Below are positions 1 to 59,955 of a stretch of 59,955 bases of DNA, one piece after another. The DNA comes from Candidatus Micrarchaeota archaeon (lineage in GTDB: Archaea > Micrarchaeota > Micrarchaeia > Anstonellales > Bilamarchaeaceae). Both the position numbers and the translations under genes were made by a program. The notes under the pieces are model-generated. The model was not told the origin of the DNA. It made no database searches and saw only the letters and a list, made by a program, of their open reading frames with translations. Every line of letters begins with the position of its first letter. The stretch's first letter is position 1. The stretch is taken from assembly GCA_038046765.1 (NCBI GenBank), contig JBBSVN010000016.1, forward strand, positions 1 to 59,955, given 5' to 3'.

Positions 1-393
1 GCTCATAGCCAGCCTAAGAAAAGCATTAGGATTTAAGTACTTTCGGAAGTACTGTGCAAGTATTCTTCTTTTTATCGAAAAGGGTATAGAAACTGAATCT
101 TCATAGGGCTTATCTGGTACTTTAATATCTGAAATGAGTTTTTCTCCTTCAATGTATCCCGAGAAATTTGAATATCTTAGTTGCTCCAGTAACAAATCAA
201 AAATTCTTTGGAATTCTGATCTAAAAACAAATTTTAAAGTTAAATGTCTTAGAGGCTCAAAATGGGCGTATGTAGGTGGGTGGCCTACAAATTCTGCATC
301 TACAAATCCCAGATCTTTTAACCATTTGTCTACCCTTTCAGGTATAATCGTGCCATCGATGTGGAGGTGATACGGGAGATCTATTTTTTGCAT
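1..393 (-). CDS. Hypothetical protein, runs off the window edge (MQKIDLPYHLHIDGTIIP...)
   Basis: Stop-free minus-strand frame from ATG at 393 to position 1, with a GGTGA RBS upstream; not in the ORF track. Confidence 0.7.
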   Translation of the reverse strand, partial: MQKIDLPYHLHIDGTIIPERVDKWLKDLGFVDAEFVGHPPTYAHFEPLRHLTLKFVFRSEFQRIFDLLLEQLRYSNFSGYIEGEKLISDIKVPDKPYEDSVSIPFSIKRRILAQYFRKYLNPNAFLRLAMS

Positions 394-460
394 AAGCGAT
401 CACCTAAACTGTTTCTTTCCATGTTATCTCGTGTGGGTCTTAGTATTTATCCTTTATCTT

Positions 461-472
461 CCCCCAAGGGGG
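461..472. promoter_or_regulatory. GC palindrome CCCCC-AA-GGGGG between divergent promoters; candidate operator
   Basis: 5-bp inverted repeat in an AT-rich spacer between TATA-like boxes at ~443-450 (-) and ~489-496 (+), next to a TrmB-family gene. Confidence 0.35.
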
Positions 473-517
473 TCGTAGTAGCATAAAGTTAATAAAGAGA
501 ATTGACCTATTTTGTCT

Positions 518-1273
518 ATGGATAGCTTAAAAGTTCTTGAAAACATTGGTCTAACTTCTGGAGAAGTACGCGTTTACTTAGCCTTACTTAAACTTGGTTC
601 AGTTACTACTGGTTCGATCTCTTCGGCAGCCAAGGTTTCAAGTTCTAAGGTATATAAAATCTTAGATCGGCTGGAGAAAAAAGGACTTGTAGGGCATGTT
701 CTAAAAGGAGAAATAAAATATTTTAGTGCAAATAAACCAAGAAGAATATTGGATTATATAGAAGAGAAGCAGACCGAACTGGCATCGCAAAAGACAAAAA
801 TAGAAGCACTTCTACCAGAACTTGAAAAACAGCAGGAATTATCCGAATCAAAGAGTGAAGCAATTATTTATGAGGGATTTAAAGGTTGTACAAATTTCTT
901 TAGAAACATCATTGAAGAACTAAAAGCTGGAGAAACTTATTATGTAATTGGAGCTGGTTACGGAGAAGATGTTAAGGGGCTACGGGATTTTTTCTATAAA
1001 CATCATCAAAGAAGAACGGATAAAAAAATAAACGTAAAAATGCTGGTAAATTTTGATATTAAAAAAACATTAGTAAAAACAACAGCAAACAATTCAGAAA
1101 TAAAATTTTTACCTCAATACTTAATTACAAACATGGAAATAGTTTTTTACAAGAACAAGGCGTTTATTGTACTTTGGACAAAAGAACCAAAAGGCTTTCT
1201 TATTGAAAACGAAGAAGCAGTAAAAAGTTTTAAGGCATATTTTGATACTCTTTGGAAGATTGCTAAAAAATAA
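518..1273 (+). CDS. TrmB-family transcriptional regulator
   Basis: N-terminal HTH LENIGLTSGEVRVYLALL...SKVYKILDRLEKKGLV, coiled coil, C-terminal effector domain. Confidence 0.9.
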   Translation: MDSLKVLENIGLTSGEVRVYLALLKLGSVTTGSISSAAKVSSSKVYKILDRLEKKGLVGHVLKGEIKYFSANKPRRILDYIEEKQTELASQKTKIEALLPELEKQQELSESKSEAIIYEGFKGCTNFFRNIIEELKAGETYYVIGAGYGEDVKGLRDFFYKHHQRRTDKKINVKMLVNFDIKKTLVKTTANNSEIKFLPQYLITNMEIVFYKNKAFIVLWTKEPKGFLIENEEAVKSFKAYFDTLWKIAKK

Positions 1274-2026
1274 TTAAAATTCACAACCCTCCTTCTTTCT
1301 CATGTTTATGCAGAAGTTTTGCCCATCTTTCTTAAAGAAAAGGAGACTTGACTTTGAACAAAGAATTTCTCCATCAATACTGTTTGCTACTGCGAAATCC
1401 TTCGGAGTGTTGTAATCAATCTTTTGGATGTTTTTTGAGTGAACAATGCTAGAGAAATCCTCGGTTTCACAGACTTTTGCAACTGCGTCTTCTAGTTTCT
1501 CGCTACTAAAGTTTCCTGCTAGTGCAATCTTTAATTTAGTATCAACCCTAACCGCGTTCTTAAAATTAAAACTATTCTGCAAATTATTTTCTGTGTCATA
1601 AGCAGTTTCTGCATTATCAAATCGCATTAATTCAATAAAATAATCGGCTCCCTGTTCCATCGTTCTTGTTTGGACACGCTCTGTTCTAGTTACTCCGCAT
1701 TTAATTATTGAATCACCAAAAGAAGCTAAATAAATGCTAAAATTTTCTTTAGAAACCTCTTCTTTAATGTGTTCATAACCTGTAAAATCTAACCGGGTAT
1801 AAACTTTTGAAATATCCTTAAACGCGCAGGGATAACACTGTTTTTTTGATTCGCTATGATATGGACACTTAAAATATTTTTCTTCGGTTTTATATCCGAT
1901 GCACTTACGTTCAGGACTAAAATTAAAGTTTATTTCTCCAATCAAATCTTCTTCTATAAATTCATGATCTAGCCAATATTGTATCTTAGGTTTTGGACTT
2001 GAATAGAAATAGATTAAATGATTCAT
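1274..2026 (-). CDS. DUF2797-family protein
   Basis: CIG...CP...QCYPC Zn motif plus IYLASFG..IKCGVTR..R...EQGA motif. Confidence 0.75.
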   Translation of the reverse strand: MNHLIYFYSSPKPKIQYWLDHEFIEEDLIGEINFNFSPERKCIGYKTEEKYFKCPYHSESKKQCYPCAFKDISKVYTRLDFTGYEHIKEEVSKENFSIYLASFGDSIIKCGVTRTERVQTRTMEQGADYFIELMRFDNAETAYDTENNLQNSFNFKNAVRVDTKLKIALAGNFSSEKLEDAVAKVCETEDFSSIVHSKNIQKIDYNTPKDFAVANSIDGEILCSKSSLLFFKKDGQNFCINMRKKEGCEF

Positions 2027-2066
2027 ATTTAGTTTAGAAGAAAAAAGTTTAAATTAAGATACAAAA

Positions 2067-4637
2067 TTAAGGATTATTTCCAGCTGCGTTACCGGAACCA
2101 CTTCCGCCAGAACCACCCGTTCCCGTTGGCCTTGGTGCGGGCGGTAATTTGCTAGCTTTTTGAATAAGTGTTGAATCCAAACACGCGGAGTTTGAACATT
2201 TATCAATTAAACTTCTGTATCTTTTTAGTACATCAAAGCCGTAGTCCTCTTTTTCTGGGGTGTTAGGTGCAATACAATCACTATAATATTTAATAAAATC
2301 TTGAATTCCACCTACACCACAAATACCAATATTCCATTTATCGCTTTTTAGTACCCAGTTACCGTTACCATCTTGTTGACAGTAGTTTGTGTTTTGGGTA
2401 CTTGCGCAATTATCTTTTTGATCTTTAAATTCTTGAACGTAACTAAGAACATCACTAATATCTCCATAATACCTGTGTAATCCAAAGTAAACTGCATAAA
2501 TTCTTTGCTCTTCTGGGTTGCTTGCAAGACTAGGATTTCGGTCTAAATCTAATGTCTTTCCTAGTTTTATATTCGCTTCCAATAACTTAGAACCAAAGCA
2601 AATATTTTGTGAAGAATTAAATGGATTAAACGTTTGTCCAACTGGTGTGCATTCATTTGCCCAACTCGCTAGTTCATTCGCAAGCGGTGTTTGGTATCCG
2701 TATGGATTGTATATAAGTTGCATTAAACCATATGCGCACATTTTATCAGTTTGTGAATTCCCTTGTCGCCCTTTGATTTGTAATACTTCCTCTATGCTCA
2801 TACTCCCATCAGCTGCTGCGATACAATAATTTGTTTGGTACTCTTTGATTTGTGTAACATCTGTTGCTAAACCTGTGTTTATTGGGTTTATTGAGTTAGT
2901 GTTGCATGTTTTTTTTATGCGTTCAATTCTGCTTGTAGCGCAAGGGTCAAAAGCACTTTCATGTGATATTATTGCTCGAACCAGCATCGGATCATTACTA
3001 CTTCCTTCAACTTCTGGATAAGCTGTACATGCGCTTGCAATGTTTGGTGCATTAAATTCAGATGGGTTTTTGATGCCACTTTGCAATGCCCATATATAAT
3101 TAGTAGCAGTTTGCCCAGGTAATCCATTTCTGGAGTCTACAGTACAAGATGCACACGCTAGTGCAAAATCTTTTGGCTTAAACGAGTCTTTAAGTTCTGG
3201 TGAGCCAGCGTAATTCTCGTTATACTTCTTTGTAAACCAGCTTCCAATTTCAGTTTCCCAACAGACTGCCCTGTCTTCAGATTGTATTATATTCATTCTT
3301 GTCATTGCGGGGTTACTTTCTAAATCATTAACATAACTTGTGCACCAGTCAAAAAATGCGTGCGTTCTAAGATTGTTTAATCCGATTTGGCAGTTTTTAC
3401 AATTAAGCGGATTATAAGAAGTATTTGAAAATGAATATGGTGCTGCTCCAATTACCCCGCTACTTGCTAAATCTTCAAGACTAGAAAAGAACGCAACGTA
3501 TGGGTTTGTTATTTCCTGTAATGATTTCGTTGTCGAATCATCTATAATTTGTTGATTCCAGAAACATCCTCCAGCAGTCGGGTTACTGCTTGTAGCGTCT
3601 TCAGGCTCAAATAGCATGTAAGGAATTATACTTTGTTTTTTGTATTTAAACCAAATTTGTTGTGCAAAACTAGATGCGTCACCAAATATTGCTGATGGTT
3701 TGCACCTTCCCATATATGTCTTACTGTTTATTCCAAAAGCTACTAAATCGGTCGCGTCTTTGGTTGCCTGATCTGAGAATATTTCATCGACGATTGTTAA
3801 ATCTGTTTCGCCATTTGGACCTGGTTTTGTGCTATCATATTTCATTTGGGTTCCAAGAGCGATTAAACAATTTGGACAAATCGCTTTCATTTGTTTAATC
3901 TGACTTTGTATGTCGCTTACTGCGTTTGGTGCAACTGTTTTATCTAATTCGATTTCAGTAACAATTATCGCTGGTCCAGAATCTTTTAGTGAATCCGCGA
4001 TTGCAATTGCCCGAGTATTGTCAATCTTTTTACTCGCACTATATAAAATATATACTGGGGTAATTTTTCTATCTAGACAAGAAGATGCCACGCTTGCATC
4101 TGGCATCGGATAAGAATCCGCGTAATTATCTGCTGGGTCACCAGTTAGCCATTTTACAGCCATAGTCATTCTATTTTCACAATATGGATTTGCTAAATTA
4201 AGTTCACCTAAGCTAGGTCCGATTCCTATCATAAACTGTCTTGGGGTTTCTTTGTTCGCTATAAGTTGACTGAAAAAAGCATCGTAAGTTGTCTTCTGCG
4301 GATCGTATTGCCTTTCAACACAATTGCTTGTTTTTAAACCAGAATCAAATGGGCATCTTAACCAATTCTTTGGATCTGGATCTCCACCTGTTGGCCAAAA
4401 GTTACAAAGTGGGTTTACCTTGTCTTTGCATACTATTACTGTACAAGCCGGAACGTTTGATGGAACGTAATCCTTGAATGTATCAATTGCCTGGCCTTTA
4501 GTATATGCTCCGTTTGGACCAAGGTAGCTATTTGTATACGCTCTATTAAATGAATTTAATTGGCCGCTGCAACCAAAGAGTAAAATTACTGCTAAAAAGG
4601 AAAATAGGATAAGTGATCTGTTTAACGAAATTTTCAT
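2067..4637 (-). CDS. Large Cys-rich putative lipoprotein with C-terminal lytic transglycosylase (SLT)-like domain
   Basis: Signal peptide with lipobox LLFGC; motifs LVRAIISHES, AYGLMQL, NPFNSSQNICFG, HRYYG. Confidence 0.7.
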   Translation of the reverse strand: MKISLNRSLILFSFLAVILLFGCSGQLNSFNRAYTNSYLGPNGAYTKGQAIDTFKDYVPSNVPACTVIVCKDKVNPLCNFWPTGGDPDPKNWLRCPFDSGLKTSNCVERQYDPQKTTYDAFFSQLIANKETPRQFMIGIGPSLGELNLANPYCENRMTMAVKWLTGDPADNYADSYPMPDASVASSCLDRKITPVYILYSASKKIDNTRAIAIADSLKDSGPAIIVTEIELDKTVAPNAVSDIQSQIKQMKAICPNCLIALGTQMKYDSTKPGPNGETDLTIVDEIFSDQATKDATDLVAFGINSKTYMGRCKPSAIFGDASSFAQQIWFKYKKQSIIPYMLFEPEDATSSNPTAGGCFWNQQIIDDSTTKSLQEITNPYVAFFSSLEDLASSGVIGAAPYSFSNTSYNPLNCKNCQIGLNNLRTHAFFDWCTSYVNDLESNPAMTRMNIIQSEDRAVCWETEIGSWFTKKYNENYAGSPELKDSFKPKDFALACASCTVDSRNGLPGQTATNYIWALQSGIKNPSEFNAPNIASACTAYPEVEGSSNDPMLVRAIISHESAFDPCATSRIERIKKTCNTNSINPINTGLATDVTQIKEYQTNYCIAAADGSMSIEEVLQIKGRQGNSQTDKMCAYGLMQLIYNPYGYQTPLANELASWANECTPVGQTFNPFNSSQNICFGSKLLEANIKLGKTLDLDRNPSLASNPEEQRIYAVYFGLHRYYGDISDVLSYVQEFKDQKDNCASTQNTNYCQQDGNGNWVLKSDKWNIGICGVGGIQDFIKYYSDCIAPNTPEKEDYGFDVLKRYRSLIDKCSNSACLDSTLIQKASKLPPAPRPTGTGGSGGSGSGNAAGNNP

Positions 4638-4861
4638 CCTTGTATCACCATAAATAATATATATATACTATTCATATTCTTAGATATTTATTAATACTCT
4701 CCTAGAAATATAATTAAGTCTTAGTTAATAAGAGAAACCACGAATTACTGTTGCATATTGAAATAAGAAATTAATTTGTCAATATGCAACCGCAAGCCCG
4801 TATATTCGAATTATATTTGGATAGGGCGGATAACTTGCATATGTTTCAAAGAGGTCAAGTC

Positions 4862-5992
4862 ATGAAAATTGCGATTTTTAGTGATACGCATCTTGGTTAT
4901 GCCCGATTCGAAAAAGATAGCCTAGATCAAGCTGAGCGAGTAGTTGAAAGCGCAAATAAAACTGCTGATCTGATTATTCATGCTGGAGACGTTTTTGACA
5001 TCAAGAATCCAAAACTTGAAACTATTGATCGTGCAATTCACATTTTTAAGAAAGCTGATAAAAAAATAATCACAATCCATGGGAATCATGAACGACGCGC
5101 AAAAGACATGGTGAATCCTGCCCAAATACTACATTCTGCATCTGTTTTGCATTATATCCATAACAGCTGCGAAATTATCGAACTAAACGGAGAGAAACTG
5201 CAATTATTTGGACTTGGGAATGTGCCTGATGAATACGCGGATTTAGCTCTAAGAAAGGCATTAGAGAACTTTATTCCGATGCCAGACGCATTTAAAATTT
5301 TGATAATTCACCAGTCAATAAAAGAACTCTTAGTAAATAGCGAGCACGAACTATCTTTGGATTACCTTGAATCTTTGCCGTTTGACCTAATCGTAAATGG
5401 TCACATTCATCAAAAAATAATAAAACTAAATGGCCGGTTCATAATACCTGGAAGCACGGTAATAACTCAGCTAAAAAAGGAAGAAACTGCGCCACGAGGT
5501 TATATTCTATACGATACAAAAACAAAAACGCATGATTTTGTTGAAGTAGAATGTAGGAAATTTGTAATGGAAGAACTGGTATTTGACCAAGCTAGCGCAA
5601 TAGATATATTAAATGCAGTAGAAAAAAGAATCTCTGAAATTCGATCTACTGATGAAAATTGCATTATCAGGTTTAAAGTTCAGGGAACAACTAAGGAAAC
5701 TAATCAATCAGTCTCCCTAAATGAAATCTCAAACGAATCTACATATATTGATAATGAACTTAATTCTTCTGGTCTAGCAGAAAAAATGAAACAAATAAGG
5801 CAGATAAAAGATGACAAATTATCTGTTCGAGAGTTAGCTGTAAGTCAAATTGAAGAAAAAACAAAAGATAAGGTTAGTTTGTTTAATTCCCGTGATATTT
5901 TCGACAAATTACTTTGCGAACAGGAAGATGTTTTAACTTATTTAAAAGAAATGCGGGATAAATCGGAAGCAATTCCTAAATCTGCCAATTAA
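4862..5992 (+). CDS. mre11: Mre11/SbcD-family DNA repair nuclease
   Basis: SDTHLG, GDVFD, HGNHE, IHQ and NGHIH phosphoesterase motifs; likely start MKIAIFSD. Confidence 0.85.
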   Translation: MKIAIFSDTHLGYARFEKDSLDQAERVVESANKTADLIIHAGDVFDIKNPKLETIDRAIHIFKKADKKIITIHGNHERRAKDMVNPAQILHSASVLHYIHNSCEIIELNGEKLQLFGLGNVPDEYADLALRKALENFIPMPDAFKILIIHQSIKELLVNSEHELSLDYLESLPFDLIVNGHIHQKIIKLNGRFIIPGSTVITQLKKEETAPRGYILYDTKTKTHDFVEVECRKFVMEELVFDQASAIDILNAVEKRISEIRSTDENCIIRFKVQGTTKETNQSVSLNEISNESTYIDNELNSSGLAEKMKQIRQIKDDKLSVRELAVSQIEEKTKDKVSLFNSRDIFDKLLCEQEDVLTYLKEMRDKSEAIPKSAN

Positions 5993-6064
5993 TAAACTAT
6001 TAAAAAACCATTTACGTATATTTATTTTTCTAGTTAAATTTATTTATAACTAGTTTATACTAAT

Positions 6065-6258
6065 GCAGGGATGACAGAGCCCGGTCAAATGTGTAGCCCT
6101 TAGGAGGCTATGGCTTAGTGCCTGCGCAAGTTCAATCCCATTACTTTTGACTTTTGTCCATCTTGTGGCAAAAGTAAAGGGTTTGGTCAAAAGCCTTTAG
6201 GCCAATCTTCAAAACGCTAAACGCGTAACTGAAGACTGAACAAATCCTGCTCCCTGCA
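6065..6258 (+). tRNA. tRNA-Leu(TAG) with ~108-nt insertion (intron) in the T-loop
   Basis: Acceptor GCAGGGA/TCCCTGC+A, D-stem ACA/TGT, anticodon stem TAGCC/GGCTA with TAG at 6101-6103, long variable arm; GTTCAA...ATCC split by 6136-6243. Confidence 0.85.
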
Positions 6259-6275
6259 TATTTATTTTAATCTAA

Positions 6276-8123
6276 TTATTTCTCCCTCCAAAACTCTTCC
6301 ACATACTTTTCAGGCTGGTAAGTTACAATAAAAGTTCCATTATCTCCAAGAATTTGATTATAATTTTTCCATTTAAATCGCTCGTCCATATAAACTATCG
6401 CAGCCCGATCAGTCTCCTTTCTTATCGCGCGTCCTGCTGCCTGAATTGCTTTTGTTACAGCTGGATAAGTATATCCATATTCCCATCCTTTGCCAAATTT
6501 TTCATCGTAAAAATCTATTCGTGCCTGTGTCTCAAGGTCAGGCTCTTCTAGTGCAATTCCAAGAACAATTACTGTTTTTATATCGTTGTTTGCGTAATCT
6601 ACTCCTTCAGATAAACTTCCGCCTTGGACTGCGCAAAGTACGCCGCGATAATTTGAAAAATCGCGTAACATTTCTCCAATTTCCTTGGGGGTGGAGCTTT
6701 CTTTTTGTATTATCAAATTCTCGTTTTTCATAAGTAACGTAACTGTTTTCATTACCGAGTAAGATGGGAAAAATATTGCAACCCCAGGTGGGCTGGCAGC
6801 AATTATTTTATCTATTTTTTCAGACATTTTCTTATAATTTTCAATTGTCCTTTTTGCATACTGGGTAGTAACACCATCATAAATAATATTTAATTTATTT
6901 TTCTTCTCAAAAGGAGATAAATAATTTTTCATAATAACTTTGTCATTATTTAGTCCAAGTATGTCCCTATGCATCTCTAATGGTAAAAAAGTTCCGCTCA
7001 TCAGTATTGCAGAATGCGCTTCATTTAACATTTGAGTTGCCTGACTAGGGTCTAGAAATTTCTTTGATAAAGAAAAATATCCTCCCCGCTCTCTAAGTAC
7101 TCTTATTGAAGAAGGCTCATCAAGCTGCCAGTTTTTTATAAATTTCGCAATTCGTAAACATGCGCTTTTTTTATTCGTTTTCTCTATTATTTCAACTCCC
7201 GCGCTTTCAATATAATCAGCTAAGTCATTTGGCTGCATTTTAAATTCATCAAAAAAAGATCCAAATTCTGCTTTTGACACTAGTTTCTCTCTTTTTTCTT
7301 TTAAAATCCCATTCGACCATTTTGCAAATGCTCTTTCGATTCTTATGTTGTCTGCCCCAAGAAGTTTAAGTTCCTTCTCCGCCCGTTTTAATAAAAATGA
7401 ATTAGCTGTACTAGAAAGTTGATCGCGTATTCTTTTAGCTAAATTGTGTGCTTCATCTACGATTATAATTGAGCGGTCAAGCTTTTTGTTTATTTTTCTT
7501 AAAAATAATTCCCGTATTCCTGGAACCATAACATGAAAATAATCTGCAATAATAACTCTTGAATTTTGTGCAAGCTTTAACATATATTCATAAGGACAAA
7601 GCATCTCCGTTTCTCCGTATTCTATTACCTGTTCGTGATTTTTTATTCCTTCATAATTATCCAAAAATTTTCTGAATTTATTTTCTGCCTTTACTTCTTG
7701 TATTTTGCTGTATCCTCTTGCATTTCCATAAAAAGAACAGGTCTCATCCCTTCTTTTTCTTTGGCATGCCTGATAAAAACCCTCATGATCTAAATCCTTT
7801 AAACTCTGTTCAATACAGGAGTATCTTCGGCCAAGCATGTCGACTCCGCATATTTTAGTCTCATATTTTTTTGCAATCCCCTTTACTACTTCAACCGCTA
7901 TCTTGTGTTGTGATATCTTCGGGGTTAAGAAAAAAACTGCAAGGTCATTTTTAACTGCGTAAGTTAAGGCTGCGCCAAGCACTGCATCGCTTTTACCTAT
8001 ACCAGTTGGAGCTTGTGCTAAAAGTATTTTTCCATTTTCTATTGCGTTATAAGTATCTTTTACTAAGTCAAGCTGGTGGTTACGTATTCTATCGTGCCTA
8101 AAATACATTTCTTCTAGTTCCAT
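6276..8123 (-). CDS. XPD/Rad3/DinG-family Fe-S DNA helicase
   Basis: APTGIGKS Walker A, four Cys, DEAH box, QAAGRAIR motif VI. Confidence 0.9.
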   Translation of the reverse strand: MELEEMYFRHDRIRNHQLDLVKDTYNAIENGKILLAQAPTGIGKSDAVLGAALTYAVKNDLAVFFLTPKISQHKIAVEVVKGIAKKYETKICGVDMLGRRYSCIEQSLKDLDHEGFYQACQRKRRDETCSFYGNARGYSKIQEVKAENKFRKFLDNYEGIKNHEQVIEYGETEMLCPYEYMLKLAQNSRVIIADYFHVMVPGIRELFLRKINKKLDRSIIIVDEAHNLAKRIRDQLSSTANSFLLKRAEKELKLLGADNIRIERAFAKWSNGILKEKREKLVSKAEFGSFFDEFKMQPNDLADYIESAGVEIIEKTNKKSACLRIAKFIKNWQLDEPSSIRVLRERGGYFSLSKKFLDPSQATQMLNEAHSAILMSGTFLPLEMHRDILGLNNDKVIMKNYLSPFEKKNKLNIIYDGVTTQYAKRTIENYKKMSEKIDKIIAASPPGVAIFFPSYSVMKTVTLLMKNENLIIQKESSTPKEIGEMLRDFSNYRGVLCAVQGGSLSEGVDYANNDIKTVIVLGIALEEPDLETQARIDFYDEKFGKGWEYGYTYPAVTKAIQAAGRAIRKETDRAAIVYMDERFKWKNYNQILGDNGTFIVTYQPEKYVEEFWREK

Positions 8124-8157
8124 ATATAATATAAATAACATCAATCGAATATTAACC

Positions 8158-8928
8158 ATGCGCTTTCTTCATGGATACCCGGCAATTCTTCATCAAGGCG
8201 CTCTAATAATTGGAGATACTCATTTTGGAATTGAACGCAAGTTACAAAAAAAAGGTATATACTATAATAATCTGAGCGAGACTATTTTCGAAAAAATAAA
8301 ACTGCTTTTAAAAAAAACAAACGCAAAAAAATTAATAATTTTAGGTGATGTAAAAGACGAAATTTCATTTGTTGATTCAGTTACAAAAAACATTCTACTT
8401 GAGTTAGAAAAAATTTGCGAGCTAACGATTGTTCGCGGTAATCACGACGGCGGAATTGAAATGATCTGCAAAAATGTCATGCCGAGCGAAGGTTATATCT
8501 ATAAAGGTCTTGGCCTTCTACACGGTAATGCTTGGCCAGATAAAAATCTGATGGAATGCAATTATATTGTAGTCGCCCATGAACATCCTATAATTAAATT
8601 AGTTGATCGATTAGAGAAAATACACTTTAAAGAAACTTGGATTGTTTGCAAAATAAACCAAGATACTGCAAAAAACCAATATAAAAAGTACAATAAAAAA
8701 ATAAAATTAATTGTAATGCCCGCGTTTAATTCTCTCGTAGGATCTGCTAAAAATATTCGTGCAAAAGAGCACTTGGGACCGTTACTTAAGAATAATATTT
8801 TTGATGTTGACAACGCAGAAATCTATAATCTTGATGGAAATCTGCTTGGGGTAGTACATGATTTTATTTCTCCAGACACCACCCAATTCCATCATTTACG
8901 TCGTAAAAATGAAAAGCTATTTAAATAA
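8158..8928 (+). CDS. Calcineurin-like metallophosphoesterase
   Basis: GDTHFG, LGDVK, GNHDG, HG, AHEHP and MPAFN motifs. Confidence 0.85.
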   Translation: MRFLHGYPAILHQGALIIGDTHFGIERKLQKKGIYYNNLSETIFEKIKLLLKKTNAKKLIILGDVKDEISFVDSVTKNILLELEKICELTIVRGNHDGGIEMICKNVMPSEGYIYKGLGLLHGNAWPDKNLMECNYIVVAHEHPIIKLVDRLEKIHFKETWIVCKINQDTAKNQYKKYNKKIKLIVMPAFNSLVGSAKNIRAKEHLGPLLKNNIFDVDNAEIYNLDGNLLGVVHDFISPDTTQFHHLRRKNEKLFK

Positions 8929-9046
8929 AATCGCGTATATCTCTATACGTTTGAATTTAGACTGTCCTTCATTGGATTTTCTAATTTGTCAAAATCGATG
9001 TTTGTTTTGACATTTTCAAAATGTTTTTTGAACGTAGGTGCTTGTA

Positions 9047-9292
9047 ATGGGAACTAGTAGAGGAAGAGAAAGACTGGAAAATTGTGCATCTTGCGGAAGA
9101 CGAATCCCGCGCGATAAAGCAATATCTTTTAGTAAGAGGAATTTCTTTAGCACTGATTTAAAAAATGCGGATAATATATCGTTGTCCAGCGTAACTGATG
9201 TTTATTATTGTATAAGCTGTGCAAAACACAGGGGCATCTTCGAAAAGAAGAAACGTATGGCCCAAAAAAGGCGTGAATCCGGGGCGGTTTAA
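9047..9292 (+). CDS. rps26e: 30S ribosomal protein S26e
   Basis: RGRE...CASCGRRIPRDKAI...YYCISCAKHRGI. Confidence 0.95.
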   Translation: MGTSRGRERLENCASCGRRIPRDKAISFSKRNFFSTDLKNADNISLSSVTDVYYCISCAKHRGIFEKKKRMAQKRRESGAV

Positions 9293-9293
9293 C

Positions 9294-9590
9294 ATGGAAG
9301 AAGTAAGTTGTGAGGGAAAAACATACGCAGTTTTTCGTCATGATTTAGGTAACCTTCCAATGATTGTTGTTAAAGCCAAACACGGTTATGTCGCTTGCAG
9401 TTATGTTGACAAGGCCACTGCTGAAAAAGTAGGGGACATTGCAGCATTTGTTTCTGGTGTAAAATCCATTGACGACCTAATGAAAGCAAAAATACGCGAA
9501 ACAACAACCTGGGCAGAAGACCTGGGCATAAGGGAAGGCATGAGTGTAAAAAAAGCGCTTGAACTTATGGACACGACTATTAAACAATAA
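9294..9590 (+). CDS. YunC/DUF1805-family protein
   Basis: GYVACSY...AAFVSGVKSIDDLMKAKI...LGIREGM; likely start ATG 9294. Confidence 0.8.
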   Translation: MEEVSCEGKTYAVFRHDLGNLPMIVVKAKHGYVACSYVDKATAEKVGDIAAFVSGVKSIDDLMKAKIRETTTWAEDLGIREGMSVKKALELMDTTIKQ

Positions 9591-9721
9591 TTTTTATTTT
9601 TTCTTTTTATTTTATTATTTATTTGTTTTACTAATATCCTTCTTCTAGGTTTTATTATTTTCCAATCAGATTAAAAATCTTAAATGCTAATTATGTTTAA
9701 CTTAGTTTTTAGGTAGATCTT

Positions 9722-10609
9722 ATGGAAGTAGTTACAAATACAAATCTGGACATTGCACTATTTAAACGTGGAAAAGTAAGAGATACATACATTTTCAATG
9801 ATGATCTTCTGATGGTTGCAACTGACAGGCTAAGTGCTTTTGATGTTGTGTTTGATCAGGGTATACCTGGTAAAGGGCAGGTTCTAAATAATCTTTCAAT
9901 TTTTTGGTTCAATAAAACTAAACACATAATAAAAAATCATTTTCTAACTGATAAAATTCCTCTTAATTTACCAAAATATTTACAAAAAAGAAGTATGATT
10001 GTCGCAAGGACTAAACCAATTGCACTAGAATGCGTAGTACGCGGTTACATAACTGGAAGCGCATTTAAAGAATACGAAAAAACAGGAAAGGTTTGCGGTA
10101 TTGAACTTCCAAAGGGATTGAAGAATGGTGACGCATTGCCATTTCCAATATTTACTCCATCAACAAAAGCCGAAGTTGGGCATGATGAAAATATAACTGA
10201 AGAAAAAGCTAGAAAATTAGTTGGAAATCAAAATTACGAAGTTGTCAAACAAAAAAGTTTAGCTCTTTATAATTTTGCAAAAGAATATGCCAAAAGTTGC
10301 GGATTAGTCTTAGCAGATACCAAGTTTGAATTTGGTGTTCACCAGCACTTTGAATCTTTTAGGTATAACGAGGAAGTTATTCTTATTGATGAAGCATTAA
10401 CTCCAGATTCTTCTAGGTATTGGCTAAAAGAGAAATACGATCAGGGTATTTTGGAAAGTTTAGATAAGCAGTTTGTTCGGGATTATTTAGAAAAGACGGA
10501 ATGGAATAAATCTCCGCCAGCTCCAGCATTGCCACAAGATGTAATTGAAAATACTTCAAAAAGATATTTACAAGCTTATAAGATGTTGACTGGAAGCGAA
10601 TTAGTTTAA
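9722..10609 (+). CDS. purC: SAICAR synthetase
   Basis: RGKVRD, TDRLSAFD, ECVVRGY, DTKFEFG, LTPDSSR, DKQFVRD. Confidence 0.97.
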   Translation: MEVVTNTNLDIALFKRGKVRDTYIFNDDLLMVATDRLSAFDVVFDQGIPGKGQVLNNLSIFWFNKTKHIIKNHFLTDKIPLNLPKYLQKRSMIVARTKPIALECVVRGYITGSAFKEYEKTGKVCGIELPKGLKNGDALPFPIFTPSTKAEVGHDENITEEKARKLVGNQNYEVVKQKSLALYNFAKEYAKSCGLVLADTKFEFGVHQHFESFRYNEEVILIDEALTPDSSRYWLKEKYDQGILESLDKQFVRDYLEKTEWNKSPPAPALPQDVIENTSKRYLQAYKMLTGSELV

Positions 10610-10626
10610 TTTAGGGTGTTTGTATC

Positions 10627-11154
10627 ATGGCTAAAAAAGTACTCATCGATCCAAAGGCGGCAAGAAATTTCTATGCTGGACGCGCTAACGAAGCTAAAGT
10701 TCAAAAAGATGAACTCCAATTTACTCATTTTCCTAGTCGTTCAAGTAAAAAATCTGCTCCTTTAACTGAAAAACCACCTGAGTTATCTGTTGAATCTAAA
10801 TTTCTGAGTGCATGCGAGAATGGAGATTTAGAAGCGGTTAAGGAAATTATTGACGATGAAATAAAAGACAAAAATGGTGAAACATCCCCTGTATTAAGAA
10901 AAATCCTTAATGAATGGAAAACTGCTTTTGGTAAAACTGGTTTTATGTTTGCTGCATTTAACGGACATAAAAAATTAGTCCAATTTCTTCTTACGTTTAA
11001 GGAGTTAGATCTAGAACAACGAGATGTAGAAGGACAAGATGCCCTTGCTATCGCTAATTCCGGATCTGATCTTGATTTTAACTCTAAAATGCATGTTGCA
11101 ACTGTTATTGCCGAAGAGCTTTTAAAGCGAGGAATAAGTAGTCAATCTAAATAA
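10627..11154 (+). CDS. Ankyrin-repeat protein with basic N-terminal extension
   Basis: FLSACENGDLEAVK, GKTGFMFAAFNGHKKLVQFLL, DVEGQDALAIA. Confidence 0.8.
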   Translation: MAKKVLIDPKAARNFYAGRANEAKVQKDELQFTHFPSRSSKKSAPLTEKPPELSVESKFLSACENGDLEAVKEIIDDEIKDKNGETSPVLRKILNEWKTAFGKTGFMFAAFNGHKKLVQFLLTFKELDLEQRDVEGQDALAIANSGSDLDFNSKMHVATVIAEELLKRGISSQSK

Positions 11155-11618
11155 CTCTTAAGCATCTTCATCGCAAATTTAGCTTGCCCTAAATTTAATC
11201 CTAAAAGAAGAGAAATATGCATTAACTCTTTAGAACTTCTTAATTCAAATTCGTCTTTTGCAAAATCCGCGAACGTATAATAAGCGCCGTGTTTGTTGCA
11301 CAGTTTCAGGAAATTTCTTAATTTCGACATTGCTACTGCCCGACCTACTCCTTTAGAGTTAATTATCCTAGACAGATCAATCAGAAAACAAGCCTTTTTC
11401 TTTTCTGCAATTAGTTTTATTGCCCCATCGTCAAAATCATGGTCTTCAATTATAATGAGCATTTCTTTATTCTTGTAATTAACTGCTTGAGCCAAGTTCT
11501 TTACTTTTATAATTTTCTGTTTGACGTGAGGGCTAGAATAATCATAAAGTTTTTCATAGCCTAATTTCTTCAAATCAATTTTTTCTGGATTAAATAAAAC
11601 GATGTCGAACATAATCAA
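11142..11618 (-). CDS. RNase P subunit Rpp30-like (short)
   Basis: C-terminal half resembles Rpp30 (AIKLIAEK...RAVAMSKLR...ELRSSKEL...LLGL). Confidence 0.6.
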   Translation of the reverse strand: MIMFDIVLFNPEKIDLKKLGYEKLYDYSSPHVKQKIIKVKNLAQAVNYKNKEMLIIIEDHDFDDGAIKLIAEKKKACFLIDLSRIINSKGVGRAVAMSKLRNFLKLCNKHGAYYTFADFAKDEFELRSSKELMHISLLLGLNLGQAKFAMKMLKSYLD

Positions 11619-11626
11619 TTCTCTCT

Positions 11627-11977
11627 TTAAACTATAGCTAGTTTTTGTTTATTTTTATCTTCTACTTGCGTATAATTTTGTTGCAAGTTTTTGTATGCTT
11701 TTTTTGGTAAGAATTCTCCTTCTTTTAAATTTTCAGGTAGGTTTTGGAATTTAAGTATTACTGGCATAATACTCCTTAAGAACGCTTCTTTGTCTCTTTT
11801 GTGGCTCATTTTCTGCATCAGTTCAAATTGTTTTGGTGTTAACTCTTTTATAAAAACTTTAGTTGGTTCTTCCCCAAAATAACGATCAAGTATTCCTGGT
11901 TTTTCAATTCGATCTATATAATACCAACTCTCCTGCAATTCTCTTCTTACAGTTGCCTTTAGTTTGCCATTTGTCAT
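11627..11977 (-). CDS. Hypothetical protein
   Basis: Open frame filling the gap; no recognised motif. Confidence 0.6.
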   Translation of the reverse strand: MTNGKLKATVRRELQESWYYIDRIEKPGILDRYFGEEPTKVFIKELTPKQFELMQKMSHKRDKEAFLRSIMPVILKFQNLPENLKEGEFLPKKAYKNLQQNYTQVEDKNKQKLAIV

Positions 11978-12011
11978 AAATATCAAGCTTGCTCGTGATT
12001 TAAATTTGTTT

Positions 12012-13049
12012 CTAAATTAACTTCTTTATTGTTTCAACAAACTCATCAATATCCGCCTTAGTCGTCTGGAATGTACACATCCATCTTACTTCATTGATTT
12101 GTTGATTCCAAACATAAAATAAATATTCCTTTTGTAGTTTCAATATTAATTCTCTAGGAACTATTGCGAATACTGCGTTTGCTTCTACTTTTTGAGTTAT
12201 AATTATCTGCGGAATTTCACCTCTAATCCTCTTCTCTAAATATTTTGCCATTGTATTTGCATTCTTGGCATTTAGAAGCCATAAATTATTCGTAAGTAGC
12301 GTTTCAAATTGCACAGATATAAATCTCATCTTAGAATGTAATTGCATTGCCTGTTTTCTTATAAATCCAAAGTCTTCTTCAAGTTCTTTTCTAAAAAATA
12401 CTATTGATTCACCAAACATCATTCCATTTTTAGTTCCACCAAAAGATAATACATCAACACCTAAATCAGCGCTCATTTGCTTTAGGTTTAAACCTAATGT
12501 TGCAGTCGCATTTGCAAATCTTGCACCATCCACATGTAAAAACATATTATTTTTATGCGCTAAATCTGCAATCTGTTTTATTTCTTGCTGCGTGTAAACT
12601 GTTCCCACTTCGGTTGCTTGAGTTATTGATATAACCTTAGGTTGACTGTGGTGCACATCTCCAAATCCGTGCAAATGTTTTATAATTTCCTCTGGTGTTA
12701 ATTTTCCTTCCTTGGACGCAGGTATCGTTACTAATTTACATCCTGCAAATTTTTCTGTTCCTCCGCATTCATCAACGTTTAAGTGGGATGTTTCGCCACA
12801 TATTATAGAATTAAATGGTTTAGTCATTGCTGCAATAGACAAAATATTTGCCGCAGTTCCATTGTATACCAAATAAGCTTCACTCGCTTTACCAAATACT
12901 TCTTTAAATTTCAAAAGTGTTCTTTGCGTGTATGGGTCGTCTCCGTAAGAAAACATCCCTCCTTCATTTGCGCTTTTCATAGCTTCAAATATTTTAGGAT
13001 GAACTCCTACACTGTTGTCACTAGCAAAACATCTGTTAACTCGTTTCAT
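12012..13049 (-). CDS. ltaE: Low-specificity L-threonine aldolase (PLP)
   Basis: FASDN, YGDD, GTAAN, LHVDGARFANA, SFGGTKNG. Confidence 0.9.
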   Translation of the reverse strand: MKRVNRCFASDNSVGVHPKIFEAMKSANEGGMFSYGDDPYTQRTLLKFKEVFGKASEAYLVYNGTAANILSIAAMTKPFNSIICGETSHLNVDECGGTEKFAGCKLVTIPASKEGKLTPEEIIKHLHGFGDVHHSQPKVISITQATEVGTVYTQQEIKQIADLAHKNNMFLHVDGARFANATATLGLNLKQMSADLGVDVLSFGGTKNGMMFGESIVFFRKELEEDFGFIRKQAMQLHSKMRFISVQFETLLTNNLWLLNAKNANTMAKYLEKRIRGEIPQIIITQKVEANAVFAIVPRELILKLQKEYLFYVWNQQINEVRWMCTFQTTKADIDEFVETIKKLI

Positions 13050-13125
13050 ATTTTCTAAAATAAGTAAAAAACTAAATAAAAAGGTTCGTTTAATAAAAAA
13101 CTAGAAAAAATATAAAATAAAAAGT

Positions 13126-13656
13126 TTAATCCTTGACTCTTTGTTGGCCTAGACCGATTCTTCCTCTACCTAGTCCACGTGCTTTTCTTCCAGAAGAAGT
13201 TAATCCTCTAAACGCTCTTCCGGTTCTAGTTAAAGCTGGTAATTTTAAAAGTGTCGGGTCCCCCATTATTACTTCAAAAAATTTGTAGTTTCCGTTTGAA
13301 CCTACCCAATAAGAATTAAGTACTTCCAAGTTTTTGTATTCTCTGTTTACTCTTTGTTCAGCTATTGTCTGATGGGACAATTGAGTTTGGACTAATTGGT
13401 AATTGTGCCTCGATTTTCTTCCACCCATCGGGTGTAGTCTCTTTCTTCTACCTTTTCCAATTCTTACTCTTATTATTACATATCCATTTTTTGCTTTGTA
13501 ACCAAGAGTCCTTGCTCTTGCAATGTTCGATGGTTTTTCTACTCTTGTGATTGCTTCATCTTTCGACCAGTCTACTATTTTTCGTTTGTACTCTGCTGGT
13601 CTGTCCTTATACTGTTGTTGTATCGTCTTTTTTATATAATCATAAGCATTTGCCAT
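13126..13656 (-). CDS. rpl15e: 50S ribosomal protein L15e
   Basis: ARTLGYKAK, NLEVLNSYWVG, GRAFRGLTSSGRK. Confidence 0.97.
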   Translation of the reverse strand: MANAYDYIKKTIQQQYKDRPAEYKRKIVDWSKDEAITRVEKPSNIARARTLGYKAKNGYVIIRVRIGKGRRKRLHPMGGRKSRHNYQLVQTQLSHQTIAEQRVNREYKNLEVLNSYWVGSNGNYKFFEVIMGDPTLLKLPALTRTGRAFRGLTSSGRKARGLGRGRIGLGQQRVKD

Positions 13657-13964
13657 TTTACATCTACCTCTATTTTAATAAAATTTATCTTGTTTGCGTC
13701 TTAAATACATCGATTAGACTATTCGTGAAGTTATAAATTGTTGTTTGGTCGTCTTTTTAAATCTAGCGAATTAGTTTATTCTTAATTTGTTCTTTTAATT
13801 CAAGGTATTTCCCATTATATAATGCATTAAGAATTATAAAGCTTTGTGGCTCATTTCGTCTGAAATTTTGGTTACTTTTTTAAATATTTCATTTTATAAG
13901 AACTTTTATACAAATCAAATTAAATTCAATTTTTATCTTTTTTATGCTTATTTAGGTGTAGGTT

Positions 13965-14312
13965 ATGCAACATAAGGAAAAACACGAGTCTGAACAAAAA
14001 GATCAGTTGATGGAAACTGTGCAACAGATTCACAAAGCTGAAGATGAAGCTCTAAGAATTATTGAACAAGGTAAAACTTCTGCCGAACTTCTAGTTAAAA
14101 AGTCAAAAGAAGAATCGATGCAAATTATAGCTAATGGTGAAAAGGAATCCACTGAACTTAAAAATAATCTTATTAAGGAAATGGAAATTCGAATCGAGTC
14201 TGAAATAGATGATTTGTTAAAGGATGCTAAAAAAGACGCTGCAAATATAAAAAAGCAGGAGTTTGACAAAAAAATGCTTATGCAACTTGCAAAGCAAATG
14301 TTATTTGAGTAA
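13965..14312 (+). CDS. atpH: A/V-type ATP synthase subunit H
   Basis: Charged coiled coil (IHKAEDEALRIIE) as first gene of the operon. Confidence 0.75.
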   Translation: MQHKEKHESEQKDQLMETVQQIHKAEDEALRIIEQGKTSAELLVKKSKEESMQIIANGEKESTELKNNLIKEMEIRIESEIDDLLKDAKKDAANIKKQEFDKKMLMQLAKQMLFE

Positions 14313-14324
14313 TTGCTGATACTT

Positions 14325-16232
14325 ATGATTAAGCCAGTTGGTATGTCTAAAATTCGTTTACTTGTATTAAAAAGGACAGTAGAAAAAGTAGTCGAAGAAC
14401 TGCATAATTTAGGTGTTGTTGACATAAATAAAACTACCTACTCTTCGTTAGATAGTGGCAGACCATTTGATACTCATGTTCAAATATCTGGTGAATTAGT
14501 TAAAATACGCGGCCTTAAGGCAATACTTGAAAAATACTACTCTAAAGGTTCAGTTTCTTCTTATGTGCAATATCCCGATTATATTCAAGCTCTTAAAATT
14601 TCCAAAGAACTTGATATCGAAAAAATCATTAAATCTTACATTGATCAGTCATCAAAATTCCAGGAAGAACTAAAATCCTTAACTGAACAAAAGAAACTTC
14701 TAGATCCTTTAACTGCTTTTGACAAAATCGATTTTTCTAAGCTCACAACAAAATCCCTATCTTATTTAGTTGGGAGGATAAATCCAGAAAACCTTCAAAA
14801 ATGTAAATCAATACTGGATAAAAAAGTTAGGCACTACAACATCAATTCTATTACTTACGGTAATCAAAAAATTGTATTAATAATGTATAGCAAAGAAGAT
14901 TTTAGTCTTGATCAGTTGCTCTCAAGCTGTGGATTTACCTCTATCATGGTTCCAAAAGATTTAACATTTGTAATTAAAAAGGTTGAACAAATAAATCATG
15001 ATATAACCTCACGTTCTAGTGCGCTAGAACACGTTAATATTAATCTTCAAAATATGTCAAATCAATACTATCCAAAATTAGTTGGGCTTGAATCTGCGCT
15101 TAGTGTTCTGTCTGACCGCAGCGAAATTGTTTCTAATTTCAGTTCTACCTCTTCTGTCTTTATTATTGAAGGCTGGGTTAAAAGTGAAGAATTTGTAAAT
15201 CTTGAAAAAGCACTTGACAAGTATGGAGATAACGTCTCTGTTGATCGGGTTTCATTTGATTCGCATCATGAATTTCCCCCCGTTGCCCTAAAGAATCCAA
15301 GCTATGCCGATCCAATTGAATTTATAACTCGAACATACTCTTTACCAAATTATACTGAAATCGATCCAACTATGATTTATTTTCTTACTGTTCCGATAAT
15401 TTACGGTATGATTGTTGGAGATGTCGGTTATGCAATAATCTCAATACTTTTGGCTAAATTTTTAATGAAAAAGTTTCCAAATACACAAATTCTTCAAACC
15501 GTTTCTAAGCTTTGGATACTTGGTGCCATCCCCTCTATAGTTTTTGGCGTAATTTTTGATGAGTGGTTTGGGATAGGTCATTTATTCTGGTTAGAACAAT
15601 TATCTATGTGGGGACTTAATCTTGGCATTAGCACCCCGCTTTATCTTGGTCTTAGCCGGGTTGAGCAACTGCCATTAGTAGTTGGTATTGCAGCTTTGAT
15701 TGGTTTAATTCACCTGGGTTTGGGTTTTATACTTGGTGCAATCAATGAATGGCATCACAGCAAAAAGCATGCAATCGCAAAAATATTCTGGTTAACTTTA
15801 GAAATCGGGGGCACACTAGCGGTACTTGCTCTTGTACTTAATGCAATTCCAGGTTCTTATGGCCAAATTGGTTTAGCAATATTTGGTATTTCCATAATTG
15901 GTCTTCTTGCAACTGAAGGCCCAATCGGAATCATGGAAATTCCGGGTTTTGCAGGAAATGTCTTATCATATTCGCGAATTGCGGCAATCGGAGTTGTTGG
16001 TGCTATTTTGGGGGAGATAATAAATGAATTTTTATTTCCAAAAGCGTCCTACGGTATTTTTGCATTGCTTTTAATTCCAATATTTTTAATATTACATACT
16101 ATGAATGCGTTTATTGCAATGTTTGAAGCGATTATTCAAGGTGGAAGGCTTAATATTTTAGAGTTTAGGTCAAAATTCCTAAGAGGAGGGGGTAAACCCT
16201 TTAAGCCATTTACGTTATCTCGTACTAAGTAA
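14325..16232 (+). CDS. atpI: A/V-type ATP synthase subunit I
   Basis: EIDPT, YGMIVGDVGY, LSYSRIAA, RLNILEF. Confidence 0.95.
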   Translation: MIKPVGMSKIRLLVLKRTVEKVVEELHNLGVVDINKTTYSSLDSGRPFDTHVQISGELVKIRGLKAILEKYYSKGSVSSYVQYPDYIQALKISKELDIEKIIKSYIDQSSKFQEELKSLTEQKKLLDPLTAFDKIDFSKLTTKSLSYLVGRINPENLQKCKSILDKKVRHYNINSITYGNQKIVLIMYSKEDFSLDQLLSSCGFTSIMVPKDLTFVIKKVEQINHDITSRSSALEHVNINLQNMSNQYYPKLVGLESALSVLSDRSEIVSNFSSTSSVFIIEGWVKSEEFVNLEKALDKYGDNVSVDRVSFDSHHEFPPVALKNPSYADPIEFITRTYSLPNYTEIDPTMIYFLTVPIIYGMIVGDVGYAIISILLAKFLMKKFPNTQILQTVSKLWILGAIPSIVFGVIFDEWFGIGHLFWLEQLSMWGLNLGISTPLYLGLSRVEQLPLVVGIAALIGLIHLGLGFILGAINEWHHSKKHAIAKIFWLTLEIGGTLAVLALVLNAIPGSYGQIGLAIFGISIIGLLATEGPIGIMEIPGFAGNVLSYSRIAAIGVVGAILGEIINEFLFPKASYGIFALLLIPIFLILHTMNAFIAMFEAIIQGGRLNILEFRSKFLRGGGKPFKPFTLSRTK

Positions 16233-16273
16233 TATTAAAATAATACTTAAAACAAAATTAAAGGTGATTTAAT

Positions 16274-16513
16274 ATGGTAGAAGTAAGCGGTTTAGCAGTT
16301 GGTTCTGCAGCAGCACTTGGTGCTGGTATTGCTATGGGTTTAAGTGCATTAGCAGCAGCATGGTCACAAAGTAGTATTGGTGCCGCAGCAATGGGCGCAG
16401 TAGCTGAAAGACCAGAAATAGAAAAGAACGTTTTGATTTACTTGGCATTACCAGAAATTCTAGCAATTTTAGGGTTTATCGTAGCATTCTTCCTTACTGG
16501 TGCAGTAAAGTAA
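16274..16513 (+). CDS. atpK: A/V-type ATP synthase subunit K (proteolipid, single hairpin)
   Basis: Two hydrophobic helices, AERPE loop, LPE carboxylate. Confidence 0.95.
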   Translation: MVEVSGLAVGSAAALGAGIAMGLSALAAAWSQSSIGAAAMGAVAERPEIEKNVLIYLALPEILAILGFIVAFFLTGAVK

Positions 16514-16538
16514 TTGCTTTATTTACAAGGTAATTACT

Positions 16539-17123
16539 ATGGGGATAGAACGTATCACATCTTCGATAATTGCGCAGGCAAATGAGCAGGCAGAAGAACA
16601 AATTCAATCTGCACAAAAGATCGCTTCTAAGAATATTGCTGATGCAAAAGCTGCTCGTGAAGAACTCCTAAAAAAAGCAAAAAAAAGCGTTGAGGAGTAT
16701 GGGCTAGACCATGAAAAAGAGCGGCTTGCATGGGCAAGGTTGGAAGCAAAAAGGGTAGTTGCAGAAACAAAAGAGGATATTGTTAAAAGTGCTTTTGAAA
16801 GTATGTTCTCTGACTTTGCAGATTTAAGGAAATCTACTGAGTATAAAAACTTCCTAAAAAATGCGATTGCTTCATCTGTAAAAGAGCTTGGTAGTGAAAA
16901 TATCCTAGTGCATTGCCTTAAGGGTGAGAAATCTCTGTTAGTATCAAATACAAAGATCAAGGTTATCGAAGATCTTGACTCACTTGGAGGCTGCATTGTT
17001 GAACTTTCAAATAAATCTGTAAAAATAGATCTTACACTAGAAGCTCTTTTTGAAAATAAACGAGAGGATATTCGTAAGGAACTTTATGCCAAGTTTTTCT
17101 TTGAAAAAAAGAAAACTAAATGA
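16539..17123 (+). CDS. atpE: A/V-type ATP synthase subunit E
   Basis: MGIERI..IIAQA coiled coil, LGGCIV, operon position. Confidence 0.9.
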   Translation: MGIERITSSIIAQANEQAEEQIQSAQKIASKNIADAKAAREELLKKAKKSVEEYGLDHEKERLAWARLEAKRVVAETKEDIVKSAFESMFSDFADLRKSTEYKNFLKNAIASSVKELGSENILVHCLKGEKSLLVSNTKIKVIEDLDSLGGCIVELSNKSVKIDLTLEALFENKREDIRKELYAKFFFEKKKTK

Positions 17124-17141
17124 AGGGAGGGGAATTTATTC

Positions 17142-18254
17142 ATGAATATTTTTAATTTCGAACTAAATTTGCCAAATGTTCAAAGCCGTGCTTTGAAATA
17201 TGGTTACTCAAATGCAAGGGTAAAGGCTATGCGAGGCCTTATTTTACCTCCTTCTATTTTTGATGAAATGATAAAATCCGGGAGTGTTGAATCTATGCTG
17301 GATCTTTTGCAAAGAACTGCCTATAAAGAAGATTTTATCTCTTTTTCTGTTCAATACAAAGGTTCGGAGCTTATTGAAATTGCAACTTCAAATCATTTTA
17401 TTAACGTTGTTAATAAACTAAAAAAAATTGCCCCAAAATCAGATCAAAAATTTATGCGAGCAATGCTGGCAAAATACGATGCATTGACTGTAAAATTCTT
17501 GCTTAATGCAAAAGCAAATGGCAAAAAATACGAAGAAATAAAATCTATGCTTTTCTATTTCGGTTCTCTTAACGAGGCAGGTTGTAAACTTTTATTTGAA
17601 CAGGAAATATCTGATTTCTTACCTGTGCTTTGCAAAACTGACTTTGGAAAATCAATTAATTTACCTGCATTTACAAATGTGCTAAAACAACAAAAAATTA
17701 AGACACAACCTAGCGATTATTCGCAAATTTTTGCAATACAGTCTGTAATTGACTCGGCAGTACTTGCTTATACTCATGACTCATTTTCAAAAGGCGGTTA
17801 TGATATAAAGCGTCTTTACAAAATTGCAAAATATGAAGTTGATATTAAAAATATAATCTTAATTTCCAGGCTTAAACAAAAAGATTCTCAAATCAGTGAA
17901 CAAAATATAAAAAATTTGCTAATAAAAGGCGGTTCTTTACATATGCCTACTATAAAAGCTTTAATCGATGCTAAGGACATGTCTACTACACTTTCGATAT
18001 TGTCAAAAATACTTCCTGACTTTTCTATCAAAAATGATTCTATTTTAACAATATCCGATCTGGAAATTGTCTTAGAAAAAAATATTGCATTATCTAAATC
18101 AAGGGCATTTAAGCGAAGTATTCTTTCGCCAGGTGTAATCTTAGGATTTCTATTAATCAAAGAAGAAGAACTTAACAACTTAAGAAAAATCGCCAAAGCA
18201 AAAGAGTTTGGTTTAAGTGAAAAAGAAACAAAGGAATTATTGGTAGTAATATAA
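17142..18254 (+). CDS. atpC: A/V-type ATP synthase subunit C
   Basis: YGYSNARVKAM, KEEELNNLRKIAKAK. Confidence 0.9.
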   Translation: MNIFNFELNLPNVQSRALKYGYSNARVKAMRGLILPPSIFDEMIKSGSVESMLDLLQRTAYKEDFISFSVQYKGSELIEIATSNHFINVVNKLKKIAPKSDQKFMRAMLAKYDALTVKFLLNAKANGKKYEEIKSMLFYFGSLNEAGCKLLFEQEISDFLPVLCKTDFGKSINLPAFTNVLKQQKIKTQPSDYSQIFAIQSVIDSAVLAYTHDSFSKGGYDIKRLYKIAKYEVDIKNIILISRLKQKDSQISEQNIKNLLIKGGSLHMPTIKALIDAKDMSTTLSILSKILPDFSIKNDSILTISDLEIVLEKNIALSKSRAFKRSILSPGVILGFLLIKEEELNNLRKIAKAKEFGLSEKETKELLVVI

Positions 18255-18290
18255 TTGAATAATACATTTTAGTAAATAATTGTGATTAAT

Positions 18291-18614
18291 ATGAAATCAA
18301 ATATCATCGTTCTTGGGGACTCTCCGCTTGTGACTGGGTTTACATTAGCTGGAATTTCAAAATCCTTAATGACAAATCCAGATTCTTTTCAAAAAAATCT
18401 TGAAACGATTTTAGAAGATACTACTTACGGTGTAATTATTGTAAATTCAGAAATGTTTGGTACAATTGATTGGCGTCTTAAGAAAAAACTTGATAATTTA
18501 GCTTATCCGGTTATTGTGCAAGTTGCAGATGCAAAAAATCCAGGTAAGGATGAAAACGAGGAGATGCGGGCGCTTATTAAACGCGCATTAGGATTTGATA
18601 TTAATAAAAAATAA
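18291..18614 (+). CDS. atpF: A/V-type ATP synthase subunit F
   Basis: IVLGD..LVTGFTLAGI...IKRALGFDI. Confidence 0.92.
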   Translation: MKSNIIVLGDSPLVTGFTLAGISKSLMTNPDSFQKNLETILEDTTYGVIIVNSEMFGTIDWRLKKKLDNLAYPVIVQVADAKNPGKDENEEMRALIKRALGFDINKK

Positions 18615-18660
18615 CTAATAAAAAATGAATAAAAAAATAATTTTTTCTCACGGTGATAAA

Positions 18661-20418
18661 ATGGCAAAAGAAGCTAAAGGTTATATAGAAAGAATTTCTG
18701 GTCCGGTCGTACAAGCAAGTATCGATGGCGCAAAGCTTTACGATATTGTTCAAGTTGGTAACGATAAATTAATCGGCGAAATAATTAAAATTAAAGGAAA
18801 TTTTTCAACTGTCCAAGTATATGAAGATACATCTGGGGTTAAGCCAGGTGAACCAGTAGTAAGTACTGGAAAACCACTTAGTGTTGAACTGGGTCCTGGT
18901 ATTTTGAAAAATATTTATGATGGTATTCAAAGACCATTAAAATTTATTGAAGAAAAATCTGGTGGGGCTTTTATTAAAAGAGGTATCTTAGCTTATCCAC
19001 TAGATCGGCAAAAGAAATGGGAATTTAAATCAACTGTCAAAAAAGGAACAAAAGTAAAAATCGGAGATATTTTAGGTACTGTTCAGGAAACAGATTTAAT
19101 CGAACATAAAATTCTTTCTCCATACGAAGGAAAAGTTGAAGGAATTGAAAGTGGTACTTATACTGCTGATGACGAATTAGGAGAAATTTCTAGTGAAGGT
19201 AAAAAGCATTCTGTTTATTTGTATCAAAGATGGCCAGTTCGAAGATCCAGGCCAGTAACTGAAAAGTTTGCGCCCGAAATTCCGCTTATTACAGGACAAC
19301 GAGTTATTGATACATTTTTCCCAATTGCGAAGGGAGGAACTTCTTGTATTCCTGGTCCATTTGGTTCTGGTAAAACCGTTACACAGCAAAGTTTAGCAAA
19401 ACACTCGGACGCAAGAATTATCGTTTACGTTGGTTGCGGTGAACGTGGAAACGAAATGACTGAAGTATTAAGTGAGTTTCCGCACTTAAAAGACCCAAAA
19501 ACCGGAAAACCATTGATGGAACGAACGGTACTTATTGCGAATACAAGTAACATGCCAGTCGCAGCTAGAGAAGCTAGCATTTATACGGGAGTTACTATTG
19601 CAGAATATTATCGAGATATGGGTTACGATGTTGCCTTAATGGCAGATTCAACTTCAAGATGGGCTGAAGCCATGCGAGAAATTGGTGGAAGGCTCGAAGA
19701 AATGCCTGGTGAAGAAGGATATCCGGCTTACCTTGCTAGAAAATTAGCTGAATTTTATGAACGAGCTGGCCGAGTTCGATGTTTAGGTAGTGATGAAAGA
19801 TATGGTAGTGTTACAATAGTTGGTGCAGTTTCACCACCTGGTGGGGATTTAAGCGAACCTGTTTCACAAAACACACTAAGAGTTACAAAAGTTTTCCTAG
19901 CTCTTGATGCGTCACTAGCTTATAGAAGACATTTCCCTTCAATTCACTGGTTAAAAAGTTATTCTTTATACACTGAAGGATTGGAAGGGTGGTATGAAGC
20001 TAATGTTTCAAGTGATTTTCCCACTTTAAGAAAACATGCAATGCAATTACTTCAAAAAGAAGCGGAATTGCAAGAAATTGTACAATTAGTTGGTTCTGAT
20101 GCCCTGCCAGAAAAAGAGCAGGCGATTTTGATGGTAACAAAAATGATTCGGGAAGACTATTTGCAGCAAAATGCTTACAGCGATATTGATGCTAGAAGTA
20201 GTCTTAAGAAACAATACTTAATGCTTAAAACTATAATGCACTTTTATCAAAGGGCTATTGGTTCGATTGATCTGGGAGTTCAATTAAAGAAAATATCTGA
20301 TGTAACTTCTAAAAATAAAATTGGAAGAATGAAAGAAACTCCTGAAGACTCGCTTGACAACTTAAATAAACTGATGGCGGAAATCGATGCTGAATTTGAT
20401 TTAATTGCGAAAAGATAA
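18661..20418 (+). CDS. atpA: A/V-type ATP synthase subunit A (no intein)
   Basis: [33 protein letters not shown] before ATG 18661. Confidence 0.98.
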
Positions 20419-20440
20419 ATCAAAATTATTTGGTGAAATG

Positions 20441-21001
20441 ATGGACATTAAACAAACTATTGAAAAAATAAAATCCAACATCTTTCTAATTCCAGAAGCA
20501 AGATTTGACGAATTGACAAAAGATGTTAGCTACAAAGAATCATTCATTTATCTAGTTGCATGTCTAGCATTGTCACTTCCAATAATTTTCTTTGAAAATT
20601 TAATGTCCTATAAATCGGCGTACTTCTTAGGTTTATCAAATCCATTTTTTGGTTCTTTATTTTTTAGTATTTTTTCAAATTTATTTTCTATACCTATTTT
20701 CTACATTTTTCTTGGTATACAACATACTTTATTAAAACTTTTAGGAGGAAAAGCCAATTTTCTTAAAAGTACTCAGGTCTTTATATATGGGGGTACTTCG
20801 GGGTTAGTTCTGGGTTCCTTACCTTTAATCGGTTTGATTTTTTCATTAGTTTCGCTTTCTAATATCGTTTTGGGAGCAAAAAGAGTACATAATATTTCGT
20901 TGTTAAAAGCGATTTTGGCTTTGATTATAATTCCTGTGTTGATCGTTACAATTATTCTAATATTTATTTTACAATTTATACCTATGGGGTATACAAGATA
21001 A
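20441..21001 (+). CDS. Yip1-domain membrane protein inserted between atpA and atpB
   Basis: About five TM helices, LKLLGGKANF motif, HNISLLKA. Confidence 0.75.
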   Translation: MDIKQTIEKIKSNIFLIPEARFDELTKDVSYKESFIYLVACLALSLPIIFFENLMSYKSAYFLGLSNPFFGSLFFSIFSNLFSIPIFYIFLGIQHTLLKLLGGKANFLKSTQVFIYGGTSGLVLGSLPLIGLIFSLVSLSNIVLGAKRVHNISLLKAILALIIIPVLIVTIILIFILQFIPMGYTR

Positions 21002-21015
21002 TATGGTGATAAAAT

Positions 21016-22401
21016 ATGGCTCAATTTATGAAAGAATATAAAACAATAACCGAAGTTTCTGGTCCATTAGTTTTTGTAGATAACGTAACTGGAGTTGCGT
21101 TTAACGAAATCGTAGAAATAAATACGCAAGAAGGCGAAAGACGATTAGGTCAGGTTCTTGATGTTTCAAGCAAAATCGCAGTTGTCCAGGTTTTTGGAAG
21201 CACACAAGGATTAGGTACATCACAAACATCTGTTAAATTCTTAGGAGACACGATGCGTTTAGGACTAAGTACACAAATGCTTGGAAGAGTTTTCAACGGT
21301 CTAGGAGAACCAAAAGATAAAGGGCCAAAAATAATTCCAGAAGAAAAAGTAGATATTAACGGGTTACCAATTAATCCATACTCACGAGAATCTCCAAACG
21401 AATTTATTCAAACTGGTATTTCGACAATTGATGCAATGAACACGCTTGTTCGTGGTCAGAAATTACCTATTTTCTCTGGTTCTGGTTTACCCCATAATCA
21501 ATTAGCTGTACAAATTGCAAGACAAGCTAAAGTTCGGGGAAAAGATGAAAAATTTGCTGTTGTTTTTGCAGCCATTGGAATTACTCACGAAGAAGCGAAC
21601 TATTTCATGCGTGATTTTGAAAAAACAGGAGCACTTGAAAATGCAGTTTTATTCCTTAATTTAGCTGATGACCCGAGTGTCGAGCGATTAATTACGCCAA
21701 GATTAGCACTTACTACTGCTGAATATTTAGCATATGAACAGGGAATGCACGTATTAGTAGTAATGAGCGATTTAACAAACTATTGCGAATCTTTACGTGA
21801 AATTTCTGCTGCTAGACAAGAAGTACCTGGACGAAGAGGATATCCTGGTTACATGTACACTGACCTTTCTACAATTTATGAAAGAGCTGGAAGAATAAAA
21901 GGTGCAACAGGTACAGTTACACAGTTCCCAATTCTAACAATGCCTGGAGATGATAAAACACATCCAATTCCTGACTTAACTGGTTATATTACTGAAGGAC
22001 AAATTATTCTAAGTAGAGATTTACATCGAAAAGATATTTTCCCTCCGGTTGATGTTTTACCTTCATTATCAAGACTAATGAATTCGGGTATTGGCGGAGA
22101 GAAAACTAGAGAAGATCACAAGGGTGTCGCCGACCAGTTATATGCTGCTTACGCTAACGGTAGAGATTTAAGAAGCTTAAGCGCTGTAGTTGGTGAAGAA
22201 GCACTTACTCAAACCGATCGACAATACCTAAAGTTTGCAGAAAACTTTGAAAATACATTTGTAAGACAAGGAAATTACGAAGATCGTTCGATTGAAAAAA
22301 CTTTGGATATTGCATGGGATTTAATGTCTGCACTTCCTGAAACTGAATTAAAACGAGTTAAGGTTGAGCATATTAAGAAGTATATGAAGAAGAGCTTGTG
22401 A
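21016..22401 (+). CDS. atpB: A/V-type ATP synthase subunit B
   Basis: [40 protein letters not shown]. Confidence 0.98.
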
Positions 22402-22480
22402 GCATTGAGCCATAAGCTATGAGCCCGAACGCGATATGGATACGTTGCTCAAAGCTCACTGCTTAAGTAGCTCAAAGCTA
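22392..22480. repeat. Inverted array of ~7-nt-periodic repeats (RAGC x5 / GCTN x5) forming a long imperfect hairpin
   Basis: GAGC/AAGC at 22392, 22400, 22407, 22414, 22421; GCTC/GCTT/GCTA at 22447, 22454, 22461, 22470, 22477. Confidence 0.85.
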
Positions 22481-22493
22481 GTAGTTGATCCAA

Positions 22494-22886
22494 ATGCGCG
22501 ATTTTAAAAAACTTGAAATCTGGCAAAGAGGTCATGCATTTGCACTGACCATTTATAGTGTTAGTAATTCGTTTCCAAAATCCGAACAATTTGGTTTAAC
22601 CAATCAAATTAGAAGAGCGTCGACTTCAATCGGTGCAAATATCGCTGAAGGTTGCGGAAGATGCAGTCAAAGAGATTTTTTAAGATTTCTCTTTAATTCG
22701 TATAGCTCGGTAAAAGAATGCGAAAATTTTATTTTACTAGCTAAAGATTTGAAATATCTTGATGAAGTAATATATTCTAAGCTTTCAATAGAAATTGAAA
22801 TTTTAAGTAAAATGTTAAATACTTTTATTATGCAAATAAATAAAGATGTTAATGCTCAAGGCTCACCGCCTCAAGCTCAAAGCTGA
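22494..22886 (+). CDS. Four-helix bundle protein (23S rRNA intervening-sequence protein family)
   Basis: FKKLEIWQ, FPKSEQFGLTNQIRRASTSIGANIAEGCGR, AKDLKYL. Confidence 0.92.
   Translation: MRDFKKLEIWQRGHAFALTIYSVSNSFPKSEQFGLTNQIRRASTSIGANIAEGCGRCSQRDFLRFLFNSYSSVKECENFILLAKDLKYLDEVIYSKLSIEIEILSKMLNTFIMQINKDVNAQGSPPQAQS
22851..22886. repeat. Downstream 7-nt-periodic GCTC array overlapping the 3' end of the four-helix gene
   Basis: GC-led units at 22854, 22861, 22868, 22875, 22882; AATGCTCA is complementary to TGAGCATT at 22399-22406. Confidence 0.8.
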
Positions 22887-22891
22887 TATCT

Positions 22892-23527
22892 ATGGCAACT
22901 GATGTAATTCCAACAAGAATGGAGCTTTTAAAGACCAAGGAAAGAATAGCTTTAGCTAACAAGGGTCACAAACTTCTAAAGCAAAAACGTGATGCACTTA
23001 TTTTGGAGTTTTTCAAAATACTTAAAAAAGCACAAGACCTACGCGGAGAACTTTCAATACGTTTAGGTAAGGCATATCATTCGCTTTCACTGGCTCAAAT
23101 CTACCACAATAATTATGAAATCCAGAATGTTGCCCTTACTACAAAAAAGAACATTGACTTAGATATGGATGTAAAAAATATTATGGGGGTTAAGATTCCT
23201 CATATTGAAGCTACAATCGAAACTCCGACACAAGCAGTAAATCTTTCTAGTATAGCTTTTACAAGCGCTAAAATAGATCAGGCAACTACTGATTTTGAAA
23301 GCGTATTAGAACTTATAATCAAACTTGCTGAAACTGAAACTGCGATAAAACGTCTAATTGTCGAAATTGAAAAAACAAAACGAAGAGTCAATGCACTAGA
23401 ATTTGTCTTAATTCCAAGATTGCAAGATCAAAGGAGAATGATTGTCTTTAGACTTGATGAAATGGAAAGAGACAGTTTTGTCAGTCTTAAAGTGATTAAG
23501 AAGAGATTGGAAGCGGATAAGAACTAA
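22892..23527 (+). CDS. atpD: A/V-type ATP synthase subunit D
   Basis: PTRMELL, GHKLLKQKRDAL, KTKRRVNALE. Confidence 0.97.
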   Translation: MATDVIPTRMELLKTKERIALANKGHKLLKQKRDALILEFFKILKKAQDLRGELSIRLGKAYHSLSLAQIYHNNYEIQNVALTTKKNIDLDMDVKNIMGVKIPHIEATIETPTQAVNLSSIAFTSAKIDQATTDFESVLELIIKLAETETAIKRLIVEIEKTKRRVNALEFVLIPRLQDQRRMIVFRLDEMERDSFVSLKVIKKRLEADKN

Positions 23528-23643
23528 TTTTTAATTTTTTGTTTCTAGTTTTGTCTTACACTAAAATTAATAACGAATGCTGGTCCAGTGGAAGACGAAA
23601 GTTATGTGGTTGCTCTTCTTGCGGTTAATGCGCTTGACTACAT

Positions 23644-23699
23644 GCTAATTGCCCAATGCTCAAGGCTACAAGCCACCATCTACAAGCTACCTGCCAATA
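23644..23699. repeat. Orphan array of eight degenerate 7-nt repeats
   Basis: GCTAATT GCCCAAT GCTCAAG GCTACAA GCCACCA TCTACAA GCTACCT GCCAATA. Confidence 0.8.
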
Positions 23700-23738
23700 G
23701 GTATAACCTTTAATTCCCTTAGTCTTAATAATCTACTT

Positions 23739-24392
23739 ATGTCAAATTTCCTAGAAGAATCTCTAACTTATGGTTTTAGAGTCTTTGTTCTAATTTTGCT
23801 TCCATTTATTATTGGTGCTTATTTTTTACCTCACGAAAAATCAATTACTGGTGATAATCTTACTTCTCCGGTTAGTGGTCTTCAAAATATTTCTAGTAAA
23901 TCTGGGTTTACCTTTGTGCATACGATTGATAATGCTGCAATTCCACAAAAATTAAGTTCAATATTCCCTCTAGCTGATTACCTAAGTTTCCCCCCCTTTG
24001 TAGTCTACAAAGATCCCGTAATTTGTTTTGAAGATAAAGGCACATATATTACTTTTCTAAACGGTTCAAAATCATTTCCAGATTTAATTTGGATTGTTGA
24101 TGTAAACAATAAAACCAAAGTTATCGTTCCTAAAAATTCCGTTAGCTGTACAACTTCAAAAGCCAATGAAAAATTTGATTATATATGGACAGTAAACGTT
24201 TCAATAAATAGCGATGACCCAGATATATCAAAAAAGATTTCCCTTAATCCACAAACGGCTACTTATCCTATGCTTATAGTTGATTATGGGTTATTACAAG
24301 GATTAGTCTCTATTCCGGTATTCTTTCTATTTGTCTGGTATCCTTTATTTGGAATAATAAAAAAGATTAAGTCTGGTTTGGGGGAACAATAA
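23739..24392 (+). CDS. Hypothetical two-TM membrane protein
   Basis: N- and C-terminal hydrophobic helices; the longer ORF-track start only translates the repeat array. Confidence 0.65.
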   Translation: MSNFLEESLTYGFRVFVLILLPFIIGAYFLPHEKSITGDNLTSPVSGLQNISSKSGFTFVHTIDNAAIPQKLSSIFPLADYLSFPPFVVYKDPVICFEDKGTYITFLNGSKSFPDLIWIVDVNNKTKVIVPKNSVSCTTSKANEKFDYIWTVNVSINSDDPDISKKISLNPQTATYPMLIVDYGLLQGLVSIPVFFLFVWYPLFGIIKKIKSGLGEQ

Positions 24393-24460
24393 ATTTACCC
24401 AAGCAGATTGTACCTTGCAATTCCTTTAATTGCTACTTGCGCAAGAATCTATATGCTACG

Positions 24461-25564
24461 TTATTTTTTTCCGATTAAATATAATACTATATCTACAACA
24501 AATAATAATACAATCAAAATTTCTAGTACAAGTAATCTGGAATTTTGTACTCTGCTGCTAATTGTATCATAAAAAGTTTCCATTATTCCTAGTTTTTCCT
24601 GTACGTTATTTTTCCATTCTCTTAATCTAAATCTTTCAGTTGCTATCCTATAAACTTTGGCGAGGTATGGGTCCCCAACTATCTTTAACGTGTTTTCAAC
24701 CTTTTCGATAATTTGGGTGATATCCAACCTTACCTCTTCAAGTTTGTCCAGTTTTGGTGAAAACGGCTCAATTGCAATTACGTACCAAGGTCTTGTTTTA
24801 AGTTCTAATAGTGCATCATATGCTGCATCTATCTCTTTATCTAAGATATTGTCATATGCTCTTAGTTCTAGTAGCTGAATATTTGCATACTCTAATACAT
24901 CCATCATGTCTAAAATTTCATTTTCACTAATTACTAATGCATTATTCCACTGCACAAATACGCTTTCATCTACAAAATATGATATTGAACTTTTTAGTGT
25001 ATCTTCAATTTGTGCTTCACTTAATTCTTCAGTTTCTGAACGCAGTACTGCTGCAATTTCTTTCCCATATCTTTCTACTAATTTTGGCATTTGAAGTTTT
25101 TGGTCAGCTTCTTTTATATGAAATATCGTATACTCTTCGTAGGTTATAAGCTCGATCGGAGAAACTAGTACGTCTTTTATTTCCTCCTTTATTAGTTCAA
25201 CTTGCTTCCAAGCTTCCTTTTCAATCTCTTCATTTTCTACTAGAACATTACTAAGCAATCCTAATTCTTTCAAGGACCCTTTAAAATTCATTGAAAGTCT
25301 TATTGTTACAACTCCAAAGTCATAAAGTTTAGCGTCTATTGAAAATTCCCGTTTTTCTCCAGGAGCTATTTGTCTAGTTTTCTTACCTAAATTTATCAAA
25401 TAAGGAGCTTGCGAATATTTTATATATTTTGGGGTTAGCCTGCTATAAACAAATTCTAGCTCTATCGGTTTTTTCCCAAATATTTTCTCAAGCTTTTCAA
25501 GTTTTATTTCATTGCTTATGTCAAAAGAATAGTATACATGTACTGTTGAATCCTTAATTTCCAT
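24461..25564 (-). CDS. Conserved hypothetical protein, RMD1/YagE (DUF155)-like, with C-terminal TM
   Basis: SFDISNEIKLE, LYDFGVV, EYANIQLLELRAYD, GDPYLAKVY, LEILIVLL. Confidence 0.6.
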   Translation of the reverse strand: MEIKDSTVHVYYSFDISNEIKLEKLEKIFGKKPIELEFVYSRLTPKYIKYSQAPYLINLGKKTRQIAPGEKREFSIDAKLYDFGVVTIRLSMNFKGSLKELGLLSNVLVENEEIEKEAWKQVELIKEEIKDVLVSPIELITYEEYTIFHIKEADQKLQMPKLVERYGKEIAAVLRSETEELSEAQIEDTLKSSISYFVDESVFVQWNNALVISENEILDMMDVLEYANIQLLELRAYDNILDKEIDAAYDALLELKTRPWYVIAIEPFSPKLDKLEEVRLDITQIIEKVENTLKIVGDPYLAKVYRIATERFRLREWKNNVQEKLGIMETFYDTISSRVQNSRLLVLEILIVLLFVVDIVLYLIGKK

Positions 25565-25901
25565 AATCTAAAAATGGGGAAGTAGTATTTAAATTCGCTT
25601 CTCTTGCACGTTTCTTGCCTATTTAGTGATTCCGAAGGTGAATTTATTATTCGTTTGAACTAGCGGAGCATCTTTTGGTATTAGTGTGAAAGTATGTTCA
25701 AAGTTATTGCTATTTCTCAAAACGAAACTAATTTAAATAACAAATTCCATTATTCTTTTAGCTTTTATAACGCTTAATATGGCGTTATCCCGATCCAACT
25801 AAAAAATTGGATCGACCTATTTAGAACCAAAGAGACAGAAAGATTTGGTTTACTTATTTGGTTCTGAATATAAAAGAAAAACTGTAAAAAAAGGGAGTAC
25901 T

Positions 25902-26057
25902 ATGAGTGAAGGACGTGGAAGTGAAGATAGACAAATGTGGGATGCAACCTGTAGCACGTGCGGAGTAGCAACAAAGGTTCCATTTGAACCAAAAGCAGGA
26001 AAACCAATTCTTTGTAAAGAATGCTATTTCAAAAGTAAAAAACCAAAGGGAGTCTAG
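25902..26057 (+). CDS. CxxC-x17-CxxC zinc-finger protein
   Basis: RQMWDATCSTCGVATKVPFEPKAGKPILCKECY; GGAG RBS before ATG 25902. Confidence 0.9.
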   Translation: MSEGRGSEDRQMWDATCSTCGVATKVPFEPKAGKPILCKECYFKSKKPKGV

Positions 26058-26212
26058 TTTACTAGCATCTTATCTGTTTTTTTATTATTTTCTTTTTTAT
26101 CTTACATTCGAATGCGTAACGAATAAATAGTGCTTAACTATTTTAGGATCACTTATTTCGTGGAAGGTGTGGTAACGATCCATTTATAATTCTTTTTTTT
26201 AATAATGTAATT

Positions 26213-26836
26213 ATGCAAATCATAGAAACTTATAAAAAAATGTTGTTTAGTTTAGTTCCCTCTAATTTAGAGAAACAGCTTTCAGAAAAACCTGGAAGCA
26301 TGACTGATGCATTAAAAAACTACGCGCTAGGTGGAGTTTTATTTTCCGTATTTTATTTTATATATGGGATTATAAGTCAGGTGTTCTTATCCATTATTTC
26401 TCCTTTGTATGCAGCTAACCTAACTTCCAGTATTCTGAATATAGGATTATTTTCAGTCCTTGCACCGTTTTTATTTATTGTCATTAACTTCGTATTCACT
26501 GGAATAATCTATATTATTGCCAAAGTTCTAGGGGGGCAAGGTACTTTTACTGAACAATTTTATCATTTTTCTATTATTAATAGTGGCTATCACGTAGCTA
26601 CATCTCCGTTATCCATAATCCCTTTATTAGGTGGGTTGTGGGGGATGGCAGTTGGACTATACTACCAATACCCAACATATCTGATTTATAAATCAGTTCA
26701 TAAATTAAGTAAGGCTAAAGCCATAATTCTGGTAGCTATTCCTCTAGTTGTATTGTTTATCTTACTTATTATCGCAGTAACTTTACTTGCCACAAGTATT
26801 GCAGCTTTAACATCAGTAATGGGTGCAAGAAGGTAA
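26213..26836 (+). CDS. Yip1-domain membrane protein
   Basis: IAKVLGGQGTF, VHKLSKAKAI, multiple TM helices. Confidence 0.8.
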   Translation: MQIIETYKKMLFSLVPSNLEKQLSEKPGSMTDALKNYALGGVLFSVFYFIYGIISQVFLSIISPLYAANLTSSILNIGLFSVLAPFLFIVINFVFTGIIYIIAKVLGGQGTFTEQFYHFSIINSGYHVATSPLSIIPLLGGLWGMAVGLYYQYPTYLIYKSVHKLSKAKAIILVAIPLVVLFILLIIAVTLLATSIAALTSVMGARR

Positions 26837-26894
26837 ATAATTTTTCATCCTTTTTTTCTTATTTTTTATCTTTTCATTAGTGCATTTCTAAATT

Positions 26895-27920
26895 CTAACT
26901 TCTTATCATCATCTTCGCTTTCTTCAAGCTTTCAATATCCTTACTTCCCGTTAAGAACATGCACGTTCGAATTTGATTTGTCCATTCTTCTATTTTTTCT
27001 TCAAGTTTTTTCTCGTGAAGTGCTTTTATTAGCGGGTATGCACTGCCGCCAAGATCAGCTCCAAGGGTTATAGATTTTGCAATATCAATTCCGCTTCTAA
27101 TTCCGCCGCTAGCTATTAATGGTAAAATTCCCTTACACATAAGTAAACTATCAAAAGTACTGTTACCCCAGTTTTCGAAACCGGGAACTGTTTTTCCTCT
27201 TTGGTATTCTACTTTACTCCAGCTTGTTCCGCCTGAACCGCTTACATCTATATATGCTACTCCGATTTCTTTAAGTTTAATCGCAACATCATCGCTTATT
27301 CCAGCTCCCGTTTCTTTTACGATTATGGGGGTTTCTAAAACTTCGCAGGCTTTTTCGATCGCACTTAATACTCCTGAAAAGTCTTTATCTCCTTCTGGTT
27401 GGATTACTTCTTGAAGTGCGTTTAAGTGAATTGCTAATGCATCAGCATCAACTGCATCGATCATTTCTTCTATTTGTCCTGTGCTATATTTTTTCAATTG
27501 TACTGCGCCGATATTTGCGATTATTGGGACACTTGGAGCGATGCTTCGTACATCATAAGTTTTTTTAAGTTCGGGGTTTTCAATCATTGCTCTTTGCGAA
27601 CCTAAGCCAAAAGCTAGTCCATATTTCTGTGCTGCCTTTGCTAATTCCTGATTTATCCACTGTGCATCTTTGTAACCGCCAGTCATCCCTGTAATTAGGA
27701 TTGGAGCCTGCAATTTTTTATTTAAAAAATTCGTAGAAAGATCGATTTTGTTAAAATCGCATTCAGGAAGAGCATTGTGTATAAACTGCACTTTTTCAAG
27801 TCCGTTTGTTTGAGTGTATTGAACATCTTTTTTAAGAACGATGTCCACGTGATCTTTTTTACGGGATTCGGTTTGCTTGTTTGCCTTTGGATTTTTCTCA
27901 TTTTGTTTTGTGGGGTTCAT
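26895..27920 (-). CDS. fni: Type 2 isopentenyl-diphosphate isomerase (FMN)
   Basis: RKKDHV, TGMTGG, GLGSQR, HLNALQE, VKETGAG, ASGGIRSG. Confidence 0.96.
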   Translation of the reverse strand: MNPTKQNEKNPKANKQTESRKKDHVDIVLKKDVQYTQTNGLEKVQFIHNALPECDFNKIDLSTNFLNKKLQAPILITGMTGGYKDAQWINQELAKAAQKYGLAFGLGSQRAMIENPELKKTYDVRSIAPSVPIIANIGAVQLKKYSTGQIEEMIDAVDADALAIHLNALQEVIQPEGDKDFSGVLSAIEKACEVLETPIIVKETGAGISDDVAIKLKEIGVAYIDVSGSGGTSWSKVEYQRGKTVPGFENWGNSTFDSLLMCKGILPLIASGGIRSGIDIAKSITLGADLGGSAYPLIKALHEKKLEEKIEEWTNQIRTCMFLTGSKDIESLKKAKMMIRS

Positions 27921-27981
27921 AATAGAAATTATTGTTTATAATTTAAAAATAGTTGTTTTTAAATAATCAGAAAAACAATAC

Positions 27982-28740
27982 CTAAATATAAGAAAATGAA
28001 ATTGTAACTGGTTCGTTTGAGCAGGCTTCGGTTACCATTCCGCAATAATAGAGTGGACTTAAGTTAAGGAAGATCTCCTGCCTAATGTCGTTGAGGAAGT
28101 CGGGGTGTTCGTAGTCGCGCCTAACAGAACCCACTCTTTTATCAATTCTCAGTAATCGTTTTGCTTGTAGTGAATCTTCAATTTTATTTCCTTGTGGGAT
28201 ATCATATTTAGGATCTGGCAAATAATAACCATTTGTAGCTGGGAAATTTGCAACTAAATCCACTGCTTCCATTGAAACTGGTACAACTAATCTATTCTGT
28301 CCTTCTATATCTAAATTATAATCTGGATGTTCTATAACTAAAATTCCATTTTTTATCCCAAGATATCTTTCTGGAATTGGATGTATCCAATTATACCCCG
28401 TATTCGAATCAATACTGACAACAGCATATTGATATTGTTTATCTAATTTAGGAAATTCTCCAAGATCTTTAAGTAAAGTAGCTGATGCACCAAGTTCTAT
28501 ATTTGGTTCAACATAAGCGGTCATTGTTCCACTCCAGCAAGCAAATGCTTCTTTAATTTCTATCCATTCGTTGCTTCCAATTAATGAAGTAGTTAATCTC
28601 TTACTTGAAACAATAACTCTGTTTTCTTTATCGGCTTTAGCTATTCCTTCATCAAAAGGAAGTCCTTGTGATCTTGGTATAAATACTTCTAATTTTTGAC
28701 CCCTTATTCTTTGAGTTGGTTGTTGAATTGTTGTGCTCAT
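27982..28740 (-). CDS. Hypothetical protein with C-terminal DGR variable-region-like segment
   Basis: NFP..NGYY..D....IP.G motif; 3' region with 10 of 11 consecutive codons ending in C. Confidence 0.65.
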   Translation of the reverse strand: MSTTIQQPTQRIRGQKLEVFIPRSQGLPFDEGIAKADKENRVIVSSKRLTTSLIGSNEWIEIKEAFACWSGTMTAYVEPNIELGASATLLKDLGEFPKLDKQYQYAVVSIDSNTGYNWIHPIPERYLGIKNGILVIEHPDYNLDIEGQNRLVVPVSMEAVDLVANFPATNGYYLPDPKYDIPQGNKIEDSLQAKRLLRIDKRVGSVRRDYEHPDFLNDIRQEIFLNLSPLYYCGMVTEACSNEPVTISFSYI

Positions 28741-28879
28741 AAAATTAACGCCTCTAATTTTGACCTTATTCGTAACTAATCCTAGCACCAAAGTATTTAT
28801 AAGTCATTATTTTGCATTAAAATTAACAAAAATCCATACGCTTAAATACTGGTTTCGCAATATATACTCAGTGAATAAA

Positions 28880-29032
28880 ATGGCAAAACCAATTGAACCA
28901 ACCCCTATCCTAAAAGGAGAAGATGCAAAAAAGTTCTATGAAGAATTAGAACGTGCAGAATCTAGCCCTAGTCCTAAGAAAGCCCAATTTATCAAAGAAT
29001 GCGTTAATCTATATTTAAAAAAGCCATTTTAG
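28880..29032 (+). CDS. Small putative antitoxin (MAKPIEPTPILKGEDAKKF...)
   Basis: 50-aa gene directly upstream of a GNAT toxin-like gene. Confidence 0.65.
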   Translation: MAKPIEPTPILKGEDAKKFYEELERAESSPSPKKAQFIKECVNLYLKKPF

Positions 29033-29040
29033 TGGTCTTA

Positions 29041-29574
29041 ATGGATTCTAAACTAGATTTTAGCGAATTAGATATAATTCGTTTATCTTCTGGTTTTGAT
29101 CTTTCCAATTTTGATTGCGCAGATAATGACTTAAATTCTTTTCTTAAGGATGATTCATTAATTTATCAAAACGGTTCATTAGCAGTTACCTACCTTTGTC
29201 TTTATAAAAATCAAGTTATTGGGTACTTTAGTCTTTCTTCTGATTCCATACGCTTGGATCTTGGAGAAAAAGAGCCAATGTCAGAATCAAAACAAAGGCT
29301 TGGTGAATATCCTGCTGTTAAAATTAGTAGGTTAGCTGTTCACAAGGATTTTTCAGGTCGTGGTGTTGGTACTTATCTAATTAAAGTTGCTATTGGTAAA
29401 ATCACTGCTTCAATTATGAAAGAAATTGGTTGTAGATTTGTAACTGTTGATGCTTACGATCAGGCAGTTGAATTTTATATAAAACTTGGTTTTATACCTA
29501 ATCTTGCCAAAAAGAGAAAAACCGGGTTAAGTATGCGCTACGATCTTATCGAATACACAAAAATAAATTATTAG
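29041..29574 (+). CDS. GNAT acetyltransferase, TA-toxin type
   Basis: FDCADNDLNSFLK, YPAVKISRLAV...GRGVG, GCRFVTVDA, FYIKLGF. Confidence 0.85.
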   Translation: MDSKLDFSELDIIRLSSGFDLSNFDCADNDLNSFLKDDSLIYQNGSLAVTYLCLYKNQVIGYFSLSSDSIRLDLGEKEPMSESKQRLGEYPAVKISRLAVHKDFSGRGVGTYLIKVAIGKITASIMKEIGCRFVTVDAYDQAVEFYIKLGFIPNLAKKRKTGLSMRYDLIEYTKINY

Positions 29575-31025
29575 TTTATTTCATAAGGTCCTATATCAAC
29601 TTTATTTCTCATGTTTCCTTTAATATCTTTACCTGGCGCGTTAATTCCGTTAAAACTATTTGTTCCCGCATCCAATACATTGCTGTTTTGTTTAGGAATA
29701 AAACTGGAGTCAAGATTTGGGTCAGTGTAAATGCTATTTTTATCATTATTTCCTAATCGCTCACCGTTAGCATAACTTCGTTGTGTTTTCTCTTCAAATA
29801 TTTCTTCATCATCTCTACTAAACCAAATATTATAATCGGAATAAAAGCTAACACCCTTTCCTAAATAAATTCCAGTTTGATCTGTTCCAGGGCTATTTTT
29901 GTAAACAATATTATTGAAAAAATAAACTTGCAAGTTATCATTCTTACCTAATGCAACTGGTTCATCATAACCAATTATCGATCCATAATCTCGTCCTTCG
30001 ATTCCGTTTCCAGCAATTAGTGAATTTACAACTTCGTATCGCGCATTATATATAAGTGCTAAACCTGCAATTCCATTTGATTTTACTAATGTATTAACTA
30101 CTTTTCCCCCATTCCAAAGTTTAAGGCCATTTAACCCATTTCTATAAATCTCGCTGTTTGCTACGCTAACATCTGCGCTTTTTTGGCTAAATATTGGAGT
30201 ACGAGAACCAATATCGACTCCATCCCCGCCATTATTTCGAGAGGTTACATTATCCAATAAAATGTTATCTCCAACTTCAACCGCAAATCCATCTGCTCCA
30301 AAATTACCCTCGCTGCTAATTCCATTTTTTTCAAGTAAACTGTTTGTCAAAGTTAATCCAATGCATGGACCAGGTGTACAATCAATCCCCCCAACTGCGT
30401 TATCGTGAATGTATAAATTGTTCATTACTAAATTTGTTACACTTCCAAATTGTGGTTTCTTACCGCTTTCGCCAACTGTTAAATGAATTCCCGTATCTGC
30501 TTTTTCAATTTCAACATTTTCTATTCTAATATTATCGTTTCCACCATAAAGAGAAAGCGCCCAGTTGTTTTTTAGGTTTGTCATTTTAATATTGTTTATT
30601 TCTACATTACTTATTCCAGGACGTAAAATTAGCCCGTCCCCCCCTGTATTCGTGCCATCAATAACTACTTTCCCATTTCCAATTATTACAATTGGGTTTT
30701 CTTTAGTTCCAGAATTAGTTAATTCCAGTGCTTCATTGTATGTTCCCTGTTCGATTACTAACTGACTACCTGCACTTATTTTTGATAAACCATAATTTAT
30801 AGTTTTCCATGGTTTGTCTTTCGATCCATTATTCTCATCTAACCCTGCTGATGAAACATAATATGCATTTCTAGCGGAGGCTATTTTGGTTCCTACATCT
30901 ATACTGGTTTTTACCTCTAAATTATTCTCCTGTTTTTGTGTGGAAATACAACCTCCAACTAAAATCATAATCAGAACAATTGCAAAAACTCTAACAAATG
31001 CATTGAAATTTTCATCCTTTCTCAT
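29571..31025 (-). CDS. Putative lipoprotein with right-handed parallel beta-helix repeats
   Basis: Lipobox VGGC; YYVSSAG.DENNGSKDKPWKTI start; Asn/Gly-rich repeats; C-terminal DIGPYE. Confidence 0.8.
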   Translation of the reverse strand: MRKDENFNAFVRVFAIVLIMILVGGCISTQKQENNLEVKTSIDVGTKIASARNAYYVSSAGLDENNGSKDKPWKTINYGLSKISAGSQLVIEQGTYNEALELTNSGTKENPIVIIGNGKVVIDGTNTGGDGLILRPGISNVEINNIKMTNLKNNWALSLYGGNDNIRIENVEIEKADTGIHLTVGESGKKPQFGSVTNLVMNNLYIHDNAVGGIDCTPGPCIGLTLTNSLLEKNGISSEGNFGADGFAVEVGDNILLDNVTSRNNGGDGVDIGSRTPIFSQKSADVSVANSEIYRNGLNGLKLWNGGKVVNTLVKSNGIAGLALIYNARYEVVNSLIAGNGIEGRDYGSIIGYDEPVALGKNDNLQVYFFNNIVYKNSPGTDQTGIYLGKGVSFYSDYNIWFSRDDEEIFEEKTQRSYANGERLGNNDKNSIYTDPNLDSSFIPKQNSNVLDAGTNSFNGINAPGKDIKGNMRNKVDIGPYEIN

Positions 31026-31054
31026 AATTATCTTAGGTAGCTATTGTTTAAAAA

Positions 31055-31933
31055 GTGTATTTTAGTATTAGTTACAAGATGGTTATGTTAAAATTTAATC
31101 TATTTTCAATACTATTAATATTATTCCTCATAACTACAAGTTTTTCTGTTGAAACTGGGTCTGATGATATTTCTCGTACTATCGGTTTATTTTATTCTGG
31201 TATTTGCGTTGTCATTATTCTGCTGATAATCGTTTTACTATATGTTTTTGAAAACAAATTCAATTCCATAGTCGTTCTTATTATTGGTGCAATAATTACT
31301 CTATTGGTAAGTTACTATGTAACTGCTAATTACGAAATTAATCTTGAGCGCAGTGTTTTAATCGGTTCAGGCTATGCTGGATTTTTTTTCTTAGTAATTA
31401 CTTTATTAATTGGTCCCTTAGCTAGAGTTTTCAAAACAAGATTTTTTGTATCCTTAATCATGCATCGAAGGAATCTAGGAGTTCTTTCTTTTATCTTGGT
31501 TTTAATTCATACTTTTTTAGTTTTAAAAGTAACTTATTCCTGGGAATTTCTTAATTTATATTTTTGGAATACTGATGGAGTTTACACGTTAAGGCAAGAT
31601 CGTCATGGCATCTCAATAATGCTAGGATCTTTAGCATTTATTCTTTTTACTGTGCTAGCTATTACATCAAATAAAACTGCATTAATTCTTCTTAAAAAAC
31701 ACTGGAAAACAATACAGCGCCTTAGTTATACTGTATTTGTACTTTCTGTTTTGCACATATTTCTTTACAGAAACTTTCTGCCACAATCTAAAGAAATTCA
31801 AACGCTATTTTTTGGTTTAATTGCAATCGTAGTTATACTCCAATTATCTGGTTTTGTTTCTACTCTGCTTAATACATATAAAAATAAACCTCAATCACCC
31901 CCTAACCCGCCATTACCAACAAATAAAATTTAA
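31055..31933 (+). CDS. Ferric-reductase-like transmembrane (MsrQ-like) protein
   Basis: RRNLGV...H, LAITS, WKTIQRLSY...LH; start uncertain. Confidence 0.8.
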   Translation: MYFSISYKMVMLKFNLFSILLILFLITTSFSVETGSDDISRTIGLFYSGICVVIILLIIVLLYVFENKFNSIVVLIIGAIITLLVSYYVTANYEINLERSVLIGSGYAGFFFLVITLLIGPLARVFKTRFFVSLIMHRRNLGVLSFILVLIHTFLVLKVTYSWEFLNLYFWNTDGVYTLRQDRHGISIMLGSLAFILFTVLAITSNKTALILLKKHWKTIQRLSYTVFVLSVLHIFLYRNFLPQSKEIQTLFFGLIAIVVILQLSGFVSTLLNTYKNKPQSPPNPPLPTNKI

Positions 31934-31968
31934 TTAGGTATTAAAACATTTTCGCACAATACTATTTC

Positions 31969-32730
31969 ATGGCAAAACAAGAAAAGGCAGAACTAGACCG
32001 AATTTTTGAATATACTAACCAGTTTTATAACGCTAATAAGAATATGTTGGTGCTTTTTTCAATTCCATTTATTTTGGCATCCCTTATCCCACTTTTAGTT
32101 TCTGCCCCCACATATATTACTCTTGGGGGTACATATATTCGTACAGGTAGTTTTCCAGATTTTAGTGTCCTGGACGTTTTGTTTACTGTTGTTGCCTATG
32201 CCGTTTCTGTATTCTTAATCGCTGACACTATCGTCAATATCAATTTAATTGTAAAATCAAAAAGGACTATGTTAAAGACGCCTTATGATATTCTTAAAAA
32301 AGGAGCTAGCGAGTACGTCCTAAGAATATTTTTAGTCCTAACTTTGTTAGTTCTTCTAACAGCTGCACTACAACTCCTAACTTACGATCTATCTATTCAA
32401 AAATTTGTTTATCCATTACTGACATTTCTTGTCTATTTCTTTACATTCTTCTTTGCACAAGCTGTTATTATTGATGATAGCGATACTGCGTCTGCAATAT
32501 ATCGATCCATTTCATTAGCAACAAAAAAATGGTACCTTGTTTTATTATGGACTTTTATCGGTTTGGTCGGTTTATCTATAACAAAATTTTTAGGGGATTT
32601 ATTATTTGGAGGGTTTTCCGAGTTTTTCGTACTCTTAGTTAATTCTCTTGTTATTTTACCATATTTGATCGTATTACAGGTTCAAATATACATGGAAAAG
32701 TATCCTTTAAGCTTGCACGAGTACAAGTAG
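31969..32730 (+). CDS. Hypothetical multi-pass membrane protein
   Basis: About six hydrophobic helices. Confidence 0.7.
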   Translation: MAKQEKAELDRIFEYTNQFYNANKNMLVLFSIPFILASLIPLLVSAPTYITLGGTYIRTGSFPDFSVLDVLFTVVAYAVSVFLIADTIVNINLIVKSKRTMLKTPYDILKKGASEYVLRIFLVLTLLVLLTAALQLLTYDLSIQKFVYPLLTFLVYFFTFFFAQAVIIDDSDTASAIYRSISLATKKWYLVLLWTFIGLVGLSITKFLGDLLFGGFSEFFVLLVNSLVILPYLIVLQVQIYMEKYPLSLHEYK

Positions 32731-32765
32731 TTACCTTTTTATATTTAGTGCTCGAGTATTTTTAC

Positions 32766-32924
32766 ATGGTAAGTAAATCTAAATCATCTAAGAAGACTGT
32801 TAAGAAGCCTGTAAAGAAACAGGAAATGCATGGAAGAGATGCAAGTGGGAAAGAAAAGCATTCAAAAGTTAAGAAATTGATTGACTTTGCAAAACACCAC
32901 ATTAAAAAATTAATAAAAAGATAA
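32766..32924 (+). CDS. Small Lys-rich basic protein (52 aa)
   Basis: MVSKSKSSKKTVKKPVKK...LIDFAKHHIKKLIKR; TATA-like box ~25 nt upstream, T-rich tract downstream. Confidence 0.6.
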   Translation: MVSKSKSSKKTVKKPVKKQEMHGRDASGKEKHSKVKKLIDFAKHHIKKLIKR

Positions 32925-32954
32925 TTTTAATTCTTTATTCTATTTTTTACTTTT

Positions 32955-33206
32955 TTATCTAGAAATTGCTTCATCCCTAACATCATGCATTCCAGTTTTT
33001 TCTATTTGAGCTAATCTGTTTCTAGAATTAGAATATGCTAAAATTGATATAAAATTTAAGACTTTAGCACCTTCTAGTAACTTAGCCATTTCTTGAGCAT
33101 AAACTCTCTCTATAGTTGCCTTTGGAATGTTTGGGAATTTCGATGCAAGTTTGTCTACATCAGCTCTTTTACTTGAATCAATGTCTACTTTTTTTTGTAT
33201 AAGCAT
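32955..33206 (-). CDS. Three-helix-bundle (DUF3562-like) small protein
   Basis: LASKFP...IERVY..EMAKLLEGAKVLNFISILA; GGTGA RBS before ATG 33206. Confidence 0.6.
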   Translation of the reverse strand: MLIQKKVDIDSSKRADVDKLASKFPNIPKATIERVYAQEMAKLLEGAKVLNFISILAYSNSRNRLAQIEKTGMHDVRDEAISR

Positions 33207-33237
33207 AAACGTCACCTTATCGTTAAAAATAAAAAAT

Positions 33238-33407
33238 CGCTGAGGGCAGGATTGACAGCTTGCTGGCAATTTTTGATCGCCAGATCAAAGCTTTTGAACC
33301 TACGATCCACGAGGGACCGGTTTTCAAGACCGGCGCACTACCGAGTTTCGCGCCTTGTGCGAAATTCTTGAACGAATGTTTCGTTCAAGGCTCTATGCGA
33401 CCTCAGC
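33238..33407 (-). tRNA. tRNA-Ser(TGA) with two insertions (D-loop ~49 nt, T-loop 41 nt)
   Basis: Acceptor GCTGAGG/CCTCAGC+G, anticodon arm CCGGT-CTTGAAA-ACCGG, variable arm, T-stem GTAGG/CCTGC; inserts at ~33344-33392 and 33252-33292. Confidence 0.88.
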
Positions 33408-33539
33408 ATAAATTAAAGTCTAGACTTAGATATGGATAACCCTATTAATGTTATCTAAAATATATTAGTACATAAAGGCTTTAAAACAGATTTCAAGAAT
33501 GACTTCTTTATTTATAATGATAAAAACATAGGTAATACT

Positions 33540-34553
33540 ATGACAGGAGCACTAGAAACGGAATATACTACCTTAATAAGAGAAATAAAATCGATCTTAT
33601 CTAAAGCTCGCTACACATCATTTACTGCAGTCAATACAGAAATGCTCAAAGCTTATTTTGAAATAGGAAGAAAGATTGTTGAAGAAGAACAAAAAGGGGG
33701 GGAAAGGGCAACTTACGGAGGGAACTTACTTGAGAAGCTATCCAAAGAACTAACAAAAGAGTTTGGAAAAGGATATAGCTTGAGTACTCTGAAAAACATG
33801 AGATTATTTTATAAAACTTATAATGACTCAATTAGCCAGACAGTGTCTGGCCAATCCTATAAATTGACTTGGTCTCACTACTGTGAACTAATAAAAATTG
33901 ATGAAGAGCTAAAAAGAAGGTATTTCGAAAAGTATACTATTGCAGAGAATCTAAGCGTAAGGGAACTAAAAAGACAGATTTATTCTTTGCATTATGAGCG
34001 ACTTTTATTAAGTAAAGATAAAAAAGGACTTATGGCACTGGATGCGAAAGGTAGTGTTCCTGATAAACCCGAAGATCTTATCAAAGATCCTTATGTTCTT
34101 GAATTTCTTAATTTATCGGAGAACCATGAATACAGTGAAAAAGAACTAGAAACTAGAATACTTAACGATCTTCAAAAGTTTTTGTTAGAGCTTGGTCAGG
34201 GATTTAGCTTTGTAGCCAGGCAAAAGAGAATCACTTTGGACAACGACCATTTTTATATTGACCTTCTTTTTTATAATATCTATCTTAGGTGCTACGTAGT
34301 TATCGAATTGAAAACTGGAAAATTCCAACCAGCAGATGCAGGGCAATTAAATTTTTATCTAAATTACATTAAAAAAGAGATGAATAGGGAAAACGATTCT
34401 GAACCAATAGGGATTATTTTGTGCACGGGAAAGGAAAAGGTCCAAGTGGAATTTACAACGATTGGAATATCCAACAAACTTTTTGTTTCGAAATACAAAT
34501 TATATTTACCAACAAAAGAAGAACTTGAAAAAGAAGTGAGGAAATTACTATGA
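33540..34553 (+). CDS. YhcG/DUF1016 PD-(D/E)xK nuclease-domain protein
   Basis: LTWSHY, IKDPYVLEFL, FLLELGQGF, DLLFY...VIELK, GQLNFY. Confidence 0.92.
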   Translation: MTGALETEYTTLIREIKSILSKARYTSFTAVNTEMLKAYFEIGRKIVEEEQKGGERATYGGNLLEKLSKELTKEFGKGYSLSTLKNMRLFYKTYNDSISQTVSGQSYKLTWSHYCELIKIDEELKRRYFEKYTIAENLSVRELKRQIYSLHYERLLLSKDKKGLMALDAKGSVPDKPEDLIKDPYVLEFLNLSENHEYSEKELETRILNDLQKFLLELGQGFSFVARQKRITLDNDHFYIDLLFYNIYLRCYVVIELKTGKFQPADAGQLNFYLNYIKKEMNRENDSEPIGIILCTGKEKVQVEFTTIGISNKLFVSKYKLYLPTKEELEKEVRKLL

Positions 34554-35842
34554 CCGTTACAGTAATCGTAGGAATGCAATTTGGAGATGAAGGAAAAGGT
34601 AAAGTTATTGACTTACTAGCCCAAAATTATGATTATATCGTAAGGTATAACGGCGGGGATAATGCTGGTCACACAATAAAGCACAAGGATACCAAATTTG
34701 CGTTACATCTGCTTCCTAGTGGTATATTCTATCCTGACAAATTCAAAGTAATCGCAAATGGGGTCGTAGTAAATCCAGAAACTCTTCTAAAAGAAATTAA
34801 CGATGTTGAAAAAGCTGGTTTCAGCATGAAAAATTTAATCGTAAGTGAATGCGCTCACATTGTAATGCCTTGGCATAAATTACTTGATGGAATCGAAGAT
34901 GAGAAAAACTTCATAGGCACAACTAAAAAAGGAATGGGTCCAGTATTTGCAGATAAAGCAATGCGAACTACTGCAATACGGATTTGTGATTTATACGATG
35001 AGAAATCCCTAAAAGAAAAATTATCTAGAATTGCCAAAATAAAAGAAAAAATAATCAAGAGCTATGAACGAAAGGAAGCAAGTGAAAAAGCCAATTTTGA
35101 TGTAAATGAATTATTTTTGACTTTAAAAAGCTTTGGTCAGAAGATTAGACCATACGTAAAAGATACAACCTTATTTTTAAATGAAGCGATTGAAAAAAAT
35201 CGGAACGTTATGCTCGAATCTGCTCAAGCATCGTTACTTGATATTGATCATGGGACTTACCCATTTGTTACTTCTTCTCATCCAACAAGCGCTGGCGCAT
35301 GTGTTGGTACTGGTATCGCTCCTAAGAAAATAACTAATATAATCGGCGTATCCAAAGCTTATACTACACGCGTTGGTTCTGGTCCATTTCCAACTGAATT
35401 ACTAGATAAGACTGGGGAAAAACTAAGGGAAATTGGCAGAGAATTTGGAACAACTACTGGAAGACCTAGAAGATGCGGATGGTTAGATTTAGTTATGCTT
35501 AGGTATGCGGTAATGCTTAATGGAACAGATGAATTGTTAATTACTAAATTAGACGTACTTAATTCCTTTGATGAAATAAAAGCATGTGTTGCCTATGAAA
35601 TTGATGGGAAAAGGATTGAGAACTTACCAGCAAGTAGCGAAAAATTAGCAAAAGCTAAACCCATTTATCGGACGTTTAAAGGCTGGGATAAAATTAACGA
35701 AAGTGATTGGATTGAAGCTGTACAAACTAAGGTCATACCTGCAAAAGCAAGAGAATATTTAGAATTTATTGAGAAGGAATTGGGCGTAAAGATAACTATG
35801 TTGTCCTTTGGGCCTGAAAGGGAAAAGACGATTATACTTTAA
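34550..35842 (+). CDS. purA: Adenylosuccinate synthetase
   Basis: QFGDEGKGK, NAGHT, HGTYPFVTSS, TTTGRPRRCGW, TKLD. Confidence 0.97.
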   Translation: MTVTVIVGMQFGDEGKGKVIDLLAQNYDYIVRYNGGDNAGHTIKHKDTKFALHLLPSGIFYPDKFKVIANGVVVNPETLLKEINDVEKAGFSMKNLIVSECAHIVMPWHKLLDGIEDEKNFIGTTKKGMGPVFADKAMRTTAIRICDLYDEKSLKEKLSRIAKIKEKIIKSYERKEASEKANFDVNELFLTLKSFGQKIRPYVKDTTLFLNEAIEKNRNVMLESAQASLLDIDHGTYPFVTSSHPTSAGACVGTGIAPKKITNIIGVSKAYTTRVGSGPFPTELLDKTGEKLREIGREFGTTTGRPRRCGWLDLVMLRYAVMLNGTDELLITKLDVLNSFDEIKACVAYEIDGKRIENLPASSEKLAKAKPIYRTFKGWDKINESDWIEAVQTKVIPAKAREYLEFIEKELGVKITMLSFGPEREKTIIL

Positions 35843-35844
35843 AC

Positions 35845-37134
35845 TTAAATTTCGATCTCGATCTTTGTTTGTACTGCTATTTGCATTATCATTCTAACTA
35901 AATTTTTTCCTTTTTCGCTTAGAATAAATTTGTTCTGTTCCGCTTCTTGGATTAATCGATGCTCCAAGCAGAAATTTTTAGAACTTTTAGTTCCATCACA
36001 ATCAGAATTATTAATTGAAAAAGGCATATCTTGATCTAGTCCTAGCTTTGAAAGGTTTAAGATAGCATGATTCTGAGTAATCCTATCAATAACTGGATTG
36101 TAAATAACATTTCCAAACTGTTCGAATATTGGGAGCTTTGATATAAGTACTCCTAAACCTAATTCATCAAACAGAAAAGAAAGATGATAGACAAGTTGCT
36201 CATCAGATAAATCCGAACTTGGAATATGGGCTTGTGATAATTTTTGTAATCCATCTTTCCCATCTGATTTTTTATCCTCATGCATTGCTTTTACGCTCAG
36301 TCTTAGAATGTCGCGAATTTTTATCCTTCTTGCTGCGTTTGAACAAACGATTTCAAGACCGCCTTCAGCACATTTTTTACCAATAATTTGAAGCAGAGGC
36401 AAGTCTCGAATTTCACCTGTTCTTTCAAGAGTTTCAATTGCACTATGCGGTGGTGTGATTAGAGTATTAGGAGCTTTAAATTGTTCAAATAGATTCAAAC
36501 TTAAATTGACATAATCGGACGCACTAGCTAAAACCCATGCACGCGCAATCTTTCTTGCAATGTCTATGCAGATTAAACCAATTTTATCAGAAAAGATGCC
36601 TTCTTTGTTATTAAGATAAGCATTAACTAGACCTTGAAAAATACCGTGTGCTAAAGTATAATTCCCTTGTTTTAGAAATTCTAATCCAGAATAGAATATC
36701 TGCTCGTATGCATGTTTTTTCTGTTCTTCACTTGTGCAATAACGTTCTATAAAATAGATCTGGTAACGGACAGAAGACCAGTTATCTTTTTTTAATTTTT
36801 CAAAGATTTTGGAGTCTAAATCAATCGATACATCCAACTGATAAAGATTTGGTAGATCATTTAGTTCTCTTAAAACTTTTGGAGTTATTTGAACTGCATA
36901 TGCGATAGGGTCAATTGTTAAAGCTTGCAAGGGGTCTTGTTTTTGGCTTCCATTAGAAAGTTTTTTAGAAGAAGGAACTAAAGCAGGGGCTCGGCTAGAA
37001 ACATGTGGCATCAGACCAAGAACATTAGCTAAGTCTGGGTCATTCTTTTTCCTAAATCGATGAATTCCATTTCCAATATTGTATTCTGTTCCAGGAGCAG
37101 GTAAGCGTTCTCTTTCATTTCTATATCTAACCAT
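35845..37134 (-). CDS. Hypothetical protein (helical)
   Basis: 429-aa ORF, no recognised motif. Confidence 0.65.
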   Translation of the reverse strand: MVRYRNERERLPAPGTEYNIGNGIHRFRKKNDPDLANVLGLMPHVSSRAPALVPSSKKLSNGSQKQDPLQALTIDPIAYAVQITPKVLRELNDLPNLYQLDVSIDLDSKIFEKLKKDNWSSVRYQIYFIERYCTSEEQKKHAYEQIFYSGLEFLKQGNYTLAHGIFQGLVNAYLNNKEGIFSDKIGLICIDIARKIARAWVLASASDYVNLSLNLFEQFKAPNTLITPPHSAIETLERTGEIRDLPLLQIIGKKCAEGGLEIVCSNAARRIKIRDILRLSVKAMHEDKKSDGKDGLQKLSQAHIPSSDLSDEQLVYHLSFLFDELGLGVLISKLPIFEQFGNVIYNPVIDRITQNHAILNLSKLGLDQDMPFSINNSDCDGTKSSKNFCLEHRLIQEAEQNKFILSEKGKNLVRMIMQIAVQTKIEIEI

Positions 37135-37207
37135 AAAAACCTAGTAATAAATTAGAATGGAAGTTGTTATATAACTAACGTTTTAACAGAAAGTGCCACT
37201 TAAAAGG

Positions 37208-38413
37208 TTAATGTAATCTAACTGCTTGTGGTTTTGGTGATCTAAGCAAATGGGTTAAGTCAGATGGTTTATACACTTTTACCCCATTTCCATAATTTAC
37301 TGCCCTTAATCTTTGCCCTCTAAGTAATTGGAAAAGTTTTTCCCTATCTGGGTATTCATCCTTTTCAAAATCGGTCATAAGACGGCCTGCTGCAACAAGA
37401 TTTCCAAAAAGAACTGATGACCTAATGCACCTGCAAGAAGAATAAGCAACGCTAAAACCAGACCAGAATGCATCTCCAGCACCCGTATATCTTTTTGGGT
37501 TTATATCCATTGTTGGAACTAACCACGGTTCTTGGCGGTATATTTCTTCGTTTGGATGAACTGCAAAAGAAACTGTGCTTCCATGAATTACTAGCCATGT
37601 ATTTAACTTAGTCCTACTAAAAGTTTCACTAATAACCTTTTGTGCCAGGGCGATCTCATTTTCTTCTGGGTTAAAACCAAATTCTTTTGCAAGATTTTTA
37701 AGTTCATTAGAATTAGCTGAAAAAATAATCTCGGCATCGTAATTGAGATCACATATTCTTTGACAGAGTTGTCCGAACAGTCCCTTTCTTCTTTTATCCT
37801 CGTCATACCCCAAATCTAAAAAAATATTTTTTCTAAGTTCTAATATCCCGTTTAACACAGGCAGATCTAAATTGCAAATCGTAATCCAATCCTTGGTCTG
37901 TAAATCAAGTAATTTTATTCTATGCACATACTCCTCTATTTGTGCATCGGTTACACCACTTAAGGTCGTACCTCTAAACAGGATATTATCATCCAAAAGT
38001 TCTAAAATTATGTTGTCATAATGGGGGATTACTATAGAATATAGATCTAATTCCATTCCGTTTTCTTTTGCAATTTTTTTGGCAAATTCTATTGTTTCTT
38101 CACTTGCAAATACTAAAGAAGAAATGTTTTTTGCACCTATTGTCTTAGCTTCCAAGTGACAGGGTATAGCCCCTCCGCCTATTCTTGCACCAGACATACC
38201 CGTTAATTTTGATGTTTTTATTGGTAAACTCCCAATAGGAACGCCGTAAACTTGATGTATTACATCTGGACCAATAGATTCAAATAATTGTTGCCTTGTA
38301 ATTGGCATTACGATAATTCGATCTATAACTGCTTTAAGTCCTACAACTAGTTTCCCGCTAAAATCGTCAATTCGAGAATAAACTTCATTAAGAAATTGCA
38401 TGGTTTCGTCCAT
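37208..38413 (-). CDS. Divergent PfkB/ribokinase-superfamily kinase
   Basis: YTGAGDAFWSGF...GNLVA signature; N-terminal GGG. Confidence 0.65.
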   Translation of the reverse strand: MDETMQFLNEVYSRIDDFSGKLVVGLKAVIDRIIVMPITRQQLFESIGPDVIHQVYGVPIGSLPIKTSKLTGMSGARIGGGAIPCHLEAKTIGAKNISSLVFASEETIEFAKKIAKENGMELDLYSIVIPHYDNIILELLDDNILFRGTTLSGVTDAQIEEYVHRIKLLDLQTKDWITICNLDLPVLNGILELRKNIFLDLGYDEDKRRKGLFGQLCQRICDLNYDAEIIFSANSNELKNLAKEFGFNPEENEIALAQKVISETFSRTKLNTWLVIHGSTVSFAVHPNEEIYRQEPWLVPTMDINPKRYTGAGDAFWSGFSVAYSSCRCIRSSVLFGNLVAAGRLMTDFEKDEYPDREKLFQLLRGQRLRAVNYGNGVKVYKPSDLTHLLRSPKPQAVRLH

Positions 38414-38477
38414 GTAATTATCTATCGCAAAAACGATTTAAAAATAGTACTGAAAAAGGGAATTGAAAAGACGAATG

Positions 38478-39260
38478 TTAAGAAGTTTCCAAATGTTTCC
38501 TAACTTCACTTATAAATGCGCGAATCGAATCTTTTACTTCGTTTAAAGCAACTCTTTGCATTTGAGTAAATACTGTCTCAAAGCTTTTTTCAAATGGTTC
38601 GGATGTACGACTAATTATTTGTGCAAATCTTTGGGCCGTTGCTTCGATTTGATTTCTAAATGCAAAAATTACTAAGTTTGCCCGGCTACTTCTTTGATCG
38701 CTTGCAACCGTTGGATTAATTATCGTTGCTAGTAGTAATGCTGGATCTGCAAGTTCAATAAGAACAGAACCACGAGTGGGGGTAACGATTGCAATTTTTA
38801 GAGTATGTTCAAAATCAGAAGGATCTACTATTATTGGTCCGACGTTTTGATAAAACAGGTCAACATTTGGAACATCAGTCATTCTGAATAATCCATATTT
38901 GCTAGGGGTAATTTTTGTTCTTGTCCCGCTCATTGTTCCAAAACTAGTATCAATAGAATCAATAAGTGATGCTCTGACTAACGCTGTCCTGGATTCGTCT
39001 GGAATTGAGTGCGCAACTAAGTCAATATCTGTTGCAATAAGTGTACTTGCTCTGCCTTTTTGTTCAGAATCCGAATAAATTCTACATGCAAGACCTCCTA
39101 AAAGGAGCGTACGGATACCTAATTCGCTAGCTCGGACTACTGCACCAGGCAAAGTCTCTAAAAGCGGCAGTTCTGATTTTGTTAAAGTGCTTGAGTGAGC
39201 AACTTCTTTAGGTGTGTAAATGGTATATATTTTTTCTTTTACAAATACGAGTCTTGTCAT
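38478..39260 (-). CDS. Putative nucleotidyltransferase-fold protein
   Basis: LLGGLA...ATDIDLV...VDLF motifs. Confidence 0.5.
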   Translation of the reverse strand: MTRLVFVKEKIYTIYTPKEVAHSSTLTKSELPLLETLPGAVVRASELGIRTLLLGGLACRIYSDSEQKGRASTLIATDIDLVAHSIPDESRTALVRASLIDSIDTSFGTMSGTRTKITPSKYGLFRMTDVPNVDLFYQNVGPIIVDPSDFEHTLKIAIVTPTRGSVLIELADPALLLATIINPTVASDQRSSRANLVIFAFRNQIEATAQRFAQIISRTSEPFEKSFETVFTQMQRVALNEVKDSIRAFISEVRKHLETS

Positions 39261-39372
39261 GTACTAATTATACATTTAAAGTATTTAAATGTTATGTTTT
39301 ATTGTTCTACATGGTTTTAAAAGAGCAAACATTTATAAACAGTGTCCATCTAGTATGATTAATGTGATTAGT

Positions 39373-39648
39373 ATGAATAAGATGAAAATAAAAACCGTAA
39401 TGATGAACGCACGAGGAGTAATAGTTATACCACAGGAAATAAGAGAAGACCTTCAATTAGAAAATGGTGCGTCCTTGGTTTTAATAGAAACAAATAATGA
39501 AATAATCCTTAAAAAAGAAGAGGATGTAGCAAGAGCACTAACAAATCATGAGGATAAAATATGGAAAAAACTTTCCGAAGAATCATTAAAAAGAGCATGG
39601 GAAAAAGAAGACGAAGTTTGGGACAAATTAGCTAAAAAATTAAAGTGA
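39373..39648 (+). CDS. AbrB/MazE-family antitoxin
   Basis: RGVIVIPQEIREDLQLENG; C-terminal W..LSEESLKRAW..EDEVWD. Confidence 0.85.
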   Translation: MNKMKIKTVMMNARGVIVIPQEIREDLQLENGASLVLIETNNEIILKKEEDVARALTNHEDKIWKKLSEESLKRAWEKEDEVWDKLAKKLK

Positions 39649-39652
39649 GCGT

Positions 39653-39991
39653 ATGAAACAGAAAGAGATCGTTTGGGTAAACGTACCCTATTCTAACTTT
39701 GAAGATGACAAACCTAGGCCTGCCTTGATTGTATCCAATAATGAATATAACGAAAGAAATTTGGATGTAATTATCTGTGCTATAACATCTAACTTGGAGA
39801 AAAAACCATACAGCATATTTATTTCGAACGAAAATTTTAGCATTGGAAAGATGCCCATTCAAAGCAAAATAAAAGTAGATAAAATAATGCAGATAGAAAA
39901 AACCAGGTTAAAAGAAAAGATTGCTGTTTTAAATGATCAAACTTTCGATTTGGTTATTATGGAGCTTTTAAAACTAGTTTCTCGCCCTTAA
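39653..39991 (+). CDS. MazF/PemK-family toxin
   Basis: EIVWVNVPYSN...KPRPALIVSN...ICAITS. Confidence 0.9.
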   Translation: MKQKEIVWVNVPYSNFEDDKPRPALIVSNNEYNERNLDVIICAITSNLEKKPYSIFISNENFSIGKMPIQSKIKVDKIMQIEKTRLKEKIAVLNDQTFDLVIMELLKLVSRP

Positions 39992-40944
39992 TTCCCAGCT
40001 TTTCGGCTAAACACTTCAATGCATTTCATAAGAACATTCTGCGGATTAGCTCCTGGAATAGAGCAACCAGCTGCTTTAGCGTGTCCGCCTCCATTTCCTC
40101 CAAAAGAAACAGCAACTTCTTTCATAACTTCATTTAAATTAACATGGACGCGTCGCCTTCCTCTAGAAGATACGCGGCATTCGTTTTCCTTCTCTTTATA
40201 ACTAGAAATAAACGCAACATCGACAAAATCGCTTAAAATTCCTGAAGCATCGCTTTCGTTAGATCCAACTTCGCTAATAACAACTACGTAATCTTGAATT
40301 ATGTAATAAGTCGACCTTTGTATTGCCTTTAAAATTGCGATTTTCGAATCGGTAGTATATTCGTACTCTCCAAGTGCTAAAATTTCCTTGTAGTCCATTT
40401 TTGCAATTTTCATGAGCTTTGTTAGCATTTCAAATGTACTTATTTTTCCATTCTTGAATCTCGCAGTATCTGCGATTATTCCGCAGCAAAGCGCTTTGGC
40501 TACATTTTCATTTTTTATTTTTGGTAAAAAGCTTGCGATAAATTCAGCGCATGATGGAGCTGTCTCATCAAAAAATTCGTTCTCTGCTTTCATATCTCGC
40601 CCATCTGCTCTGTGATGGTCTATAATACAAATAACATCCCATTCTTTAGCGGGTTTAATTAACGCATAACTCGAAGTATCAGTTACAATCAGGCCATCAA
40701 ATTTGGATTTATCAAGATTAGTTAAAATCTGATACTTTATTTCTAGTTTTGCAGCTAATGCTTTAGCCTGGTTGTTCATTTCATCAGGAACAACTACAAT
40801 TGAATTAGGAAAAACAGAAGAGACTGCAAATGCAGAAGATATTGCATCAACATCTGCCTTCGCGTGAGTTGAAATAACAAATTTCTTTTTCTTATTCTTC
40901 TTGGCAAATTCTGCAAACTTTTTTCTAGTTTCTTCTAAATCCAT
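39988..40944 (-). CDS. DHH/DHHA1-family phosphoesterase
   Basis: THAKADVDA, IDHH, GIIADT, GGGHAKAAG. Confidence 0.9.
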   Translation of the reverse strand: MDLEETRKKFAEFAKKNKKKKFVISTHAKADVDAISSAFAVSSVFPNSIVVVPDEMNNQAKALAAKLEIKYQILTNLDKSKFDGLIVTDTSSYALIKPAKEWDVICIIDHHRADGRDMKAENEFFDETAPSCAEFIASFLPKIKNENVAKALCCGIIADTARFKNGKISTFEMLTKLMKIAKMDYKEILALGEYEYTTDSKIAILKAIQRSTYYIIQDYVVVISEVGSNESDASGILSDFVDVAFISSYKEKENECRVSSRGRRRVHVNLNEVMKEVAVSFGGNGGGHAKAAGCSIPGANPQNVLMKCIEVFSRKAGN

Positions 40945-41021
40945 GTTTATCTCCTAAATTTTAAATAAATCAAAGTCAAAAGGTCAAAAATAAATATTAA
41001 AAAAATTAAAGTTAAATAAAA

Positions 41022-41390
41022 TTAAGCCATTGCGCCTTCCATTCCACCAAAACCAGCTCCCTTCATCTTCTCTTGCAATGACTTTTGCATTGAAAGAAGC
41101 GAGTTTCTTAATTTCTCCTCTTGTTTATCCATAGTGCTTAATCTTATCTGGATCAATTCTTTTCTTTCTTTTAAATCCTTTTCAGCATCATCTTTGGTAC
41201 TTTTTACCATTACGCTGCCAATTGATTTGTAAACTTCTCCGCTTGTTTTCTTTAACTCTTCAGTTGCAAGACCGATTTCATTTAGTTGTAATTGTAACTG
41301 GTTTTTTTGTATTACTAGCATCTGTAATTGTCTTTCTAAATTTTCGTATTCAACTATTGATTTTTCCAAATCTGGGTTTATTTTTTGCAT
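41022..41390 (-). CDS. pfdB: Prefoldin subunit beta
   Basis: Coiled coils flanking VYKSIGSVMVK; conserved cluster position. Confidence 0.92.
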   Translation of the reverse strand: MQKINPDLEKSIVEYENLERQLQMLVIQKNQLQLQLNEIGLATEELKKTSGEVYKSIGSVMVKSTKDDAEKDLKERKELIQIRLSTMDKQEEKLRNSLLSMQKSLQEKMKGAGFGGMEGAMA

Positions 41391-41437
41391 TCAAATCTAC
41401 CTCTTAAATATTCAAGATTATAAATATAACAAAGCTT

Positions 41438-41677
41438 TTATAGTTGTTCTGCTTCTATGCCTTCTGCAATCTGTAAAACACGTAAATATGCGTTTATTGT
41501 AGCACGCAGAGAAACGATGTCCTCTGATTCAAAGTCAACTATTAACGTGTTCGCATCTGCTGAAATCTTTGATGTAGCTCGCTTTGAGAATTCTTCTTCC
41601 TGCTTTAATGCTATAACTGCGGCAGAAACTTCTTCTTTAGTTTTAAACTGAATCTTTATCTGTGTTGTGTTTTTCAT
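41438..41677 (-). CDS. pcc1: KEOPS complex subunit Pcc1
   Basis: EDIVSLRATINAYLR motif. Confidence 0.85.
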   Translation of the reverse strand: MKNTTQIKIQFKTKEEVSAAVIALKQEEEFSKRATSKISADANTLIVDFESEDIVSLRATINAYLRVLQIAEGIEAEQL

Positions 41678-41949
41678 GAATTATCAACTTCTTTAGCTAG
41701 CTTTATTTGCCCATCAATCCAACTCCACTTACCAAGTTCATCAATCGTAATAAATTCAATAAAAGCAGGAATATTCTCTTTGTTTTCCTTTACGATACAA
41801 ATTCTGTGTTCTCCTACTTTTCTTGAATAACTAGCTAATTCGTCAATACTTTTCTTTGTCCTTGAGATATAAACTGTATTAAAAATAGAAGATAATTGCT
41901 TTGCAAGTTCTTTTGTGCTTTTAGAGCAATATCTTGATGTAGTAAACAT
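41674..41949 (-). CDS. Short Brix-domain (Imp4-like) protein
   Basis: FTTSR..SKSTKELAKQL...SRTKKSIDEL; position between rpoP and pcc1. Confidence 0.75.
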   Translation of the reverse strand: MFTTSRYCSKSTKELAKQLSSIFNTVYISRTKKSIDELASYSRKVGEHRICIVKENKENIPAFIEFITIDELGKWSWIDGQIKLAKEVDNS

Positions 41950-41956
41950 ACAAAGA

Positions 41957-42091
41957 CTAATCAGTTGAAGCTTCTATTGCAATAGGTGGTCTTGCTTTAA
42001 GTAACATCTTTGCACCAGTTGGTGGAAACTGAAAGTTTGATCCTTCAATTTCTAAAATCTGTTTGTTTTTGAAATCGATATAATATCCCAT
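41957..42091 (-). CDS. rpoP: RNA polymerase subunit P/Rpo12, lacking all Zn-binding cysteines
   Basis: 44-aa MGYYIDFKNKQILEIEGSNFQFPPTGAKMLLKARPPIAIEASTD in the rpl37ae-rpoP-brix slot, GGTG RBS. Confidence 0.75.
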   Translation of the reverse strand: MGYYIDFKNKQILEIEGSNFQFPPTGAKMLLKARPPIAIEASTD

Positions 42092-42120
42092 CTGTTAAAC
42101 ACCTTGAAAATAAATTAAAT

Positions 42121-42363
42121 CTACAATTTTGCGTATTCCTTTACTAATCGTGCACAAATTTCTCCAGCTTCACTTGTTAATGAGTACGCTCCGCCAGCAT
42201 ATACACTTTCACAGGCATTGCATCTCCAAACAGCATTCATCATTCGCTTAACTTTGATTTTACTGCATTTTGGGCAGTGATATAAAGCGCTTTTACTAAG
42301 GAGTGCTGCTTCTACTAATTTTCTTATTTTTGCACCGTATTTTTGTGTTCTTAAGTATCCCAT
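42121..42363 (-). CDS. rpl37ae: 50S ribosomal protein L37ae
   Basis: KYGAKIRK, CPKC, WRCNAC, AGGAY. Confidence 0.93.
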   Translation of the reverse strand: MGYLRTQKYGAKIRKLVEAALLSKSALYHCPKCSKIKVKRMMNAVWRCNACESVYAGGAYSLTSEAGEICARLVKEYAKL

Positions 42364-42478
42364 AGGTATCAACTTATTCATATCTGCTCTATAATTATGT
42401 TCTTATCATGGATTAATCTAAGCTTTTAGCATTATATTTATGCTAGAGAGGCTTTTAAAAACGTTTACTTTTAGTTTT

Positions 42479-43270
42479 TTACTGTAAAATAATCTTTCTT
42501 AAATCATTTCCTCTTTTAAATGCGACTTCTATATTATCCATAAGTTCCTGTTTTGTTAATTTTCCAGGTCCTTTTTGAATTGCGCAAACGTGATCTTTTG
42601 TTGTTGCGATTGTTATTTTTGTATCTGCAACTCTTTCTTCATCTGCTGTTGGATCAACTAACCATGTTTCTCCAATCTTTACAAATGATGTCGTAACTGG
42701 GTGGCTGGTTAATTTTAAAAGTCCAGTATATTCCCCTCGAACTATTACATTATTTTCTATTTTTGGCATTCTTGCGCAAGTAAGGGCAGACATTGCAGAT
42801 ATTGATGCTGCATCAGTATAATTTCCTGAATAATCAAGAACATACATATCTAAGTAAAGAGAAAGCACTTTTCCTTCAGTAATAAAAAATGATTTGAGGT
42901 CAATATTATTTGAGCTTCTTATTCCCCTATCAACTACTCTCGCTAATTCAATTGCGTCTTCGTTTGGGGGACCTGGTTCAAAGCTTCCATGTGCTAATGG
43001 TAATAAATCCGCGTTACTTACCATAACACCTTCCTTTGGTCTATCTGGAAAAGGCGTTACTACATCGAATTTTGCACCAACTAAAACTTGTGTGTTGCCT
43101 AGTTTTGTCAATGCACTTCCTTCTGCATTAGGAATCGCATTTTTCTGTACTTCGATTTTCCTGTATTCATCAAAGCCTCTTTGGTCGAGTCTTTGACCTT
43201 TTTTGAGCATACTTTGTATTGCGTCCCTTTTTATTTGGGTCATTATTAAATCTTTTAATTCTTCAGCCAT
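42479..43270 (-). CDS. rrp42: Exosome subunit Rrp42
   Basis: RLDQRGFDEYR, FEPGPP, ELARVVDRGIR. Confidence 0.95.
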   Translation of the reverse strand: MAEELKDLIMTQIKRDAIQSMLKKGQRLDQRGFDEYRKIEVQKNAIPNAEGSALTKLGNTQVLVGAKFDVVTPFPDRPKEGVMVSNADLLPLAHGSFEPGPPNEDAIELARVVDRGIRSSNNIDLKSFFITEGKVLSLYLDMYVLDYSGNYTDAASISAMSALTCARMPKIENNVIVRGEYTGLLKLTSHPVTTSFVKIGETWLVDPTADEERVADTKITIATTKDHVCAIQKGPGKLTKQELMDNIEVAFKRGNDLRKIILQ

Positions 43271-43288
43271 AGTATAAACACCATTTTC

Positions 43289-43351
43289 TAGCTATTAGCC
43301 ATTAGCCTCTAGCAGGTAGCCACTTGCTACTTGCCACAAGCCACTAGCTAA
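43289..43351. repeat. Nine exactly 7-nt-periodic degenerate repeats between rrp41 and rrp42
   Basis: TAGCTAT TAGCCAT TAGCCTC TAGCAGG TAGCCAC TTGCTAC TTGCCAC AAGCCAC TAGCTAA. Confidence 0.88.
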
Positions 43352-43353
43352 TC

Positions 43354-44100
43354 TTATAATACAAAATTTCCTTCTTTTTGATCGTAAACTGCAATAAGTG
43401 CTTCGGATTGTTTTTTGTGTATTTCTTCTGATTTTTTTATTGCCAAATCAATAAGATCGCTTATTTCCTCCTTTGTAAGCATACCGTCCATTTGGATTAG
43501 TAATAATTCTTTGTTCCTATGTGAAACTGCAACTGGGAAGTCACTTTCTCCAAAGTTATCCTCTTCCTTTGCTAAGTCAACAACCATTTTTCCATCTGCT
43601 TTACCTAAAGCTAGTGCGCTAACCATATCTTTTAGGGGTATTCCTGCATTAGCTAAAGCAACGCATGCGGCTGTAATTGCCGCAGTTCTTGTTCCACCAT
43701 CTGACTGTAATATCTCCATGTAAATATCTATTTCTGTTCTTGGGAAAGATTCGCTTATTATCAGATTTTCAAATACTTCGCGAATTACTTTTGAAAGTTC
43801 AGTGCTTCTTCTTGAAGGCCCGCTTCTTCCATGCTCTTCAAGAGAACAAAATGGTGCCATCATATATCTGCACTTAATTAATGCTCTATAAGGTGATGCT
43901 TCGAATTTTGGGATACACTCTCTTGGACCATAAACTCCGCATATTATCTTATTTTTTCCCCATTCTACGTACGCGCTTCCTGCAGCCTGTTTAAGTACGC
44001 CCGCTTCTATTCTTAAGTTTCTTAAGTCTTCTACGCCTCTTCCATCCAAACGTTTACCATTAATTATTAGTTCTGGTTTTCCATCGCTGTTATTAGACAT
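43354..44100 (-). CDS. rrp41: Exosome exonuclease Rrp41
   Basis: RLDGR, VYGPRE, SRRSTELS, SDGGTR, EEDNFG. Confidence 0.96.
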   Translation of the reverse strand: MSNNSDGKPELIINGKRLDGRGVEDLRNLRIEAGVLKQAAGSAYVEWGKNKIICGVYGPRECIPKFEASPYRALIKCRYMMAPFCSLEEHGRSGPSRRSTELSKVIREVFENLIISESFPRTEIDIYMEILQSDGGTRTAAITAACVALANAGIPLKDMVSALALGKADGKMVVDLAKEEDNFGESDFPVAVSHRNKELLLIQMDGMLTKEEISDLIDLAIKKSEEIHKKQSEALIAVYDQKEGNFVL

Positions 44101-44127
44101 AAATTTCACCAATAAGTTTTATTTTTT

Positions 44128-44739
44128 TTACTTCTGCGATTTTTTACTTTCTAAAAAAGCTTGCATTGCATCCGTTAATCCTGTTGTGTGTGCTTTTTTA
44201 ATAATCATTTCAATTGATTCAATAGCAAGCGGTATATTATTCTTTTCGCTTATCCAAACATAACCGTTGTTACCTACGAATATTTCGCCACCAGTATAAT
44301 TTTTTATCAAATCGACCATGCTATTTTTTCTCCCAATTATTCTTGGGACTTTGGCTGGAGGAACTTGTATTATTTCCCCCTTAGGTAGTTGCATAATGTC
44401 TTCAAGGTCGACTTCGCCAATTTCGCTTACTGCCATTACCTTTCCAACAATTACATTTCCAATATCTAGCCGTACTCTTAAGAATTTTGAGTGAACGAAT
44501 GCTGAAGAAGGGGTGTTTAAATCAAGAGCGTATCCTGGACCGCGTGCATCGGTTACTAAACCAACTACGGAGTCCCCAATTGATGGTCTATATCTTGCTT
44601 CTAAGGGAATAAAATGGCCCGCTTCATCTAAGCTGCCCATAACTGCGGCATAAGTTGCCTGACCATCGCTATACGTATTTGGAATACTAAGCCTTCTATC
44701 TGCTAATTTATGTCCGGGGAGAATAATTGCCTTTTGCAT
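44128..44739 (-). CDS. rrp4: Exosome RNA-binding protein Rrp4
   Basis: YRPSIGD S1 domain, KVPRIIGRKNSM KH motif, VGNNGYVWI. Confidence 0.92.
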   Translation of the reverse strand: MQKAIILPGHKLADRRLSIPNTYSDGQATYAAVMGSLDEAGHFIPLEARYRPSIGDSVVGLVTDARGPGYALDLNTPSSAFVHSKFLRVRLDIGNVIVGKVMAVSEIGEVDLEDIMQLPKGEIIQVPPAKVPRIIGRKNSMVDLIKNYTGGEIFVGNNGYVWISEKNNIPLAIESIEMIIKKAHTTGLTDAMQAFLESKKSQK

Positions 44740-44833
44740 CAAAAAACCTCGAATAAGTATTTTTATCCATTGTAAAATAAATAGTGTATCCTATTCTCGA
44801 CAATAGTAATATGGAAGAAAAGCGTTTAAAAGG

Positions 44834-45532
44834 TTATTTATTTGGAATGATTTTCGTTTCGACAGTGCCAATAGTAAGTTTATTTATTTTATCATAAAAT
44901 TCTCCCTGCATTCCTGCAAATATTTCAACCATACAAATAAATGAACCATCTTGTGCCCACTGTTCCTGTAAAATCCCGTAACTTTTAAGTGTACCATAAC
45001 ATCTATGTGCGTGCTCTGGCGGAACTTTAATTGCGATTCTGACCTTTTCGAATTTTATTGGTAATATGAGTTTTAATTCTTTTACAATATCGTTTAGTTG
45101 CTCTCGTGGGTCTTTAAATGGATCTATCCCAACTTTTACTTGTTCAAGTGCGTTTTCAATCCGAATTGGTGTATGTGGTGCATTTGTTCTTGGGTCAATT
45201 GCTTCACGAAGCAAAATTGCAATAATCTGCTTTCGTTTATCTTCTATCTTTTTCCTTCTTTGATCAGTAGTTAATTGTACCTCTCCCTTTTCCATAACTA
45301 ATTCAAGTATCTTCATTATGTCTGTAGTTCCAAATACTTTTTGCAATTGGTCTGCTTTAGCTTTTTCTCCTTTTCTTGCGTCAATATATACTTCTTCGGC
45401 AACAAGAATATTCTTCAAGTCTGTTTTTTTCTTTTCAATGTAAGCGTAAGCTGCATCCTGATCTACGTACAATTCGAACCTCTCTCCTGCTTTTTCATAG
45501 CTTGCAATAATTGCCTTATCTAAGGTTGTCAT
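44834..45532 (-). CDS. Ribosome maturation factor SBDS/Sdo1
   Basis: [35 protein letters not shown]. Confidence 0.93.
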
Positions 45533-45592
45533 AAAAATCAATTATTAATTTAATTCTAAAAATATTTAAACTTACTATTCCCAAAGCTACTT

Positions 45593-46474
45593 ATGTCAAA
45601 AACCAAAAACTACAAAAAACAAAAAAAATTTGGAACTAAGTCCTCTGATAATTCTATTTTGTCTAAGAATTTTTTAATTGTGCTTTCGATTGCGGTTTTG
45701 CTTGCTTTTGGGATTTTTTTATTTCTGCAAGCGCCATCTAATAAAACTCCTATCAATACTACAATTAAATCAGATACATCGAATCTCTCGCAGCCAACTT
45801 CTTCTAGTTTACCTTATCTAAACCCTAGAGCTTACATAACTTCTAGCGATCCAGTTATTGGGAACACTAGTTCAAAACTAACAATTATTGAATTTGGGGA
45901 TTTCCAGTGTCCTTATTGTAAAACGTTTTATATTGAACAACTTCCACTAATAAAAATAAATTATTTAGATACTAATCTTGCAAGTTTTATTTATCTGAAT
46001 TCTCCTTTTCCTAGTTTACATGATAAATCAGTTGACGCGTCTCTAGCTGGTTTTTGTGCAAAAGAACAGAATAATTTTTACCAGATGCACAATTTATTAT
46101 TTGAAAAACAAGATGCTTGGAATAGAACTCACAAGGAATTATTTAACAATATGCTTCTTTCTTATTCAAAAGAACTAAACCTAAATCAATCTCAATTTGT
46201 TAGTTGTTTAGAAAGTAAAAAATACGCTAGTGAACTTGATGCAGAAATAAATGCCAGTATGTCTTTAGGGGTTAGCGGTACTCCGACATTTTTTATATTA
46301 ATACAAAAAGACAAAATAAAAGGTTTGGATTTCCAATCTAAATTCGATCAAATCCGCTCGAATAGCGTTTCTGGTTTTGCACTTACTCCTTATCAAAACG
46401 AAAAAGATTATGTGATTGTTATAAGCGGGTTTGTTGATTATAAAACGCTTAAAGCGGTACTGGATATTAATTAA
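45593..46474 (+). CDS. Membrane-anchored DsbA/thioredoxin-like protein
   Basis: EFGDFQCPYC, GVSGTPTFF, N-terminal TM. Confidence 0.9.
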   Translation: MSKTKNYKKQKKFGTKSSDNSILSKNFLIVLSIAVLLAFGIFLFLQAPSNKTPINTTIKSDTSNLSQPTSSSLPYLNPRAYITSSDPVIGNTSSKLTIIEFGDFQCPYCKTFYIEQLPLIKINYLDTNLASFIYLNSPFPSLHDKSVDASLAGFCAKEQNNFYQMHNLLFEKQDAWNRTHKELFNNMLLSYSKELNLNQSQFVSCLESKKYASELDAEINASMSLGVSGTPTFFILIQKDKIKGLDFQSKFDQIRSNSVSGFALTPYQNEKDYVIVISGFVDYKTLKAVLDIN

Positions 46475-46522
46475 ATCTACTATGGGGTCATTACTCAATG
46501 CACATGATGCATTGCTAATCAA

Positions 46523-47050
46523 TTATTTCTTACTCCTAGCATCATCAACAATTGCAAGCCATGAGTCCCCAATTTTCATTAAATAGTTTCCGAATGTTTT
46601 GCTTAGTGAAATTCGCATTGGTCTAAACTTTCTTTTACTTTCTATGGCAACGATTGTATCTCGTTCAATTTTTATCATTCCAACTCTTTTTAACCTTGGT
46701 AAAACTCGGTTGTAAAAGGTTGCTTTTGAAATATCAGATGAATTAACAAACGAAGCTAAATCACTTCCTTCTAGGTATGTTTTTTCCATTAATAGTTTCA
46801 TAAAGGAGGTTGCGGTTTCGTAATATTTCGCCTGGTACTTTTTAGAAAAAACAAAATTAATCACTTCATCTAAATTCCATAAATTACGTGTCGCATTTTC
46901 ATCCTTATCCTGGAAATTCCTAAGTTCCTCGCTATCATATCTTGGAAAATAAAGTGATTCGTTTGAAGGTACTCCGCGTGATGCGATTGTTTTTTTCTTT
47001 TCTGTGCTTTGAGTTAGCTCATCCTTAAGTTCAATCATAAACATCATCAT
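46523..47050 (-). CDS. Hypothetical winged-helix-like protein
   Basis: ISKATFYNRVLPRLKRVGMIKIE; start uncertain. Confidence 0.6.
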   Translation of the reverse strand: MMMFMIELKDELTQSTEKKKTIASRGVPSNESLYFPRYDSEELRNFQDKDENATRNLWNLDEVINFVFSKKYQAKYYETATSFMKLLMEKTYLEGSDLASFVNSSDISKATFYNRVLPRLKRVGMIKIERDTIVAIESKRKFRPMRISLSKTFGNYLMKIGDSWLAIVDDARSKK

Positions 47051-47294
47051 GATGACCGAAGTTAATAAAGCATACTAATTTTTCATTTTCATGTATTTCA
47101 AAAATAAGAACAAAACTTCCAATATGTGCCCTACAACAACCTTTCAAAACATTACCTAATTCTTTGTAATGGTGTGGATTTTCTAAAATTTGATTTATCT
47201 TTTTTATTATTCGTTCGTAAAGTTGTGGGTCATTTTTTTGTGTTTTTAAAAGTATTTTTGAAAAGTTTTCACTTTGATCAAAAGAATAAAGCAT
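47031..47294 (-). CDS. RelE/StbE-family toxin
   Basis: KKINQILENPH.YKELGNVLKGC.RAHIGSFVLIF...HHDDVY. Confidence 0.85.
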   Translation of the reverse strand: MLYSFDQSENFSKILLKTQKNDPQLYERIIKKINQILENPHHYKELGNVLKGCCRAHIGSFVLIFEIHENEKLVCFINFGHHDDVYD

Positions 47295-47303
47295 AAAATC
47301 AGC

Positions 47304-47522
47304 TCATTCTTTTAAAGTTTTCAAGTATGCTTCCATTTCTTGCGTAGATTTAAAAACTGGGCTTTTCTTACCTTTTGTCATTTCTTCTCTTATTTTGAGC
47401 GTTTCTTTGACAAATTCTTCCTTAAAAGGTCTCTCGTGAATTTCTTCTTCAACATCTAAGATAATCTGCTTGTAGTAAAGTAGTTCCCTATATTCATGTT
47501 TAGAGATAGTAACGTTTTCCAT
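47304..47522 (-). CDS. Putative antitoxin of the RelE toxin
   Basis: MENVTISKHEY...EEFVKE...FKSTQEM..YL, directly upstream of the toxin. Confidence 0.7.
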   Translation of the reverse strand: MENVTISKHEYRELLYYKQIILDVEEEIHERPFKEEFVKETLKIREEMTKGKKSPVFKSTQEMEAYLKTLKE

Positions 47523-47568
47523 AAAAGCACCAATAAGATAAAACAAATAAGAAATAAAAGCTTGTTGA

Positions 47569-47877
47569 TTAACCAAACATACTTCCAAATCCGCTTTCAG
47601 CAGTTTCTTCTTCTAGAACAATTTTTTCAATAACTCTTTTTTCAACTTCAGTTGAAGCAACTTTAGCTAAAGGTTTTAGTTTTTCATCTGCTTTCTTGAT
47701 AAATTCATCACTACCGGAAATGTATAAATACATCTTAGTTTTATCTTCTGATAAACCTGCACCATCTCGAACTTTATAACCTACTCTTGCAAAGCTATCT
47801 TCTGCATATGGGTCAGTTTCAAGCATTTTTGTTATATCTGCTTTCTTGTTCATCTCAAATTCGTATACTCTTTTCAT
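47569..47877 (-). CDS. Hypothetical acidic protein
   Basis: 102-aa ORF ending AESGFGSMFG. Confidence 0.7.
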   Translation of the reverse strand: MKRVYEFEMNKKADITKMLETDPYAEDSFARVGYKVRDGAGLSEDKTKMYLYISGSDEFIKKADEKLKPLAKVASTEVEKRVIEKIVLEEETAESGFGSMFG

Positions 47878-47893
47878 ATAAATTACCTTTTTG

Positions 47894-48619
47894 CTACTTT
47901 CTCATACCACTATTAGAAACAAGTATTAAAGAACCTAATGTTACTGGCAGTGTAATAAAGAATGTAAATATATTTAACAAAGGTATCAAAAGCGTAATTG
48001 CCGTTAGTGAAAAAATTATGTACAGTCCAAATGCTGCAATTCCCTTGTATCTGATTATCCTAAATGCATTTCTTATTGATGCAAATGCACTTGTCTCAAA
48101 AAGTGACCTTGAGATAAAGCTGTAAATAAATATAAAATCGACAAAGAATTTAATTCCTATGAAAATAGCTGCTAAAACTATTTCTATATACGGAATATTT
48201 AGTTTCTTTAGAGCAAACAGATAAAGAGCAACTAATGGGGCTGCTAAAATCATTTCAATTAATAGTTTTATTACTAATATTGTGAAATATGTTCCTGCCT
48301 TTGTAATTCCATATCTGAAAAATGATGTAAAATCTATTTTTTGTCCCTGTAAAATATTATTTATGTTTTTAAGGTACGACCCGAATAATCCCGATCCTAT
48401 ATACAATGTTAAAATAATTGCCCCCGCTGCAATTGCAATCATTATTGGAGATTCAAGCGTAAGTCCAAATAGTGACCCAATTAAAAATGCCGTAAAGAAG
48501 AATCCCCAGACTGCCAAAGATGCAAGTAACTCTGAAGCAAGATAAAATACTGACAATTTTAAAAATAATTTAGCCTTTTTTCTATAGTTTCCAAAAGATT
48601 GTTGTAAAAATCCGAGCAT
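47894..48619 (-). CDS. Hypothetical multi-pass membrane protein
   Basis: About six TM helices. Confidence 0.7.
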   Translation of the reverse strand: MLGFLQQSFGNYRKKAKLFLKLSVFYLASELLASLAVWGFFFTAFLIGSLFGLTLESPIMIAIAAGAIILTLYIGSGLFGSYLKNINNILQGQKIDFTSFFRYGITKAGTYFTILVIKLLIEMILAAPLVALYLFALKKLNIPYIEIVLAAIFIGIKFFVDFIFIYSFISRSLFETSAFASIRNAFRIIRYKGIAAFGLYIIFSLTAITLLIPLLNIFTFFITLPVTLGSLILVSNSGMRK

Positions 48620-48714
48620 AAAAAAGATTTGAAGTGAAACTATTTAAATACATATTAGCCCGATAGAAAAAAGATTGGACAGTATATAATCAAATTTAAA
48701 ATAATATAATTCTA

Positions 48715-49677
48715 CTAACTTGAGCTTTTTAATGCAAATTCTCTTGCCCGTTTGTGTAATTGTTTATTCGCAAAGCGTTCCATCCTTATTGCTCTAAGCA
48801 ATATATATCCTAAGTCGTTTATGTGCTCTTTAGCATATCTCCAATCCTGTAGTTGAAGTCTAGCAAAATGCGTGATCTGTTCTTCTATAATATTTTGCTG
48901 ATACATCGATATAACTGCTTCAGATATAAAATCTGGGTTTACTTCATCTTTTCTTAGAGTAACATCAAATTTTTCATCATCAAAAAATGTTGCCATTCCG
49001 CAATGAGCATAGCCTCTTGGGATTGCGATACAGTTTCGGGGATCTCTTGATAGTTTTTTTACTAACTCTAGTATAAATTTGTCCCTAATAAAATCAAATT
49101 CATATAAATATTCTATATATTCTTTTAGCATGGCTGGAATTAATTGAGAGTTTAAATCTTGTTTGTAAATTTCTTCAAAAACTAGATTATACCTCCAACC
49201 CAATATTACTGACTCAGCTTTTTGGGGTTCTATTATGCATTTAACTGAATCTGGTTTTTCTTGATTCAATAAAATAATCGAATCATTAAACCCCCAAGAA
49301 TCAAAATGCAATTTATAATCTATGAATTCTGAAGGTATCTCTCTACCTCTGTTCATTGTATGTGCAAATAACTGGTTTATGCTTGCTTCTCTTTTATCTA
49401 ATCTCTTCTGGAGTTTTTCAACTAATTTTTTTCTTTTTTCACCTTTGAGATTAATTAAACTAGACCACTTAGACCTATCTGGAAATTCGCTTAAGTCTAA
49501 GCTTAAATTTTCATAAATTATATTGACTTTTTTATCTTGTTTTAGAACGGTTTGTTCAAGAAATAGTTCTATGGATTTTTTAAAAAAACTTGAACTAGGA
49601 GCCTTTGAAGTATCATGTCCTGTGTGGGATCCAAAAGCTAACAATAGCGGTGTCTTTACCATATCATTTAAATTCAA
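48715..49677 (-). CDS. Hypothetical protein
   Basis: About 320-aa ORF; G.H...E...RD...RGYAH pattern loosely recalls TIKI/TraB-like folds; start uncertain. Confidence 0.55.
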   Translation of the reverse strand: MNLNDMVKTPLLLAFGSHTGHDTSKAPSSSFFKKSIELFLEQTVLKQDKKVNIIYENLSLDLSEFPDRSKWSSLINLKGEKRKKLVEKLQKRLDKREASINQLFAHTMNRGREIPSEFIDYKLHFDSWGFNDSIILLNQEKPDSVKCIIEPQKAESVILGWRYNLVFEEIYKQDLNSQLIPAMLKEYIEYLYEFDFIRDKFILELVKKLSRDPRNCIAIPRGYAHCGMATFFDDEKFDVTLRKDEVNPDFISEAVISMYQQNIIEEQITHFARLQLQDWRYAKEHINDLGYILLRAIRMERFANKQLHKRAREFALKSSS

Positions 49678-49769
49678 GAAACAATTTATAAAATGTTAAT
49701 AAAAGTAAAAATAAGGTTATCCCTGGTAAACTACTAATATTTATATTCCAATCCTGTTAATTCCTTTAT

Positions 49770-51236
49770 ATGGTAAAAGTTTCACGGTGTATGAGTACAC
49801 AGCATCCGGATAATGTTTCAACCCCTTTTTTCTCGGATAGAGAAGTTTTGGCTGGAGAAGATGAAATAAAAGAAGCATATTTTGTATTTTCACAACTAAA
49901 CTGCAAAGAACAAATGTGGGATGGCGAAGGCAAAGAAGTCGACGAAGAAGTAGTTGAAAAATTATTTACACGCTACCCAGAATTCTTCAGTAAGAGTATT
50001 CTAGGAAAGGATTTTTTCCTAACTTATAGAGTCCCAAATCCTAGTGTTCAAAAAGAAAAAGGAAAAGTAATGTTTGAAACTCTTCATAGCATAACGCGTG
50101 CAGCTGATGCGGCAAAAATTGCAAATAATCAGGATATTCCACCGATATTTGAGTTAATCTTGCCAATGACTACAAGCCTAGAAGAAATTGAAATGGTAAA
50201 AGAATACTATGAAAAAGTTATCATCGGTCAAAAAAATATCGTTTTGCACAATAAAAAAACAGTCAAAGAATGGGTCGGAGATTTTCAGCCAGAAAGTATA
50301 AATGTCATTCCATTATTTGAAGATCAAAATGCTTTATTAAATTCTGCAAAAATTGTTGAAGAGTATCTAAAGAAAAAAGATTACGAATATCAAAGGGTAT
50401 TCTTAGCTAGAAGTGATCCTGCATTAAATTACGGTAGTGCATGTGCTGTCCTTTTAGCTAAAATCGCGCTTATGCGATTACAAGATGTAGAAGATAAAAT
50501 TTCTATTGATCTATTGCCCATACTGGGAGTTGGAAGTGCACCTTTTAGGGGGAACTTTAGACCAGATAATGTTGATAATTGCGGGGATGAATATCCTAGT
50601 GTCCAGACTTTTACTGCTCAATCTTCTTTCAAATATGATAATTCCTTTAAGGATGTTGCAAATGCAATCGACATGTTAAACTTAAGTCGACGCGGTAAAG
50701 CTTTAAATATCGATGAAAAACGCGCATTATTCTTTGTCGAAAAAATAAAGAATGAATATCAGACACAAATCTCCTCAATATTTGATATTATAAATAATGT
50801 TTCTGCATTTGTCCCATCAAAAAGAAGCAGAAAACTTCACGTTGGCTTATTCGGTTATTCGAGATCTCTTAAAGGCGTAAAATTGCCTAGAGCGATAAGT
50901 TTTTGTGCATCACTTTATTCAATTGGTCTTCCACCAGAACTTCTTGGATTAAGTGCGCTTAATGAAAAGGAGTTTGATGAACTTCATAATTTATATGTAA
51001 AAGTCGATGAAGACTTACAAGATGTTGCAAAGTTCATAAATATGAACAATATAAATAAACTTCCAAATGAAGTTAAAAAAGGAGTAACTAAAGTTTTAGG
51101 GTGGATAGATTACGAAGAAGATGATAATTATGTTCATGTAACAACCAAACTATACGACGCCCTTTTAAAAGGTGACCAACAGGCAGTAAAAGAAAATCTA
51201 AAGAACGCGGCTTGGATGAGGAAGTTTTTGGGATAA
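49770..51236 (+). CDS. ppcA: Archaeal-type phosphoenolpyruvate carboxylase
   Basis: MSTQHPDN, EQMWDGEGK, LARSDPALNYG, GSAPFRG, LPRAISF. Confidence 0.96.
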   Translation: MVKVSRCMSTQHPDNVSTPFFSDREVLAGEDEIKEAYFVFSQLNCKEQMWDGEGKEVDEEVVEKLFTRYPEFFSKSILGKDFFLTYRVPNPSVQKEKGKVMFETLHSITRAADAAKIANNQDIPPIFELILPMTTSLEEIEMVKEYYEKVIIGQKNIVLHNKKTVKEWVGDFQPESINVIPLFEDQNALLNSAKIVEEYLKKKDYEYQRVFLARSDPALNYGSACAVLLAKIALMRLQDVEDKISIDLLPILGVGSAPFRGNFRPDNVDNCGDEYPSVQTFTAQSSFKYDNSFKDVANAIDMLNLSRRGKALNIDEKRALFFVEKIKNEYQTQISSIFDIINNVSAFVPSKRSRKLHVGLFGYSRSLKGVKLPRAISFCASLYSIGLPPELLGLSALNEKEFDELHNLYVKVDEDLQDVAKFINMNNINKLPNEVKKGVTKVLGWIDYEEDDNYVHVTTKLYDALLKGDQQAVKENLKNAAWMRKFLG

Positions 51237-51274
51237 ATGTGAATAATTATAAAAAGGATCTGAGAACGATTATT

Positions 51275-51511
51275 ATGTCAGAAATTGTTATCGATGAAAA
51301 AATAAGGCACGGAAAACCTACTATAAAAGGAACACGCATAACTGTTGACGAAGTACTTGATATGTTAAAGTCAGGTATGTCCTATGAAGAAATAACAAAA
51401 GATTATAGTTTAACAAAAGATCAGATAGTCGCAGTATTAACATATGTCTCTTCTTTGATTCATGGTGAAGAAGTACACAAGGTGCCCATGGCAAATGAAG
51501 TTGTTTCTTGA
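51275..51511 (+). CDS. DUF433-family antitoxin
   Basis: IRHGKPTIKGTRITV...GMSYEEI..DY.L. Confidence 0.9.
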   Translation: MSEIVIDEKIRHGKPTIKGTRITVDEVLDMLKSGMSYEEITKDYSLTKDQIVAVLTYVSSLIHGEEVHKVPMANEVVS

Positions 51512-51854
51512 TGAAAACCTACCAAGATCTCTAGTTTTATCATTAAATGAGCTTGGTTTTGTCGTAACACATGCAAGTGATGTCGGACTTAGAGGCGCAA
51601 AAGACTACGAAATTGCAGAATACGCAAGAAAACAGAATGCAATTTTGATAACAAAAGACTTAGAGTTTGGTAGCTTTTTAATTTATCCAAAAACTAGTCA
51701 TCATGGCTTGATTATATTGCGGTTTCCTGATTACTTTAAATCATACGATATTGCTAGGGCATTAACGGAGTTCTTAAAAACCTTCGACCACAATAATTTA
51801 ATCGGCAAACTTATCGTACTAGAAATTGGGCATTACCGAATTAGAGAATTATAA
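51495..51854 (+). CDS. DUF5615 PIN-like toxin
   Basis: MKLFLDENLP, GAKDYEI, ILITKDLEFG, HHGLIILR. Confidence 0.88.
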   Translation: MKLFLDENLPRSLVLSLNELGFVVTHASDVGLRGAKDYEIAEYARKQNAILITKDLEFGSFLIYPKTSHHGLIILRFPDYFKSYDIARALTEFLKTFDHNNLIGKLIVLEIGHYRIREL

Positions 51855-51880
51855 ATATAATAATCGCTAGAGCTGGTTTT

Positions 51881-53026
51881 ATGACTGATATTAAAGAAGA
51901 ATCTATGGACTTACACAGAAAAATTAAAGGTAAAATAACGATTGAAGCTAAAGCGAAAATTGAAAATAAGCACGACCTTGCTTTGCTTTATACTCCCGGA
52001 GTTGCTGAAGCATGCATGCAGATTTTTAAAAACCCTGAATTAGTTTATGATCTGACTATGAAACACAACACTGTGGCAATCGTGAGCGATGGAACGCGCG
52101 TGCTTGGACTAGGTAAAATAGGTGCTGAAGCAGCACTTCCAGTTATGGAAGGCAAGGCATTAATAATGAAAGAATTTGGGGGAATTGACGCGTTTCCAAT
52201 CTGCCTTAAAACTACTGATGCGGATACGATTGTTGAAATTGTTAAGAATTTAGAGCCTAATTTCGGTGCAATAAATTTAGAAGATATTGAAACTCCAAAA
52301 GTTTTTGAAATCGAGCAAAGGCTTATAGAAGAAATGAATATTCCTGTTTTTCATGATGATCAGCATGGAACTGCAATGGTTGTTTTAGCTGCTTTAATTA
52401 ATGCTTTAAAAATTGCAAAAAAAGGCAAAGACGCCAAAATACTTATGGTAGGTGCTGGTGCTGCCGGTTATGCGATTTCTCATCTATTGCCGGTCGCAGG
52501 ATATGAAAATTTAGTTGTATTTGATCGAGAAGGTGCAATAGAGAAATCTCGGCCAAACTTAGAGCCTTACAAAATAAAGCTTGCAGAACTTACAAATAAA
52601 GAAGGATACAAGGGAAAATTAGAAGATTACAAAGGCGCAGATGTGATGATTTGTGCGTCATCTCCAAAATCAGTTCCGCATATAACTATAAATAATATGC
52701 GTGGACCAAAAATTTTATTTTCACTAGCTAATCCAGTTCCAGAAATTTCTCTTGACGAAGCTAAAATTCTTAGCGTAGAAATTTACGGTAGCGGAAGGGC
52801 AGATGTTCCAAATCAAATAAATAATTCAGTATGTTTTCCAGGTTTCTTACGCGCACTTTTAGATTTCAGAATAAAGAAAATAGCTCCAGAAATGAAAATA
52901 GCAGCAGCTCAAGCTATTGCAGATGTAGTTAGCGAAGAAGAGTTAAAAACTGGAAAAATAATCCCTGATACTTTTGATAAACGGATTTTACCTAAGATTT
53001 TGGAATATGTGAAGAAGGTAGTTTAA
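51881..53026 (+). CDS. NAD(P)-dependent malic enzyme
   Basis: YTPGVA, LPVMEGKA, INLEDI, FHDDQHGT, GAGAAG, LANPVPE, NQINN. Confidence 0.95.
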   Translation: MTDIKEESMDLHRKIKGKITIEAKAKIENKHDLALLYTPGVAEACMQIFKNPELVYDLTMKHNTVAIVSDGTRVLGLGKIGAEAALPVMEGKALIMKEFGGIDAFPICLKTTDADTIVEIVKNLEPNFGAINLEDIETPKVFEIEQRLIEEMNIPVFHDDQHGTAMVVLAALINALKIAKKGKDAKILMVGAGAAGYAISHLLPVAGYENLVVFDREGAIEKSRPNLEPYKIKLAELTNKEGYKGKLEDYKGADVMICASSPKSVPHITINNMRGPKILFSLANPVPEISLDEAKILSVEIYGSGRADVPNQINNSVCFPGFLRALLDFRIKKIAPEMKIAAAQAIADVVSEEELKTGKIIPDTFDKRILPKILEYVKKVV

Positions 53027-53795
53027 ACATTAAATTTGCCTTTCTTAAATCCATACGTGCAAGTAAACATGAAATTGTTTCGGTTATTGTTAAGTCTTTT
53101 TCTAGCTCTAAAATTCTTTCTAAATCTAACCTTGTACTTGGAGACAGATCAAAATTTTCAGCTAGATTTCTAAAAATTGCGCTTGCGTATAATTTTGAGC
53201 TTTGCCTTTTGTCTTCTAAATACATAATTAGTTTTGGCTCTAAGAATCTTAAATCATAACCTAAAGTAGTGAATTTAAGCAAACACTCTGCAACCCTTGT
53301 TTTTTCAAAAGCAAAACAGGGGTCAGAGTTAGTTAAAAATGAACCCAAAAATCGAAATGTAGAGTTAATATCAATTTTTCTTTGAATTAATACATTTAAT
53401 GCTTTATATGCGTTATCTCTTATCTGATCGTCAAAATTAAGTAGTGCATATCCTAGAATTGTCGCAAGAGTTTTTGTATGACTTGTGTGATTTGCTAATT
53501 GAACTAAAATTTCAGAAGCTTGAATTGACATGTTTATCTCTTGTGGGTTTATGGATTCTGGGCGTCTTATGGGAAAAAGTACCCCCAATTTACGGATATC
53601 TAACTCACAGTCAGAAATAGGGAAAGGAAGAGCGTAATAAACCCCACTTACTCTTTTTGTGGGATATTGCATCTGGAGTAAACTTGCAATTCTAATCAAA
53701 CCAGTAGTTTCTCTATTTTTATCTGCTAAGGTTGGCAATGTAGGGATGCCTCCAATATCCTTTTTAGATAAACGTTGAGTAATCATTTTAACCAC
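52992..53795 (-). CDS. Hypothetical HEAT/ARM-like helical protein
   Basis: Repeating amphipathic helices (DDQIRDNAYKAL, SKLYASAIFRNLA). Confidence 0.5.
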   Translation of the reverse strand: MVKMITQRLSKKDIGGIPTLPTLADKNRETTGLIRIASLLQMQYPTKRVSGVYYALPFPISDCELDIRKLGVLFPIRRPESINPQEINMSIQASEILVQLANHTSHTKTLATILGYALLNFDDQIRDNAYKALNVLIQRKIDINSTFRFLGSFLTNSDPCFAFEKTRVAECLLKFTTLGYDLRFLEPKLIMYLEDKRQSSKLYASAIFRNLAENFDLSPSTRLDLERILELEKDLTITETISCLLARMDLRKANLMFKLPSSHIPKS

Positions 53796-54016
53796 TAAGT
53801 AATTCTAGATTTTCATGATATTTTATTATTTATTTTCGTATTTTGGGAGTTTGCCTAGCTTCAACTAAGCAAAAGTATTTTCTATACTAATTAGCACCTC
53901 TTCGAGTATTTAAACCTTTGCCCAAATTCAACATTTTCTATAACCATAAGGCTTAAATATAAGTTATGTGGTAATAAGATTATCAAAACGATTACTACTA
54001 ACTAGGTGAAACGAAT

Positions 54017-54517
54017 ATGGAAGAACTCGTAAAAGAGCTTGAAAGATTAATTGATGTTCTAAAAACAGACTTAGAGCCTAAAGATGAATTAAATATACTA
54101 AGGAAAATTCAAGTATTATTTTGCAGGGATAGGTCACATGATCTAAGCACTAAAAAGCAGGAAGAAATTACTCAGATGCTGGAAGAAAAAATCCGCGTAA
54201 TAAGGGAAGATATATACTCTAGAACTACACAAAAAATGGGGGTAAGTGAATTAATTCGAGAAGTCTGTGCTTATAATTTGGAACTTTTATTTGAAGAGCA
54301 CAACATTTTTAATCACAGAATCAAATCAGCAGTAGAAATTCTAAAAATAGTTAGAAAAACTGACCCATGCGAGCAGGTTCGAGTTGCTATAGAACAAGCT
54401 CTAGCACGATTTAATCATCTATGTTTACCAAACACTAAAAATGATTTAAGAATAGTTGGACAAAATCCATTACCAGTTCAAGCAGTAACAAAACTAAAAT
54501 TGGTATCTGGAAAATAA
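54017..54517 (+). CDS. Hypothetical helical protein
   Basis: GGTGA RBS; HEAT-like DPCEQVRVAIEQAL. Confidence 0.6.
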   Translation: MEELVKELERLIDVLKTDLEPKDELNILRKIQVLFCRDRSHDLSTKKQEEITQMLEEKIRVIREDIYSRTTQKMGVSELIREVCAYNLELLFEEHNIFNHRIKSAVEILKIVRKTDPCEQVRVAIEQALARFNHLCLPNTKNDLRIVGQNPLPVQAVTKLKLVSGK

Positions 54518-54524
54518 ACTTAGT

Positions 54525-55955
54525 TTATTTCTTATACTTCTTCACAAGTTCCAAATCAACTTCGCTTGGTCCAACTGCATTAGCAATTATTTTTTCTAAA
54601 TCAGCTTTTTCTACAATCTTACGTTCGAGCAACATATCTTTAAGCGGTTTGTTTGTTTGATACGCTTCTGTAACTAGTTTTGAAACCATCGAATAACCCA
54701 AATAAGGATTAAGCGCTGTCGCATAAATTAATGAATTATCAAAATGTTTCTTAGATTGCTCCTCATTTACTCTCAATCCTTTTATGCAGTACTCATCAAA
54801 CATAAAGCAGCCATTAGTTAACAGTTCCAAACTTTCTAGTAAATTATGTGTTAGAAGCGGAGCAAAGAAATTAAGTTCAAACTGTCCGTTTAACGCTCCT
54901 TGTAAAACCCCAACATCATTAGAAATAACTTGTGAACAAACAAAGTTCATTGCTTCCGGAACGCTCGGGTTTACTTTTCCAGGCATTATGCTTGAACCGG
55001 GTTCTACTTCAGGAATACTTAATTCGTTAATCCCTGTTTTTGGTCCCGAAACAAATAAACGAATATCATTTGAAATACGGTTTAATGTAACTGCGAGGCA
55101 TCTTAGAGAAGAAGACGCATACAAAAACGCATTCATACTGTGTGTGGTTTCAACTGTGCTTTTTGCGATCGAAACTTTAAGTCCGGTAAGTACGGTCAAA
55201 TGCTTAGCAACTGTTTCTTTGAACTTTGGATGCGTATTTATTCCAGTTCCTAACGCAGTACCTCCGATTCCAAGAACAAGAAGAGATTCAAACGATTTTC
55301 TTATATACTCGTGATCGCGTTTTATCGCTTCGCTATATGCTTCGAATACTTGTCCAAAAGTAATTGGAACTGCATCCTGTAAATGTGTTCTTCCGACTTT
55401 TACAAAATTTTTGTATTCTGTTGCTTTTTTATCAAAAGATTTTTCTAATAAAGAGATGTTTTCGTACAGTCTCTTAGCTTCTAATAATGCAGCTAATCGA
55501 AGCGCTGTTGGCATTACATCATTTGAACTTTGGGCCGCATTAACATGGTTGTTTGGGTGAACTAGTTTATACTCTCCTTTTTTTCCACCTAAAATTTCAC
55601 TAGCTCTATTTGCGATTACTTCATTTGTATTCATATTAGTTGGAGTACCTGCTCCTGCTTGAAATGCATCTAGTATAAATTGGCTATCAAACTTTCCAGA
55701 AAGAATTTCATCACATGCTTGCGCGATTGCATCAACAAGCTTTTTATCTAATACGCCTAGTTCACCATTAGCTAGTGCACATGCTTTTTTTAATGTAACA
55801 AGCGCGTAAATATATTTGATATTTACTTTGTTGCCACTAAGTCTAAAAACTTTATTTGCCCTAACAGCAAATCCGCCATAATAAGCGTCAATTGGTACTT
55901 CAATTTTTCCTAAGAAATCTTCTTCAATTCTTGTAGAATTATTATTTTGTTGCAT
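54525..55955 (-). CDS. Aspartate ammonia-lyase / class II fumarase
   Basis: GTPTNMNTNEV, KVGRTHLQDA, GSSIMPGKVNP. Confidence 0.92.
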   Translation of the reverse strand: MQQNNNSTRIEEDFLGKIEVPIDAYYGGFAVRANKVFRLSGNKVNIKYIYALVTLKKACALANGELGVLDKKLVDAIAQACDEILSGKFDSQFILDAFQAGAGTPTNMNTNEVIANRASEILGGKKGEYKLVHPNNHVNAAQSSNDVMPTALRLAALLEAKRLYENISLLEKSFDKKATEYKNFVKVGRTHLQDAVPITFGQVFEAYSEAIKRDHEYIRKSFESLLVLGIGGTALGTGINTHPKFKETVAKHLTVLTGLKVSIAKSTVETTHSMNAFLYASSSLRCLAVTLNRISNDIRLFVSGPKTGINELSIPEVEPGSSIMPGKVNPSVPEAMNFVCSQVISNDVGVLQGALNGQFELNFFAPLLTHNLLESLELLTNGCFMFDEYCIKGLRVNEEQSKKHFDNSLIYATALNPYLGYSMVSKLVTEAYQTNKPLKDMLLERKIVEKADLEKIIANAVGPSEVDLELVKKYKK

Positions 55956-56054
55956 TAATTAACCTCTTTATTAAGTTATAACAGAAAATTCTACCAAAAA
56001 GGTTTTTAATCAGCTCGAAATGATATTCGATTATTAACGGATAAAATTTGTCTG

Positions 56055-57524
56055 TTATTCTCTTTCCACAATATTGTCTCCTCTGATTTTATCTGTATCT
56101 CCAGGTGCTGCAATCTTGTCTGTATCCCCTTTCGATTTCGGCTCTTGCAATTCAAAAGACTCCGTTAGTCCTTCAATTATTACCGAATCTAATTCTGGAA
56201 CTTCTGCAACCGGGTTCATTGCCTCTTCTGCGCTTGGGTTTTTACCCATGTCAAATTTATGGGCTAATGCGCGTAAGTCCATACCAATTACCGTTGCCTT
56301 TGTGTCATTATCAGTAACTAAGCCTGCAACAGGAAAGGTAAAAAACGGATAACATAAACCAACTCCAAGAAATTCATGCATCAAGTTCCCTCTTACCAAG
56401 GGGCCAATATACTCTTTATCCGATCTAACTAGAAATCTTATATTAGTTGAAGCAAGTACTACTGTAAGTTCAGCATCTATATGGGCTAATCCAAGACGGA
56501 TAAAACTATTCGTTATTTCCTGCATAATTCTATTATGCAAAGAAGAGACTGATTCAATGTGGTTATCTTTTAAAATTAATTCTACAATCTCTTGGATAGT
56601 TAATTTGCTAAGCCTGGAAAAATTATTTTTTCTAATAAATTTTCTTACCAATCCGCTTAAATTAAGTAATACTTTGCCATCAAGTCGCTCGCCACAAGGT
56701 ATTGTTGTATCAGGATCAATAAAGTAAAATCCGTTTTCATTTGGAAACTGTGCAATAACGCTGATTTTTTGATTTATACTATTCGGGTCAAGATTATAAC
56801 CTTGTTCAGTAGGAACAAGGTCCTCAATTGTAACTGCGGAAATTGCAATTGCACAAGAAATACCAACGTATTCTGAAGGCGTATTAAATATCAATCTTGG
56901 CTGATTTACATGTAAATAGTTAGCTTGAAAATAATTTAATCTATCATTCTTTGCAAGAGTTTGTTTATCCGATAATAAAATATCTGGTGAAGGATAAATT
57001 ATTTGTTTTCCAAATACACTGCCACTACCTGGATAAATTACAAAAGTGTTAGATGCGATTACAGAATAATCCCCCAAAAGAGCATTTTCTCCAAAATTGC
57101 TCATAAGTTTTATACACGATTTTGGCACTGCCCCGCATAATTTTGAAAATCCTAACCCATTAGCAGTATAATTTTTTCCGCTTACTTTTACCTCTCCCAT
57201 CAAAAGAAATTCTAGTGTTAATGGATCAATTATAGAAATTCTGGAACCGTTTTGTCTATTATGATGTGCAACACTTATTTGCATATCAAAAGCAGATAGT
57301 TCTTCTTCTCTTGAGGAAAATATTCCTGCATATTTACTAGGACATCGTGCATCTAAAGAATAAGGTTCCAGAAGTATCATATCTTTTTTTAACACAAAAG
57401 GGTTTTGTCTAATCCTTTGCTCATGAGCTGCAATCCTGCTCTCTCTTCTTAGGTCATGATCTAATCTTCTTATAGAATCAAAACTTCTACCAGCCAGAAT
57501 TCCAAAAAGCATTTTTCGCACCAA
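56055..57524 (-). CDS. Hypothetical protein, distant paralog of 27982-28740
   Basis: QFPNENGFYFIDPDTTIPCG and RFLVRSDKEYIGPLVRG motifs. Confidence 0.65.
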   Translation of the reverse strand: MVRKMLFGILAGRSFDSIRRLDHDLRRESRIAAHEQRIRQNPFVLKKDMILLEPYSLDARCPSKYAGIFSSREEELSAFDMQISVAHHNRQNGSRISIIDPLTLEFLLMGEVKVSGKNYTANGLGFSKLCGAVPKSCIKLMSNFGENALLGDYSVIASNTFVIYPGSGSVFGKQIIYPSPDILLSDKQTLAKNDRLNYFQANYLHVNQPRLIFNTPSEYVGISCAIAISAVTIEDLVPTEQGYNLDPNSINQKISVIAQFPNENGFYFIDPDTTIPCGERLDGKVLLNLSGLVRKFIRKNNFSRLSKLTIQEIVELILKDNHIESVSSLHNRIMQEITNSFIRLGLAHIDAELTVVLASTNIRFLVRSDKEYIGPLVRGNLMHEFLGVGLCYPFFTFPVAGLVTDNDTKATVIGMDLRALAHKFDMGKNPSAEEAMNPVAEVPELDSVIIEGLTESFELQEPKSKGDTDKIAAPGDTDKIRGDNIVERE

Positions 57525-57548
57525 AATTATTTTTTTGTTGTTTTGCCC

Positions 57549-58808
57549 TTAGTTCGATATATCAATTGCTTCCATAGCAGCTGTTCTAGCTTCACCTACG
57601 TCTGCTTTTTCAGTTTCCCCTGAAACGGGTAAATCCCTGGCCGTATCTGCCTTTTGAATAACCTCGCTTGCGATTGCGCTTAGATCTATTGCAAATGTGT
57701 CTGCAAGTGCCGCTGCTAACCTAGCATTTACTGGAGGAGTACTTTTTCCATTTGCTGTCACGGGTGGTTGAGGTTTAACTCTTCTTAACTCGGTCGTAGT
57801 TGCAGTTACATCTAAAGTATTAATTGGGGGAATATTAACTACTGGAATCGATACAGTATCTCCAATTTCGTGGTTTATCATAAACAAGGTTGCTCCTAAG
57901 GCTGTAGTTTGCATTGTAATTGCACCTTCAAAAGAGCTTACTACTCCGCCGATCGTTTGATAAGATAATAAATTAAAATCATGCTTAGGCATTATTTCAA
58001 CACCCCTAAATGCAAAGCCTGCAAATGGTTTATCCGCTTGTGGGCCTTTAAAGTTCACATATCTTTCGTGGTCTGGTTTTTTATCTAAAGGCCAATCTCC
58101 AATCGGGATACCTCTTTCGTCTATTTGATACAAACCACTTTGGTAAGGAAAATTAGGATAGCTAGCCGCACTAGCCGAACACTTTACGTGTAGATCAATT
58201 CCATCGAATTTGAAGTTTTGGTTAAAGTCCAAATTAAAAATAACAATTGCGCCAATTTCGCCATCAAAATCAGAGGTATCCACAATTATTTTTCTTGGGT
58301 TGCTTAAATTATATTTTGTTCTAAGCGTTCTTTGGCTACTAAATCTTTCGAGAATAGGTATTTTATTTTCGATGATCATTTCTTTACCGAATCCAGTCAA
58401 TTCTGCAGGTCTAATTATAAACGCATTAACTGGAAAATGTGAACACCTAAAATATACCTTTCCATTCACCTTTACTGCCCCATTACCATTTGTGTACTTT
58501 GGGAAAAAAACGCCTGAAGATGAGACTTCTTTTCCTGTATCAGCATCTAAGTTAGACCCTAAAACAAGTAAATCATGCGCATCTATCGGATCAATTAATC
58601 GAACTTCTATTCTTCTCTTTTTTAAATCTGCAATCTCTTTTAATGCCTGGATTGGTAAAACTCCTTCTGTTTCCTTATCAGGAACACCATTTTTAAAGTA
58701 TTTTTTTAGTAAAACTGCTGCACTCTTTTTATCTGCATTAGCTAAACCGCTTGTAAATGTATGAACAAGAACGTTCGAATTTGGTTTTTCAATTATTGCT
58801 TGGCTCAT
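57549..58808 (-). CDS. Hypothetical protein, distant paralog of 27982-28740
   Basis: NFPYQSGLYQIDERGIPIG and RYV...FAGFAFRG motifs; low-complexity tail. Confidence 0.65.
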   Translation of the reverse strand: MSQAIIEKPNSNVLVHTFTSGLANADKKSAAVLLKKYFKNGVPDKETEGVLPIQALKEIADLKKRRIEVRLIDPIDAHDLLVLGSNLDADTGKEVSSSGVFFPKYTNGNGAVKVNGKVYFRCSHFPVNAFIIRPAELTGFGKEMIIENKIPILERFSSQRTLRTKYNLSNPRKIIVDTSDFDGEIGAIVIFNLDFNQNFKFDGIDLHVKCSASAASYPNFPYQSGLYQIDERGIPIGDWPLDKKPDHERYVNFKGPQADKPFAGFAFRGVEIMPKHDFNLLSYQTIGGVVSSFEGAITMQTTALGATLFMINHEIGDTVSIPVVNIPPINTLDVTATTTELRRVKPQPPVTANGKSTPPVNARLAAALADTFAIDLSAIASEVIQKADTARDLPVSGETEKADVGEARTAAMEAIDISN

Positions 58809-58906
58809 TTTAACACCTATTTGTAATATGTTTATATGGTAAATAGGCTATAAAAAACTATCTAATCTGTACGTAATTTAACACAATTATAAAATTAGTC
58901 TGAGTG

Positions 58907-59824
58907 CTAGTTAGAATTTTTATCTAATTCATCAAGTATCTTACACACCTGGTTTACTCCATCAATATTAAGAATTGGTTTTCCAAATTCAACCGTATCA
59001 TCAACAATTCTTGGGCAGGCCGTGTTTACGTAACAATCAAATACAAGAAAATTATTTACTGTAATCGGTTCTAGTTCGTTTGCTACTAAAATTGCACATT
59101 GTTTTCCGCGTTTTTCTAATTCCCGTTTTGCATACTCTGCATGTCCTAGGTTAAATTGACCTACTTTTGTGCTTACAAGTATTGCAAATCTTTTACAGTC
59201 TACTGCCTTTATTATTGATGCTTTTCTTCTTTTATGGAGCAGTTCAATATCTTTATTTACTGCTCTAAATTCTTTTGTAGTGGGGTTAAATATGTAAACT
59301 GGTTTTTTACTTTCAATCGCGAGTGGATGAAACATCCCATCTCCAATGTATAATACTGCTTCTATTCTTGATTCAAGTTTTTTTATGCTTAATGCATCGC
59401 AGCCTAATACCTGGCCTGGTTCTCTTGCCCAAAAGCCAGTTTCTGTGAGCACAGTTATCCCATTATTTGCAAAAATTTCCTTTATCTGCGGCATTTGATG
59501 AATGTTTTGAACTGTTGTCAGGATTGCGATTGTTTTGTACTCTTTTAATTTTGGGGCAAATTCTTCTATAATTCTTAAATCTAAATCAATTGTGTAAGGC
59601 ACATATTCAATTGGTATTTCGAGTTCGCTTCGGACAAATTTATTATGTCCAAAATGTACTATTTTATCTGCCTTTATCCATCTTGCTTCATCTAAGGATA
59701 TGTCGCATGCGCCATAGCAAGCAGAAGCAGATAGGAATACTTCGTGACCTTCACTTTGATATTTTTGCATTAATTCAAAGCCTCTTTGTTTGAGTCCTTC
59801 CGGAAATTGTAAAAGAATACGCAT
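58907..59824 (-). CDS. dph2: Diphthamide biosynthesis enzyme Dph2
   Basis: LLQFPEGLK, CYGACD, GQVLGCD, TACPRI. Confidence 0.96.
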   Translation of the reverse strand: MRILLQFPEGLKQRGFELMQKYQSEGHEVFLSASACYGACDISLDEARWIKADKIVHFGHNKFVRSELEIPIEYVPYTIDLDLRIIEEFAPKLKEYKTIAILTTVQNIHQMPQIKEIFANNGITVLTETGFWAREPGQVLGCDALSIKKLESRIEAVLYIGDGMFHPLAIESKKPVYIFNPTTKEFRAVNKDIELLHKRRKASIIKAVDCKRFAILVSTKVGQFNLGHAEYAKRELEKRGKQCAILVANELEPITVNNFLVFDCYVNTACPRIVDDTVEFGKPILNIDGVNQVCKILDELDKNSN

Positions 59825-59955
59825 AAATTCATCTAGTCAAATTAGTTTTGTTATTAATGATGAATGAATTAGTATTTAATGTTTTTGCTATTGCTAATTT
59901 ACAGTAGTTCCGAACTTCTTTTAACACATTAAAAATAGCCACTGTTTATTCTGAT

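Follow-up and report, generated by a model that had tools for sequence, protein, structure and literature searches.

The window analyzed in this study, a stretch of 59,955 nucleotides, corresponds to contig C16 of a 1.5-Mb Micrarchaeota genome with a completeness of 89.7%. Candidatus Micrarchaeota are the closest named relatives by L15e protein, for which 5 of 6 loci are archaeal DPANN records and the best identity is 64%. The window carries a tRNA-Leu(TAG) gene at 6065-6258 on the + strand, placed by Pfam matches between an Mre11-like gene and an XPD-like helicase gene. Elsewhere in the window, a secreted protein of 856 aa is encoded at 2067-4637 on the - strand; its SLT transglycosylase-like match is weak (E 5e-4, below the cut-off). 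The features of the tRNA gene are as follows:

6043..6059, + strand: TATA-like TTTATA motifs 5' of the gene, seen by eye
6065..6135, + strand: 5' exon, tRNA positions 1-58, with the anticodon TAG at 6101-6103 and A52 at 6129
6130..6133, + strand: GTTC, the exon strand of the central splice helix; all 4 bases form Watson-Crick pairs with 6238-6241
6136..6243, + strand: insert of 108 nt, predicted to be a single intron at 58/59 of the relaxed bulge-helix type
6137..6181, + strand: element core, the long hairpin S1 with a U4:A4 run, beginning at intron nucleotide 2
6182..6201, + strand: element linker and tail, TCAAAAG CCTTTAGG, a copy drifted from the consensus CCCTGAGG
6208..6242, + strand: 3' arm of units with a 7-nt period, which matches the corresponding arm of the tRNA-Ser(CGA) intron (C5:85393) at 33 of 35 positions
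6238..6241, + strand: GAAC, the intron strand of the same helix; next to it comes the 3' bulge AAA, with the junction after the second A of the bulge
6244..6258, + strand: 3' exon, positions 59-73, whose first 10 nt are those of the Ser(CGA) gene

At default settings, the gene was missed by both ARAGORN and Rfam. The Rfam scan of the window gave no match reaching the gathering score; at the gene it returned a tRNA match to 6065-6126 of 24 bits, below that score, together with a chance miRNA match. After removal of 6136-6243, ARAGORN with a lowered threshold folded the remaining 86 nt into the cloverleaf of a tRNA-Leu(tag) with one T-stem mismatch, A52.C62, which is the A-C mismatch that a sequence-only reading of this DNA had expected of a single-intron product. 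The acceptor, D, anticodon and variable arms are intact. The T-loop insertion of about 108 nt described in the same reading also held, in sequence as well as in coordinates. Four DNA runs contained no intron-free allele of tRNA-Leu(TAG), and the sole joint seen belongs to the Leu(TAA) paralogue. Source contigs of run X1 span the gene with no listed differences; X1 is possibly the source of the assembly, so this agreement is not independent.

The insert was predicted to fold better than its shuffles (z -3.55, with 1 of 200 shuffles equally good; z -3.21 with the flanks included). All pairs of the three hairpins proposed earlier (6137-6181, 6183-6205 and 6206-6235) are legal, and the fold constrained to them, at -61.6, lies 2.3 kcal/mol above the minimum of -63.9. 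An associated proposal, a duplication that allows alternative or kissing pairing, stood in its first half: the 7-nt repeat ACTTTTG is present and lets hairpin 1 shift in register, with the second copy taken in the minimum-energy fold; alternatively, the second CAAAAG at 6188-6193 can take part in a nested re-pairing, at a cost of about 7 kcal/mol more. A loop-loop kiss, on the other hand, is unneeded.

Intron placement and splicing machinery

Four equivalent placements of the insert lead to the same spliced product, and only 6136-6243 has a central helix with 4/4 Watson-Crick pairs, which bears out the earlier placement of a single intron at 58/59 with the helix GTTC/GAAC and the bulge listed above. 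At its flanks, the exon-side helix h consists of one pair (A52-U60), a 2x2 loop and two more pairs, and the intron-side helix h' is absent; the splice motif is among the weakest of its family. In the predicted ensemble of the whole precursor the GTTC/GAAC helix has a pairing probability of about 0.41, and 4-bp helices are frequent by chance, with 187 placements in the region when G-U pairs are allowed. Nested introns were also considered and rejected, as many chance 4-bp helices were found and none had convincing flanks.

The host EndA, a protein of about 407 aa encoded on C4, matches the epsilon2 EndA of ARMAN-2 (4FZ2) over residues 19-407, that is, over the whole length (E 2e-129). Residues aligned to Y160, K161, Y236, H251 and K282, whose roles are described in PMC12397907, are unchanged, and the ASL and the catalytic residues read as conserved in the alignment. 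The ARMAN-2 enzyme cleaves an hBH intron at 59/60 in vitro (PMC3239211). An RtcB ligase is encoded in this genome as well. Because an ARMAN-type EndA and RtcB are present and no other UAG gene was found, we consider it likely that the insert is removed as a single intron by the epsilon2 EndA and RtcB. Position 58/59 and the matching EndA also agree with the earlier suggestion of a non-canonical intron of the ARMAN kind. In addition to the three-unit EndA, a second, short protein (a frame of 175 aa) with the tRNA-intron endonuclease catalytic domain is encoded at C10:76880-77122 (-).

Alternatively, the gene could be a pseudogene, the intact tRNA-Leu(UAG) residing in the unassembled part of the genome. 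The weak splice motif, the T-stem mismatch and the completeness of 89.7% would be in keeping with this, but the four arms outside the T-arm are intact, five Leu isoacceptors were found with one gene each, and interrupted tRNA genes are the majority here, with 8 intact ones found in 1.5 Mb. The sequence-only reading had held that an intact tRNA-Leu(TAG) elsewhere, together with the lack of a spliced product, would make this a pseudogene; a second UAG gene was not found in this genome. CTA accounts for 5602 codons, 15.7% of the Leu codons in ORFs of at least 200 aa. Overall, we regard a pseudogene as very unlikely.

The A-C mismatch had been the ground for a further model, with two introns around a 4-nt micro-exon, GGTT, and a mature tRNA with G52. 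This model can hardly be right: its product would have a perfect T-stem, the same as in intron-free orthologues, but the G52 product is reachable by two routes only, each of which requires an intron 6129-6179 with 1/4 central pairs in either splicing order; GGTT is part of the element's own linker; and the Leu(TAA) paralogue has the same GCAAG/CCTGC stem with A52.C62 and a different intron of 50 nt. The Met tRNA gene of this genome has a T-stem mismatch too. Among 21 Leu(TAG) genes the mismatch is unique to this one, and comparison with the paralogue suggests that A52.C62 is likely a tolerated lineage mutation common to two Leu genes.

The element, its sites and its relatives

The first ~65 nt of the insert are one copy of an element for which our model R1 scores 80.8 bits at 6134-6205. 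Hairpin S1 showed both-sided changes at 9 of its 13 pairs among 23 aligned copies, with 94.9% of the cells paired; this pairing was reached in 0/500 shuffles and was well over slid controls, and it is inflated by related copies. A second pairing joins the tail to the loop on its 3' side: 85 distinct cores had 3.66 of 6 Watson-Crick pairs on average, vs 3.08 in shuffles and 3.22 in within-subtype shuffles (0/2000 each), and the pairing was 76% in register vs at most 59% when slid. These values lend moderate support to a candidate H-type pseudoknot between loop and tail, given a descriptor that itself demanded part of the tail. In the Leu(TAG) copy the pseudoknot has drifted to 4/8 Watson-Crick pairs. 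The loop measures 16-17 nt in 75 of 88 cores. Furthermore, the length of the A-run in the tail tends to track that of the U-run in the stem (rho 0.67 in 65 copies), three A's accompanying three U's in 8/14 copies and four A's accompanying four U's in 58/66; packing of an A-rich strand on the stem would fit this correlation. A third pairing was no better across copies than in shuffles (4.89 vs 4.83), and an alternative fold of the element's 5' arm with the intron's 3' end, seen by eye in several D-arm copies, was not above shuffles over all copies. Rfam yielded no family matching the element. At several loci (L004, L019, L050, L053, L157, L166 and L170) other small palindromes are nested in the linker (25-77 nt), with the tail kept.

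The element was present in 25 of 43 family genomes, at 0 to 23 copies per genome, vs 2 of 77 other genomes of the order, and a phylum-wide model search gave 12/25 vs 0/115 genomes with the element. It persists over at least 10 genera, and the searched genomes of several genera had no match (g3 0/4, g13 0/5). The genome studied here has five strong copies, all of them in T-loop introns of different isotypes, and the tRNA-Leu(TAG) gene itself is an ordinary member of this element-bearing family. Of five weak matches, two fall in introns (Glu, T-loop; Pro, anticodon), one is intergenic, one lies at a further site and one is an antisense self-match. A degenerate copy with nested palindromes was also seen at C7:73556-73672, between two opposite-strand genes. 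An exact-pattern search found 20 metagenome stretches and none in viral contigs.

For a census of sites, 89 model matches in 63 loci were taken from the best-scoring genomes, and 66 of them, most tandem neighbours being left out, were inspected by eye. By this inspection 39 of the 66 copies lie within tRNA genes (T-loop, anticodon loop or D-arm, in over 10 isotypes), 18 next to a tRNA end or a duplicated piece of tRNA, 2 within a 23S rRNA gene, 2 behind 5S rRNA and 5 elsewhere. Stable-RNA genes thus contain or adjoin 61/66 inspected loci, about five of the 61 (at least 5) being antisense. An HMM check of the site classes had low sensitivity (21/102) and was too insensitive for multi-intron tRNAs. 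The element is not confined to splice-competent tRNA sites, as copies are also found in arrays, downstream of tRNA and 5S ends and within the 23S rRNA gene. A T-loop motif lies at most 14 nt upstream of 30 of 86 distinct cores. Of 13 hand-picked stranded copies, 6 lie between direct repeats of 14-20 bp, which in one example are 20 bp from the 5' end of a tRNA, and 3 more have repeats of 9-10 bp. Several individual loci deserve description. One 23S rRNA gene (L100, G084:C13:5700-7800) has two element-containing insertions, one with head-to-head copies, which are likely rRNA introns. In genome G097 (L073, L118-L121), a repeated trailer of 150-330 nt with tandem element copies at its end follows four tRNA genes and the 5S rRNA gene. 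Neighbours assigned by eye to RNase P RNA and C/D sRNA (L059, L020, L051, L156) are below the Rfam gathering scores.

Among 32 T-loop introns with the element, 20 lie at 59/60 and 12 at 58/59. The exon-side helix was found in 28/32, the intron-side helix in 6/32 and a hairpin start at intron base 1-2 in 26/32; a perfect central helix in 26/32 is a partly circular figure, since the 3' junction was chosen partly by helix score. Element-bearing T-loop introns are thus of the hBH type and supply a helix of their own immediately downstream of the 5' bulge. For 24 copies outside T-loops, a splice-motif scan without constraints accepted too many solutions to be useful.

The insert is a patchwork that resembles other introns of this genome. 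An alignment to the Arg(TCG) intron covers the length of the insert, at 78% over 112 columns, and the final 35 nt of the insert are 94% identical to those of the Ser(CGA) intron. Counting the first 10 exon bases, the tract common to Leu(TAG) and Ser(CGA) extends to about 46 nt and crosses the 3' junction; one T-A pair of the Ser(CGA) 3' arm is a C-G pair in the Leu(TAG) insert. In Ser(CGA), the 3' arm and its own 5' arm form a 5/5 intron-side helix at 58/59, and the same arm is partnerless in Leu(TAG). In total, 16 tRNA genes with T-loop inserts of 35-172 nt were examined in this genome, and for 10 of the 16 inserts a segment in common with another isotype scored higher than any of 3600 shuffled pairs. 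A pattern search, which misses genes with anticodon- or variable-arm introns, recovered 21 Leu(TAG) orthologues in 21 of 99 family genomes: 13 are without a T-loop insert, 8 have inserts of 33-157 nt, and 3 of these have the element. Seven orthologous Leu(TAG) introns all score better at 59/60. The alignment suggests gene conversion of Leu(TAG) from Ser(CGA), and the 46-nt tract across the 3' junction would explain why the intron lies at 58/59 here.

Other intron families were noticed in the course of these comparisons. A second family with 7-nt-period repeats (GAAACTG-like arms and their complements) occurs in tRNA genes of this genome, for example at C5:108469-108620, C4:157693-157919 and C8:12805-12961; relatives have such repeats at sites other than tRNA genes as well (L013, L028). 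A reduced form related to the element, with a U-run/A-run hairpin, a linker and CAAAA and no pseudoknot tail, is common in other introns (L084, L087, L116, L117, L124), including the Leu(TAA) and Ser introns of this genome.

Routes of spread and rival explanations

In our analysis, tRNA-Leu(UAG) is split at 58/59 by one insert, which EndA and RtcB likely remove as a single intron. The first two thirds of this insert are one copy of a structured element that occurs family-wide and is likely selfish, spreading from one stable-RNA gene to another; we assign this reading a probability of about 0.72. The element is best read as a splice-ready selfish mobile intron module, a variant of Thermoproteales tRNA-intron transposition. 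Its hairpin would substitute for the usual intron-side helix, and the element would be ready for splicing at any site where four exon bases can pair with the 3' end of the intron. With a relaxed EndA in the same cell, insertion of such a splice-ready element would be nearly harmless or neutral. Whole introns or pieces of them may then be swapped between tRNA genes via recombination in common T-arm sequence.

First entry could follow an RNA route, in which the excised intron is ligated to a broken or trimmed RNA end and copied back into DNA, or a DNA route. The former is favoured by the sense orientation, which fits it best, and by 5' ends at RNA breaks; the latter is favoured by antisense copies and flanking duplications. 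The antisense copies linked to stable RNAs (at least 5) and some antisense intergenic copies are left unexplained by the RNA route. Tentatively, and as a scheme that we hold to be rather doubtful in its entirety, a protein-free pseudoknotted RNA of ~65 nt might be spread by the splicing cycle: EndA would free it, RtcB would join it to stable-RNA ends, and host reverse transcriptase and recombination would rewrite it into a gene, which would make it an archaeal SINE-like "intron seed".

Our search for a mobiliser was negative at several levels. Neither TnpB nor a Y1 transposase was found in this genome. RT genes and Y1 genes were not enriched with the element, each being present in 8/25 element-bearing genomes vs 5/18 without it, and in the copy-rich genus g7 neither RT nor Y1 was found in 5/5 genomes. 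Six Y1 loci contained no element copy, and no element lay near the two split RT genes of this genome. These RT genes (PF00078, DGR type by look) lie on C4 near 12400-13300 (-) and 70900-71900 (-) (L151, L152), and in both of them the same (GA)n run divides the gene into two frames. In relatives, 9 of 13 RT matches also start at profile position 61-70, with an open frame of 230-247 aa; the split genes may represent a conserved programmed frameshift or phase switch.

First, the element may be a DNA-level non-autonomous mobile hairpin, REP- or MITE-like, at highly transcribed loci, surviving in tRNA genes only through EndA removal; this differs from the best reading in the entry route alone. REP, MITE and IS200/IS605 end hairpins are short, dispersed and imperfect, with tandem arrays and flanking duplications, and the element is like them in all these respects. 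The direct repeats of 14-20 bp at 6/13 hand-picked copies and of 9-10 bp at 3 more, the antisense and intergenic copies and the other small palindromes nested inside the element all argue in this direction. Unlike such hairpins, however, the element has no terminal inverted repeats or partner transposase that we could find, and no tie to Y1 transposase, and it shows a strong sense bias with the 5' end fixed to the splice site. Its would-be cleavage tetramer varies among TCAA, CCAA and GCAA, and the direct repeats at the 13 hand-picked copies measure 6-20 bp. We therefore consider entry of this kind unlikely. An IS200/IS605 end, judged by the omega-RNA features given in PMC12558985, was also tried and rejected, no partner Y1/TnpB being found in the genome.

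Second, a host-useful small RNA, such as a guide, a processing signal or a stability element, could lodge in any intron as intronic snoRNAs do. Conservation of the loop length, covariation in the hairpin, the pseudoknot (3.66 vs 3.22 pairs), persistence over at least 10 genera and the near-exclusive tie to stable RNAs are what such a function would leave. Against this, copy number runs from 0 to 23 and genera g3 and g13 had no match in the searched genomes, tandem arrays and stranded copies between duplicated tRNA fragments resemble by-products of movement, and the pseudoknot of the Leu(TAG) copy has decayed. The element has no Rfam family and no box C/D layout: as a box C/D guide intron the insert was rejected, as box C is missing from both the linear and the circular form, two CTGA lie 7 nt from each other and guide spacing of 10-12 nt is lacking. 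An archaeal tRNA-Trp intron with a nested box C/D guide RNA is known (PMC4090602), and the present intron is likewise long and structured but differs in having no box C at its 5' end and no one-locus conservation. The earlier suggestion that the intron could be a functional RNA was borne out in part: structure is conserved, though this conservation runs across copies at unrelated sites and not across Leu(TAG) orthologues, and this points to a mobile element instead of a host function. Nor is the insert a unique RNA, as its first ~65 nt recur as the family element. Overall, a host-useful RNA seems quite improbable to us.

Third, the element could be a small ribozyme that cleaves itself at the 5' end and in this way both releases tRNA 3' ends, in the manner of theta ribozymes, and produces the 5' cut of the intron; this is most improbable. 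Self-cleaving ribozymes and EndA share the same leaving chemistry, copies start a few bases from tRNA or 5S 3' ends or at 5' splice sites, and the element has a predicted pseudoknot; yet its first paired base is variable (C, A or G) and is set back from the splice site by one base, which is what the bulge requires, the structure is one hairpin and one pseudoknot with no third pairing above shuffles, and there is no Rfam ribozyme match. Theta (HDV-like) ribozymes occur at phage tRNA 3' ends (PMC10879173), and the element is like them in being a small pseudoknotted RNA next to tRNA 3' ends. Unlike them, it has no fixed G1 and no nested double pseudoknot, one pseudoknot being supported, its copies lie mostly inside tRNA genes, and viral contigs are without an exact-pattern copy.

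Place among known introns and meaning

The splice-ready selfish intron module preferred here has its nearest parallels in two archaeal systems. In ARMAN-2 (Ca. Micrarchaeum acidiphilum), the epsilon2 EndA cuts T-loop tRNA introns with relaxed hBH motifs, and more than half of the tRNA genes are interrupted (PMC3239211). The phylum, the enzyme type, the T-loop sites, the relaxed hBH motifs and the interruption of more than half of the tRNA genes are all common to this genome, whereas the exon-side helix here is weaker, the intron is long, and a structured element is shared, of which ARMAN-2 has none as described in that source. Archaeal tRNA introns range from 11 to 129 nt overall, with medians mostly of 12-25 nt (PMC4090602). 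Transposition of tRNA introns was reported in Thermoproteales (Fujishima et al., 2010), as summarised in PMC4090602 and bioRxiv 10.64898/2026.10.13.758758. Its criterion, similar introns across isotypes of one genome, describes what we found, for similar introns sit at different isotypes and positions here too. A discrete covarying module of ~65 nt common to several genera, to which variable 3' parts are added, sets the present family apart from Thermoproteales, as does the occurrence of the element outside tRNA genes (23S rRNA gene, 5S and tRNA trailers, tandem arrays). Cross-isotype families make up 28% of Thermoproteales and 1.5% of Asgard introns (bioRxiv 10.64898/2026.10.13.758758), figures that follow a stricter whole-length rule and are not directly comparable with our 10/16. 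Intron gain via integration of a mobile element is an existing model (PMC3293823). In the main texts of the mostly open-access literature that we searched, no description of this element was found; lists of Micrarchaeota introns possibly lie in supplementary files.

The element family accounts for the failure of standard scans to detect most of the tRNA genes in these genomes, as illustrated by the 8 intact genes found in 1.5 Mb. Furthermore, the origin of new archaeal tRNA-gene introns was stated to be open in a 2014 review (PMC4090602) and again in a 2026 Asgard census, which reports no general route of intron entry (bioRxiv 10.64898/2026.10.13.758758). The present family supplies a defined, recognisable unit at many stages, including four kinds of tRNA site, stranded copies, arrays and an rRNA gene. 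Because the unit is caught at so many stages, the question of intron arrival can be put to the test with a single small RNA, a single EndA and a single ligase. If true, the "intron seed" reading would answer directly, and in a form open to testing, the question of how archaea acquire non-canonical introns.
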